A DNA stretch of 64,000 bases from Mobula hypostoma. Lineage: Eukaryota. The stretch lies in the NCBI RefSeq assembly GCF_963921235.1, contig NC_086097.1:35838001-35902000 (forward strand), read 5' to 3'. How positions within the stretch are numbered: position 1 is the first letter of the stretch; each line of letters begins with the position of its first letter. This document shows positions 1 to 64,000 of the stretch, piece by piece. The notes beneath the pieces were generated by a model, which worked only from the letters and a program-made list of their open reading frames with translations, was not told the origin of the DNA and made no database searches. Both the position numbers and the translations under genes were made by a program.

Positions 1-1063
1 ATTAGTAGAAAGCCAAAGCAGATGCTGCATTCATGTTGTATCAGGGTAGACTCCAGCAACTTCCAATCAGAAAGCCTGACTTTTCAAGATCTCTGACAGA
101 TCGAATTCAACGGCAAACCAACCTAGAACGAAACCTCATAAGTTCATATCAGGCATTCTATCAAGAAGATGCATTGCTTGGTGAATGCTATTGGCATCTG
201 CAAAAGATATTGCCAAGTCCAGGAGACAGTCTTTGAAAGGAAGTATAAAGAATGCAATCAATGCATGGTAAGTGCACAGATTATTAATCACTGAATGCTT
301 AGTGATGCAAGATGTTCCAAAGAATATTGATCTGGCTCAGAACTGTGAAGTAATATTTCATACAAACACCTATTGCATCCATTAAATTCAAACAAGCACA
401 TTGAACAATTGGGGAAAAAATGCAGTGTGATAGCGGCAGGGTGGAGGAAGTGGGGTGATACTTAGGGAATTGTTATTAAGTAAAAGGCACCTCTTCCTTG
501 AATATGTAATTAAATGCAAAATGATAAGGCTAATATTGCAATGCCACTTAGATTTGCCAGCTACAGGAGCTTTAAATATAATTATGAGTGGTAACACCTG
601 TGACCAGTTTTCCTGGTGACAGACAAGGTGCAGCATGCTGTTTCAGGACATTTGCCAAAAGTTCTCCAATAATTCCCTCACCTACAGGTGACAGTTATTC
701 GCTGTCCTAACCCAACAAGCAGCTGCACCAAATTTATCTCTTCTTTCCAAACCAATTTCAATCCAGGTGCCATGCACAGTAGACAATTTGGGCAATACAA
801 GTACTTGATTGTAGTAGAGATAGACACACAGCATTTCTTTTCTAGAACATATAACAGTCCAGCCCTTCACCCCACAATGTTGTGCTGAACTAATTAAAAT
901 AGTAGTTAAAATACCTAAACCTTTCTGCCTACAAAATGTCCATGTCCCTCCATTCTCTGCACATTCACATGCCTACCTGTGTAAAGAAACAGATTTTTGT
1001 GTTCACAGTATTCTCTGTGCCACTCAGCGCATTCAGGCTCTGGATGGGTGGAATTTGTAAAAA

Positions 1064-1270
1064 GCGAGTATGGAATGAGCTGCCAGATGAGGTGGTAAAT
1101 GCGAGTTCTTTTTTAACATTTAAGAATGAATTGGACAGATACATGGATGGGAGGTGTATGGAGGGATATGGTCCGTGTGCAGGTCAGTGGGACTGGACAG
1201 AAAATGGTTCAGCACAGCCAAGAAGGGCCAAAGGGCCTGTTTCTGTGCTGTAGTTTCTATGGTTCTATGG
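1064..1270 (+). mobile_element. CR1 LINE 3' end fragment
   Basis: Encodes RVWNELPDEVVNASSFLTFKNELDRYM (CR1 ORF2 C-terminus), followed by the GAAGGGCCAAAGGGCCTGTTTC hairpin and a (TTCTATGG)n tail. Confidence 0.85.
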
Positions 1271-1339
1271 TGTCTAGGAAAGTTTCCTGTCTCAAAATAT
1301 AGAGGGATCAAAATATAGAGGGATCAAAATATAGAGAGC

Positions 1340-2625
1340 TCTACTCAGGAGGGTGCAATACTGGAACTCCTCTTAGGGAACGAGGCAGGGCAACTAACTG
1401 AAGTGGCTGTTGGAGAATTTTGACTCTAGTGACCATAATTCTGTTAGTTTTAATATAGTGTTGGATAGGATAGGGCCACAGGTTAGGGTCCTAACCTGGA
1501 GCAGAGCAGGGCTAATTTTGGGGAATTAGGCAGGAGCCGACAGAGTTTAATTGGGTGAGCCTGTTTGAAGGGGAAGGAATTAACGGCAAGGGAGAGGTTT
1601 TCATTTATCAAGACTCCAGGAAGAGCATGTTCCTGTTAAGGTGAAGGGTAAACCTTACAAGTTTAGGGAAACTTGGCGACAAGAAATATTGAGTATCTGG
1701 TCAAGAAAAAGTAGGAAACATATGTTGTGTTTAGGAGGTCCACAACATGTGAATCACTTCTTGACTATAAAAAGATTAAGAATACACTTGAGGGAAATCA
1801 GGGGGACAAAGAGAGTATGAGTTGGATCAGCCAGGTAAGGATAAGGAAAACCCCAAGAGGTTCTACAGCTATATTAAGAATAAAAGGGTAGCAGGGGAGA
1901 CAGTAAAATGCCTTAAAGATCTGCTGGGCTGCCTATGTCTCAAGCCACAGGAGATCGGAGAGATTTTTAAGGAATATTTCTCCTCATTGGCTGCTCAAAA
2001 GATAAAGGAAACAATTGTTGATGTTTTGGAGGTCATTCATATTACCAGGGAGGTGTTATTTGCAGCCTTACAGCACCTTCACGTAGATAAATTCCCAGGC
2101 TTGCATCCTCAGACTTTGTAAGAGGCTGGAGATGAAACTGCAGATCCCCTAGGGTAGATATTTGCTTCATCATTTGCCACTGGTGAAGTTCCTAAAGACT
2201 GGAATATAGTTGTTTAAAAAGGGTAGCAAGAACACACCAGGGAACTACAGGCCAGTCTGTCTGGTATCAGTAGTGAATAGTTTATCTGAAAGATTTCTGA
2301 GTGACATAATCTATAAGCATCCGAATAATCATCTGTTTAGGAAGAGTCAGCAAGGACAACCGTTCTTGATAAATCTTTTGGAGAGTTTTTGAAGTACCAA
2401 AAAGATACTTGGGAGTAGGGCAGTTGATGTTCTCTAATGGACTTAGAGCTATCAAAGCAAGGGCTTTGATAAGGTCCCACATTGGCTGATCTGGAAGGTT
2501 AGATCGCATGTAATCCAGGAAGAGCTAATTAGGTAGATTCAAAATTGGCTCAGAGGTAGGAAGCAGAGGGTGATGTTTGAAAATTGTTTATCAGAGTGGA
2601 GGCCAGTGACTAGTGGTGTGCTTTA
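1340..2625 (+). mobile_element. Degraded CR1 LINE ORF2 fragment (tether to RT N-terminus)
   Basis: Broken ORFs KENPKRFYSYIKNKR, DKFPG and FKKGSKNTPGNYRPVCLVSVV; many stops and frameshifts. Confidence 0.85.
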
Positions 2626-2809
2626 GTGATGCACATTTGGACCTTGGGACAAAAGATATCAGCTGTCAATGTAGCTCCTAATTTTACAAACATCTAACAA
2701 GTCTCCCCTCAGCCACCATTGCTTTATAGAATACAATGGGCACACGGATATGTACAGGCATTAGAGATCAGCATAGGGTGGTGCTGTAGGCAAGAGGGGA
2801 GATTGCTGG

Positions 2810-3715
2810 GTACTTTATAAGACATAGGAGCAGAATTAGGCCATTCAGCCCATCGAGTCTGCTCTGCCATTCATGAAGCATGTTGTATCCTCACTAGTAA
2901 CAAGTGAGATCCTGGAGGACTGAAGAGTAGCTGATGTTGTTTCTCTGTTATAAAGGGGAAATGGAGATCATCCAGGAAACTGTGGGCCAGTTAACCTCAC
3001 AACAATAGTAGCAAAGCTGCTGAGAGGATTCTTCAGGATAGGATTGATGCACAGTACGAGAAACAGTATTAAAGAAGATGTGCAGGGTAGGTTATATATG
3101 CAAAGAATTTTGAGCTTTGGTGACAGGCTGTGAGGGGAAGTGGTGGAAGTAAATGTATAGTAAAGCCTGAGCCTTTTTCCCAGGGCTGAAATGGCTAACA
3201 TGAAGGGGCATAGTTTTAAGGTGCTTGGAAGTGGGTACAAGGGGGATGTCAGAGGTAAGTTTTTCACACAGAGCGTGGTGGGTGTGTGGAATATACTGCC
3301 AGCAAGGATTCTCAGATAGGCACATGGAGCTTAGGAAAATAGAGGGCTATGCAGTAGGGAAATTCCAGGCAGTTTCTAGAGTAGGTTATATGGTCAGCAC
3401 AACATTGTGGGTCGAAAGGCCTGTAATGCGCTGCAAATTCCTATGTTTCTATGTAAAAAGCTGTTAGATAGACACAAGGGACACAGGGGATGAATCAATA
3501 TGGATAATGTAAAGACAGAAGAAAATTAATTTAATTGGGATTTTTGCTCAGCACAGATATTGTGAGCAAAGGGCTTTTCCTTGTAGGTTCTATATGTACT
3601 GTGCGTAACAAAAGTTTGTCCAAACTTGCCTTATAACATATGCTGTCTAATCCAGGCAACATCCTGGGAAACCTTTTCTGCACCCACTTCAAAGCCTTCA
3701 CATTCTCTCTGCTAG
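2810..3715. mobile_element. Mosaic of short CR1 fragments on both strands
   Basis: Minus-strand 3' end (ATAAGACATAGGAGCAGAATTAGGCC), plus-strand RT piece at ~2880-3050, plus-strand 3' end with TTCTATG tail at ~3165-3455. Confidence 0.7.
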
Positions 3716-3859
3716 CATGAAGAAAATGTTATTTAGCCACCATGGTTACCTTCAGCTCATCATGGCTCATTTAGGATCATGCAAATACTCTAACACAGTG
3801 GGAACAGAGACCTCGGCAGTTTAAAAGATAATGCGGCAGTAATTTGGAAATGAAAGAAT

Positions 3860-6105
3860 GTAGTGCAAAAGTGCATCAGGAAAAATGTCAGAGTAAGAAA
3901 AACTGAAAAAAAAATATGAAAGACTTTATCTGGTTGCACACAAAGTCCATAACATAATAGATGAATTGACTGCACAAGTGAAAATAAACAGAAAGAAATT
4001 AGTGTAATCAACAACCCATGATAGACCAAAGCTGGGAACTGAACTGAAGCAAAAGGATGCAAAGTAGGTCTATTAATACAGGACGTGGTCGGTGCAGTCC
4101 TAAAAAATGATAATGGCCTTGAAGTTCAAGGTGTAGAATCAGCTTTGGGATGAGATAAGAAATAGTAAGAGTAAAAAATCACTGGGGGAGTAGACTCCCA
4201 AACACTATTTCAGAAATTAATGGGGGGGGGGGGTTATAAGAAACATATTGTGTTAATCACAGGCGATTCTAATTATTACACAGATTGGTCAAATCAAATT
4301 GGCAAGGGTTCCCTTAAGGATGAATTCATAGAGTGTTTTCTGCACAGTCTCTTAGAGCAATACACTGAGGAAACAAGCAGGAAGCATACTATTTTAGATC
4401 CAGTTTTGTGTAGTGGGACAGATTAATTAACAATCTTAAAGTAAAAGGTCCCCGAAGAAAAAGTGATTGTAGCATGGTAGAATTTCAGATTTAATTTGAG
4501 GATAACATACTCAGGTCGGAAAATGTTGCCCTCATTTTAAATAAAGGCAAATGCAGTAGTACGTGGAGAGAGTTGGTTAAGCTGGACTGGGAAAGTACAT
4601 TGAAAGGTCAGCAGAAATCTATTCCAGAGAGGAAGAAAGAGCCTCTGAGAGGGATGCTCCATAATAACAAAATGAAACAAAAGACATACTGTGTGAGAAG
4701 GTTAATGATAGGCCAGAAGATTGGGAGAATTTTAAAAACCAGCAAAATTTGGCCAAAAATAGTGAGAGCAAATTGCAAGATGAAAACAGACAGTAGGAGC
4801 TTCTGCGGGCATACAAAACACTAGAAACTAGGTAAAGTGAAATGTTGGTTCTTTAGAGGAAGAACTAATGATGCAAAATTAATTCTAAATAATTATTTTG
4901 GATTGGATAAAAGGAGACAGTGCCTGGAAAGCTGCAAGGCCTGAAGGTGACTAAGGCACCTGGACCTTAAAGAGTGTAGTTCTGAAAGAGGTAGCTGAAG
5001 AGATTGTGGAGGCATTAGTAATGAACTTTCACGAATCACTAGATTCTGAAATGGTTCTGGATGACTGAAAAATTGCAAATGTCTCTCCACTCTTTAAGAA
5101 GGGAGGGAGGCAGAAGAAAGGAAAATATATGCCAGTTAGCCAGACTTCAGTGGCTGGGAAAATGTTGGATTCTATTATTAAGGATAAGGTTTGGGGGTAC
5201 TTGGGTGCCACATGAAGAATAGGCCTAAGTCAGCAAGGTTTCCTTAAGGGTAAGTCTTGCCTGACAAATCTGTTGGAATTCTTTGAGGAAATAACAGGCA
5301 GGATTGACAAAAAAAGAGTCAGTGGATGTAATTGGGTTTTCAGAAGGTCTTTGGACAAGGGGCCACATGTGAGACTGCTTAACGGAGTAAGAGCCCATGG
5401 TGTTACAGGAAAGATACTAGTATGGATAAAAGATTTGCTGACTTGCAAGAGGCAAGGAGTGGGAATAAAAGGAGCCTTTTCTGGTTGGCTGCCAGTGACT
5501 AATGGTGTTCCACATGTGAACACCATTGGTGTTGGGACCGTTTCTTTTCAAGTTATATGTTGAATTTGGATGACGGAGTTGATGGCTTGGGGCCAGGTTT
5601 TCCAAGATTATGAAGATAGGTGGAGGGGCAGGTAGAATTGAGGAAGCAGGGAGTCTGCAGAAGGATTTAGACAGATTAGGAGAATGGACAAAGAAGTGGC
5701 AGATAGAATATTGTGTAGGGAAATGTGTGATAATGCACTTTGGTAGAAGAAATAAAGGTGTAGACTGTTTTTTAAAAGGAGAAAATTTAAAAATCGGTGG
5801 TGCAAAGGGACTGGCAAGTCCTCGTGCAGAGATCCCAAAAGTTTAGCTGCATGTTGGGTTGGTGATATGGAAGGTAGATGCAATGTTAGCATTCCTTTCT
5901 AGAAGACTAGAATATAAGAGCAAAGACATAATACTGAGACTTTATAAAGCATTGGTCAGACTGCACTTAGAGTATTGTGAGCAGTTCTCAGTCCCTTATC
6001 TAAGAAAATATGTGCTGGATTTGGAGAGGGTCCAGAGAAGGCTCACTAGAATAATTCCAGGAATGAAAGGGTTAATGTAAGAGGAGTGCTTGATGTCTCT
6101 GGGCA
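3860..6105 (+). mobile_element. Degraded CR1 LINE ORF2 (APE endonuclease through RT)
   Basis: Fragments LITGDSNYYTDW, LEFFEEITGRID, WLPVTNGVP, KIGGGAG...LQKDLDRLGEW and LYKALVRLHLEYC. Confidence 0.88.
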
Positions 6106-6279
6106 CAGTTTGTTGTCTTTAAGCACATCGGTTGTTTGTTCGTCTTTGTTGTGTGCATTCTTTTGCAGATTCTATTGTGTATCTTTGTATTTACTGTGAA
6201 TGCCAACACACAAATACACCTTGGGTTAGTATAGGGTGACATATGTGTTCTTGGATAATATATTTAATTTGAACTTTGA

Positions 6280-7535
6280 ATAGTGATAATCCTGGGAATT
6301 ATAGACAGTGAGCCTTAAATCCGTCATGGGCAAAGTAATGGAGAGGATTCTTAGAGACAGGATTTACAAGCATTTAGAGATGCATCATTTTAGGGATATT
6401 CAGCATGTCTTTGTGAGAGGTTATGCCAGACGAGCCTAACTGAGTTTTTTAAGAAGGTGACAAAAAAGTTGATGAAGGCCATCGAGTGCCTGTGGTGTAT
6501 ATAGACTTTAGTGAGGTGGTTGACAAGGTTCTCCATGGTAGGCTCACCCAGAAAATCATGAGGCATGGGATCCATCAAAACTTGGCTGCATGGTAGAAAG
6601 TGATTATAGACAGAGCATATTCTTCCTGGAGGTCAGTGAAAAGTGATGTTCTGCAGGGACCTGTTCTGGGACCCCTGCTCTTTGTGATTTTTTTAAGTAA
6701 CTTGGATGAGGAAGCAGAAGGGTGGATTAGTAAGACTGAGGATGGCACAAAGTTTGGTTTTGTTGTGGAGAGAAGGTTGTTGTAGGCTACAATGGGATAC
6801 AGATAAGATGCAGAGCTGGGCAGAGAAGTGGCATATGAAGTTCAATCCAGAAAAGTATGAAGTGATATACTTGCAGGTGGAGTACAAGGTTAATGGTAGG
6901 ATGTTTAGCAATATGGATTAAAGGGGAGATTGTGGGGTCCAGTTCCATTAGATCCCTCAAAGTTGCAGTGCAATATAATAGGGTGGTGAAGAAGGCATAT
7001 GATGTGTTGTCCCTTCTTTAGTCACTGAGATCAAGAGCCATGAGGTAATGTTGTAGATCTCTAAATTTCAGGATAGACCATACTAGGAGTATTGTGTACA
7101 TTTCTGGTCATCCACTTGTAGGAAGGTTGTGGCAGCTTTAGATAGATAGACTGTAGAAAAGATTTATCAGGATGCTGTCTGGACTACAGAACAGGTCTTA
7201 TGAGGAAATATTGAGTGATTTATGAGGAAATATTGAGTGATCTAGGGCTTTACTCCATGGAACAAAGGAGGATAAGAGGTGACTTGATAGAGGAGTCTAA
7301 GATTATGAGAGGTTGAATTTTTTTTTTACACAGAGAGGGATAGGAATGCATTGCCTGAGGCGATGATGGAGGTTAATACTATAGGGTCATTTAAGATACT
7401 CTTATACAAGCAAATGGCTATAAGCAAAATGTAGGATTATGGGCTATGAAGAAGGAAAGGGTTAGGTTAACCAAGGATTTACATAGGCTGGCAAAACACT
7501 GTGGACCAAATGCCCTGTACTGTGCTATAAATGTT
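6280..7535 (+). mobile_element. Degraded CR1 LINE, RT and 3' end
   Basis: [28 protein letters not shown] and MQSWAEKWHMKFNPEKYEV; decayed 3' hairpin; internal 22-bp tandem duplication near 7198-7241. Confidence 0.85.
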
Positions 7536-7964
7536 CCTTTTAGCTTATTTTAAAATAATGAAATTTATTAATTTATTTGGTTCAGAACTACTTTTGGGCC
7601 ATAGGGCTGTTCTTGTGCTGTGCTGTTCTATGTTTAAAAGGATGTAAAAAAAACAGATAGTGGTGAAAAAGGTCAAAGGTTTGTGAAGAATATTTTAAAG
7701 ACTTTTTTTCTAAGAATCTGATGGAAGGCAAGTCTATAATAGACTTTGAGCGTAAAAAGTATCCATAAAGGTATAACAGTAGCAGACTATTCAGTGGTGC
7801 CAGGATTTGATTATAACCATTTAGAGTAACCATGGCAAAGCCATTGTCAAAATGATGGACATTTGTTGTTATCACGGCATAATTTCAAAGATATCAAAAT
7901 TATTGTAAAAGGGAGAGAGTTTTAGACAACTTGCAGTCTTTAAATGGCAATGATGGCCAGCCGT

Positions 7965-10900
7965 CATAAGACCATAAGACATTGGAGCAGAATTAGGCCA
8001 TTCAGCCCATCTTGTCTGCTCCGCCATTGCATTCTGGCTGATCCCAGTCCCACTCAACCCCATACACCTGCCTTTTCACCATAATCTTTGATGCCCTGAC
8101 CAATCAGGAAACTATCAAATTTCGCTTTAAATATACTCATGGTTTTGGCCTTCACAGCTGTCTGTGGCAGAGCATTCCACATATTCATTACTCTCTGGCT
8201 AAAAAAATTCCTCCTTACCTCTGTTCTAAAAGGTCACCCCTCAATTTTGAGGCTGTGCCCTCTAGTTCTGGACACTCCCACCAGAGGAAACATCCCCTCC
8301 ACAACCACCTTATCTGGTCCTTTCAACATTCAGTAGGTTTCAATCAGATCCCCTAACAGTTTTCTAAATTCCAGTGAGCACAGGCCCAAAGCTGCCAAAT
8401 GCTCCTCATATGTTAACCCCTTCATTCCCAAAATCATCCTTTTGAACCTCCTCTGGACTTTCTCCAATTACAACATCCTTACTGAGATATGGGGCCCAAA
8501 ACTGTTGACAATACTCCAAGTATCTTATAAAGCTTCAGCATTATCTCCTTTTTTTATATAGTCCTCTTAAGATGAATACCAACATTGCATTTGCCTTTTT
8601 TACCACAGACTCAATCTGTAAATGGGCCTTCTGGGAGTTTTACACAGGACTCTTCAGTCCCTCTGCACCTCTGATGTTTGAATTTTCTCCGCTTTTAGAT
8701 AATAGTCTGCACTTTTGTTCCTTTCACTAAAATGTGTTATCATACATTTCCCAACACTGTATTCCATCAGTCACTTTTTTGCCCATTCTTCCAATTTGTC
8801 TAAGTCCTTCTGCAATTGCATTGTTTCCTCAGCACTACCTACCCCTCCAGCTAGCTTCAATTTGGGTGAACCAAATTAGTAAGGGTGATGAGGAAGAGGA
8901 TTTCTTGGAATGCATGCGGGATGGTTTTCAGAACCAACATGTCGAGGAACCAACTAGAGAGCAGGCCATTCTAGACTGAGTATTGAGAAATGAGGAAGGG
9001 TTAGTTAGCAATCTTGTCGTGCGAGGTGCTTTGGGTAAGAGTGACCATAATATGGTGGAATTCTTCATTAAGATGGAGAGTGATATAGTTAATTCAGAAA
9101 CAAAGGTTCTGAACTTAAAGAAGGGTAACTTTGAAGGTATGAGATGTGAATTAGCTAAGATAGACTGGCAAATGATACTTAAAGGGTTGACGGTAGATAT
9201 GCAATGGCAAGCATTTAAAGATCACATGGATGAACTACAACAATTGTTCATCCCAGTTTCACAAAAGAATAAACCAGGGAAGGTAGTGCAGCTGTGGCTG
9301 ACAAGGGAGTTTAGGGATAGTATCAATTCCAAAGAAGAAACATACAAATTAGCCAGAAAAAGCGGCACACCTGAGGACTGGGAGAAATTCAGAGTCCAGC
9401 AGAGGAGGACAAAGGGCTTAATTAGGAGAGGGAAAAAATATTATGAGAGAAAACTGGCAGGGAACATAAAAACTGACTGTAAAAGCTTTTATAGATATGT
9501 GAAAAGAAAAAGATTGGTTAAGACAAATGTAGGTCCCTTACAGTCAGAAACAGGTGAATTGATCATGGGGAACAAGGACATGGCAGACCAATTGAATAAT
9601 TACTTTGGTTCTGTCTTCACTAAGGAGGACATAAATAATCTTCCAGAAATAGTAGGGGACAGAGGGTCTAGTGAGATGGAGGAACTGAGGGAAATACATG
9701 TTAGTAGGGAAGTGGTGTTAGGTAAATTGAAGGGATTAAAGGCAGATAAATCCCCAGGGCCAGATGGTCTGCAACCCAGAGTGCTTAAGGAAGTAGCCCA
9801 AGAAATAGTGGATACATTAGTGATAATTTTTCAAAACTCTTTAGATTCTGGATTAGTTCCTGAGGATTGGAGGGTGGCTAATGTAACCCCGCTTTTTTAA
9901 AAAGGAGGGAGAGAGAAACTGGGGAATTATAGACCGGTTAGCCTGACATCGGTGGTGGGGAAAATGCTAGAGTCAGTTATCAAAGAAGTGATAACAGCAC
10001 ATTTGGAAAGCAGTGAAATCATCGGACAAAGTCAGCATGGATTTGTGAAAGGAAAATCATGTCTGACGAATCTCACAGAATTTTTTGAGGATGTAACTAG
10101 TAGAGTGGATAGGGGAGAACCAGTGGATGTGGTATATTTGGATTTTCAAAAGGCTTTTGACAAGGTCGCACACAGGAGATTAGTGTGCAAACTTAAAGCA
10201 CATGGTATTGGGGGTATGGTATTGATGTGGATAGAGAATTAGTTGGCAGAAAGGAAGCAAAGAGTGGGAATAAACAGGACCTTTTCAGAATGGCAGGCAG
10301 TGACTAGTGGGGTACCACAAGGCTCAGTGCTGGGACCCCAGTTGTTTACAATATATATTAATGACTTAGACGAGGGAATTAAATGCAGCATCTCCAAGTT
10401 TGCGGATGACATGAAGCTGGGTGGCAGTGTTAGCTGTGGGGAGGATGCTAAGAGGATGCAGGGTGACTTGGATAGGTTAGGTGAGTGGGCAAATTCATGG
10501 CAGATGCAATTTAATGTAGATAAATGTGAGGTTATCCACTTTGGTGGCAAGAACAGGAAAACAGATTATTATCTGAATGGTGGCCGATTAAGAAAAGGGG
10601 AGGTGCAACGAGACCTGGGCGTCATTGTACACCAGTCGTTGAAAGTGGGCACGCAGGTACAGCAGGCGGTGAAAAAGGCGAATGGTATGCTGGCATTCAT
10701 AGCAAGAGGATTCGAGTACAGGAGTAGGGAGGTACTACTGCAGTTGTACAAGGCCTTGGTGAGACCACATCTGGAGTATTGTGTGCAGTTTTGGTCCCCT
10801 AATCTGAGGAAAGACATTCTTGCCATGGAGGGAGCACAAAGAAGGTTCACCAGATTGATTCCTGGGATGGCAGGACTTTCATATGCTGAAAGACTGGATT

Positions 10901-11525
10901 GACTAGGCTTACACTCGCTGGAATTTAGAAGATTGAGGGGGGATCTTATTAAAACATATAAAATCCTAAAGGGATTGGACAGGCTAGATTCAGGAAGATT
11001 GTTCCCGATGTTGGGGAAGTCCAGAACGAGGGGTCACAGTTTAAGGATAAAGGGGAAGCCTTTTAGGACCAAGATGAGGAAAAACTTCTTCACACAGAGA
11101 GTGGTGAATCTGTGGTATTCTCTGCCACAGGAAACAGTTGAGGCCAGTTCATTGGCTATATTTAAGAGGGGTTAGATATGGCCCTTGTGGCTAAAGGGAT
11201 CAGGGGGTATGTAGAGAAAGCAGGTACAGGGTTCTGAGTTGGATGATCAGCCATGATCATACTGAATGGCGGTGCAGGCTCGAGGGGCCGAATGGCCTAC
11301 TCCTGCATCTATTTTCTATGTTTCTATGTTTCATATCATCCAGAAACTTTGCCACAAAGCCATCAATTCCATTACCTAAATCATTGACAAAGAATGTGAG
11401 AAGTAGTGGTCCCAATACCAACCCAAGAAACACCACTGGTCACTGGCAGCCAACCAGAAAAGGTCCATTTTATTCCCACTCACTGCATCCTCCCCGTCCG
11501 TCATTCCTCTATCCATGCCAGTATT
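7965..11525 (-). mobile_element. CR1 LINE 3' portion, split into 7965-8859 and 11331-11525 by a younger CR1
   Basis: Starts with the reverse-complement tail CATAAGACCATAAGAC. The sequence ...CCCCTCCAGCTAGCTTCA resumes as TTCATATCATCC...GCCACAAAGCC after 11330. Confidence 0.85.
8860..11330 (+). mobile_element. Young 5'-truncated CR1 LINE (end of APE, full RT, 3' UTR)
   Basis: ORFs 8983-9900, 9952-10242, 10243-10902 and 10933-11175 are in one frame, separated by point nonsense codons. Motifs [21 protein letters not shown] and KFADD; 3' hairpin and (TTCTATGT)n tail. Confidence 0.95.
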
Positions 11526-12206
11526 TTTCCTGTAATGTCACCTCTGCCTATCTCAGGTTTGAACACTCTCTCTGGTACATTCCTATCACACCTCCAATGA
11601 ACTTGCAATGGACCTACCACCAGATCACTTCCTTTGGACAACTTTAAAAGTTAGAACACATTTCCTTGCTACACCTATTTTAGCAAAGTAAGCTTTTAAA
11701 AAATAGCTATGATCTTATTGAATGGCGGACCAGTCTCTCTGGGCCAAATGGCCTATTCCTGCTCCTATTTCTTCTGTTCTTAATAGGTCACTCCTGACTG
11801 AATAATAAATTGAGGGAATCTTATCCATTAAGCATGTAATAACTATTCCACTCTTCCCCAGTGTAATTTCAATGTTTCATCAGTTACATCGTAGTGACAC
11901 AATCTGAGGTACATTATTTTAGATCTTTCTAAGAAATCTTTCATGGTAAACCATGGTTTAAGCTTACAGAACATTTCTCAAGAGGGAGTCAAGTGATTTA
12001 TTCATATTGATTTATAAAGTCATACAAGTGCATTGCCAAAGAGAAAATTATTATAAATTTCATGGATTTGTTACTAAATACAGATTTGACTTAAAACTTT
12101 TTACAGTTGTAGCTTTACACAAACAACCATGCAATCTCTCGTCTCCCTTTCGAATCTCACAACTTCTGGACTTTCTCTGCATAATTATCATTGATATAAA
12201 ACTGTT

Positions 12207-12455
12207 AGCATAGGACCGGAATTAGGGCATTTTGCCGATCGAGGCTGCTCCACCATTCAATTAAGGCTGACTTATTATCAGTCTCAATTCCATTCTCCTG
12301 CCTTCTCTCCATAACCTTTGACGCTCTTACTAATCAAAAACCCATCAACCTGTTTTCAATACACCCAATGACTTGGCCTCCACAGCCGCCTGTGGCAATG
12401 AATTCCACAGATTCACCACTCCCTGGCTGAAGAAATTCTTCCTCATCAATGTCAT
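12207..12455 (-). mobile_element. CR1 3' end fragment
   Basis: GAATTCCACAGATTCACCACT...GAAGAAATTC and the reverse-complement 3' hairpin. Confidence 0.75.
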
Positions 12456-13227
12456 AAAATGCTCTGATTGAAGCAGAAAATTATCCTCAAGATAAAATAA
12501 ACTTGGGATGTTATTCCCCTGCTTGTCACTGCAAATCTACTGTAGTGAAGAAAGATTATTATCTTCTTTCTTTGCAGAAATACTTCTGATAAAGATCAGA
12601 CCAGCAATATGACATACATTTTATTCAGTAATTTTTTTCCAAAGGAATCAGGAAAAGATCCAATGAGTATAGTACACTAATACAACTAGACATTTTGAAA
12701 ACATACAAAGAAATCTGATCCAATGGAATGGGAAAACAATTCTTTCTCTGCACTTGAAGTACACTAGGAGGAAAATAAATCTTACTGAACTCCAGGGTGT
12801 ACAAACGACTCTGTTGCCTTGTGTGTTTGACTTGGGATGCACTGTGATATGCATATCAAGTTCGAACCAAAATATTCCTTTGATAAGTGTTAATCCCAAG
12901 CCAGCCACACTAAGCAAGGAAGAAGGCTAAGTGCACAGATGTGAGGAATATTCTGGAAATAGAATCGCTACTAGATTATAACATATCTTTAAATAAATAT
13001 TAAACTCATTCTCTGTCACTATAATTAATCCTCTGTTTGCAGCGCAACCCTCCAGAAAAAGGCTTAGCTAAGCTGTAGAGGGAGTAGAATGCAGCTGCAT
13101 CTCATAAATACTGTCTCCGTGATGGAGAAAGCTGTCTGGTTGGAGTAAATCAAATGCCAGTTTATAGAACTGCTGCAATAGGCAAGAAAGATAATTCTCC
13201 CTCACTGAAGTCACATTCATAGGATCT

Positions 13228-13330
13228 AAGCAACACACAGGAAGTGCTGGAGGAACTCAGCAGGCCAGGCAGCATCTTTAGAAGAGAGTCAACAGTCGGT
13301 GTTTCGAGCCGAGACACTGCAGCAGGGGTT
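13228..13330 (-). mobile_element. Penelope-like element pLTR fragment with decayed hammerhead
   Basis: AACACACAGGAAGTGCTGGAGGAACTCAGCAGGCCAGGCAGCATC...CAGTCGGTGTTTCGAGCCGAGAC; homologous to 21435-21535 and 63450-63550. Confidence 0.75.
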
Positions 13331-14568
13331 TCTCATGTTCCTTCATAGGGTCCAAGTGAGGTTAGGTGAATTCGCCAGGTGACATAGCAAAGTGATGAAC
13401 TGGCATCCTGGTGCCCAGGCTATTGCTCTGAAAAGTTAACATTTTATCATGGAACCTGCAGAACTTACATTCATTTGCTTAAAGAAATTTAGAATTCAAA
13501 ATGGAAGAATGGAATCTATTAAGACTGTCAGAAGAAAGTTATCTAATTCATGAAGTTTCTTAAAGGAAAGACGTCTGCTGTGGCCTGTATGTGATCCCTG
13601 GTCCACAGAAAACAGAGTTGACTTTTAACTGCCCTCTAAAAAGGCTGAACAAGCCACTTCCATTCAGGGACCACTTTGATTGTGAAATTAATACAGGTGG
13701 CACCGTGAAGTAAAAAAAGTCAAGAATAATTTAAATGTACATTCATCACAACAGTTCCTTGCCTAAGGAAACAAGCTGTGGAAAAAGCCTGTCAGGATAG
13801 AATCCAGTCCTTTACAAAACATCACTGTATTTACCAGCCTTTCAGGTGTATGTGAAATGGGGACACAATGCACGATACAAATGCTATTATTCCAGTCTGA
13901 AGTTACAAAGAATGCCCAGAAATATTAGAGTCTGATGCTGACACTTGAACAAGTGGAAAATCAATTCCTTTAAACGCAAAGCTTCCAACTGAGTTTGAAC
14001 ATAAATTGTGTTGACAAATACAAATGGAGCAGCTGTGGTGAGAGACCGACCAACCAATATAATCTAAATGTGAAGTGTAATTGAACTGGCCTATGCTATA
14101 TAAAGAATGCCACCTGATGGGGACTCAAAACAAACTGTTGCTTAACTACAACAGACCTCTATTTAATTACAAAAGGGAGCATCACACAGCTAAAATGTAA
14201 TATCTACTGACCACTCTTTTAAATCCAGAATAAGTAATGTGTTTTTTGATTAAATGCATTTTGACATTTTCCAATCAGACCAGGGTGCTTATTTATATGG
14301 AACTGTTTTAGAAGCAAGGTGCATTTTGGAAGTCAAATTGGAAATTTTAATTCCATGGGAAAATCAGCTGAGAGCCTATTTGCATTGCTTCAGGGAAGCA
14401 CTGAAATCCAGGATGATATTTCCCAAAATAATAGAAGATTCTGGAACTACTCAGTAGATCGGGGGCATCAGAGGAAAGAGAAACCGAGTTGATATTCATC
14501 AGAACTGGGAAGGAGAGAAAATATTATTGAATTCAACAATTTCAGGGAACTTGCTTTCGCTTTGAAGT

Positions 14569-15785
14569 GTGACTAAGCACATAAGGATGTGACTAAGCAC
14601 ATTGATGAAGATAGAGTGGTAGATGTGGTGTATATGGATATTAGCAAGGCATTTGATAAAGTACCCCATGCAAGGCTTATTGAGAAAGTAAGGAGGCATG
14701 GGATCCAAGAAGACATTGCTTTGTGGATCCAGAAATGTCTGGCCCACAGAAGGCAAAGAATGGTTGTAGACGGGTCATATTCTGCATGGAGGCCAGTGAC
14801 CAGTGGTGTGCCTCAGGGATCTGTTCTGGGACCCTTACTCTTTGTGATTTTTATAAATGACCTTGATGAGGAAGTGGAGGGATGGGTTAGTAAATTTGCT
14901 GATGACACAAAGGTTGGGGGTGTTGTGGATAGTGTGGAGGGCTGTCAGAGGTTATAATGTGACATTGATAGGATGCAAAACTGGGCTGAGAAGTGGCAGA
15001 TGGAGTTCAACCCGGATAAGTGTGAGGCAGTTCATTTTGGTAGGTCAAATATGATGGCAGAATCTAGCATTAATGGTAAGACTCTTGGCAGTGTGGAGGA
15101 TCAGAGGGATCTTGGGGTCCGAGTTCATAGGACACTCAAAGCTGCTACGCAGGTTGACTCTGTGGTAACGAAGGCACATGGTGTATTGGCCTTCATCAAT
15201 CGTGGGATAGAGTTTAAGAACTGAGAGGTAGTGTTGCAGCTATACAAGACCCTGGTCAGACCCCACTTGGGAGTACTGTGCTCAATTCTGGTTGCCTCAC
15301 TACAAGAAGGATGTGGAAACCACAGAAAGGGTTCAGAGGAGATTTACAAGGATGTTGCCTGGATTGGGGAGCATGCCTTATGAGAATAGGTTGAATGAAC
15401 TTGACCTTTTGTCCTTGGAGCGATGGAGGATGAGATACGACTTGATAAGAGGCATTGATCGTGTGGATAGTCAGAGGCCCTAGGGCTGAAATGGTTAGCA
15501 CAAGAGGGCATAGTTTTAAGGTGCTTGAAAGAAGGTACAGAGATGTCAGGGGTGAGTTCTTTCATGCAGAGAACGGTGAGTGCATGGAATGGGCTGCCAG
15601 CAGCAGTGGTGAAGGCAGAAATGATAGGGTCTTTTAAGAGACTCCTGGATGGCTACATGGAGTTCAGAAAAATAGAGTGCTTTGGGTAAAGCCTAGGTAG
15701 TTCTAAGGTAGGGATATGTTCAGCACAACTTTGTGGGCTGAAGGGCCTGTATTGCGCTGTAGGTTTTCTATGTTTCTATGCTTTC
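14569..15785 (+). mobile_element. 5'-truncated CR1 LINE (RT and 3' end)
   Basis: [36 protein letters not shown] and SKFADDTK; (TTCTATG)n tail at ~15766-15785. Confidence 0.93.
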
Positions 15786-15849
15786 TGTATCAGGACAGAC
15801 CAGTTCTACTGTAAGTTTATCCGATGTGGAGCAGCACCCTTCAGAATGC

Positions 15850-16445
15850 AGCCCCATCCCCCATGCTTCCAGCTGTCTGTTGCTTAATTTCTCCCTCTGA
15901 CCTCCAACCCCATTCTGACTGCATTGTTCCAATGAGGTCACAACAAGGTTGATGAACTTGTATTCCAACTGCACAAGTGATGGCCTCTAGACTCAACGTC
16001 TAGTTTGACAATTTCACAAAACTTGCCTTCTCTGCTTGTTTTAGAATCAGACAGTTCTACTATAACTTTATGCCTGTGATGTTAACTGAGTTATTTCTCT
16101 CTCTCTCCCTCTTCACAGTCTCTGCCCCTGATCTCCTGGGGTTTCTTAACATTCTTCTTTTGATTTCTGTTCTCTACAACATCTTTGACCTACATTTCAC
16201 AGCTTTTAATGTCCCCTTTTTTGTTTTCTCTCTTTCCAACATCCATCATTAATCTACCAACCATGTAACTTTGTAAACCATACTGCTATGGCAAACCCTG
16301 GCCTGAGAGTTTATCAAATATTCCCTTAGTTTTATCAGTTCCTCTCCAACTTGAAACTAACATCCTTTCTCATATTTCCAGTTCTGATGAGGGGTCTTTG
16401 ACCTGAAATACTTACTCTGTTAATCTTTCCACAGATGCTGTCTTA
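15850..16445 (+). mobile_element. Old Penelope-like element 3' region
   Basis: Pyrimidine-rich tract followed by CAGTTCTGATGAGGGGTCTTTGACCTGAAA...TTTCCACAGATGCTG, a decayed hammerhead/pLTR. Confidence 0.55.
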
Positions 16446-16717
16446 CAGGGTAGACAAAGAAGTTAGGCTTCTCTGGCAAGAGTGTCTGGAACCTGGTAAG
16501 GTAGGGGATATCAGCGACAGGAATCACAGTCTCAAAATAGTTAGCCATTCAGGATGGAGAAGAGGAGAAATTTCTCATTGTTAATTAATTGCTGTGTATA
16601 TTCCAGGCAGATACAATGCATATTTGGTATTAAGGAATAAAGAGAAACGGGGTTGGTGAAGGAAAATGGAGGTGAGGTAAGTTTCTTTAATTACTCTAAT
16701 TAACTTAGGAGTAGGTA

Positions 16718-17743
16718 ATGGAGGCAGCAGTTAAGGCAGTTGACTGCTCCATTTGCAGTATGTGGGAAGTCAGGGCGAGCACGATTGTCCCTGATGACTA
16801 CACCTGTAAAAGGTGCATCCAGCTGCAGCTCCTGACAAACCGAGTTAGGGAACTGGAGCTGGAGCTGGATGAACTTCGGATCATTCATGAGGCAGAGGCA
16901 GAAATAAACAGGAGTTACAGGGAGATAGTCAATCCTGAAAGTCAGGAGGCAGGTAGCTGGGTGACTGTCAGGAGAGGGAAGGGGAATAGACAGAATGAGC
17001 AGAGCACCCCTGTGGCCGTTCCCATCAACAGTAGGTATACCATTTTGGATACTGTTGGTGGGGACGACCTACCAGGGACAAGTTGCAGTGGTTGTGTCTC
17101 TGGCACCGAGACTGGACCCCCAGCTCAGAAGGGAAGGTGGGAAAAGAGGAGAGCAGTAGTGATAGGGGGTTCTATATTTAGGGGGACAGATAAGAGGTTC
17201 CGTGGAAGAGATCGAGAATCCTGGATGGTCTGTTGCCTCCCTGGTGCCAAGGTCCACGATATCTCGGATCGAGTTCTCAGTATTCTCAAGAGGGAGCGTG
17301 AGGAGCCAGATGTTGTGATCCACGTAGGGACCAATGACATGGACAGGAAGGAGGAGGAGGTCCTGCAAAGAGAGTTTAGGGAGTTAGGTGCAAAGTTGAA
17401 GGACAGGACCTCCAGGGTTGCAATCTCAGGATTGCTACCTGTGCCACGTGCGAGTGAGGCTAGAAATAGGAAGATAATGCAGCTGAATACGTGGCTAAGG
17501 AGTTGGTGCAGGAGGGAGGGCTTCATGTTTCTGGACAATTGGTCCTTGTTCCAGGGAAGGTGGGACCTGTTCCGACGGGACGGGTTGCACCTGAACTGGA
17601 GGGGGACTAACATCCTTGCGGGAAAGTTTACTAGTGCTGCTCCGGGGAGTTTAAACGAGATTTGTAGGGGGAGGGGAAACAGAGTGTTAGAGCAGATAGT
17701 GAGGTGGAAAAGGATAAAGGTCAACAGAGAACTGCAAGTATAG
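16718..17743 (+). CDS. CR1 ORF1p: Cys-rich zinc finger, coiled coil and SGNH/GDSL esterase
   Basis: 341-aa open frame. CxxC...CxxC (CSIC/CKRC), heptad region LTNRVRELELELDEL, and SGNH blocks VVIGGSI (GDS-like), PGA, HVGTND and DGLHLN. The ancestral stop near 17657 appears lost (GLN* read as SLNE). Confidence 0.88.
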   Translation: MEAAVKAVDCSICSMWEVRASTIVPDDYTCKRCIQLQLLTNRVRELELELDELRIIHEAEAEINRSYREIVNPESQEAGSWVTVRRGKGNRQNEQSTPVAVPINSRYTILDTVGGDDLPGTSCSGCVSGTETGPPAQKGRWEKRRAVVIGGSIFRGTDKRFRGRDRESWMVCCLPGAKVHDISDRVLSILKREREEPDVVIHVGTNDMDRKEEEVLQREFRELGAKLKDRTSRVAISGLLPVPRASEARNRKIMQLNTWLRSWCRREGFMFLDNWSLFQGRWDLFRRDGLHLNWRGTNILAGKFTSAAPGSLNEICRGRGNRVLEQIVRWKRIKVNRELQV

Positions 17744-17829
17744 TACATGGAGTAAAGCCAGATCTAACATGTAAAGAGGCTTTGAGGAAAGAGAAGCAGA
17801 ATAAAGGGTGTAAAGGTGGTAAGGTAGAA

Positions 17830-20632
17830 GGGCTAAAGTGTGTGTACTTAAAAAAATGCAAGGAGCATCAGGAACAAAGGTGATGAACTGAGAGCTTGGA
17901 TACATACATGGAATTATGATGTAGTGGCCATTACAGAGACTTGGCTGGCACCAGGGCGGGAATGGATTCTCAATATTCCTGGATTTCAGTGCTTTAAAAA
18001 GGATAGAGAGGGGGAAAAAGGGGAGGAGGGGAGGCATTACTGGTCAGGGATACTATTACAGCTACAGAAAGGGTGGGTAATGTAGCAGGATCCTCTTTTG
18101 AGTCAATATGGGTGGAAGTCAGGAACAGGGAGGGAGCAGATACTCTATTGGGAGTATTCTGTAGGCCCCCTGGTAGCACAGAGATACCGAAGAGCAGTCT
18201 GGGAGGCAGATTTTGGAAAGGTGCAAAAATAACAGGGTTGTTATCATGGGTGACTTTAACTTCCCTAATATTGATTGGCACCTGATTCGTTCCAATGGTT
18301 TAGATGGGGCAGAGTTTGTTAAATGTGTCCAGGATGGATTCCTGTCACAATATGTTGACAGGCCGACTAGGGGGAATGCCATACTAGATCTAGTATTAGG
18401 TAACGAACCGGGTTAGGTCACAGATCTCTCAGTGGGTGAGCATCTGGGGGACAGTGACCACCGCTCCCTGGCCTTTAACATTATCATGGAAAAGGATAGA
18501 ATCAGAGAGAACAGGAAAATTTTTAACTGGGGAAGGGCAAATTCTGAGGCTATAAGGCTAGAACTTGCAGGTGTGAATTGGGATGATGTTTTTGCAGGGA
18601 AATGTACTAAGGACATGTGGTCAATGTTTAGAGATCTCTTGCAAGATGTTAGGGATAAATTTGTCCTGGTGAGGGAGATAAAGAATGGTAGGATGAAGGA
18701 ACCATGGGTGACAAGTGAGGTGCAGAATCTAGTCAGGTGGAAGAAGGCAGCATACATGAGATTTAGGAAGCAAGGATCAGATGGGTCTATTGAGGAATAC
18801 AGGGTAGCAAGAAAGGAGCTTAAGAAGGGGCTGAGGAGAGCAAGAAGACGGCATGAGTAGGCCTTGGTGTGTAGGGTAAAGGAAAATCCCAAGGCATTCT
18901 TCAATTATGTGAAGAACAAAAGGATAGCAGGAGTGAAGATAGAACCGATTAGAGATAAAGATGGGAAGATGTGCCTGGAGGCTGTGGAAGTGAGCGAGGT
19001 CCTCAATGAATACTTCTCTTCGGTATTCACCAATGAGAGGGAACTTGATGATGGTGAGGACAATATGAGTGAGGTTGATGTTCTGGAGCATGTTGATATT
19101 AAGGGAGAGGAGGTGTTGGATTTGTTAAAATACATTAGGATGGATAAGTCCCCGGGGTCTGACGGAATATTCCCCAGACTGCTCCACAAGGCGAGGGAAG
19201 AGTTTGCTGAGCCTCTGGCTAGGATCTTCATGTCTTCGTTGTCCATGGGAATGGTACCGGAGGATTGGAGAGAGGCAAATGTTGTCCCCTTGTTCAAAAA
19301 AGGTAGTAGGGATAGTCTGGGTAATTATAGACCAGTGAGCCTTACGTCTGTGGTGGGAAAGCTGTTGGAAAAGATTCTTAGAGATAGGATCTATGGGCAT
19401 TTAGAGAATCATGGTCTGATCAGGGACAGTCAGCATGGCTTTGTGAAGGGCAGATCATGTCTAACAAGCCTGATAGAGTTCTTTGAGGAAGTGACCAGGC
19501 ATGTGGGTAAGGGTAGTGCAGTGGATGTAATCTACATGGATTTTAGTAAGGCATTTGACAAGGTTCCACACAGTAGGCTTATTCAGAAAGTCAGAAGGCA
19601 TGGGATCCAGGGAAATTTGGCCAGTTGGTCAGAATTGACTTGCCTGCAGAAAGCAGAGGGTCGTGGTGGAGGTAGTACATTCGGATTGGAGGGTTGTGAC
19701 TAGTGGTGTGCCACAAGGATCGGTTCTGGGACCTCTACTTTTCATGATTTTTATTAATGACCTGGATGTGGGGGTAGAAGGGTGGGTTGGCAAGTTTGCA
19801 GATGACACAAAGGTTGGTCGTGTTGTGGATAGTGTCAAGGATTGTCGAAGATTGCAGAGAGACATTGATAAGATGCACAAGTGGGCTGAGAAGTGGCAGA
19901 TGGAGTTCAACCCGGAGAAGTGTGAGGTGGTACACTTTCGAAGGACAAACTCCAAGGCAGAGTACAAAATAGATGGCAGGATACTTGGAAGGGTGGAGGA
20001 GCAGAGGGATCTGGGGGTACATGTCCACACATCCCTGAAAGTTGCCTCACAGGTAGATAGGGTAGTTAAGAAAGCTTCTGGAGTGTTAGCTTTCATAAGT
20101 TGAGGGATAGAGTTTAAGATTCGCCAGGTAATGATGCAGCTCTATAAAACTCTGGTTAGGCCACACTTGGAGAACTGTGTCCAGTTCTGGTCGCCTCACT
20201 GTAGGAAGGATGTGGAAGCATTGGAAAGGGTACAGAGGAGATTTACCAGGATGCTGCCTGGTTTAGAAAGTATGCATTATGATCAGAGAATAAGGGAGCT
20301 AGGGCTTTACTCTTTGGAGGGAAGGAGAATGAGAGGAGACATGATAGAGGTATACAAGATAATATGATAGAGGTATACAAGATAGAGTGGACAGCCAGCG
20401 CCTCTTCCCCAGGGCACCACTGCTCAATAAAAGAGGACATGGCTTTAAGGTAAGTGGTGGGAAGTTCAAGGGGGATATTAGAGGAAGGTTTTTTACTCAG
20501 AGAGTGGTTGGTGTGTTGAATGCACTGCCTGAGTCAGTGGTGGAGGCAGATACACTAGTGAAATTTAAGAGGCTACTGGACAGGTATATGGTAGAATTTA
20601 AGGTTGGGGGTTATATGGGAGGCAGGGTTTAA
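17830..20632 (+). pseudogene. CR1 ORF2 (APE endonuclease and reverse transcriptase), disrupted
   Basis: Pieces 18073-18285, 18213-18416, 18432-18860, 18864-19703, 19663-20103, 20131-20367 and 20387-20632, with frameshifts, stops and a ~23-bp duplication at 20341-20384. Confidence 0.93.
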
Positions 20633-21398
20633 GGGTCGGCACAACATTGTGGGCCGAAGGGCCTGTACTGTGCTGTACTGTTCTATGTTTTATCTCAGTG
20701 GAAGGCAACTTCACCTGCTCCTGCATCTTTTTCTTTACTTGTGTTCTTATAGGATCCAGAGAGCCGCTGTTTTACGGTTGAGGAGCATATTCGCCAAATT
20801 TATATTTAAATTATAAGAAAATCTGATTTGTAAGGTATCATTGCATGTCAGTTAAATGCTACATTGTTAAGGGAAGATTATGCATTGCTCTGATTGATAA
20901 ATTAAACCAACATTTTTCAAAATATCTTATTTGCAAGTTAAGAATACTGCTAAAGCACCTTAAACCCATTATCTTCCGCAGATATATCTGAACACACCCT
21001 TTTAATGCAGGAAACAGATGTCACTGGGCTGGAAGGGGAGAGGTTAGGGGGAAAAAAAACATTAGTCTGTGGCAGACATTCGAAGTAGATCAGCTTCCCA
21101 CTGAAACTTAGAATGTTGTCCTCCTCTGTCTTTGAAGTTCATTCCATTAACTTGTCTCACTGCTTAAAATCAAGTTGATAATATCTATTAAATAAGAGGG
21201 TAATTTATAGTTATTAATGGAATCTTGAAGTCTTGGTGACCTCATGTCAATGTTCTCAGTGACAAAGGAGAGAGGTGGTTGATCTTCCTCCTCACCATAA
21301 TTTTTTTGTTATTCATCACTGCTAAATCAAGAAATTCTAATCAAACATAAAGTGTTTAAATAAACCACCTAGCATCAGGCAACTAAAGAATGAATCTA

Positions 21399-21536
21399 AA
21401 AACTCCAACACGAGGAAATCTGCAGATGCTGGAATAGTCCTGACGAAGGGTCTCGGCCTGAAACGTCGACTGTACCTCTTCCTAGAGATGCTGCCAGGCC
21501 TGCTGCGTTCACCAGCAACTTTTATGTGTGTTGCTG
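21399..21536 (+). mobile_element. 138-bp Penelope-derived insertion (inverted tail piece joined to a pLTR with hammerhead), 15-bp TSD
   Basis: Flanked by TAAAGAATGAATCTA at 21384-21398 and 21537-21551. The first ~35 bp is the reverse complement of the family tail (TTCCAGCATCTGCAGATTTCCTCGTGTT); the rest matches the pLTR at 63450-63550. Confidence 0.85.
21434..21473 (+). ncRNA. Minimal type I hammerhead ribozyme motif (Penelope-associated)
   Basis: ATAGTC (stem I), CTGACGA core, A, GGGT-CTCG-GCCT (stem II), GAAA, CG, TC (cleavage after C21467), GACTGT (stem I partner). Helix III is reduced to palindromic ACGT. Confidence 0.8.
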
Positions 21537-22179
21537 TAAAGAATGAATCTATTTGTCTGGGTGAGAACATTTACAAATCATTAATCTCGCACACCTTCAC
21601 ACTTAAATGTGCTCATTTGCTCTTGTATATGCAAAGTAAGTGTCCCATCAGGATATACAGTAAAGCTTTTATTACTTCTAACAGTTGCAACAAGAGGTGA
21701 TTGAATTCTAAAAAAGACCTTTAACTTGTGAGGAGCTATTATTGTTATACATTACTTAATCCAACTGAAATCATTTCAATTAGCAGTCCATTCATAGCCA
21801 TGTAATGAATATAATCTTAGAAAATATCACAATTACTTTCAGTTTACCATGATGCCAGGAAATGCTGTAAGCTTGTAATTAGTGGAAAATCATTCTCTTC
21901 GATATATAGCTATACTCTAATTATCAGTTGGAGTTGAGCCAAACTCAAAACATCTGGTGGGTGGTAGTTCTCAAGCATATCTTAAAATGTTTTGGAAGAT
22001 CTACTGAAATAAATTATACTTATAGTTTGATTTCATTTTAGTTTTAACCCATAATAACTGATGAAAACCTCCTTCAAATGCTGGTTGGAAATGTTGTTCA
22101 TAAAATGAACCATTCAATTTGTAGAGAAAATGCACTCTTCAAAACGCAGGAATTGTACATGGACTAACCACCAATTATT

Positions 22180-22385
22180 CCCACTGCTGTCTGTGAGGAC
22201 AGTTCTTCCCACGGCTGTGTGGGTTTCCTCTGGGTGCTCCAATTTCCTCACACAATCTAAGGATGTACCGATTGGTAGGTTAATTGGTCATTGTAAAATA
22301 TCCCGTGATTAGGCTAGGATTAAATCTGGGAATTGCTGGATTGCGTGGTCTGAGGGGCAGGAAGGGCCTATTCCACACTGGTCAG
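22180..22385 (+). mobile_element. V-domain SINE (HE1-like), 5' truncated
   Basis: V-domain GTGTGGGTTTCCTCTGGGTGCTCCAATTTCCTCACACA and GGTAGGTTAATTGGTCATTGTAAA; LINE-like 3' end GAAGGGCCTATTCC followed by (TAGA)n. Confidence 0.75.
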
Positions 22386-22427
22386 ATAGACAGATCAGAT
22401 AGATACATTAGATAGACACAATAGGTA

Positions 22428-22913
22428 TGAGGGGTGATTGATAAGTTCGTGGCCTGAGGTAGAAGGAGTCAATTTTAGAAAACCTAGCACATTTCTTTTT
22501 CAACATAGTCCCCCTCCTACATGAACACATTTAGTCCAGCAGTCGTGGAGCATACGGATCCCTTCCTTGTAGAAGTGGTCCACAGCAGGGGTGATTGATA
22601 AATTTGTGGCCTAAGGTACAAGGCGATGAGTTGTACAGCTCTCTTTATATGCACATGCAGTTTAACTCTTTGAGCGAAAATGTAGAAAGTTTGAACTTTC
22701 TCCTCATCTCCTTCTACCTTAGGCCACGAACTTATCAATCACCCCTGCTGTGGACCATTTCTGAAGGTCCAAGACGCCGACTTCTACAAAGAAGGGATCC
22801 GTATGCTCCACGACCACTGGACTAAGTGTGTAAATGTAGGAAAAATAAATGTGCTAGGTTTTCTAAAATTGACTCCTTCTACCCGAGGCCACGAATTTAT
22901 CAATCACCCCTCG
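22428..22913. mobile_element. Mariner-derived foldback MITE
   Basis: TA|(T/C)GAGGGGTGATTGATAAGTTCGTGGCC ... GGCCACGAATTTATCAATCACCCCTCG|TA. Arms of ~200 bp are inverted and carry the transposase C-terminus DFYKEGIRMLHDHWTKCVNVG. Confidence 0.9.
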
Positions 22914-23683
22914 TAGGTACAATAAATAGATTAGATAGGTAGATTAGATAGATAGATATATTGTTTGATGAAGCACAACAAAATGCAACCATCTTCGATA
23001 TGGCCGGATTGTTCATGGATAAATCCAGAAAATGTAAAAGTTTACATCAGTGGGTGATCTGGAGTGTGCAGGTTTTATTGTTATTACCCATACTTGCAAA
23101 TTATTATACTTAATCATAATTAATACGGATATTAATAGTTATCTCACTTACAAAAAGGCTGTTTGGGGGAACTTGCAGTTGACGAAGTGACTGTTGTATT
23201 TCCCTGGGTTATTACAACATTATGGTCATCACCAGCACCACGTAAATGCAAGCCTTTCTTTCTCTATTGGAAGGAATTCCCAAAACTGTTTGAAATGATG
23301 TGACAGCCAAAGGTTGGGTGCTATTATTCAGAGCCTTGTATGGGGTCACCTGGGCAGATTGCATCGTCTGCTCATTTTTCCTGCAACAGTTCACTTAGGT
23401 CCCTCATCACTAATAGCAGATGTTATTATAAATGGAGAGCACCCGATGGGATTGCAGAGCTAAAACTTTGTTGAAAGGGTTAGTATCATGTATGGCACAG
23501 GCTTACCTCACATTTCAGTTTCAGTCGGCAGTGAAGATTGGAGTGACAGCGTTCCGCTTGGAGCTGTGGGTTCCTAGGCCTAGGACCTGAGCCATATGAC
23601 TAAGTCCTCTTGTAGCTTAATAATTAAGATGGTTGATGTAAATAATGTAAAGTTTGAAATGAGCATTTACTAGCATTCAAAAT

Positions 23684-24466
23684 GATAGCTAGATAGATAG
23701 ATATACTTTATTGATCCCGAGGGAAATTGGGTTTTGTTACAGCGGCACCAACCAAGAATACAGCGTAAATATAGCAATACCAAAACCACAAACAATCAAA
23801 CAACAAAAAGCCAACTATGCCAGATGGAAAGTAAGTCCAGGACCAGTCTATTGACTCAGGGTGTCTGACTCTCCACAGGAGGAGCTGCAAGTTCGATGGC
23901 CACAGGCAGGAACGACCTCCCGTGCCGCCCAGTGTTGTATCTCGGTGGAGTGTGGCCGTAGTCCAACAGTAAAAAGTTCAATATCTAGTCTACAAACATG
24001 TTCCTCGATCGTAATATGACCCGGATTGCACCATCCGTTGTTAGCCAGAACAGTAAGCACCCAACTCCTTTACGCTTACCGTCCTCAGTGCACTTCCAGT
24101 CAGCCGGAACGGTCTGGAAGCCGTCCATGGAGAAGTTTTGATCGGGTATGTCCTCGTGCAGCCCTGTTCCAGTGAAACACATAACACTGCACTCCCGAAA
24201 TGTTCTCTGATGCCTGGCTAGCGCCGTGAACTCATCCATTTTATTACCCACCGAACTCCTCTTCTCCATAAGTCTCTGTTGGCTCGACCCGGTCTTCTTT
24301 CCTCAACTTTGTGATCCCCCTCTGCATCCTCTGTGTGTTTTCCTCCAGATTTCCGCCGCTCTGCTCGCTAAACCGGCCGGCATTAGCGCAAATAGCTGGT
24401 CCCTGGAATACACAATGCGACCATGCTTCTGCCCCGCGTGTCGGGATGTAACTATAATAAAATAAT
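23684..24466 (-). mobile_element. Internally deleted Rex1/Babar-like LINE (APE N-terminus fused to ORF 3' end)
   Basis: RSSVGNKMDEFTAL...VMCFTGTGL and NNGWCNPGH...GLRP joined to RYNTGRHGRSFLPVAI, then AATAAA and a (TATC)n tail. Confidence 0.75.
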
Positions 24467-24484
24467 CAACAGATGAATGAAAGG

Positions 24485-25075
24485 AGCAACAAAGTGCTGG
24501 AGGCACTCCGCAGGTCAGGAGAATTTTTTAAATAACCAGTCACTGCTTTGGGCTAAGACCCTTCATCAGGACCAAAAAGAAAGAGGCCAGAAGCCAGGAT
24601 AAGAGGGGAAGGGAAGGAGGAGCATAAGCTGCCAAGTAACAGGTGAATCCAGGTGAGGGGGGAAGGCAGGATTGTAGGGGAAGGGAGAAAAGAGCATGGT
24701 GTGAGATGCTGGGAGGTGATCAGTGGAAGAGGCAAAGGGCTGAAGAAGAAGGAATCTGATAGGAGAGGACAGCAGACCATGGAATAAAGGAAAGGAGGCG
24801 GGGAACTGGCAGGAGGAAGGTGATCAGCAGTTTGTGAGGGTGGAGAAGGAGAAAGGGACGGGGTCACAGGGATGAGGAGGTGGTGTCAGGACAGAGCAGA
24901 GTAGTTAGAGGAATCAATGCCGTCAGGTTGTAGACTATGAAGGTGGAACACGAGGTGTTGCTCCTCCAGCCTGTGCCTGGCCTCAACATGGGAGCAGAAG
25001 CGGCTGTGGACAGGGACGGCCACGTCAGTGTGGGAATGTGGAGTGAGTTGAAAAGACTTACCACTGGGTGATCCT
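24485..25075 (-). mobile_element. Penelope-like element 3' region (GIY-YIG C-terminus and pLTR)
   Basis: HFNSLH...RHRLEEQHLVFHLHSLQPDG, a pyrimidine tract, then GGTCCTGATGAAGGGTCTTAGCCCAAAG. Confidence 0.82.
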
Positions 25076-25626
25076 GACACACACTCATACAAGGGTTCCT
25101 GAAGGTAAGCCTTTTACCAAGCGCCCAGACAAGAACAGGCCCATAAACCTGCCATAACTCATGCACAGCATGTGCTTGCCAAATAGAATTCTCCCATAAC
25201 ATTGTAAGCTGGCCTATGAATCAATACAATTCCCCATGAACCAAAGGAGCATTGTAAGTTGAATTAAGCATAAATCTCACAGGAAGCACAAGACATTTAG
25301 AATTGCTGATTGCCATTCAATTTTGTCACAGTAATGAGTTCCACAGCACCAGTGAGCACTCACATGAAAGGAAGACGTGACAGCCTATACTGCAGACAGA
25401 CATGGGAGATCTGAGACGGGGGATCCCAGCAGAAATAAGATCGGAGTGCAGAAACCACCTGGCCGTACAGCCACATGAAAGGAAGAAACTCCTAACAAAA
25501 TACTACTTACATTGTAGGCTTACACCCTACTTTCATTTGGTTACCTCGTGCTATATATTACATTTAGCTCTGAGCTACCACAATTCTGACCTTTAAAAAT
25601 ACCATTAGCTCTTTAAGTGGATGTTT

Positions 25627-28410
25627 TAAGACCATAAGACCATAAGACAAAGGAGCAGAAGTTGGCCATTTGGCCCATCGAGTCTGCTCCGCCATTTTAT
25701 CATGAGCTGATCCATTTTATCCTATTTAGTCCCACTGCCCCGCCTTCTCACCATAACCTTTGATGCCCTGGCTACTCAGATACCTATCAATCTCTGCCTT
25801 AAATACGCCCAATGACTTGGCCTCCACTGCTGCCTGTGGCAACAAATTCCATAGATTCACCACCCTCTGACTAAAAAAATTTCTTTGTATTTCTGTTCTG
25901 AAAGGGCGCCCTTCAATCCTGAAGTCATGCCCTCTCGTACTAGACTCCCCCATCATGGGAAACAGCTTTGACACATCCACTCTGTCCATGCCTTTTAACA
26001 TTCGAAATGTTTCTATGAGGTCTCCCCTCATTCTTCTAAACTCCAAGGAATACAGTCCAAGAGCGGACAAACGTTCCTCATATGTTAACCCTCTCATTCC
26101 CGGAATCATTCTCGTGAATCTTCTCTGTACCCTCTCCAACGTCAGCACATCCTTTCTTAAATAAGGAGACCAAAACTGCCCACAGTACTCCAAGTGAGGT
26201 CTCACCAGCGCCTTATAGAGCCTCAACATCACATCCCTGCTCCTATACTCTATTCCTCTAGAAATGAATGCCAACATTGCATTCGCCTTCTTCACTACTG
26301 ACTCAACCTGGAGGTTAACTTTAAGGGTATCCTGTACGAGGACTCCCAAGTCCCGTTGCATCTCAGAACTTTGAATTCTTCCCCCATTTAAATAATAGTC
26401 TGTCCGTTTATTTTTTCTGCCAAAGTGCATAACCATACACTTTCCAACATTGTACTTCATTTGCCACTTCTCTGCCCATTTTTCCAATCTATCCAAGTCT
26501 CTCTGCAGACTCTCCGTTTCCTCAGCACTACCGGCCCCTCCACCTATCTTCGTATCATCAGCAAACTTAGCCACAAAGCCATCTATTCCATAATCTAAAT
26601 CGCTGATGTACAATGTAAAAAGAAGCGGCCCCAACACTGATCCCTGTGGAACACCACTGGTAACCGGCAGCCAACCAGAATAGGATCCCTTTATTCCCGC
26701 TCTCTGTTTCCTGCCAATCAGCCAACGCTCTATCCACATATGTAACTTTTCCGTAATTCCATGGGCTCTTATCTTGTTAAGTAGCCTCATGTGTGGCACC
26801 TTGTCAAACGCCTTCTGAAAATCCAAATATACAACATCCACTGCATCTCCCTTGTCTAGCCTACTGGTAATTTCCTCAAAAAATTGTAATAGGTTTGTCA
26901 GGCAGGATTTTCCTTTAAGGAATCCATGCTGAGTTCTGCCTATCTTGTCATATGCCTCCAGGTACTCTGTAACCTTATCCTTGACAATCGACTCCAACAA
27001 CTTCCCAACCACCGACGTCAAGCTAACAGGTCTATAATTTCCTTTTTGCTTCCTTGCCCCCTTCTTAAATAGCGGAGTGACATTTGCAATCTTCCAGTCT
27101 TCCGGAACCATGCCAGAATCTATCGACTTTTGAAAGATCATCGCTAATGCCTCCGCAATCTCCACAGCTACTTCCTTCAGAACACGAGGGTGCATTCCAT
27201 CTGGTCCAGGAGATTTATCGACCTTTAGCCTATTCAGCTTCCTGAGTACTTTCTCTGTCGTAATTGTGACTGCGCACACTTCTCTTCCCTGCCACCCTTG
27301 AGTGTCCGGTATCCTGCTGTCTTCCTCAGTGAAGACTGATGTAAAATACTTGTTCAGTTCCTCTGCCATCTCCTCATCTCCCATTACAATTTCTCCAGCA
27401 TCATTTTCTATCGGTCCTATATCTACTCTCACCTGTCTTTTACTCTTTATATACTTGAAAAAGCTTTTAGTATCCTCTTTGATATTATTTGCTAGTTTCC
27501 TTTCATAGTTAATCTTTTCTCTCTTAATGACCTTCTTGGTTTCCTTTTGTAAGGTTTTAAAAACTTCCCAATCCTCTGTCTTCCCACTAATTTTTGCTTC
27601 CTTGTATGCCCTCTCCTTTGCTTTAACTTTGGCTTTGACTTCTCTTGTCAGCCACTGTTGCATCCTTTTTCCACTCGAAAATTTCTTCTTTTTTGGAATA
27701 TACCTGTCTTGAACATTCCTCATTTTTCGCATAAACTCCAGCCACTGCTGCTCTGCCGTCTTTCCCGCCAGTGTCTCTTTCCAGTCAACTTTGGCCAGTT
27801 CCTCTCTCATGCCACTGTAATTTCCTTTACTCCACTGAAACACCGACACATCAGATTTCGGCTTCTCTTTTTCTAATTTCACAGTGAACTCAATCATGTT
27901 ATGATCACTGCCTCCTAAGGGTTCCTTCACCTCAATCTCTCCAATCACCTCTGGTTCATTACACAATACCCAATCCAGTACAGCCGATCCCCTAGTGGGC
28001 TCAACAACAAGCTGTTCTAAAAAGCCATCTTGCAGACATTCTACAAATTCTCTCTCTTGAGATCCAGTGCCAACCTGATTTTTCCAATCTACTCACATGT
28101 TAAAATCCCCCACAATTATCATAACACTGCCCTTCTGACAAGCCTTTTCTATTTCCAGTTGTAATTTGTAGTCCACATCCCTGCAGCTGTTTGGAGGACT
28201 ATAAATAACTGCCATCAGGGTCTTTTTACCCCTGTTATTCCTTAGCTCAACCCATAAAGATTCTGCACCTTCCGATCCTATATCACCTCTTTCTAATGAT
28301 TTAATATCATTTCTTACCAATAAAGCCACGCCTCCCCCTCTGCCTACCTTCCTATCCTTCCGATACACCATGTATCCTTGGACGTTCAGCTCCCAGAGAC
28401 ATGCATCCTT
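25627..28410 (-). mobile_element. Young 5'-truncated CR1 LINE with nearly intact ORF2
   Basis: (TCTTATGG)n tail at ~25627-25648. The ORF2 frame runs from ~28400 to 25726 with a single in-frame TGA at 28093-28095. Possible short TSD TTTAAGA. Confidence 0.96.
25726..27966 (-). CDS. CR1 ORF2 reverse transcriptase (746-aa open portion of a truncated ORF2)
   Basis: [57 protein letters not shown] and RPHLEYC all lie in one uninterrupted frame. Confidence 0.92.
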   Translation of the reverse strand: MCNEPEVIGEIEVKEPLGGSDHNMIEFTVKLEKEKPKSDVSVFQWSKGNYSGMREELAKVDWKETLAGKTAEQQWLEFMRKMRNVQDRYIPKKKKFSSGKRMQQWLTREVKAKVKAKERAYKEAKISGKTEDWEVFKTLQKETKKVIKREKINYERKLANNIKEDTKSFFKYIKSKRQVRVDIGPIENDAGEIVMGDEEMAEELNKYFTSVFTEEDSRIPDTQGWQGREVCAVTITTEKVLRKLNRLKVDKSPGPDGMHPRVLKEVAVEIAEALAMIFQKSIDSGMVPEDWKIANVTPLFKKGARKQKGNYRPVSLTSVVGKLLESIVKDKVTEYLEAYDKIGRTQHGFLKGKSCLTNLLQFFEEITSRLDKGDAVDVVYLDFQKAFDKVPHMRLLNKIRAHGITEKLHMWIERWLIGRKQRAGIKGSYSGWLPVTSGVPQGSVLGPLLFTLYISDLDYGIDGFVAKFADDTKIGGGAGSAEETESLQRDLDRLEKWAEKWQMKYNVGKCMVMHFGRKNKRTDYYLNGGRIQSSEMQRDLGVLVQDTLKVNLQVESVVKKANAMLAFISRGIEYRSRDVMLRLYKALVRPHLEYCGQFWSPYLRKDVLTLERVQRRFTRMIPGMRGLTYEERLSALGLYSLEFRRMRGDLIETFRMLKGMDRVDVSKLFPMMGESSTRGHDFRIEGRPFRTEIQRNFFSQRVVNLWNLLPQAAVEAKSLGVFKAEIDRYLSSQGIKGYGEKAGQWD

Positions 28411-28604
28411 TTACTTACTTTAAGAGTAAGTAAATTAATTTTCCTACAAATGAAGAAAAGACTCTGAGGTGGGGAAGCACAGAAATTTTCTTCATTAGCC
28501 CTAGGGATGAGGAACTTTGTTGTCGAGAGAGAAGAAAACTGGGACTTCACTGCTGAGTGGTCTCAGAACAACGAGGAAGAAATGTTTGAAATTGTTGGTT
28601 ATGA

Positions 28605-28745
28605 ATTCTAATGGATCCATATCCATGTGTAAGATGGTCATGGGGTTGAGGAGGAGAAAAAAAAGGATCAGCCATGATTGAAATGGCGGAGCAGACTCGA
28701 TGGGCCAGATGGCCTAATTCTGCTCCTATGTCTTATGGTCTTATT
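28605..28745 (+). mobile_element. CR1 3' UTR fragment
   Basis: GGATCAGCCATGATTGAAATGGCGGAGCAGACTCGATGGGCC...TCTTATGGTCTTA. Confidence 0.8.
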
Positions 28746-29175
28746 ACAGAGGCACATTTTGTTGAAAGCATTGGTGCCTGTGAGTAGGCCATCAGAACCT
28801 GGGGTCCCATAGACAAATAAGCCATAGGGGAGGGGGGAGTTAACTGTCAGATTGGGAATGAAAACAGTTCTGACTGAAAGGTTAGAGCCAGTTATTAAAG
28901 ATGGAGATCAGATCAATTGCTGAAATCGAGGGTCACTTGTTTGATAAAAACAGATTTAAGACGTCCAAACTTGGGGTTAAGAATGCCTGACTTATGGATA
29001 CCCGCTGTATATGATCAAGTTCCCATTATATTATTAAATTCAGGAGTCCAATGTACAGATGTGTACATATTGTATGTTTGTTCTTATGAGTGGCAGAATT
29101 AGGAGAGACACCAGTCTTCACAGAGAGATCAGAAGTGGAAAGAGTGAGTACAAAGTACCCAGGACATCTTTAGGG

Positions 29176-29555
29176 AGCGGCACCTCAGAAAGGCAACGTC
29201 CATTATTAAGGACGTCCAGCACCCAGGGCATGCCCCTTTCTCACTGTTACCATCAGGTAGGAGGTACAGAAGCCTGAAGACACACACTCAGCGATTCAGC
29301 ATCAGCTTCTTACCCTCTGCCATCCGATTCCTAAATGGACATTGAACCCATGAACACTACCTCACTTTTTTTAATATACAGTGTTTCTGATTTTTGCACG
29401 TTTTTTAATCTATTCAATATACGAATACTGTAACTGATTTATTTATTTATTTTCTCTCTTCTATATTACTTATTGCATTGAACTGCTGCTGCTAAGTTAA
29501 CAAATTTCATGTCACATGCCAGTGATAATAAACCTGATTCTGATTCTGATTCTGA
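29176..29555 (+). mobile_element. Rex1/Babar-like LINE 3' end
   Basis: Encodes SIIKDVQHPGHAPFSLLPSGRRYRSLKTHTQRFSISFLPSAIRFLN; AATAAA and (TTCTGA)n tail. Confidence 0.8.
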
Positions 29556-30504
29556 CCCTCTCCCTCCACACTGTGCAATTTTTCCTTATCAATCTTATGA
29601 CTAATAATGGTGAAGGATGACCTCCCATCAATTAACTCAGCCCACCACCCCTACAACCATATCAGCTACTCCTCCCCATGTCCCCTCAGTACCTTTCATC
29701 CACCCCTGCACTGTCACTTTACGCTTACACACCACATCTCATTGCTAGACTGACGCAGTCATTGTCCTATTGTGTTTTCATACGCCCGGCTGCTGTCTAG
29801 AAGAGTTTCTCTTGCCAAGAATCACTTTGACACTTTATCATTTCCTCTCAGAATCATCGTTCAGTATGTTCAAATAAGCCCTGTAGCTAGTGTCACTTTG
29901 TAATCGATGTATATAAGTTGGTTTTATGTACAGTATATACAGCCACACTTAACATTTACTTGTACATTCTGTTTTATAGGATTGATTTTATATTTATTTT
30001 CAGCATTTTTATGCTGCATAGGATCCAGGATAACAATCATTTTGTTCTCCTTTACACTCCTGTTAAAGAAGAATAGACAGTAAACAATCTTGAATCTTGA
30101 GATGCCATTCATTACAATACTGTGAAGGTATGGTTAGGGTATCAAGTGATTTTCTAACATGGATAAAATTGACTTATGGGTGTTAGTAAAAGCAGCACCG
30201 ATTCATTACCTGGGGATGGTCTAGACTTGCATTACAGCACCTTAGATGCTGTGCAAGTGAAACTTAGTTGTACTATGAGGATTTAAGGTTAGTTGTTCCC
30301 AGAGCAATTTGGAACCTCACAGGGGATATCAGATAAAAAAATTATATTGCGCAGGAAAAACTATCACCTATTGACTAATGCAGAGATTACTTCAAGCAGG
30401 AAAATGAGAGGCAGAATTTGCAAAACAATTCAAAAATAATTGGAAGCATGATCAATTTCAGGTAAAAGTCAAATTTCAAATCCCATAAAGCTGAATAAAT
30501 AGCA

Positions 30505-31410
30505 TTGAATTTCTTGATTCACAAAATCACACAGTCTGTGCAGATCAGAAATAGCATCTCCTCCCTGCTGACATTCAACACTGGCCCACTTCAAGGATGT
30601 GTGCTTAGCCCACTGTTCTACTCTCTCTACACTCACGACTGTGTGGCTAGGCACAGCTTAAGCACTATCTCTAAATTTGTCAATGACACAACTCGTGTTG
30701 ACAGAATTTCAGATGGTGATGAGGAGGTGTACAGGAGTGAGATAGGTCAGGTGGTTGAGTGGTATTGCAACCACAGCCTTGCACTCAATGTCAGTAAGAC
30801 CAAGGAACAGATTGTGGGCTTCAACATCTTGGAAGCTCCATCCTGGGCCCAACTTATTGATGCTATTACAGATAAGACATGACAGCGGCTACATTTCATT
30901 AAGAGTTTTCTTGAGGAGACTTGTTATGCCACTGAAGACTCTCGCAAATTTCTACAGATGTACCACAGACAGCTTTCTAACTGGTTGCAGCACCTGGCAT
31001 GGAGAGGCCAATGCACAAGATGAGAAAAAGCTGCAGGAAGTTGTCAACTCAGCCAGCTCTATCATATGCACTAGCCTCCCCAGCAGTGAGGACATCATCA
31101 AAAGGCCAAGCTCAAAAGCCAGCATCCATCACGAAGGACCCGGATCACCCAGGACATGCCGTCGTCACATTGCTACCATCAAGGAGGAGGTACAGGAGCC
31201 TGAAGACACACACTCAATGTTTCAGGAGCAGCTTCTTCCCCTCTGCCACCAGATTTCTGAATGAACAATGAACACTACCTCACTATTTTCTTGCACTTTT
31301 TTTGCACTAATTTAATTTTTATATATATTTATAGTTTTTTTATTATTATGTCTTGCAATGTACTGCTGCTGCTAAACAACAAATTTCACAACATACGTCA
31401 GTGATATTAA
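30505..31410 (+). mobile_element. Rex1/Babar-like LINE RT and 3' end
   Basis: NTGPLQGCVLSPLFYSLYTHDC, ISKFVNDTT, LALNVSKTKE and LLPSRRRYRSLKTHT. Confidence 0.85.
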
Positions 31411-31622
31411 CATAGAACATAGAACTCTACAGCGCATTACAGGCCTTTTGGCCCACAATGTTGTGCCGACCATGTAACCTACTGTAGAAGCTGCTTAGAT
31501 TTCCCTAGTGCATAGCCCTCTATTTTTCTAAGCTCTATGTACGATCTAAGAGGCCCTATTGTATCTGCTTCCACCACTGCTGCCAGCAGTGCATTCCACG
31601 CTCCTACCACTCTCTGTGTGGA
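31411..31622 (-). mobile_element. CR1 3' end inserted in the tail of the Rex1-like element
   Basis: CATAGAACATAGAAC tail and GGCCTTTTGGCCCACAATGTTGTG. Confidence 0.8.
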
Positions 31623-31699
31623 AAAGAAATCTGATTTAGATGTTTTGACAAAGTAAGCAAGAGAAAATAGTGTCCATTGCCAGTGGAGTGGTTCAAGTC

Positions 31700-32280
31700 T
31701 GCCATAGCCAGGGGAAGTGGAAGACGTAGTGGAGATAAGTTCTCACTACCTATTAAATGCTCCTAATGTTTAAATACCCTCTAACAACCAAGTTCAGCTC
31801 CTGACCTTCATATGTGGCTTAGCTAATAAGCCCAGTGAAACTGTTTCTACAGAAGGAGAAGGGGAAAAAGTAGGTTACTAGCACCTTAAAACTAGGCTTC
31901 AGCCAGATGGAAGTCATCAGCCATGGTTGGCAGCTCATCTAGGAGAAGGAAAACTCTAGTCTCCAACATCTGCTGCCTTGCAGTTATACCAACTCTTGGG
32001 AAAGGCTTTGGGAGTAAACCCTGAGGAAAAATCCAGAGCTGGAGTTCCTAAAGAAGTCCTACATTGAGTTCAACGCTGACTGGAAACTCCTGTGATGCCA
32101 CTTGTGCCAAACTCTTTTGGTCTCTGCCACTCCTTTAGATTCATCAGCTGCATGGAGAGCGGGAGCCTACTGCACGAGCAACAGGTTGCTCTCCGTGTCG
32201 TGCTACCCTGGCTTGCATATCACGTAGACAGCTAGGATGCAAAATCCACAGTCAGCCCTGGCCAAGAGAAGGCCTCAGGC
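31700..32280 (+). repeat. Unclassified interspersed element, possibly an RTE-type 5' region or SINE
   Basis: Interrupts a decayed CR1 3' remnant; contains GGAGTAAACCCTGAGGAAAAATCCAGAGCTGGAG, reminiscent of retroposon 5' UTRs. Confidence 0.35.
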
Positions 32281-33325
32281 AGAGGAGTGTGCCACTAAAG
32301 GGCGTGGCTTTATGATAACTAGCTAAAAATCCAAAGGGATAACTGATTTTTTATTAATATGCAAATGGAAGCAACTGAAAGACTGGTGGAAAGAGATTTA
32401 AAAAGTTCTGTTTGGAGATAATGGTAAAGATCCATGTTATAAAGGAAGAAAAATAAGTCTGTGCCATGGAGTAAGAGCATAGAATCACAATAGCCAAGCT
32501 AGAGAAGAAAAATAGGCCAAATGGCCTACATGTGGTCCACGTGTTCCCATCATTCCAATTGAATCTATATGCAGCCAGGAAGATGTCTAATGAGACAAAT
32601 TCTAATTAAGAAAATTTATGGGGAATTTCTTTGTCCATTTAATGAAGGATGCAAGTAATGGAAAGTCTAACCATCAACCGTGAAGACTGACAACAGCTAA
32701 TGATTTCATTAAAACTGAGTGTACTCCTGGCAAAAGCAGCAGAGATTTTATTTCCACGCTTGCTGGCAACACTTGAAACTTGAGAGCTGACATTGTGTAA
32801 TACTTATTTCCTACAAAGCATTAATCCCAAATTGCATATGGTTTTGCTGTACTGGGTATATCCACTTTCAGTTGAAAGAGTGGTGAAAGGAGATTCGAAA
32901 ACTTTTTTTCCAGAAAGAACTGCATATACACACGTTTTAACGAAAGAATAACACCCTCCTCTAATTTGGCCTGAAACTCTGGTAAAGCAATTGCAGCTCA
33001 TTACTGCTATCACAAACTACTTCAGTGTGCAGATAAAGCGTACAGTTTCCCGGCATTGTGATGTGACTGACAACCGACAATGAAAAGAGATTCACTTGGA
33101 AGGCATGAAAAATAATCACACCCACTTCCCTGCAATGGCTCCGGATAGTTTTTGCAAGGGCATCACATGTTGAGAGAGGATGTTTGGAGACTGCGGAGGC
33201 CTGCAACGGGACTGGACAAAAGCACAAACACTTACAAAACTGAACAAGTTTGAACACAAGATTTATTTGATATCAGTGTCAGTGGACTGGAAGGATGAAC
33301 ATCTGTGACCCTCTAACTAATAGAT

Positions 33326-33555
33326 TTATAGAATCATAGAAAAGTACAGCACAGAAACAGGCCCTTTGGCACTTTTAGTCCATGACAAACCATTTAAACT
33401 GCCTACTCCCATCAATCTGCTGCAGAACCATAGCCCTCCATACCCTTACCATCCATGTACTTATCCAAATTTCTCTTAAATGCTGAAATCGAGCGAAGTT
33501 TTCCCTCATGCTTCCTTAAACTTTTCACCTTTCAACCTCAACCCATGACCTCTAG
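33326..33555 (-). mobile_element. CR1 3' end fragment
   Basis: ATAGAATCATAGAAAAGTACAGCACAGAAACAGGCCC...AACCCATGACCTCT. Confidence 0.75.
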
Positions 33556-36489
33556 AGTGATGCTTTCATTCTGCTGACTGGTAAGCTCTGCTCTTAAGAT
33601 CATGTCAACTTTTCCATCTCATGAACAGATTTCTCTTTGGCCTTGAATAGTTGAGACAATCGAGTGCTGAAAAGACTTTGCCCTCTCTTCAACTAAAATA
33701 CAAAAATCTTTCTGCTGTAAGAAAAATGGAATAGAAGTAGATCACTTAGCATTGTATATGGTTATTCAGTTATTTAGGATTGTAATGATACTTTGAGGTT
33801 CCGGGGTAGATCTCAGTGAAACAGCCCTAGCACATTCTGCCAATTAAGTTACATTGTGTTTGTCTTATTTTGTCTTCTCCCTCTAATTCTCATTTTCAGT
33901 CCAAGTATCTTTTACTTCTTTTAAAAAAAAATGCAAGCTCTGTCTTAATTACGGTCCCTACGAACCACTACTACTGAGAACGAAAAGGAAAAGTCAAAGC
34001 TCTGAAAGTGCAGTCTCATTTCTTTAGCTTTTATTTGTTACCGTGTAACTTGTTCAGAGAATTTAACATCCAACATTGCGGGTCTGCTCATTGCGGTATG
34101 CAATTTCACCAAATGTCACATCCAAGTTCGAGACTCTGCAATGTTCATTAATGAATAATCTAATTAAAGAATAATGAGAGACTCAGCAGCTTTTACGGTT
34201 TGCACTGATCCCAAATGCCTAAAGTGTACATGCTACTATCTGGACCTCCTGCTTGTGAGTTCTCGTGAAATATTCATGAACATTAAATGGGTGAGACAGA
34301 TCGAACAAAATGGATTGTATCCTTTGTTTACTAGGTCCTATAAATCCTGGCCTATCCCAGCAAACTATCTCAGTCACAGTCAAGAAATTGGCTGCTTTTA
34401 GGAACCAAATAATTCTCCATCTTTCAATATTGTGAAAACAAACAGCTCCAGTTACAGCTTTTCCGATTTTTGTAATCATGCAGCCGGTACCCTTCACAGC
34501 TTTATTAGGTCTGCCAACACGACCCTCTCTAGTGCTCATTTTTACCCAGAAAGCTTCAACTGTTTGCTGACTTTTACAGATACACTCCTCCAAACGATTA
34601 ATAATTCTTTATTATAATCACTGCTCTTGCAACCTTCAAATAATGCAAATTAAGTGAGATTATACCAACATATTTCAAGTTAATTTATTTAATATTATTT
34701 AACACTTTACGTTATGGCACACGTCTGTGTACTTTCTTAAACAAGTTGGTTAAAGCCAACTTTTCGGAGATGCGTCTTCATGCCAACAAGGGGATAAGTA
34801 TCATATCATTTAAATCAAAATATTATCGAAGTTAAGACTGCATCAAGAACAGTGAAACAGACTGAATATGGCATGCAAGAAAACTTGAATCTCTGCACAT
34901 AATCTGAATATCCATAGATTGGGAAAGCTTAACATAAGCCAATTGTTTCAAGAACAAAAATCAGCTTCATGGAGTCACAGGATTATAAAGCACAGAAATA
35001 GGTTTTTCAGTCCGTTTACATCAATGCCACTTATCGTGCACCCATCTATACTAATCCCATTTACTAGCACTTGATCCAAGTCTTGACTCTTATTCCAGAA
35101 AAAGATCTGATCAGTTAAATCTCCAACAGTCTTCTGGCTTTAAAGCATTCCGAGATCCTTATTTATTGCAAAGGGCAATCGAAGTAAGTAAAGAAAGGAT
35201 ACATCAATTCATTAATAGGCCACTTTCATCTCCTTTCATAAAGGAGGCCATTTGCTTTTGCATACTTCTTTTGCTTTTGACTTGCTATGACATAATTAAC
35301 CATTTTTTTTACTGGAGAGCAATTCAGTTGGAAAAGCTTCTGCAATAAAACACGTCTCGAAGATCAGTAAAGGCGGGAGAGTTATTGCTTCTATAACCAG
35401 ATGTCTGGATTGTGTCACCTTATGCCTACAGAAAAAATAAGATTCCTTTGCCAATTACTACAATTTTTTTAAAGACAAGTAAGCCACACATAATTTGGTT
35501 CTCAAACGAGACATTGGCAAAGTTTGAAATTTATCTTTCTGTAGCAGCTATTATTTTCTCCTGGGACCAGTTAAGATTTTTTTTTATTGTGTTACCGCTG
35601 GCAGCTTGTCAAACACGAAGTGAGGTCAGAACTGCTCTGGAAAAGGCACATGGAAGCGTTCATCTGTGAATGGCTGTGGAACTCTGTCAAAAACATGATT
35701 TCATTTATGGGTCCAGAATGAATCCTTTGAGTCACTTTCACCAGTTTACTGGAAATGCTCCCCTGAAACCTCGGAGAATGATTTATTGAAACAATTCAAC
35801 ATCATCAAATGTTTGCGCTCATTGTCATTGTTAAGATCCACCTCATCATAATGGACTGAAAAAAAAAATAAAACCGCACAGTTATCGGTGCCAGCAGGTG
35901 CATATGCTTTTCGAAAGAAAATGTTGCACCGTCCCCAGGTATTTCTGCTGGTCACAGCTTGTTTCTATTAATAGCACACTCTGACAGCTGAGCAGAAACA
36001 AGATTGAAAATGGAAGTCAATATTGTAAAAAAAATCCATTGACCAACCTGCAAGTGTATCTATATGTCAGCCAACCCACTAATCATCTCCCTGCTCATTC
36101 AACTGTTGTACGATTTCAATACAAAGAGGACCCAGGGAATTAATTTTACACACCCCTAATGCTAATCCACAAGTAGCATGGACAATAGTTACCATGGTGC
36201 TGAAATATTGTTCTACTACCCCAGATCCTCTTGGGCTTGTCCCAGCTCACCTTCACCTAAGCTGGACAGGCAAGGCTGCACCTACAGTGACCAAGCTTCA
36301 GTGGTGACATCTCACCCTGGAACTCCCTGACACAGTCTGACTCAAGGGAAGGCTGTAAGCCTTTGTGAAAACAGGCACAACATTTGCTTAATTTCTATGA
36401 CATTTCTTTATTTTCCTAACTTGGTCCGTAAGGGACCCGTGTTAACATTTGTGAATCTTTTGATTCATATATATCTATAAAGGGGGTAT

Positions 36490-36745
36490 TACAGGAGAAG
36501 ATCTGCAGATGCTGGAAATCCAAAGCAACACACACAAAATGCAGGGGCAGCTCAGCAGGTCAGGCAGCATCTATGGACATGAATAGGCAGTTGACATTTT
36601 GCGCCGAGACCCTTCTTTTAGGACTGAAAAGGGGGAAGATACCAGAATACAAAAGTGGGGGTGAGGGGAAGGAGGAAAGCTGGAAAGGGATAGGTAAAGC
36701 CAGGTGGGTGGGAAAGGTAAACGGCTGAAGGATGGTGATGAAGAC
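36490..36745 (-). mobile_element. Penelope-like pLTR fragment
   Basis: TCTGCAGATGCTGGAAATCC...AACACACACAAAATGC...CAGGCAGCATCTATGG, decayed hammerhead at ~36588-36627, purine tract. Confidence 0.8.
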
Positions 36746-36763
36746 AAGCTTCTAGGAAGAAGT

Positions 36764-36781
36764 GAGAGAGAGAGAGAGAGG

Positions 36782-36812
<31 letters not shown>

Positions 36813-36845
36813 GTACATATATAGACAGAGAGAGAGAGAGAGAAG

Positions 36846-36882
<37 letters not shown>

Positions 36883-36922
36883 GTATAGAGAGAGAGAGAG
36901 AGGTATAGAGAGAGAGAGAGAG
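36764..36922. repeat. Compound (GA)n/(TA)n microsatellite
   Basis: Alternating blocks of GAGAGA and GGTATATATA. Confidence 0.95.
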
Positions 36923-37341
36923 CTGTAGCTGTGATAGCAGGTCTGGATCGAAGATTCAGAGGGCAGCAGCGATCACAGAGGCAGAGCAATGAGGCTACTT
37001 TTATATTTCTTTCTTGACTTTGAATTCTGCTTTCCTTTTCCTTGTCAACTATTCTGTTGTCACACATTCTGCTGGCATATTGATCCACCAATGAAAAAGA
37101 AATCATATTTCAACGCCGTTAGGCTGCATTTACACTGGCTTCCTTTCAGCTTGTGAAAAGGACAGAGAGAGATAGAGAAAACCATATGCCTCAGGTCAGT
37201 AACGTAGATACAAGGTAAGTGATAGAATAAGAGGAATACATTCTTCCACTCAGTGAATTGTGAGTGCCTGGAACAGACTGTCTGCAAGGGTGACGGAGGA
37301 ATTAACCCCCCCGCGTTTATAAGGGCAACGATTCTTCTCTT

Positions 37342-37720
37342 TTAATTTAAATAATAAACTTTATTCAGAATAATATACATAAAACACAGGACAAACCTCT
37401 TTACATTCTTAGTGTTGTTTGTTCAAAACTTTCAGAAGTGTTAACATATATTTTTATAAGAGTAGCACCACTGCCTGGGGTAGTTTCATTGTTTGAGGGT
37501 GTGCAGTAGCAGAAGGACCCCAGTCTCTGGTCCTCACCACAGACCCCTTGGCATTTGCTGAAAGATATTCAGCATATACTCCCACAGTTTGCAAAGCACC
37601 AGTCAGCAGCATTCCCTTAGGAACATCGCACTGTGCAGCAAGGTCAACAAGCTTCAGACAAACCAAAGAGCGCCTTCCACTCAGTTGGTGATCTTCCAGA
37701 TGTTTAGACAATTATTCATA
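37342..37720 (-). mobile_element. Degraded L1/Tx1-like LINE 3' end
   Basis: Minus strand resembles a Tx1 ORF2 C-terminus (WKITN.VEGALWFV...ECC.LV...EYML...ANAKGSVVRT), followed by AATAAA and an A-rich end. Confidence 0.6.
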
Positions 37721-37736
37721 TTAGTTTTGCTGTTAC

Positions 37737-38562
37737 CCATAAGATATAGGAGCAGAAGCAGGCCAATCGGCCCATCAAGTCTGCTCCACCATTCAATCAT
37801 GGGCTGATCCAATTCTTCCGGTCGTCCCCACTCCCCTGCCTTCTCCCCATACCCTTTCATGCCCTGGCTAATAAAGAGCCTATCTATCTCTGCCTTAAAT
37901 ACACCCAGTGACTTGGCCTCCATAGCTGCTCGTGGCAACAAATTCCACAGATTTACCACCCTCTGACTAAAGTAATTTCTCCACAGCTCTGTTCTAAATG
38001 GACGTCCTTCAATCCTGAAGTCGTGCCCTCTTGTCCGAGACTCCCCTACCATGGGAAATAACTTTGCCATATCTAATCTGTTCAGGCCTTTTAACATTTG
38101 GAATGTTTCTATGAGATCCCCCCGTCATTCTCCTGAACTCCAGGGAATACAGCCCAAGAGCTGCCAGACGTTCTTCATACAGTAACCCTTTCATTACTGG
38201 AATCATTCTCGTGAATCTTCTCTGAACCCTCTCCAACGTCAGAATATTCTTTCTTAAAAAAAGGAGCCCAAAACTGCACACAATACTCCAAGTATGGTCT
38301 CACGAGTGCCTTATAGAGCCTCAACATCACATTCCAGCTCTTATATTCTGTACCTCTAGAAATGAATGCCAATATTGCATTCGCCTTCTTCACAACCGAC
38401 TCAACCTGGAGGTTAACCTGTAGGGTATCCTGCACACAGACTCCCAAGTCTCTTTGCATCTCTGCATTTTGAATTCTCTCCTCATCTAAATAATAGTCTG
38501 CCCATTTATTTCTTCCACCAAAGTGCATGACCATACACTTTCCAACACTGTATTTCATTTGC
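37737..38562 (-). mobile_element. 5'-truncated CR1 LINE
   Basis: QMKYSVGKCMVMHFG...LYKALVRPYLEYC...GESRTRGHDFRIEG; closely similar to 25627-26465. Confidence 0.93.
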
Positions 38563-38599
38563 AATATTCTTAAAAAAGCTTTAAGTATCTTCTTTGATT

Positions 38600-38752
38600 T
38601 CCCCCTTCCTTTCCAGTTCTGATGATAGATCCTAGCCCAAAGTGCTGACTATTTGTTCCCCTCATAGACACTGCCTGACTTGCTGAGTTCATCCAGCATG
38701 TTGTGTGTGTTGCTCAACAATTCCAGCGTCCGCAGAATCTCCTGTGTTTATG
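38600..38752 (+). mobile_element. Penelope-like pLTR fragment
   Basis: CAGTTCTGATGATAGATCCTAGCCCAAAG...CTGCCTGACTTGCTGAGTTCATCCAGCATGTTGTGTGTGTTGC. Confidence 0.75.
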
Positions 38753-39714
38753 ATAGGCTGGATAGCTATTTTGTTTTGATAGCATATATATGATGGACCA
38801 AATGGATTGCTTCCATGCCATTAATCTTTTTATGGAAGTGGTGTAGGCCTGAATTCTGTAAATCAAACCGTTCAAGTATCAAAGTGCTGCTGTGATAGGT
38901 TTGGAAGGACACAACACAGGAAAGATTATTCAAATTAGTGGTTGTAAGAGCATTGAGTGAGGCAAGAGATTTTCCAATTGCATGAAGTAGTATTTCAAAG
39001 AAAGACAAAGAATCCGTTAGATTTCAGTTCAGTTCCACTGATGAAGATGTAGCTCTTTTCTGACAGTCATTGGACACATAATTAGCAATCTGTCTTTCTT
39101 ACTACAGGCACTAGAAGCTTGGTTAATTTTTAAGCAATTACTTCACACATGCATAAACTTGCTCTCACTGTAAATGAAAACCACAAACTATAAGTTAAAG
39201 AAAGGGCTATAGACCTCTCTGCTTTACTAGCTATGCAGATTACTTTATCCATTCAAAATCAAGTATGTGACCCAGGAAAGAGAAAGCAGAGACAAACACT
39301 ACTCACCATGTTATCCAAACAGTAAATGATTAAAAATGCTTTACTTTTATTGCCTTAGCCAGATGCTCAAGTTATTTGCTAAGGAATGTGCTTACACTTC
39401 GCTGTTAACCTTTCCTCTCATTCCAATCCTAGTGCCCAACTCCAATGATCTGTCATTTCAGATCCTGTCCCACTTTGTCTCTGCAAACCCGATAAAGCCA
39501 CCTCCTAACTCTCACTTTACAAGTCAAAGCAATTTTTTTCCGGTCCTCCCTCTTATTCAATCTTCTGATAGAGGCGATCAGTAATTTTTCCATGGAGTCC
39601 TTGCAGGTTCAGAAGGGAAGTTTGCTTTAATTGCACAGTGCGAGGTAGCGTCATCATTATGTAACAAACACAAGACCCTCCATCCGGTAATGACATAGAC
39701 TTCTCAAAAATTCC

Positions 39715-40045
39715 CCCCACTTCACCCTTCACCAATATCCATTCCTGTTTCCTTCTCTCACCTTATCTCCTTACCAGCACTTCAACTCCCTCTGGTGCTC
39801 TTCCCTCTTCCCTTTCTTCCATAGGCTTCTACCCTCTCCTAACAGATTCCTCCTTCTCCAGCTCTTTGTCTCTTTCACCAATCAACTTCCCAGCTCTTTA
39901 CTTCACCTCCATCCCCCTCTCCTGGTTTCACCTATCACCTACCACCTTGTACTTCTTCCTCCCCTCCCCCCCATCTTCATACTCTGATTTCTTATCTTTT
40001 TTCCCAGTCCTGCTGAAGGGTTTCAGCCCGAAACGTTGACTGTTT
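39715..40045 (+). mobile_element. Penelope-like 3' fragment ending in a hammerhead motif
   Basis: Pyrimidine tract homologous to 63220-63450, then CAGTCCTGCTGAAGGGTTTCAGCCCGAAACGTTGACTG. Confidence 0.8.
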
Positions 40046-41220
40046 AGCAGACATGACCCTACCTCCACCAATGCTTAAACACATCCCTGCTCCTTAATCA
40101 GAGGCCAAAAGTGAAAGCCAATTTCCACAGCCTCTCCCTTAACCCTGCCATTAAGTTTTTTATGGTTTATGGTATTGAATATAATTCCCAATGACTAATT
40201 TTTGAAACTTTTAATATAGACCTAATTAACTGACTCCTTGTTAGCATTAGACTCATAGAGTAAAGAAGGTGAACAGCTTGGCCTATTGAGCCTGCGCTGA
40301 TACTTGCCTGTGTTATTGAAAATTATTATATAATGATTCCACTATCTATTCCACAATATTTCAGTCAATGTAACGGACTACAAAAAGATGAGATGTTCTA
40401 AATCTCATCAATATTTTGCAAGTCCTCTCTAGTTCCATCTATTTGTTCCCCAAAATCAAAGAAGATTTTGAATACCTTTAGATCTTGCTCACCCTTCTCC
40501 AATCCAGGAGAAACAAGTCCTGCTTTATGAATCTCTACCACAGGATGGAACTTTCATGCACTTTGCATTGGGATTCCCAAAATGAGGCATAGCTTTTCTC
40601 CAAAATTTTTAAATCACATTTGATTGATGCTTTAAAAAGCAATAAAGGGCTTGATATTTTTAAAGTTTCTGCAGAAATTTTAATAATTCTAAGACATCTC
40701 TGAAAAAAAAGCATTCAAAATCCATCCCCCCGCCCCCGTTTGGAAGGAGGCAAGGATCCATCTACGTGGGGAGATTCGTCCAGAAGGCCTGGCAAATGTT
40801 GGCTTCAGATGCCTCCTCCAGGAGTGAAAAGACCCATATAATGCGGCAATGTGGAAAGAAAACCCCATGGTCCTTTCAAGCTAAGCTGCTGATCACTGAA
40901 AATGCAGTAGCTGATAACGCCTGTGGCTTCGCATATACCCACTATCCACACCCCCACCTCTGACACTCCACCCTCTCCACCGTACTCTTCGCATCCACAA
41001 CACAATGAGATCAATCCTTCAAATGTTGGTAAATTACACTTATCGGGTGCAGGGAGAAATTTCAGAGACCTGCCAGCTACTACATACCCTATGACACATT
41101 TCATGCAGTTCTGAAAACTGGCGCCAACTCAATGCTGATTGCTGTTAAAGTAAGAGATTGCCTGACTCTGGTTGTGGTTTACTATATCTGAAGCCATAAC
41201 TTTAATGTCCTTTATCATGC

Positions 41221-43085
41221 CATAAGACCGTAAGACACAGGAGCAGAATTAGGCCATTCAGCCCATTGAGCCCATCCCGACATTTCATCACGGCTGATCC
41301 CAGATCCTGTTCAGCCCCATACACCTGCCCTCTCACCATATCCCTTGATGCTCCGACCAAACAGGAATCTATCAACTTCCGCATTGAATATATCCACGGA
41401 CTTGGCCTCCACTGCAGAGCATTCCACCATTCACTACTCTTTGGCTACAAAAAAATTCCTCCTTACTTTTGTTCCAAAAGGCCGCCTCTCAATTTGAAGG
41501 TTGTGCCCTCTAGTTCTGGATACCCCCACCAGAGGAAACATCCTCTCCACATCCACCTTATCCAGTCCTTTCAACATTCAGTAGGTATCAATGATATCCC
41601 CACACATTCTCCTGAATTCCAGTGAGTACAGGCCCAAAGCTGCCAAATGCTCTTATGTTAATCCCTTCATTCCCAGAATCATTCTCGTGAACCTCCTCTG
41701 GACTCTCTCCAATGACAAGACAGCCCTTCTGAACTAAGGGGCCCAAAACTGTTGACAGTACTCCAAGTGCGGCCTGACAAGTGTCTTATAAAGCCTCAGC
41801 ATTAGCTCTTTGTTTTTATATTCTATTCCCCTTGAAATAAATGCCAACATTGCATTTGCCTTCTTTACCACAGACTCAACCCGTAAATTAACCTTTTGGG
41901 AGTCTTGCATGAGGACTCCAAAGTCTTTGCACCTCTGATGTTTGAATTTTCTCCCCACTTAGATAATAGAATGCAGCATTGCTCCTTTTACGAAGTGCAT
42001 TATCATATATTTCCCAACACTGTGTTCCATCTGCCACATTTTTTGGCCATTCTTCCAATCTGTCTAAGTCCTGCTGCAATCACATTGCTTCCTCAGCACT
42101 ATCTACCCCTCCATTTATCTTCGTATCATCCACAAACTTCGCCACAAAGCCATTTAGATTAGATTAAACCTTATTGTCATTGTGCTGAGTACAGATACAA
42201 AGCCAATGAAATGCAGCTAGCATCTAACCAGAAATGCAAAGAATAGTGTTATTTACAAATTTACAAAGCCATCAATTCCACTATCTAAATCATTGACAAA
42301 CAATGTGAAAAATAGCAGTCCCAATACTGACCCCTGAGGAACACCACTAGTCACTGGCAGCCAACCAGAAGAGGCCCCCTTTATTCCTACTCGCTGCCTC
42401 CTGCCTGTCAGCCATTCCTCTGTCCATGCCAGTAATGCCAGAGGATTTTATCTTGCTAAGCAGCCTCATGTGAGCCACCTTATCAAATGCCTTCTGAAAA
42501 TCTAAGTAAATGACATCCACTCCCTCTCCTTTGTCCACCCTGCTTGTTACTTCCTCGAAGAACTCTAATGGATTTGTCAGGCAAGATTTCCCTTTGCTGA
42601 CTTTCACTTATTTTATCATTTGTCTCCAAGTACCCCGAATCTTCATCCTTAATAATGGACTCCAACACTTTACCAACCACTGAGGTTAGGCTGACTGGTC
42701 TATAATATCTTCTCTTTTGTCTTCCTTCCTTCTTAAAGAGTGGAGTGACATTCGCAATTTTCCAGTTCACCGGCATCATGCCAGAATCAAGTGATTCTTG
42801 AAAGATCATGACCAATGCATCAGTTATTTCTTAAGCAACCTCTTTCAGGACTCTGGGACGTAGTCCATCTGGTTCAGGTGTTTTATCGAGCTTAAAACCT
42901 TTCGGTTTGCCTGGCACTTTTTCCTTTGTAATAGCAATGGCACTCACTCCTGCTCCCTGACACTCACAGACTTCTGGCATACAGCTAATGCCTTCCATAG
43001 TAAAGGCTGAAGCAAAGTACTTATTAAGTCCATCTGCCACTTCTTTGTCCCCCATTACTACCTCACCAGCATTACTTTCCACAAT
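41221..43085 (-). mobile_element. 5'-truncated CR1 LINE (RT)
   Basis: ESNAGEVVMGDKE, DKTPEPDG, YRPVSLTSVVGK, YLDFQKAFDKV and RPHLEYC; tail CATAAGACCGTAAGAC. Confidence 0.92.
42154..42262 (-). mobile_element. 109-bp retroposon 3' stub inside CR1, 10-bp TSD
   Basis: Flanked by ACAAAGCCAT at 42144-42153 and 42263-42272; (TTAGA)n tail on the left. Confidence 0.75.
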
Positions 43086-43109
43086 ACATTGATTGTGACC
43101 TCCAGATGG

Positions 43110-43282
43110 CAGGTATGGAGGACAAGTCTTTTTGTATGTTTAAGTCAGAGGTCGGTAGATTCTTGATTAGCCAGGGCATGAAGAGATTCGGGGAGAAGGC
43201 AGAAGGTTGGGGCTGTGAGGAAAATTGGATCAGCCATAATGAAATGGTGGAGCAGACCTGATGGGCCAAGTGGCCTAATTCT
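43110..43282 (+). mobile_element. CR1 3' end fragment
   Basis: GCAGGTATGGAGGACAAGTC...GGATCAGCCATAATGAAATGG...TCTTATGGTC. Confidence 0.78.
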
Positions 43283-43792
43283 ACTCCTACATCTTATGGT
43301 CCAATATGAAGTTGATTCCTCGGTTGGGATCTACTCCATAACTTGGTCTTCTTGCACAATACTTACAATCGCAATACCCGAGGGAGGGACTCAACAAAAC
43401 ATTGAGGAATAAGAGCAGGGTCGCAGAGTGACTTGAAACATCTCCTCTATGCCGCCCAATTCCTGGGAGCCCTCCCTTATGGAGGTAGACTGAGAGAGAG
43501 GATGGATGTGACTTTAGATGCAGCACACTGCACAGCCTTGGCAATCACAGACGACTGACTGGTGCTGGAGGAATGGGAACAGGAAGCTTCAGAGACTGAG
43601 TGTAATGAGGCAGAGCCCAGGGAGCAGTAAATGCAAAAGGAGGGAGAGCAGGGATGGAATATTTTGAGCCAAAAACCAACTTATTCATTGCTAAGCTGTC
43701 CTTCATGGAACAAAAAGATTCACTCAAACCTCTAGGAGCAATTGCACCCTTTAAGGTGCTTATACTGTCTCAGTTGTTTAACATGCGCACGA

Positions 43793-46752
43793 TTTGATTA
43801 GTGTGGTGTTTGATTAGTGTGGTGTTTGATTAGTGTGGTGTTTGATTAGTGTGGTGTTTGATTAGTGTGGTGTTTGATCAGTGTGGTGTTTGATCAGTGT
43901 GGTGTTTGATCAGTGTGGTGTTTGATCAGTGTGGTGTTTGATCAGTGTGGTGTTTGATCAGTGTGGTGTTTGATTAGTGTGGTGTTTGATTAGTGTGGTG
44001 TTTGATTAGTGTGGTGTTTGATCAGTGTGGTGTTTGATCAGTGTGGTGTTTGATCAGTGTGGTGTTTGATTAGTGTGGTGTTTGATCAGTGTGGTGTTTG
44101 ATCAGTGTGGTGTTTGATCAGTGTGGTGTTTGATCAGTGTGGTGTTTGATCAGTGTGGTGTTTGATCAGTGTGGTGTTTGATCAGTGTGGTGTTTGATCA
44201 GTGTGGTGTTTGATCAGTGTGGTGTTTGATTAGTGTGGTGTTTGATCAGTGTGGTGTTTGATCAGTGTGGTGTTTGATCAGTGTGGTGTTTGATCAGTGT
44301 GGTGTTTGATCAGTGTGGTGTTTGATCAGTGTGGTGTTTGATTAGTGTGGTGTTTGATTAGTGTGGTGTTTGATTAGTGTGGTGTTTGATTAGTGTGGTG
44401 TTTGATCAGTGTGGTGTTTGATCAGTGTGGTGTTTGATCAGTGTGGTGTTTGATCAGTGTGGTGTTTGATCAGTGTGGTGTTTGATTAGTGTGGTGTTTG
44501 ATTAGTGTGGTGTTTGATTAGTGTGGTGTTTGATTAGTGTGGTGTTTGATTAGTGTGGTGTTTGATCAGTGTGGTGTTTGATCAGTGTGGTGTTTGATCA
44601 GTGTGGTGTTTGATTAGTGTGGTGTTTGATTAGTGTGGTGTTTGATTAGTGTGGTGTTTGATCAGTGTGGTGTTTGATTAGTGTGGTGTTTGATTAGTGT
44701 GGTGTTTGATTAGTGTGGTGTTTGATTAGTGTGGTGTTTGATTAGTGTGGTGTTTGATCAGTGTGGTGTTTGATCAGTGTGGTGTTTGATTAGTGTGGTG
44801 TTTGATTAGTGTGGTGTTTGATTAGTGTGGTGTTTGATCAGTGTGGTGTTTGATCAGTGTGGTGTTTGATCAGTGTGGTGTTTGATCAGTGTGGTGTTTG
44901 ATCAGTGTGGTGTTTGATTAGTGTGGTGTTTGATTAGTGTGGTGTTTGATTAGTGTGGTGTTTGATTAGTGTGGTGTTTGATTAGTGTGGTGTTTGATCA
45001 GTGTGGTGTTTGATTAGTGTGGTGTTTGATTAGTGTGGTGTTTGATTAGTGTGGTGTTTGATTAGTGTGGTGTTTGATTAGTGTGGTGTTTGATCAGTGT
45101 GGTGTTTGATCAGTGTGGTGTTTGATCAGTGTGGTGTTTGATTAGTGTGGTGTTTGATTAGTGTGGTGTTTGATCAGTGTGGTGTTTGATCAGTGTGGTG
45201 TTTGATCAGTGTGGTGTTTGATCAGTGTGGTGTTTGATCAGTGTGGTGTTTGATTAGTGTGGTGTTTGATCAGTGTGGTGTTTGATTAGTGTGGTGTTTG
45301 ATCAGTGTGGTGTTTGATCAGTGTGGTGTTTGATCAGTGTGGTGTTTGATCAGTGTGGTGTTTGATCAGTGTGGTGTTTGATTAGTGTGGTGTTTGATTA
45401 GTGTGGTGTTTGATCAGTGTGGTGTTTGATCAGTGTGGTGTTTGATCAGTGTGGTGTTTGATCAGTGTGGTGTTTGATTAGTGTGGTGTTTGATCAGTGT
45501 GGTGTTTGATTAGTGTGGTGTTTGATTAGTGTGGTGTTTGATTAGTGTGGTGTTTGATTAGTGTGGTGTTTGATTAGTGTGGTGTTTGATCAGTGTGGTG
45601 TTTGATCAGTGTGGTGTTTGATTAGTGTGGTGTTTGATTAGTGTGGTGTTTGATTAGTGTGGTGTTTGATTAGTGTGGTGTTTGATCAGTGTGGTGTTTG
45701 ATCAGTGTGGTGTTTGATTAGTGTGGTGTTTGATTAGTGTGGTGTTTGATTAGTGTGGTGTTTGATCAGTGTGGTGTTTGATCAGTGTGGTGTTTGATTA
45801 GTGTGGTGTTTGATTAGTGTGGTGTTTGATTAGTGTGGTGTTTGATCAGTGTGGTGTTTGATCAGTGTGGTGTTTGATCAGTGTGGTGTTTGATTAGTGT
45901 GGTGTTTGATTAGTGTGGTGTTTGATCAGTGTGGTGTTTGATCAGTGTGGTGTTTGATCAGTGTGGTGTTTGATCAGTGTGGTGTTTGATTAGTGTGGTG
46001 TTTGATTAGTGTGGTGTTTGATTAGTGTGGTGTTTGATTAGTGTGGTGTTTGATCAGTGTGGTGTTTGATTAGTGTGGTGTTTGATTAGTGTGGTGTTTG
46101 ATTAGTGTGGTGTTTGATTAGTGTGGTGTTTGATCAGTGTGGTGTTTGATCAGTGTGGTGTTTGATTAGTGTGGTGTTTGATTAGTGTGGTGTTTGATTA
46201 GTGTGGTGTTTGATCAGTGTGGTGTTTGATCAGTGTGGTGTTTGATTAGTGTGGTGTTTGATTAGTGTGGTGTTTGATTAGTGTGGTGTTTGATCAGTGT
46301 GGTGTTTGATCAGTGTGGTGTTTGATTAGTGTGGTGTTTGATTAGTGTGGTGTTTGATTAGTGTGGTGTTTGATCAGTGTGGTGTTTGATCAGTGTGGTG
46401 TTTGATTAGTGTGGTGTTTGATTAGTGTGGTGTTTGATCAGTGTGGTGTTTGATCAGTGTGGTGTTTGATCAGTGTGGTGTTTGATCAGTGTGGTGTTTG
46501 ATTAGTGTGGTGTTTGATTAGTGTGGTGTTTGATCAGTGTGGTGTTTGATCAGTGTGGTGTTTGATCAGTGTGGTGTTTGATCAGTGTGGTGTTTGATCA
46601 GTGTGGTGTTTGATTAGTGTGGTGTTTGATTAGTGTGGTGTTTGATTAGTGTGGTGTTTGATTAGTGTGGTGTTTGATCAGTGTGGTGTTTGATCAGTGT
46701 GGTGTTTGATTAGTGTGGTGTTTGATTAGTGTGGTGTTTGATTAGTGTGGTG
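43793..46752. repeat. Minisatellite, 185 x 16 bp TTTGAT(T/C)AGTGTGGTG
   Basis: 2960 bp equals exactly 185 units with no indels. The only variation seen is T/C at unit position 7 (hand count: 92 T, 93 C). Confidence 0.98.
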
Positions 46753-47794
46753 TTGAGCAGCACGTGTTCTATCAAACACTGGTGAAGTATTTAACATTTG
46801 AACCCTATTCACCTAGGGAGCTGGGAATGTCATTTCTCTTGCAAAATGAATTCAAATGCAAAAGAAAGGAAATGCGAAAGGTATAAACATTGGATGATTT
46901 AGTTTTCTGTCCTCCACAAGGATATACAGAAATACTTTATGCAGGTTTATCAATACAAGCTCTGATGTCCATCTGCACTAGTTATGGCAAATGAATAAAC
47001 CATCCTAGACTGAATTTAACATCAGCAACCTCCATGACTCGCAATATTCAAACTTCAATGCAGCCAGGTGTACACCAGTCATTTGAAATACTTATTTTAG
47101 TTAAAATGGAAGTATAATTTCCCTAGAGAAATGAAAAATAAATTACTTTCCTCAATGAACTGTGACATAAATTTGAGTCTAAATGTTCTTATTGAAACAG
47201 CTGATCAGGCAGTAATCAGCAAATCTTCAGACATAGAAGGAGAGGGTATTTATGGCAACAGCATCAACAGCAGCTTTGTGCCGTTTTCAAACCTGTATAG
47301 ATATTTGCTTCACCAACCTATTACGATATTTTCTTTCCCTCAGAACTGGGGATAAAAAGATCATCAAATCGAATGCAGATTTTGAAAAGAGCTCAAGCTG
47401 GCATATTGTTTTCAGCTGCACAGCTTCTACTCTGCAAATTCCCTCCTAAAAACTGACAAACTAGCAGGCACAGCAACTTGAAAGACAGCTTCCACTTGAC
47501 TTATGTATTATACACCAGCAAAAAATAACAACTTTGCAATGAAGTAACAAGATCAAAAAAAATATTGGATCTTTCTTAACAAATTGAAGCCGCATTAGTC
47601 ACCCATTCAGATTGGCATCTAAGCACAAGAGTCAGTAAAAAAGGTGTACATTTTGTGTACTCTTTGAAAGTGATAATGGTGACATACTTCCCATTTCAAG
47701 ATGAGCTTATTTTTTCAAATGGCATGTTCTATGATCGAAGACATAAAGCTTTTCTAAGTTATCTTGGTACTGCAACAATATGGAAGTTTACTAT

Positions 47795-47912
47795 GGGAAC
47801 ACAAGAGATCCTGCAGAGCGGGAAAATGTTGGAGGAATTCAGCAGGTCAGGCAGCACCTCTTGAAAGGAATAGAGTCAATGTCTCATGCTAAGACCTTTC
47901 ATCAAGACTCAC
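47795..47912 (-). mobile_element. Penelope-like pLTR fragment
   Basis: ACACAAGAGATCCTGCAGAG...GGAGGAATTCAGCAGGTCAGGCAGCA...AGACCTTTCATCAAGACT. Confidence 0.7.
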
Positions 47913-48003
47913 TATTAACTACAGGAAAGTTGGTTCAATACAAGGGAAGAAAAATAACAAAGATAATCTTCATGGGTTCATTGATTTCTATTGAACGGAT
48001 GCT

Positions 48004-48638
48004 TAGAAACATAGAAAAGGTTCAATACTGGCCCTTCGGCCTACAAAGTTGTGCTAAACACGCTCCTACCTTAGAAATTACTAGGGTTACCCATGGCCCT
48101 CTATTTTTCTAAGCTCCATGTACCTATCCAAAAGTCTCTTAAAAGACCCTATCGTATCCGCCTCCACCACCATTGCTGGCAGCCCATTCCATGCACTCAC
48201 CACTCTCTGGGTAAAAAAACTTACCCCTGACATCTCCTCTGTACCTACTCCCAAGCACCTTAAACTTGTGTCCTCTTGTGGCAGCCATTTCAGCCCTGGA
48301 GAAAAGGCATCTGACTACCCACACGATCAATGCCTCTCATCATCTTATACACTTCTATCAGGTCACCTCTCATCCTCCGTTGCTCCAAGGAGAAAAGGCT
48401 GAGTTCACTCAACCTGTTTTCATAAGGCATGCTCCCCAATCCAGGCAACATCCTTGTAAACCTCCTCTGCACCCTTTCTATGGTTTCCACATCTTTCCTG
48501 TAGTGAGGCGACCAGAACTGAGCACAGTACTCCAAGTGGGGTCTGACCAGGGTCCTATATAGCTGCGACATTACCTCTCGGCTCCTAAATTCAATTATTC
48601 CACGATTGATGAAGGCCTATACACCGTATGCCTTCTTC
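48004..48638 (-). mobile_element. 5'-truncated CR1 LINE 3' portion
   Basis: LYRTLVRPHLEYCAQFWSPHYRKDVETIERVQRRFTRMLPG; tail TAGAAACATAGAAA. Confidence 0.92.
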
Positions 48639-48994
48639 CTTATCTTCGCCTTGCTGGTTGATGATGTCTCTTTTTGATCATCAAGAAAGACATGGTGATT
48701 AAGGGGATGATCTTCTGGTCTGTGCTTCTCCAGAACTGTGACACAGAAACTTTTTCATCCATCCTGGAGGATGGACGGTTCATTAGAAAGATTGGACCTC
48801 TGGCAAGATAGTGCTTCTTCATTCTTGTTCGGGGGAATATTATCAGTCTAGATTTTGTATTGAAGTACCTGGACAGAGACAAACTCCATAATCTAATAAC
48901 TTAGCTCAGTGCCTCCACTAACCTTGGCTAACACATGCTACCAAGTTAAGGAGTAATTTCAATTGGGTCCCATAACCTTAATACATATATATCC

Positions 48995-49812
48995 TTAATA
49001 GCCTTTGGCCCATCTCGTCCATGCCGAACTATTAATCTGCCTGGTCACGTTGACCTAAACCCAGACCTCAACCCTCAATACCCCTCCCATCCATGCAGCA
49101 ATCTAAATTTTTCTTAAATGTTGAAATCAATCCCACATCCACTATTTCAGCCGGCAGCTCATTCCACACTCTCTCACCCTCTGAGTGAAGAATTAGTTAG
49201 TTACTGCCTGTTACATTGCTGGCATTTAGTGCAGCAATGAAGGTCCTCAGTGTTCCATCATCATGCCAGTAGCTTCCTCTCGCTTTTCACTATCGTCAGT
49301 CATGCAAATCCTAGGTGGAGACTCAGGAATACTGTCAGACACTGATATAAGATTTTTTCCTGACCAGTCAGGGTTTGCTAGCCCTGAGCTGAACCCCAAA
49401 CCTGGATGACTAGTGGACCTCTCTTAGTCTGGCCTCTACCCTTTGATCTGTTTGTCTGGGTGACCCTACCAAGAGTCACAGCTGACCCTGACATCTTCTG
49501 GGTCAATGAAGCATGCAAGCTTCCACGTCCTACAACAAGATTGCCGTCCTCTTGGAGGTCTGAGTGAAGAAGTTCCCCTTAAACAGTTCACCTTTCACTC
49601 TTAACACACGACTTCCAGTTCAGGTCTCAGTGGAAAACACCCGCTTGCATTTATCTTATCTATATAACCACATAATTTTGTACATGGTTATTAAGTCCCC
49701 CCACATTCTCCTACGCTCTAGGGAATAGAATTCTAACCTGCTCAACTTTTCCCTCAAATCCTGGCAAATTTTCTCTGTACTTTTTCAATCTTATTGACAG
49801 CTTTCCTGTAGG
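48995..49812 (-). mobile_element. Degraded CR1 3' region interrupted by an RTE-type element
   Basis: GGCAGCTCATTCCACACTC...CTCTGAGTGAAGAA resumes as GTTCCCCTTAAAC...TTCACCTTTCAC. Confidence 0.75.
49193..49558 (-). mobile_element. Non-autonomous bipartite RTE-type retroposon, 13-bp TSD
   Basis: TSD TCTGAGTGAAGAA at 49180-49192 and 49559-49571. Minus strand has RTE-like 5' motifs (GCTTGCATGCTTCATTGACC...GGTAGGGTCACCCA), a 3' end encoding RTFIAALNAS, and a (TAAC)n tail. Confidence 0.7.
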
Positions 49813-50563
49813 TTGAAAACATCTTTCACTTTTGATTTATAAACAAAAATTGGGATTTAATTTCTATCTGACAACTTATGGTTTTCAACAATTATTTAAT
49901 CAAATTGTAAAAATAAACCAACATCTAAATCAATTTTTCATTACAATTAGAAAGCTCTAACGTCTACAAAATGGAATTTTGTGGGAAGAGTTCTACGGCA
50001 CTTTCATTGAAGCAGATGGTATTTGCATTAACTTGTCAAAATTTTCCATCAATGGGGAAAGAAAGTTTAGAAGTTAGCTGAATAATGAGGACTGGCAGAT
50101 TTAGTGTTTCTAAAGTAAAATCAGCTGAAGCAAGGTTGACAGAGAAGCCCCTAATTGGAGCATCAGAGAATTTGGATCTGAGTGGAATCAAGTGCCAAGG
50201 TACAACAAGGTTAGATTTGTTTTAGAGGTAAATTTAGTCATTGTTTTCTGTAGACTACTAACCACAAATACATTTTGCTCTTGGGTTACACTTTTATCTA
50301 ACAGCTGACAAAAAATTTGACAGATCTTGCAATGGACATTTTATTGAGTGGCCTTCTTTTAAATTCACATGCAGGATATTGACAGTTCTGGCAAGGAAAA
50401 GAGCAGAAGGCATGCCACCTCTGTGTATAATTATCCAAGTTGCTCTTCCAAGCCTTCAAAATGATCATTTATTTAACCGACGTACACTCAGTAACTCCTT
50501 TATTAGGTAGGCCTGCTTGTTAATGCAAATATCTAATCAGCCAAACCTGTAGCAGCAACTCAA

Positions 50564-52286
50564 AGTACACTTATTATCCATGTACATATATGTCACCGCA
50601 TACAACCCTGAGATTTATTTTCTTGTGAGCTTACGCAATAAATCCAAAACAGGGTAATAACCATAATGGAATCAAAGAAAGACCACACTGACTTGCCGTT
50701 CAACCAGTGTGCAAAAGACAACAAATTGTGCAATTACAAAAAGTAAGAAATAATAATAACAATAAATGAACAGACAATAAATATCGAGAACCTGAGATGA
50801 AGGTTCCTTGAAAGTGAGTCTATAGATTGTGGGAACTTTTCAATGACAGGGCAAGTGAAGTTGAGTGAAGTTATCCCCTTTGATTCAAGAGCCTGATCGT
50901 TGAGAGGAAATAACTGTTCCTGAACCTGGTAGTGTGAATCCTGAGGCTCCTGTACCTTCTTCCTGATGGCAGAAGCATGACCAGGGTGGTGGGGGTCCCT
51001 GATGATGGATGCTGCTTTCCTGCAATAATACTTTGTGTAGGTGAGCTCAGTGGTGGGGAGGGTTTCACCCATGATGGACTGGGCCATATCTACTACTTTT
51101 GAAGCATTTTCCCTTTCATGGCAGTGGTGTTTCCACACCAGGCTGTGATGCAGCCAGTCAATATACTCTCCACCACACATCTATAGAAGTTTGTCAAAGT
51201 TTTAGATGTCATGCCAAATCTTGGCAAACTCCTAAGGAAGTAGAGGCATTGTTATGCTTTCTTTGTAATTGCATCACATGCCGGGCCTCGGACAGGTCCT
51301 TCAAAACGTGCCACCATTCAGCCAGATTTTCAATCTCCCTTCTATATACTGATTTGTCACCATTTTTGATTCGGCCTATGACAGAGGCATCATTGCAAAC
51401 TTGAATTTGGTATTGTAGCTGTGCTTCGCCAAATCGCATTGAATGTGAGGCTGTAGTTGACAAAGGGCATCCGATGCCTGCATCTTTGCCGTCCAGGTGT
51501 TCCAGGGTTGAGTGAAGAGCCGATGAGATGGCATCTGCTGTGTTCTTGTTGCACCGGTAGGCAAACTGGAGCAGATTGAAGTTGTTTCTCAGGCAGGAGT
51601 TGAAATGATTCATCACCAACCTCTCAAAGCATTTCGTCTCTGAGGATGTAAGTGCTATTGGACAATAATCATTGAGGTAGGGTACCATATTCCTCTTGGG
51701 CACTGGTACAAGTGAAGCCTACTTGAAGCAGTTGGGTACCTCAGGTTGCTGAAGAGAGAGAGGTTAAAGATCTCAGTGAACACTCCAGCCAACTGATCAG
51801 CACAGTTGTTAGTACTTGGCCAGATACCCTGTCAGGGCCGGATGCTTTTTGTGGGTTCACTCTCCTGAAAGCTGATCGCATGTTGTCTTCAGAGACTAAA
51901 ATCACCGGATCATCAGGGGCTGTGGGAGTTCATGATGGTTCCTCCATGTTTTGATGGTCAAAGGGAGCATAGGAGGCATTGAGCTCATCTGGAAGTGAAG
52001 CCCTGTTGTTGCCAATGTTGTTTGATTTAACTTTGTAAGAGGTGATAGCAATCAAGCCCTGTCACGACTGTCGACTGTCCTTTGTTGATTCAAGTTTAGA
52101 CAGGAATTGCTACGTCACCCATGAGATGGCTTTCCAGAGATTGTACCTGGACCTCGTGTAACCTTTCTTCATTACCAGACTTAAATGCCTCTGATCTGAT
52201 CCTCAGCAGATTGCAGATCTCCTGGTTCAACGAGGGCTTCTGGTTGGGGAAGACTCTGAATGGTTTTGTGCAGATGCACTGGTCTA
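50564..52286 (-). mobile_element. Rex1/Babar-like LINE inserted in the Tc1, 8-bp TSD
   Basis: TSD CAACTCAA at 50556-50563 and 52287-52294. RT motifs LNDYCPIALTS..KCFERLV and QFAYR..KNTADAI; C-terminus LLPSGRRYRSL. Confidence 0.88.
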
Positions 52287-53933
52287 CAACTCAATGCATA
52301 AAAGCATGCAGGCATAGTCAAGGGATTCAGTTGTTGCTCAAACCAAACATCAGAATGGGGAAGAAATGTGATCTAAGTGATTTTGACCATGGAGGGATTG
52401 TTGGTGAGGGCAGGGTGCTTTGAGTAATTCAGAAACCGCTGATCTCCTGGAATTTTCACGCAAACAGCCTCTAAAGCAGTGGTTCCAAAGTGGACAGTAT
52501 CACCCTGCACCTGGGGGGCAATGGGAATCTCTAAGGGGCAAAAAAGATTAAGGGGGTGTTGGGGGTACTTTGTAGTAAGAGGGTGGCAGCTGAGGGATTA
52601 CCGGTTTAATTTAAGAAACAAATTATTTATTATAAGCAATTGATACTCAATGCTTAATTATTAATTACAATGATCACATAATCACCTAATCTCTTACTAA
52701 CCCATTGTTATCTTAGACTTTGCTCAAAGCGCATTATAGCTGTGAAAAGCAATGTGACACTTCTGTATTTGGCGTATCATGAGAAATCATGTTGTTTCCA
52801 GGCCGAGCCCATACAATATTGCTGCTCGCTTCTGCAGTACAGATTTATCTGGTACAATTCCCATACTCTAATCACACAGTGATGCATTTCCTGTGAATTA
52901 GGGTATGGCGTTCAATGGGGTAAAGTTCAGAATCTGCTCTTTTCACTGGTCTTCACCGCTCTTTTTTAGCCCACGGCCCAACCAAGCTATCGCTATACTT
53001 TATGTACCTTCAGGCAGAGTCAGGTTTTTCTGAGCTTCAACGATGTCGTAACTTTGCCCTTAATTGATCACAAAACTTGAAGTTGAACTTAAACAATAGG
53101 CGATTGACTATGGTTGCTAATCCATAACATAAATGGCAGAAGCAGACCAAAGGAAAAAGTGTAGACAATATAGTGTGGAGTATCTGAATTTATACCAGCA
53201 CCAAGTAACCAACAGCAGCCAATGTGTCTGTCATATGAAAACAATTTTTCAAATGATGCAATGAAAATGTCCAGACTCCTTGAACATTTGAAGAGGATAC
53301 AATCTGATAAAGCAAACAAGAACTTGGCTTATTTTCAGTCACTTCATAAAAACTTTCAGAAACGAAAAGCACTTCAAAACATGTTTGCCAACACTTCACA
53401 ACTAAACAGTGATAGTTTGTGTGCTTCATACATTTCAATGCTCATTGCTAAATCTGGAAAGCCCCATGCAATTGGAGAAGAACTGATTGCACCAACAGTA
53501 AAGGAGGTTCTGAGTACAGTTTTATGTAAGTGAACAGAGCAAATAAAGCAATTCCCCTCAGCGACAACTCTTTTCAAAGACAAATAGATGAAATGTCTGA
53601 AGACGTGGAAGACACGTTGTGCTACATACTTAGGACAACAGAATATGCTCTGCAGTTGGATGAGTCAACTTTGCCAGGCAATGTATCTTTTCTTCTTGGT
53701 TACTTGCAAGGAGACGAGAAAAAAATACAAAGTAGGAGTCAATATTTTGGGTTGATGAGCAATTTTTCAAAGAGAATGACATTTTTGCCTGTGGAATAGA
53801 TGGGGCATTATCAATGACAGGACACCACCGCGGGGTTATTGCTTTCTTGAAAAAAGCTGTATTTAACATTTACCATTCACCAGGTAATTCACAGGCAACA
53901 TTTTGTCGCAAAAAACCTCAGTGATCAGATGCA

Positions 53934-54581
53934 TGTTATAGAACATAGAATAGTACAGCACAGTACAGGCCCTTCGGCCCACAATGTTGTGCTGACCCTC
54001 AAACCCTGCCTCCCATATAAGCCCCCACCTTAAATTCCTCCATATACCTGCCCAGTAGTCTCTTAAACTTCACTAGTGTATCTGCCTCCACCACTGACTC
54101 AGGCAGTGTATTCCACGCACCAACCACTCTCTGAGTAAAAAACCTTCCTCTAATATCCCCTTTGAACTTCCCACCCCTTACCTTAAAGCCATGTCTCCTT
54201 GTATTGAGCAGTGGTGCCCTGGGGAAGAGGCGCTGGCTATCCACTCTATCTATTCCTCTTAATATCTTGTATACCTCTATCATGTCTCCTCTCATCCTCC
54301 TTCTCTCCAAAGAGTAAAGCCCTAGCTCCCTTAATCTCTGTTTTGTAACTCCAAAACATAAAACTATTCTCAAAAAAAACACGGAAGTGCTGGGGATAAC
54401 TCTTGTGTATTTTATTTTCACTTCAGTGAAGCACGCACATATGACATAGTGGCGTAACGACTTATGTTATTCACGTACTTCATACATATAACGATAAAGA
54501 ATTATGTAAACAAAGAATGCATAATCAAACAATATATTTACAATATCACTCAAGTATTACTGAAATATTAAATACAAAACA
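53934..54581 (-). mobile_element. Probable solo LTR (~250 bp net), interrupted by a CR1 stub
   Basis: TGTT...AACA termini; 5-bp TSD ATGCA (53929-53933) / CTGCA (54582-54586); TTTATT (minus-strand polyA signal). Removing it restores transposase NLSDQLHKSLNTVI. Confidence 0.65.
53939..54340 (-). mobile_element. Young CR1 3' fragment
   Basis: QRLRELGLYSLERRRMRGDMIEVYKI...GGRV; near-identical reverse complement of ~20285-20690. Confidence 0.93.
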
Positions 54582-54630
54582 CTGCACAAATCATTAAATA
54601 CTGTTATCACAGTGGTAAGTAAGTTCAAGT

Positions 54631-55189
54631 TTCGTTATCATTTAACCATGCATGAATATAGCCAAATGAAGCCGTGTTCCTCCCCAGTAAAGGTGCAAAA
54701 CACATTACCAACAGCACACAGCACACATCACAGAGCACTTATAGCACATATGGTTATCAAAGCAGAAAAACATAGCCACAGAAAATATAGCCCAAGTCCC
54801 TGAGTGGCATGGCCTGTAGACTAAGTGTGTATGGATTGTTGTGCCAGTTCAGCGTGTTCATTCACCAAGCAAACACTGGAGGGCAGCACTGAGCAAACAC
54901 CAGAGGGCAGCACTGACAGGAGGGGACAGCCCCTAACTCACTATGGATTCCAGTATGCCCAGAGAGGCCTTTGTTCTCTCCCATACCGCCTCCGGTGTCT
55001 CATCCCCTGGGCACTTGCAACAGATGACCCTGCCTAGTCCTCACCACGACCACGGCAATGGAGCTCCCCGCCATCAGTCTCAACAATGAACCAGTGAACT
55101 GGACTTGCAGTATTCTACGTTACCATTGTCCAACAAGTTCTTGTGATCACAAGAAAAATGTCCAAAACAATCACTTGCACCACACACCA
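54631..55189 (-). mobile_element. Unclassified ~560-bp retroposon inserted in the hAT transposase
   Basis: TSD CAAGT at 54626-54630 and 55190-55194. Removing it rejoins TVVSKFK and SHALNS of the transposase. Confidence 0.6.
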
Positions 55190-56624
55190 CAAGTCCCATG
55201 CTCTCAATTCTCAACTATCTTGAGAGCTTTGTATTGAGAATGATGAACAGATTGAATGCTTGCTGTTGTATGCAGGTCAGATAGCTCTCAAAAGAAAACT
55301 GTCTGGGTCACTTCTATGCACTTTTTGAAACGGTGATAAAATTCTTTGAAGACTTGAATGCCTCATTCAGTAATCAACTCAAAAACATTAGGCATGGCAT
55401 TTGCATATTGAGAGAATTATTCATTAAGTTTAATGAACTCAAACTTCAATTGCAAAGAAATAATATGAATCTTATCAAAGTCAAATCAGTCTTCTCCACA
55501 TTTCTGTCCAAGTTAACCTTATTTAAGTGAAACATGGGCTGTCGTGAACTTTTCCAATTTCCAACCCGAATTGGAAGAGGAAGAAATAATACCAGATGAT
55601 GATCTTCAGGTGTACTGTGCCCAGCTGGTGAACTGCACAAAGACATGTCAGAGAGATGTCAAAATCTTCTCTCAATCCAAATTCCAAGTTGGGTAATATA
55701 TACGTTCCTGTACACTCATAAAGAGCAATTAATAGGAAGGATGGAGGAAGAACTAACCTCAGTACAAAATGACTCTGAGCTGAAACCGAAATTCAAAAAG
55801 TCATATCAAGACTATTGGCTGCAGAAAGAAATCTCTGAATGCAATTCTGCACTGTGGGAAAAGGTCAAGATGTTCTTTATTGCCTTTCCAATATCATATT
55901 TAGTGGAGCGCGTTTTCAGTGCTGTTGCCCATCTTCCTTCAGAGCAACGAAACAGACAGTAAATTACTGAGCGCAGGAATCTGAGACTTCTTCTGAGCGA
56001 TATTCAGCCTGACATTGAGAAGCTGATGTCACTGCACCAAGCCCATCCATCTCCGTGACAGGTGAAAAGCGGTGACGTAGTGAATAGCTGAACTTCTAAT
56101 GTATGCTCTAAAATTGCTGATGAAAACTGCAATTAAATAAATAATTTTATTTTTAGCTTTAAATTGATTTGAATACATCTTGCAATTACTTGTTGCTGCT
56201 TTGAATTTATAGTTCCTATTTACTTTCACGGTGCACTGTAAATCAAAATTCTTTATAGTTTTTATGTAATGGCCAGAAAGGGAGAGGGAGGCTGAGGATG
56301 AGGTCTTGGAGCCAAGGGGACGGTAACTTAAAAAAGCTTGGGAACCACTGCTCTAGAGTTTACAGAGAATACCGCAAAATGCAGAAATAAAATATCCAGT
56401 GAACGGCAGTTCTGTGGGTGAAAATGCCTTGTTAATGAGAGAGGTTAGAGGAGAATGGCCCGATTGGTTTGCGCTGACAGGAAGTGACAGTAGCTCAAAT
56501 AACCACCATTGCAACAGTCGTGTGCAGAAGAGCTACTCTGAATGCATAATAAGCCAAACCGTGAAGTAGATAGGCTACGGCAGAAGAAAACGAACATACA
56601 CTCAGTGCGAGGCTATTTTCAGAG

Positions 56625-56946
56625 TCATCATAGAGCCATACAGCATGGAGATAAACCCATCAGACCATGGGGTCCGTGCCGACTCTCAAGCACCCATTTA
56701 CTTTCGTCCCATTTTATTATCCCTATATTCCCATCGTTTGCTTCTTTGGTTCCACCACTCACTACACATTTGACAGAACATACAGTGGCTAGTTAACTTA
56801 TCGACTTTGAGATCTGAGAGGAAACCAGAAGAGCTGAAAGAAACCCACACAATCACAGGTAGAATATGCACACATCGTAGGTCAGGTTCGAACCAGGGTC
56901 ATCTGGGACTGTGAGGCCACAGTTGTACTAATTGCCCCACTGTGCC
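56625..56946 (-). mobile_element. Degraded tRNA-derived V-domain SINE
   Basis: Minus strand shows a GGCACAGTGG head, B-box-like GGTTCGAACC, V-domain remnant GTGTGGGTTTCTTTCAGCTCTTCTGGTTTCCTC and a CR1-like tail. Confidence 0.65.
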
Positions 56947-57594
56947 ATCCAGCTACAGAAGAAAAGCTTAGAAATTTTTCAGCTTAATATTCAAAACCAA
57001 ATGTTGTTCAGGCAAAAAAATGATGCTTACATGGCATCAGCAAATGTTGCATATATTTGTAGCATCAGCTCACTCAGAAACAAGGACAGACTTTGTGGTG
57101 TTACAAGATCTTGCACCCCTCCATTGTTACTCTGCTGTTTAACTTATCCAATAAACATGCAGTGGCCAAAATTTGTTTTTGGAGAGATTTTCATGGAAAT
57201 TGGTTTAGAATTCAATTGGTGCTGTTCAGTCCGAGAACCACTAACTTTTGGTAATGTTAAGGCTCAAACAGGATTTTATTTGGCAATCAAATCCATATTG
57301 CTGTTCTACCATCTGTAGCCTATCCAATGCACTTAGCTGCAAACATGACCTCTATAGAGCTCAACCAAAATGCATCTGCCAAAAAACAAGACAATGATTC
57401 ACAATAAGCCCCTGAACTCTGCTACCCTGCTGGCTTGGAGATGAACAACTATTATCTATAGTATGTACACTTAAATATAAGTATGTATCTGTATATAAAT
57501 TATATGCATTATTCCCTCAAACCCTCATCCCTCACCTCTGACTAATCAGATGTTATTTATCGAAATGAATGTACTAGTCTGGTGATCTTCTCTG

Positions 57595-60500
57595 GTTCAT
57601 AGAGGGCTGCATTTTGAGAGGGAGAATCTACAATTGGATGTATCGGTTTACAGCTGAATAACGGTAACTACACCGGCATGGGAGAGGAGTTGTGGATGGG
57701 GGTACTAGCAGGGATGGCATTAGAGCAGCAACGGCTACAGTTCCTGTGAGAAGTTTGGACGAAGCAGGATTGGTTGAACCCAAAGATGAAAAAAGTATTC
57801 TGAAGGCGGGATGAGGCAACAGTGGCTGTCAAGGGAAGTCAAAGACAGCATAAAAGCAAAAGAGAGGGCAAACAATAGACCAAGAAACAGTGGGAAGCTA
57901 GAGCTTTGGGAAGCTTTCAAACAACAAAAAAAAAGGCAAATTAAAACAGAACAGATGACATATGAAAGTAAGCCAGGCAATAATATAAAAGAGGATGCCA
58001 AAAGTTTTTTTCCCCAGATAAAGAGTAAAAGAGAGGCAAGAGTAGACGTCAGACTGCTGGAAAATTATGCTGGAGAGGTAGTAATAGGAGCAAAGAAATG
58101 GTAGATGAACTGGATAAGTACTTTGCAATAGTCTCCACTGTAGAAGACACCAGAATTGCGCTATTTGTTCCAGAGTACCATGGGACAGGAGTGAGTTCAG
58201 TTGCTATTATTAAGGTTTGCTTGGGAAGCTGCAAGATCTGAAGGTAGATGAGTCACCTGGACCAGATGAACTATACCCAGGAGTTCTGGAAGAGGTAGTT
58301 GAAGAGATTGTGGAGGCATTAGTAATGATCTTTCAAGAATCACTAGATTCTAGATGGTTTCAGAGGTCTGGAAAAACACAAATGTCACTCTACTCTGTAA
58401 CGTAGGGAGACAAAAAACAGGATATTATAGAGCTGTTAGCCTGACTTCAGAGGTTGGCAAGATGTTAGAATTCATTATTATGGATGAGATTTCAGGATAC
58501 CATTATTAGAAAGTAAGTTCTTGTGAAACTGAAAGTATTGAAGGTAGATAAGTCACCTGAACTGGATGGTGTATATCCAAGGGTTCCGAAAAAGGTGGCT
58601 GGAGAGATTGTTAAGGCACTAGTTTTGATCTTTCAAGAATCTCTAGATTATGGAATGGTTCTGGAAGACTAGAAAATTGCAAATGTCACTCCACTCTTCA
58701 AGAAGGGTGAGAGGCAGAAGAATGGAAACTATAAACAGTTAGTCTGACCTCAGTGGTTGGAAAGATGTTGGAATAGATTAAGGATGTGGTTTTGGTATAC
58801 TAGGAGGCGCATGATAAAATAGGCCATAGTCAGCGTGGTTTCCTCAAGGGAAATCTAGCCTGACAAATCTTTTGTAATTCTTTGAAGAAATAATAAGCAA
58901 GGTAGACTAAAGGGAATAGGTTGATGTTTGGATTTTCAGAAGGTCTTTGACAAGGTACCACATATGAGGCAATGAGCCCATGGTATTAGAGAAGATTCTA
59001 GCATGGATAAAGCAGTGGCTGATTGGTAGGAGGCAAAGAGTGGGAAAAAAGGGAGCCTTTTTCTGGTAGACTGTCAGTAACTAGTAGTGTTCCACAGAGG
59101 TCTATGTTGGGACCAATTCTTTTTATGTTATATGTCAATGATTTGGATGATAGAATTGATGGCTTTGTTGCAAAGCTTGTAGATTATATGAAGATAGGTG
59201 GAGGAGCAGGTAGTTTTGAGAAAGTAGAGGGGCTACAGAAGGACTTAGACAGATTAGGAGAATGGGCAAAGAAATGGCAGATGGAATATAGTGATGGAAA
59301 GTGAATGACCATGCACTTTGGTAAAAGAAATTAAAGGCTTGATTATTTTCTAAATTGAGAGAAAACACAAAAAAAAGGGATGCAAAGGGACTTGAGAGTC
59401 CTTGTGCAGGATTCCCTAAAGGTTAATTTGCAGGTTATGTCTATGGTGATGATGGCAAATGTGATGTTATCATTCACTTCAAGAAGACGAGAATATAAAA
59501 GCATGGATTTAATGATCAGACTTTATAAAACACTGGTAGGGCCTCACTTGGAGTATTGAGAGCAGTTTTGGGCCCCTTATCTTAGCAAGGATGTGCTAAA
59601 AATGAAGAGGGTTCAAAGGAGGTTCAGAAAAATGATTCTAAGATCGAACAGCTTGTCATATGAACAGCATCTGATGGCTCTGAGCCTCTATTCACTAGAA
59701 TTCATACGAATGAGGGGTGACCTCATTGAAACCTATCAAATGGTGAAAGGCCTTGATAGAATGGATGGGTAGATGATGTTTCCTATGGTGGGAGAGTCTA
59801 AGACCAGAGGACACAGGCTCAGAATAGAGGGGTGTCCTTTTAGAATGGAGATTAGGAGGAATTTCTTTAGCCAGAGGGTTGTAAATCTGTAGAATTCTTT
59901 GCCACAGGCAGCCGTGGAGGCCAAGTCTTTATGTATACTTAAGGCAGAGGTTGATAGCTTTTTGATTGGTCAGGTCATGAGGGGATACGGGGAGAAGGCA
60001 GGAATCTGGCGGAGCAGACTCGATGGGCCAAATAACCTAATTCTGCTGGTCTTATGGTCTTATACTAGGATGGCACAGATTAAAATTGGCTGTTCATTGT
60101 TTCCTTAAGGGAAAAATCTTGCCTGGCAACACTTTTGGAAATCTTTGAGGAAATAACAGGCAGGATAAACAAAATTGGATCAGTGGATGTTGCTTTCTTG
60201 GATTTTCAGAAGGCCTTCTACAAGTTGCCGCAAATGAGGCCACTAAACAAGTTAAGAGCTCCTGGTATTACAGGAAAGATACTTGCATGGGAAGAAGACT
60301 GGCTGATTGACAGGAGGAAAACAGTGGGAATAAATCTATTCTGGTTGGCTGCTGGCGACTTGTGGTGCTCCGCAGGAGTCGATGTTGGATCTGCTACTTT
60401 CCATGTTACATGTTAATTTTCTAAATGACTGAATTTATGTCCTTGTGACCAAGTTTGCAGATAGCACAAAGATAGGTGGGTCGGTAGTGTTGACAAAGCA

Positions 60501-61332
60501 GGGAATCTGCAGAAGGACATGGACATATTAGGAGAATGGGTTAAAAAGTAGCAGATTGAATACAGCGTAGGGAACTGCATGGTCATGTACTTTGGTAGAA
60601 GGATTAAAGGTGCAGACTATTTTTTAAATGGGGAGTGAATTCAGAAATAATAGGTGCAAAGGTACTGGCGAGATTGAGTGCAGAATTCCCTAAAAGTTAA
60701 CTTGCAGGAAGGCAAGTAGAATATGAGCATTCATTTTGAGAGGAGCAGAATACACAAGCAAGGATGTAATGCCGATGCGTTATAAGCCATTGGTCAGACC
60801 ACATTCAGAGTATTGTGAGCAGCTTTACACCCCACATCTAAGAAAGAATGGAATGGCATGTGAGGGTCTGAAGGAGGTTTACGTGAATGATCCCAGGAAT
60901 GAAAGGGTTAATGTATGAGGAATATTCGATGACTTTGGGCCTGTACTCACTGGAGTTTAAAAGAATGTGAGAGGAAACTCATTGAAACCTTCCAAGTGGA
61001 CCTGAAGAAAATATTTCCTATAGTGGGGGAGTCTGACACCAGACGGCACTGCCTCAGCATAGAAGACATCCCTTTGGAACAGAGATGAGGAGCAATCTCA
61101 TCAGTCAGAGGGTGGTGAATCTGCGGAATTCATCACCACAGATGGATGTGGGGGTCAATTCGTCAGGCATATTTAAAGTGGAGATTGATAGCTTCGTGAA
61201 CAGTCAGTATGTCAAGGGTTAAGGGGAGAATGCAGAAGAGTGAGATTGGAAGCTGCATCAGCCATGACTGAGTGGTGGAGCAGACTTGATGGACTAAGTA
61301 AGCTAATTCTGCTCCTATGCCTTATGGTCTTA
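57595..61332 (+). mobile_element. Old CR1 LINE ORF2, split into 57595-58500 and 60063-61332
   Basis: QQWLSREVKDSIKAKE and DESPGPDE; after the insert it resumes with FEEITGRI...FLDFQKAF; TCTTATGG tail near 61325. Confidence 0.85.
58501..60062 (+). mobile_element. Second CR1 LINE inserted in the same orientation into the older CR1
   Basis: Repeats the LKVDKSP region and runs through RT (VPQRSMLGP) to its own TCTTATGGTCTTAT tail at ~60050-60062. Confidence 0.85.
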
Positions 61333-61689
61333 TGGGCCTCCACTTGAGGCCAAGTCAGATCTTTTCATATTCTCCATCCAATAATCATACAGTGTTCAAC
61401 TTAGCTCTGAATTCCTTCATTCATAGTTGTCTCTGGCACCAGAAGGTGACTGAAAGCATTGGCATATCCCTGGCATTTACTGACTTGAGAAGCAATTGTA
61501 TATTCACTCAGTCTAGAATTGAAAGCTCATCTTTGAACTTGCAAGGAACTATTGATTGACACTGGTTTCATTTCATAGACCCTGGAACTCAGAGATATGT
61601 GACGAATGTAAATGGTGAAGTGACGTCCATAAATATGCCAGTAGAACCCCTGGTCTTCAAATATAGAGTCATCTGTACAGCACTGTAGT

Positions 61690-62772
61690 ATCAGAACACT
61701 ACAGCACTGAAACAGGTCCTTTGGGTGAACCATTAATCTACCTAGTCCCATTGAACCATAGTCATCCAAACCCCTCACATCTACTGTACGTACCTATCCG
61801 AATTTCTCTTAAATGTTAAAATTGAACCATATCCAACACTTACACTGGCAGCTTATTCCACACTCTCACCACCCTCTGAATGGAGAAGTTTCCCCACATG
61901 TTCCCCTTAAACATTTCACCTTTCACTCTTAACCCATGACCTCTAGTTGTAGTATCACCCAACCTGTGTCTCATATTTACCCTACCTATACCCCTTAACA
62001 TTTTGTATACCGCTATCAAATCTCCCCTCAATCTTCTACAATCCAGGGAATAAAGTTCTAACCTGTACAACCTGTTCCTGTACCTCAGGTCCTCCAGTCC
62101 CAGCAACATTTTTGTAAATGGTCTCTGCACTCTTTCAATCTGATTTACAACTTTCCTTTAGATAGGTGACCAAAACTGCCCACAATACTCCAAATTAGGC
62201 CTCACCAACATCTTATACAATTTTACCATAACATCCCAACTACTATACTCAGTACATTGACTTATGAAGGCCAAAGTGCTGAACAATTTCTTAATGACCG
62301 TATCGACCCAACACCACTTTCCTTTGTTCAAACCACACTCCTCAGTATCCTACTGCTCACTATGTGAGTCCTATCCTGGTTCGTCCTCCCAAAGTGCAAC
62401 ATCTCACACTTGTGTGCATTAAATTCCACCTGCCATTTTTCAGCCCAATTTTCCAGCTGGTCCAGATCCCACTGAAAGCTTTGACAGTCTTTGTCACTGT
62501 CTACTACGCCCCCAATTTTGGTGTCATTCACAAATTTGCTGATCCAATTTACCACATTATCATTCAAATTGTTGATACAGATGACAAACAATAACGGACC
62601 CAGCACTGATCCCTGTGGCACACCACTAGTCACAGGCCTCCAGTCAGAGAGGCAACCATCTACAAGTACTCTCTGGCTTCTTTTGCAAAGCCAATGTCTC
62701 ATCCAATTTACTACCTCACCTTGAATGCCGAGTGACTGAACCTTCTTGAACAACCTCGCATGCAGGACCTTG
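61690..62772 (-). mobile_element. 5'-truncated CR1 LINE (RT and 3' end)
   Basis: [35 protein letters not shown] and RRLRGDLIAVYK. Confidence 0.9.
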
Positions 62773-62824
62773 TTTTCATTTACTTTCCTCGTAACTTTTT
62801 TCTCATAACATTAGCTTTAGCTAA

Positions 62825-63552
62825 TGTCCCTCCCACCAATTATCCCTGCAAGTGCTACATCTGCCCATACACCTCCTCCTTCACCTCCATTCAAGGCCCC
62901 AAACAGTTCTTCCAGGTGAGCCAATATTTCCCCTGCGAGTCTGCTGGGGTCCGCTTTTGTATTTGGTTCTCTTGATGCAGCCTCCTCTACATTGGTGAAA
63001 CCCCGTTGTAAATTGGGACACCGCTTCGTCGAGCACCTCCACTCTATCTGCCAAAAGCAGAACTTCCCGGCCCCATTGTCATTGCCATCCCCACATATGG
63101 TCATGGTCTCCCCATGATGGGGCCACCCCAAGGGTGGAGGAGCAACATCTGATGTTCTGTCTGGGTAGCCTCCAACCTGATGGCATGAATATCACTTTCT
63201 TCTTCTGGCAAAAAAAATCCCTCCCCTCCTCCTTCATCTATTCCTCACTCCGACCCCTTACCTTTTCTCACCTGCCTATCACTTCCCTTGGGTCCCCTCC
63301 TCATTCCCTTTCTCCAAATGGTCCACTCTCCTCTCCTGTCAGATTCCTTCTTCTCCAGCCCTTTACCTTTCCTATCCACTTGGGTTCACCTATCACCTTC
63401 TGCCTATCCTCCTTCCACTTCCCCATCTTTTTTATTCTGGTTTCTTCCTTTTCAGTCCTGAAGAAGGGTCTCGGCCCAAAAGCATCGACTGTTTATTCAT
63501 TTCCATAGATACTGTCTGACCTGTCGAGTTCCTCCAGCATTTTGTGTGATTA
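62825..63552 (+). mobile_element. Penelope-like element: GIY-YIG endonuclease C-terminus and pLTR with hammerhead remnant
   Basis: CKCYICPY, FPCESAGV.FCI...LLYIGET...RFVEHL and EEQHLMFCLGSLQPDGMN, then CAGTCCTGAAGAAGGGTCTCGGCCCAAAAGCATCGACTG. Confidence 0.88.
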
Positions 63553-63674
63553 CTAGTAGGTAAGTTATTGGCAGTTATTCTAAGGGACCGGATATATGCG
63601 TATTTGGATGGGACTAGGGAGAGTAATAGTTCATGGGGCCGAAGGGCCGGTTTCTGTGGCTCGGAATCTATAAC

Positions 63675-63812
63675 GGGAGACTCCTGCTCTGGCGACACGG
63701 CGGAGAGCGGAAATGACGATTGAGTGGGGCGGAAGCGTTCTCCGTGGAGTCCCCAGCGGGTCGGAAGTGACGCCATTGCGCTGCTGCAGGGCGGCCGGAG
63801 CTCTGGGTGAGT
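63675..63812 (+). promoter_or_regulatory. CpG-island promoter and probable non-coding first exon of a downstream gene
   Basis: Abrupt rise in CpG density. ETS-CRE composites GCGGAAATGACG (63707-63718) and CGGAAGTGACG (63762-63772), GC box GGGGCGG, splice donor TGG|GTGAGT at 63806/63807, then a G-rich tract. Confidence 0.75.
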
Positions 63813-64000
63813 GAGGGAGTTGGTAGTGGAGGGCGGGGAGAAGTGTGGAGTGGGGTTTAGGGACTGAAGGGGAGGGAGGAGTATCCGTGAGGGGAAAGAG
63901 GAGGGGGAGGTGAGGAAGGTGACGAGCGGGTGGATTTGATGGAGGAGGAGGTGGGTGTTGGTGGGTTGTGGGCTGAGGGGAGAGAGATGAGGAGAGGTTG

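Follow-up and report, generated by a model that had tools for sequence, protein, structure and literature searches.

Penelope-like elements (PLEs) are typically integrated as units with an inverted pseudo-LTR, a tail at one end and duplications of 8-10 bp, as described in the available accounts of Arkhipova et al. (2013; PMC3846280) and Craig et al. (2021; PMC8557442). The latter also describes a CX2-5CxxC finger as a mark of the Neptune and Nematis clades. The minimal hammerheads of PLEs, for which G10.1-C11.1 is listed as highly conserved, were reported to show no cleavage as monomers and weak cleavage as dimers (Cervera and De la Peña, 2014; PMC4209133). Dimer cleavage of minimal hammerheads was also attributed to Lünse et al. 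in a review (PMC6765202), and one of nine Xenopus retrozyme dimers was cleaved (bioRxiv 10.64898/2026.07.22.740005). In the in vitro work described for PAc of Anolis, the protein nicks both strands, reverse transcription starts at two sites that bracket the tail, and uncut RNA is the dominant template; the protein is required for cleavage by the anole ribozyme, and the ribozyme is dispensable for insertion (Frangieh et al., 2024; PMC11167929).

The window analyzed here is a stretch of 64,000 nucleotides of Mobula hypostoma, and all positions refer to it. It contains an insert of 138 bp bracketed by the perfect direct repeat TAAAGAATGAATCTA (21384-21398 and 21537-21551, identity 15/15), for which the random expectation of a 15-bp repeat pair at set boundaries is ~3e-6. 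We consider it probable, with good confidence, that a very abundant endonuclease-bearing PLE gave rise to the insert as a severely truncated copy, likely by one two-ended integration, and that this copy was likely dead on arrival. Its parts are as follows.

21384..21398: target-site duplication, left copy; 15-bp repeat, single copy at the empty site of organism D
21399..21435, minus strand: inverted arm of 37 nt consisting of the PLE tail alone; matched in direct orientation behind the pseudo-LTR end elsewhere
21435..21535, plus strand: forward arm, the final ~101 nt of the pseudo-LTR; 73-84% identity to older pieces in the window
21434..21473, plus strand: minimal type I hammerhead motif, by position-by-position check and descriptor match, with the eight parts below
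21434-39/21468-73, plus strand: stem I
21440-21446, plus strand: core CTGACGA
21447, plus strand: extra A, between positions 9 and 10.1
21448-51/21456-59 (21448-21459), plus strand: stem II, first pair G·U
21460-21463, plus strand: GAAA
21463-21466, plus strand: palindrome ACGT, replacing helix III
21467, plus strand: C17, after which the cut is predicted
21536..21536: extra G, absent from the empty site; loose contig ends behind 21535 begin with T
21537..21551: target-site duplication, right copy; 15-bp repeat, single copy at the empty site of organism D

Contigs of four public runs (X1, X5, X10 and X20) were aligned to 21170-21770. The aligned contigs numbered 40,750 (X1), 45,312, 23,804 and 3,974 and were nearly all on 21400-21536; their summed depths are not taken as copy numbers, and single-copy flanks had a depth of ~6. 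Run X20, which is RNA by guess, covered the repeat only, and its flanks were without coverage. An 805-nt contig of organism D (run X10) joined 21173-21383 straight to 21537-21756 with one repeat copy, which is the empty site. Thus, the 15-bp repeat is a true target-site duplication, and the 138-bp insert between perfect 15-bp repeats that the initial annotation had proposed is confirmed. In organisms A and B, contigs entered the insert from each flank unbroken, and no joint skipping the insert was found in these two organisms among the 15 joints listed of 51. Organism A is probably the source sample and hence not independent. The letters of organism B differed from those of the window at 8 of 516 positions (1.6%) and those of organism D at 18 of 431 (4.2%). 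As the insert is present in B and absent from D, the insertion is dated between those two splits. The description of the insertion as recent therefore stands with respect to organism D, but it is relative only, given that the less divergent organism B has the insert as well.

The presence of the insert in two organisms, with no empty allele shown in either, also fits retention by the host of a copy whose ribozyme functions in a transcript. Such retention is most improbable. The divergence of 1.6% is too small to show constraint, a conserved pair of the hammerhead is already altered, and a six-frame look, which was the only search made for host exons, identified none in the window. The same window contained many fragments of LINE-type reverse transcriptases (e.g., 8980-10899, 18417-20100, and 25729-28092), which we take to be CR1/L2-like and RTE-like. 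In addition, an element of ~480 bp at 22430-22911, presumably a miniature element of the Tc1/mariner type by its look, has long inverted repeats at its termini and further inverted copies inside (22587-22623 and 22708-22746) and lies within a (GATA)n tract. A perfect 15-bp direct repeat was also found at 25361 and 25472 (25361-25486), with 96 bp between its copies and no match to the PLE query, and thus resembles a further small insert; tandem repeats with a period of 16 bp and a strong base skew occupy ~43.8-47 kb.

The two ends of the insert differ. The 37-nt tail is found on the left arm only, and the right arm is without it. The tail sequence lies directly 3' of the pseudo-LTR end in the older window copies at 36.5 kb and 38.7 kb as well as in the loose contig ends behind 21535 in 4/4 runs, so that the inverted piece of element tail, first put at ~35 bp, is recovered with a length of 36-37 bp. 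The uncertainty of one is due to T21435, which is assignable to either arm and is thus the 1 nt shared at the junction. The forward arm extends from the 5' edge of the hammerhead to the tail-less end of the pseudo-LTR, in agreement with the initial placement of the inversion junction at the ribozyme 5' edge, and 4-6 native bases are lost between the two arms. G21536 is likely non-templated. A21496 is near-private to the insert, with T in 98% of the aligned contig depth. A junction at the cut site of the ribozyme was also considered and rejected, because the actual junction precedes this site by 32 nt and the insert retains the sequence on either side of it. Moreover, no pile-up of ends at 21468 was found among the six loose-end places listed per run.

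A profile search of the window identified nine other copies of the family, two of which were weak (E 3e-7 and 0.5); a doubtful match at 34.6 kb was excluded from this count. Within the family, a pyrimidine-rich spacer precedes the hammerhead, ~60 nt separate the hammerhead from the end GTTGCT, and the tail follows a few bases later. The following three copies, all outside the insert, are referred to below.

62820..63549, plus strand: older, longer family copy with a broken zinc finger/GIY-YIG frame end, pyrimidine-rich spacer and decayed hammerhead
24484-25075, minus strand: longer decayed family copy with a broken GIY-YIG frame end, by protein match
13216..13354, minus strand: second, older tiny family insertion of 113 bp with a decayed 13-bp duplication (11/13)

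The remnants at 62820-63200 and 24913-25068 matched P0008 with E values of 3e-29 and 4e-8, respectively, and the copy at 62.8-63.5 kb also matched P0001 (E 6e-10). P0001 contains reverse transcriptase (RT) motifs, a CX4CxxC finger and a GIY-YIG stretch whose Pfam match is below the cut-off. Its relatives include proteins of 750-925 residues with RVT_1 and GIY-YIG matches. Among the relatives scanned, RVT_1 was found in 5/6 and a GIY-YIG match in 6/6, one of them above the Pfam cut-off. A CX2-5CxxC finger preceded GIY-YIG in P0001 and in seven of the eight relatives checked, and was decayed in the window copy. The family was identified via these relatives because Pfam searches with four short window peptides returned nothing relevant; two scans of metagenome contigs with the family patterns gave 0 matches. 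Judged by these protein sequences, the family is an endonuclease-bearing PLE of the Neptune/Nematis type. Together with the tail, the pseudo-LTR arm, the duplication and the empty site, this RT/GIY-YIG link bears out the earlier assignment of the insert as a Penelope-like retro-insertion.

The RT and GIY-YIG frame belongs to the family and not to the 138-bp copy. It was linked via an older subfamily that is 73% identical to the insert, and the upstream sequence of the insert's own subfamily differs. As the frame is tied only to the older subfamily, the direct source of the insert could be non-autonomous. In the second tiny insertion, at 13216-13354, the forward arm begins ~3 nt inside the stem I edge, and the left stub of ~15 nt is weakly inverted-tail-like, with a score reached by 239 of 5000 random 22-mers.

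The hammerhead of the insert has its core, extra A, stem II, GAAA, ACGT and C21467 exactly where they were first annotated, and the conserved positions C3-A9, G12-A14, A15.1-U16.1, and H17 are all present. Its core, extra base and palindrome match the published motif, which supports the assignment to the Penelope-type minimal type I hammerheads of the dimer class. A minimal type I descriptor, one of the checks suggested at the outset, gave this motif as its single match in the window, with both strands scanned, whereas 100 block shuffles yielded a mean of 0.04 matches per window. Another, a search with the Rfam hammerhead models, returned no hammerhead match either at gathering or at E<=10; since minimal forms are without helix III, this is no evidence against the motif.

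The ribozyme was nevertheless wrongly described as intact. Position 11.1 (21459) is T, and G10.1·U11.1 (G21448·T21459) thus replaces the conserved G10.1-C11.1. Given that C was found at 11.1 in 6/7 older window copies of alignment A1 and in 35%, 37%, 67%, and 26% of the depth in X1, X5, X10, and X20, respectively, shares that lean to the reference letter, the change, as read from these letters, is of the CpG type and occurred in the insert copy or in its source subfamily. The CpGs, also described as still intact, are so for six of them, but the seventh, at 11.1, has decayed. In addition, the sixth pair of stem I (A21434-T21473) was created by the junction, as the native subfamily has T there. 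The loose ends before 21435 (175, 190, 199, and 36 records in the four runs) show the native sequence of the subfamily, which runs through T21435. Thus, of the six stem I pairs, only the outer A-U is junction-made, and the other five are native.

Folding z-scores of the motif and the insert were weak (-1.0 to -1.6). The minimum-energy fold of the monomer was a rod in which the core GACG is paired with CGUC (-12.4 kcal/mol), and the active double hammerhead had -14.3 kcal/mol, whereas two rods and the best duplex reached -24.8 and -33.1, respectively, all in nearest-neighbor energies that omit core tertiary contacts and Mg2+. The hammerhead is thus predicted to adopt an inactive fold and to be a passenger that would cleave poorly or not at all because of G10.1·U11.1, the missing helix III and the lack of a partner nearby. 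The effect of G10.1·U11.1 on the cleavage rate is taken from general hammerhead work, and no direct test of it was found in the literature.

A two-ended integration would account for this anatomy. The protein of the element would nick AT-rich DNA on both strands, at positions 15 bp from each other, and reverse transcription would be primed from both nicks at two internal start sites that bracket the tail. One cDNA would start at the tail end and halt 4-6 nt before the second start site. The other would start at the pseudo-LTR end, copy the uncut ribozyme and halt at the ribozyme 5' edge. The cDNA ends would then be joined through 1 nt of common sequence. An uncut template fits because both sides of the cut site are present in the insert. 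That the tail arm halts just before the second site suggests that both primers were on one RNA, as in twin priming, and we lean slightly toward this geometry over two separate RNAs.

Alternatively, a longer PLE copy could have been inserted and later shortened or rearranged via internal deletion and inversion. Older copies in the window do often show deletions and decay. The insert, however, is young, with two or three changes and a perfect duplication, its outer ends are the two natural ends of the family, and organisms A and B agree wherever both are covered. Later shortening is therefore very unlikely.

A further reading, compatible with two-ended integration and refining it, concerns the position of the junction. 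The forward arm might be complete and end at a discrete 5' end of the RNA, in which case tiny inserts would be the PLE counterpart of "strong-stop" cDNAs, with the element's own message primed at its 5'-proximal ribozyme/tail site. The RNA end would be either a transcription start at an initiator-like YYANWYY (A = 21436) or, immediately upstream, a splice-acceptor-like CAG at which the RNA was processed. The initiator consensus is YYANWYY, and the match at A21436 is found in both subfamilies. Moreover, 2/9 other window copies begin at +0 and ~+3 of the edge, for which P is ~0.013-0.07 at an assumed chance of 2-5% each, and three more begin within ~25 nt upstream. Similarly, 8 of the 12 contig rows listed (of 83) end at 21435-21440, seven of them with <=4 letters between. 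Thus, forward arms seem to begin at the ribozyme 5' edge more often than expected by chance. Related observations are that an intron of D. virilis terminates at the 5' end of helix I (PMC4209133), and that in PAc, where the 5' end of the reading frame harbors both the ribozyme and the start sites, products became shorter as the templates did (PMC11167929).

Against such an RNA end, the numbers are small, and the reference itself breaks at 21435-21436, so that loose ends and joints pile up there by construction. The inverted repeat of stem I can also guide short-homology joining. Furthermore, seven other tail joints begin well downstream of the edge, the loose ends before 21435-21436 in X20 (RNA by guess) are native, unspliced upstream sequence, and the start site reported for D. 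virilis is 46 bp before the 75-bp intron, ~120 nt upstream of the ribozyme (PMC2377424). A discrete RNA end at this place is thus regarded as a tentative possibility. More speculative is the fuller version, in which a single RNA gives rise to tiny inserts as complete products with two ends: priming would occur at the two sites that flank the tail in the 5'-proximal pseudo-LTR, one cDNA would stop at the second primer and the other would run off a discrete 5' end of the RNA that coincides with the hammerhead's first base. If so, the genome would preserve, as a fossil map, both the place where PLE transcripts begin and the twin priming carried out by a dimeric PLE protein; the ribozyme would serve as a marker of the message's 5' end, with cutting unnecessary. 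The literature searched, which included few subscription papers and excluded supplements, contained nothing on twin priming with PLEs and no boundary at the stem I edge, either for strong-stop products or for short insertions.

Among the 15 joints listed of 51, 4 rows were the native join of pseudo-LTR to tail and 7 rows were an inverted tail ending at 21428-21435 joined to a forward arm. The forward arms in these seven began at 21464, 21490, 21498, 21499, 21502, 21510, and 21511, with 1-2 contigs per run and depths of 6-18 (single-copy flanks ~6). Thus, the two-armed architecture recurs with a variable junction. As the sides of the listed joints were 20-26 letters at 85% likeness and tail arms below ~20 nt are undetectable, the accumulation of tail-arm ends close to the second start site could reflect detection. 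Exact twins of the junction would not register as joints, and short twin contigs would fall among 115,740 unlisted pieces; a near-twin, the record 2 contig of X1 (depth 5.7), crosses the junction with 6 gap and 6 other letters. A joint from 21430 to 21508 in X5 (organism B) had 26 letters between and a depth of 205. This joint shows that longer tailed arms exist, for which two templates would be needed, and that some junctions are amplified.

The joint from 21430 to 21508, at a depth of 205 versus ~6 for single copy, may be amplified in organism B and is a better candidate for a mini-family with a fixed junction than the 138-bp insert. Joints returning from 21470 to 21436 were also observed at other loci (3, 2, and 1 contigs in X1, X5, and X10, respectively) and may be tandems of the hammerhead alone. 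Another joint of X5, in which 10 tail letters lie between 21535 and a return to 21436, could be a tandem unit of 110 nt.

The initial annotation had further suggested a small non-autonomous family, akin to retrozymes, as the possible source of the 138-bp unit, which would spread as such and self-cleave through the pairing of two copies. Retrozymes are described as PLE derivatives, with one cartilaginous fish included (bioRxiv 10.64898/2026.07.22.740005), and the hammerhead passes a strict descriptor. The subfamily of the insert has its own upstream sequence and may be non-autonomous, joints back to 21436 exist in three runs, and at least one other junction is amplified. No tandem units of the insert were found at the locus, however, and the descriptor had a single match in 64 kb. 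The insert ends at the two PLE priming sites and not at the cut site, its inverted tail has the geometry of a by-product, G10.1·U11.1 is present, and the junctions differ among the loci listed, the seven other tail-to-pseudo-LTR junctions being at different places. The suggestion is accordingly regarded as quite unlikely.

A truncated product of two-ended integration thus remains our preferred explanation. Its parts, a minimal hammerhead, a tail, an inverted arm and a duplication, are already described, and a single locus, one of very many PLE scraps, has little weight alone. Its value is that of a clean example, dated by a known empty site, of the smallest two-armed product, with a geometry consistent with priming from the two known start sites. 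Should the accumulation of forward arms at the ribozyme 5' edge prove genuine, such inserts would provide a handle on how PLE integration is completed and on the role of the hammerhead.

Twin-primed L1 insertions were reportedly described by Ostertag and Kazazian in 2001. Similar to them, the insert consists of two adjacent, non-overlapping pieces of what may be one RNA, one of them inverted, with few bases lost and one duplication. Different from them, its priming sites are internal and defined by the element, and it contains no poly(A).

With Pen2a_Av of Adineta vaga (Arkhipova et al., 2013; PMC3846280) and the scheme of Craig et al. (2021; PMC8557442), in the parts of both accounts used here, the insert shares head-to-head arms with their 3' ends outward, a tail of 30-40 nt at one end, 5' truncation, a duplication and an AT-rich target. 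Compared with the Pen2a_Av-type unit, its inverted arm is tail only, it has no reading frame, and its arms do not overlap, so that no fold-back is formed. Its duplication is 15 bp, versus 8-10 bp for rotifer PLEs (PMC3846280).

Similar to the metazoan PLE hammerheads in the available description of Cervera and De la Peña (2014; PMC4209133), that of the insert possesses a full core, an extra base (9/10.1) and a palindromic 15.1-16.1 (15.2-16.2) that replaces helix III; a location in the pseudo-LTR and mostly solo copies are also common to both. When compared by sequence, the insert differs from those motifs by G·U in place of G10.1-C11.1 and by a stem II of 4 bp versus 7-8 bp in the schistosome motif.

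PAc, a Poseidon element, shares with the insert outer ends at the tail end and at the tail-less pseudo-LTR end and a ribozyme copied uncut (PMC11167929). The family of the insert belongs to another clade, with a zinc-finger linker, and no reading frame starts in its ribozyme region, judging from the insert. The two-ended product was not reconstituted in the sections of the PAc study that were available (PMC11167929). Finally, the metazoan non-LTR retrozymes are, according to the accounts available, similarly short and non-coding, with a type I hammerhead and kinship to PLE pseudo-LTRs (PMC7761336; bioRxiv 10.64898/2026.07.22.740005). They are by definition tandem units with circular RNA, whereas the insert is solo and carries an inverted tail.
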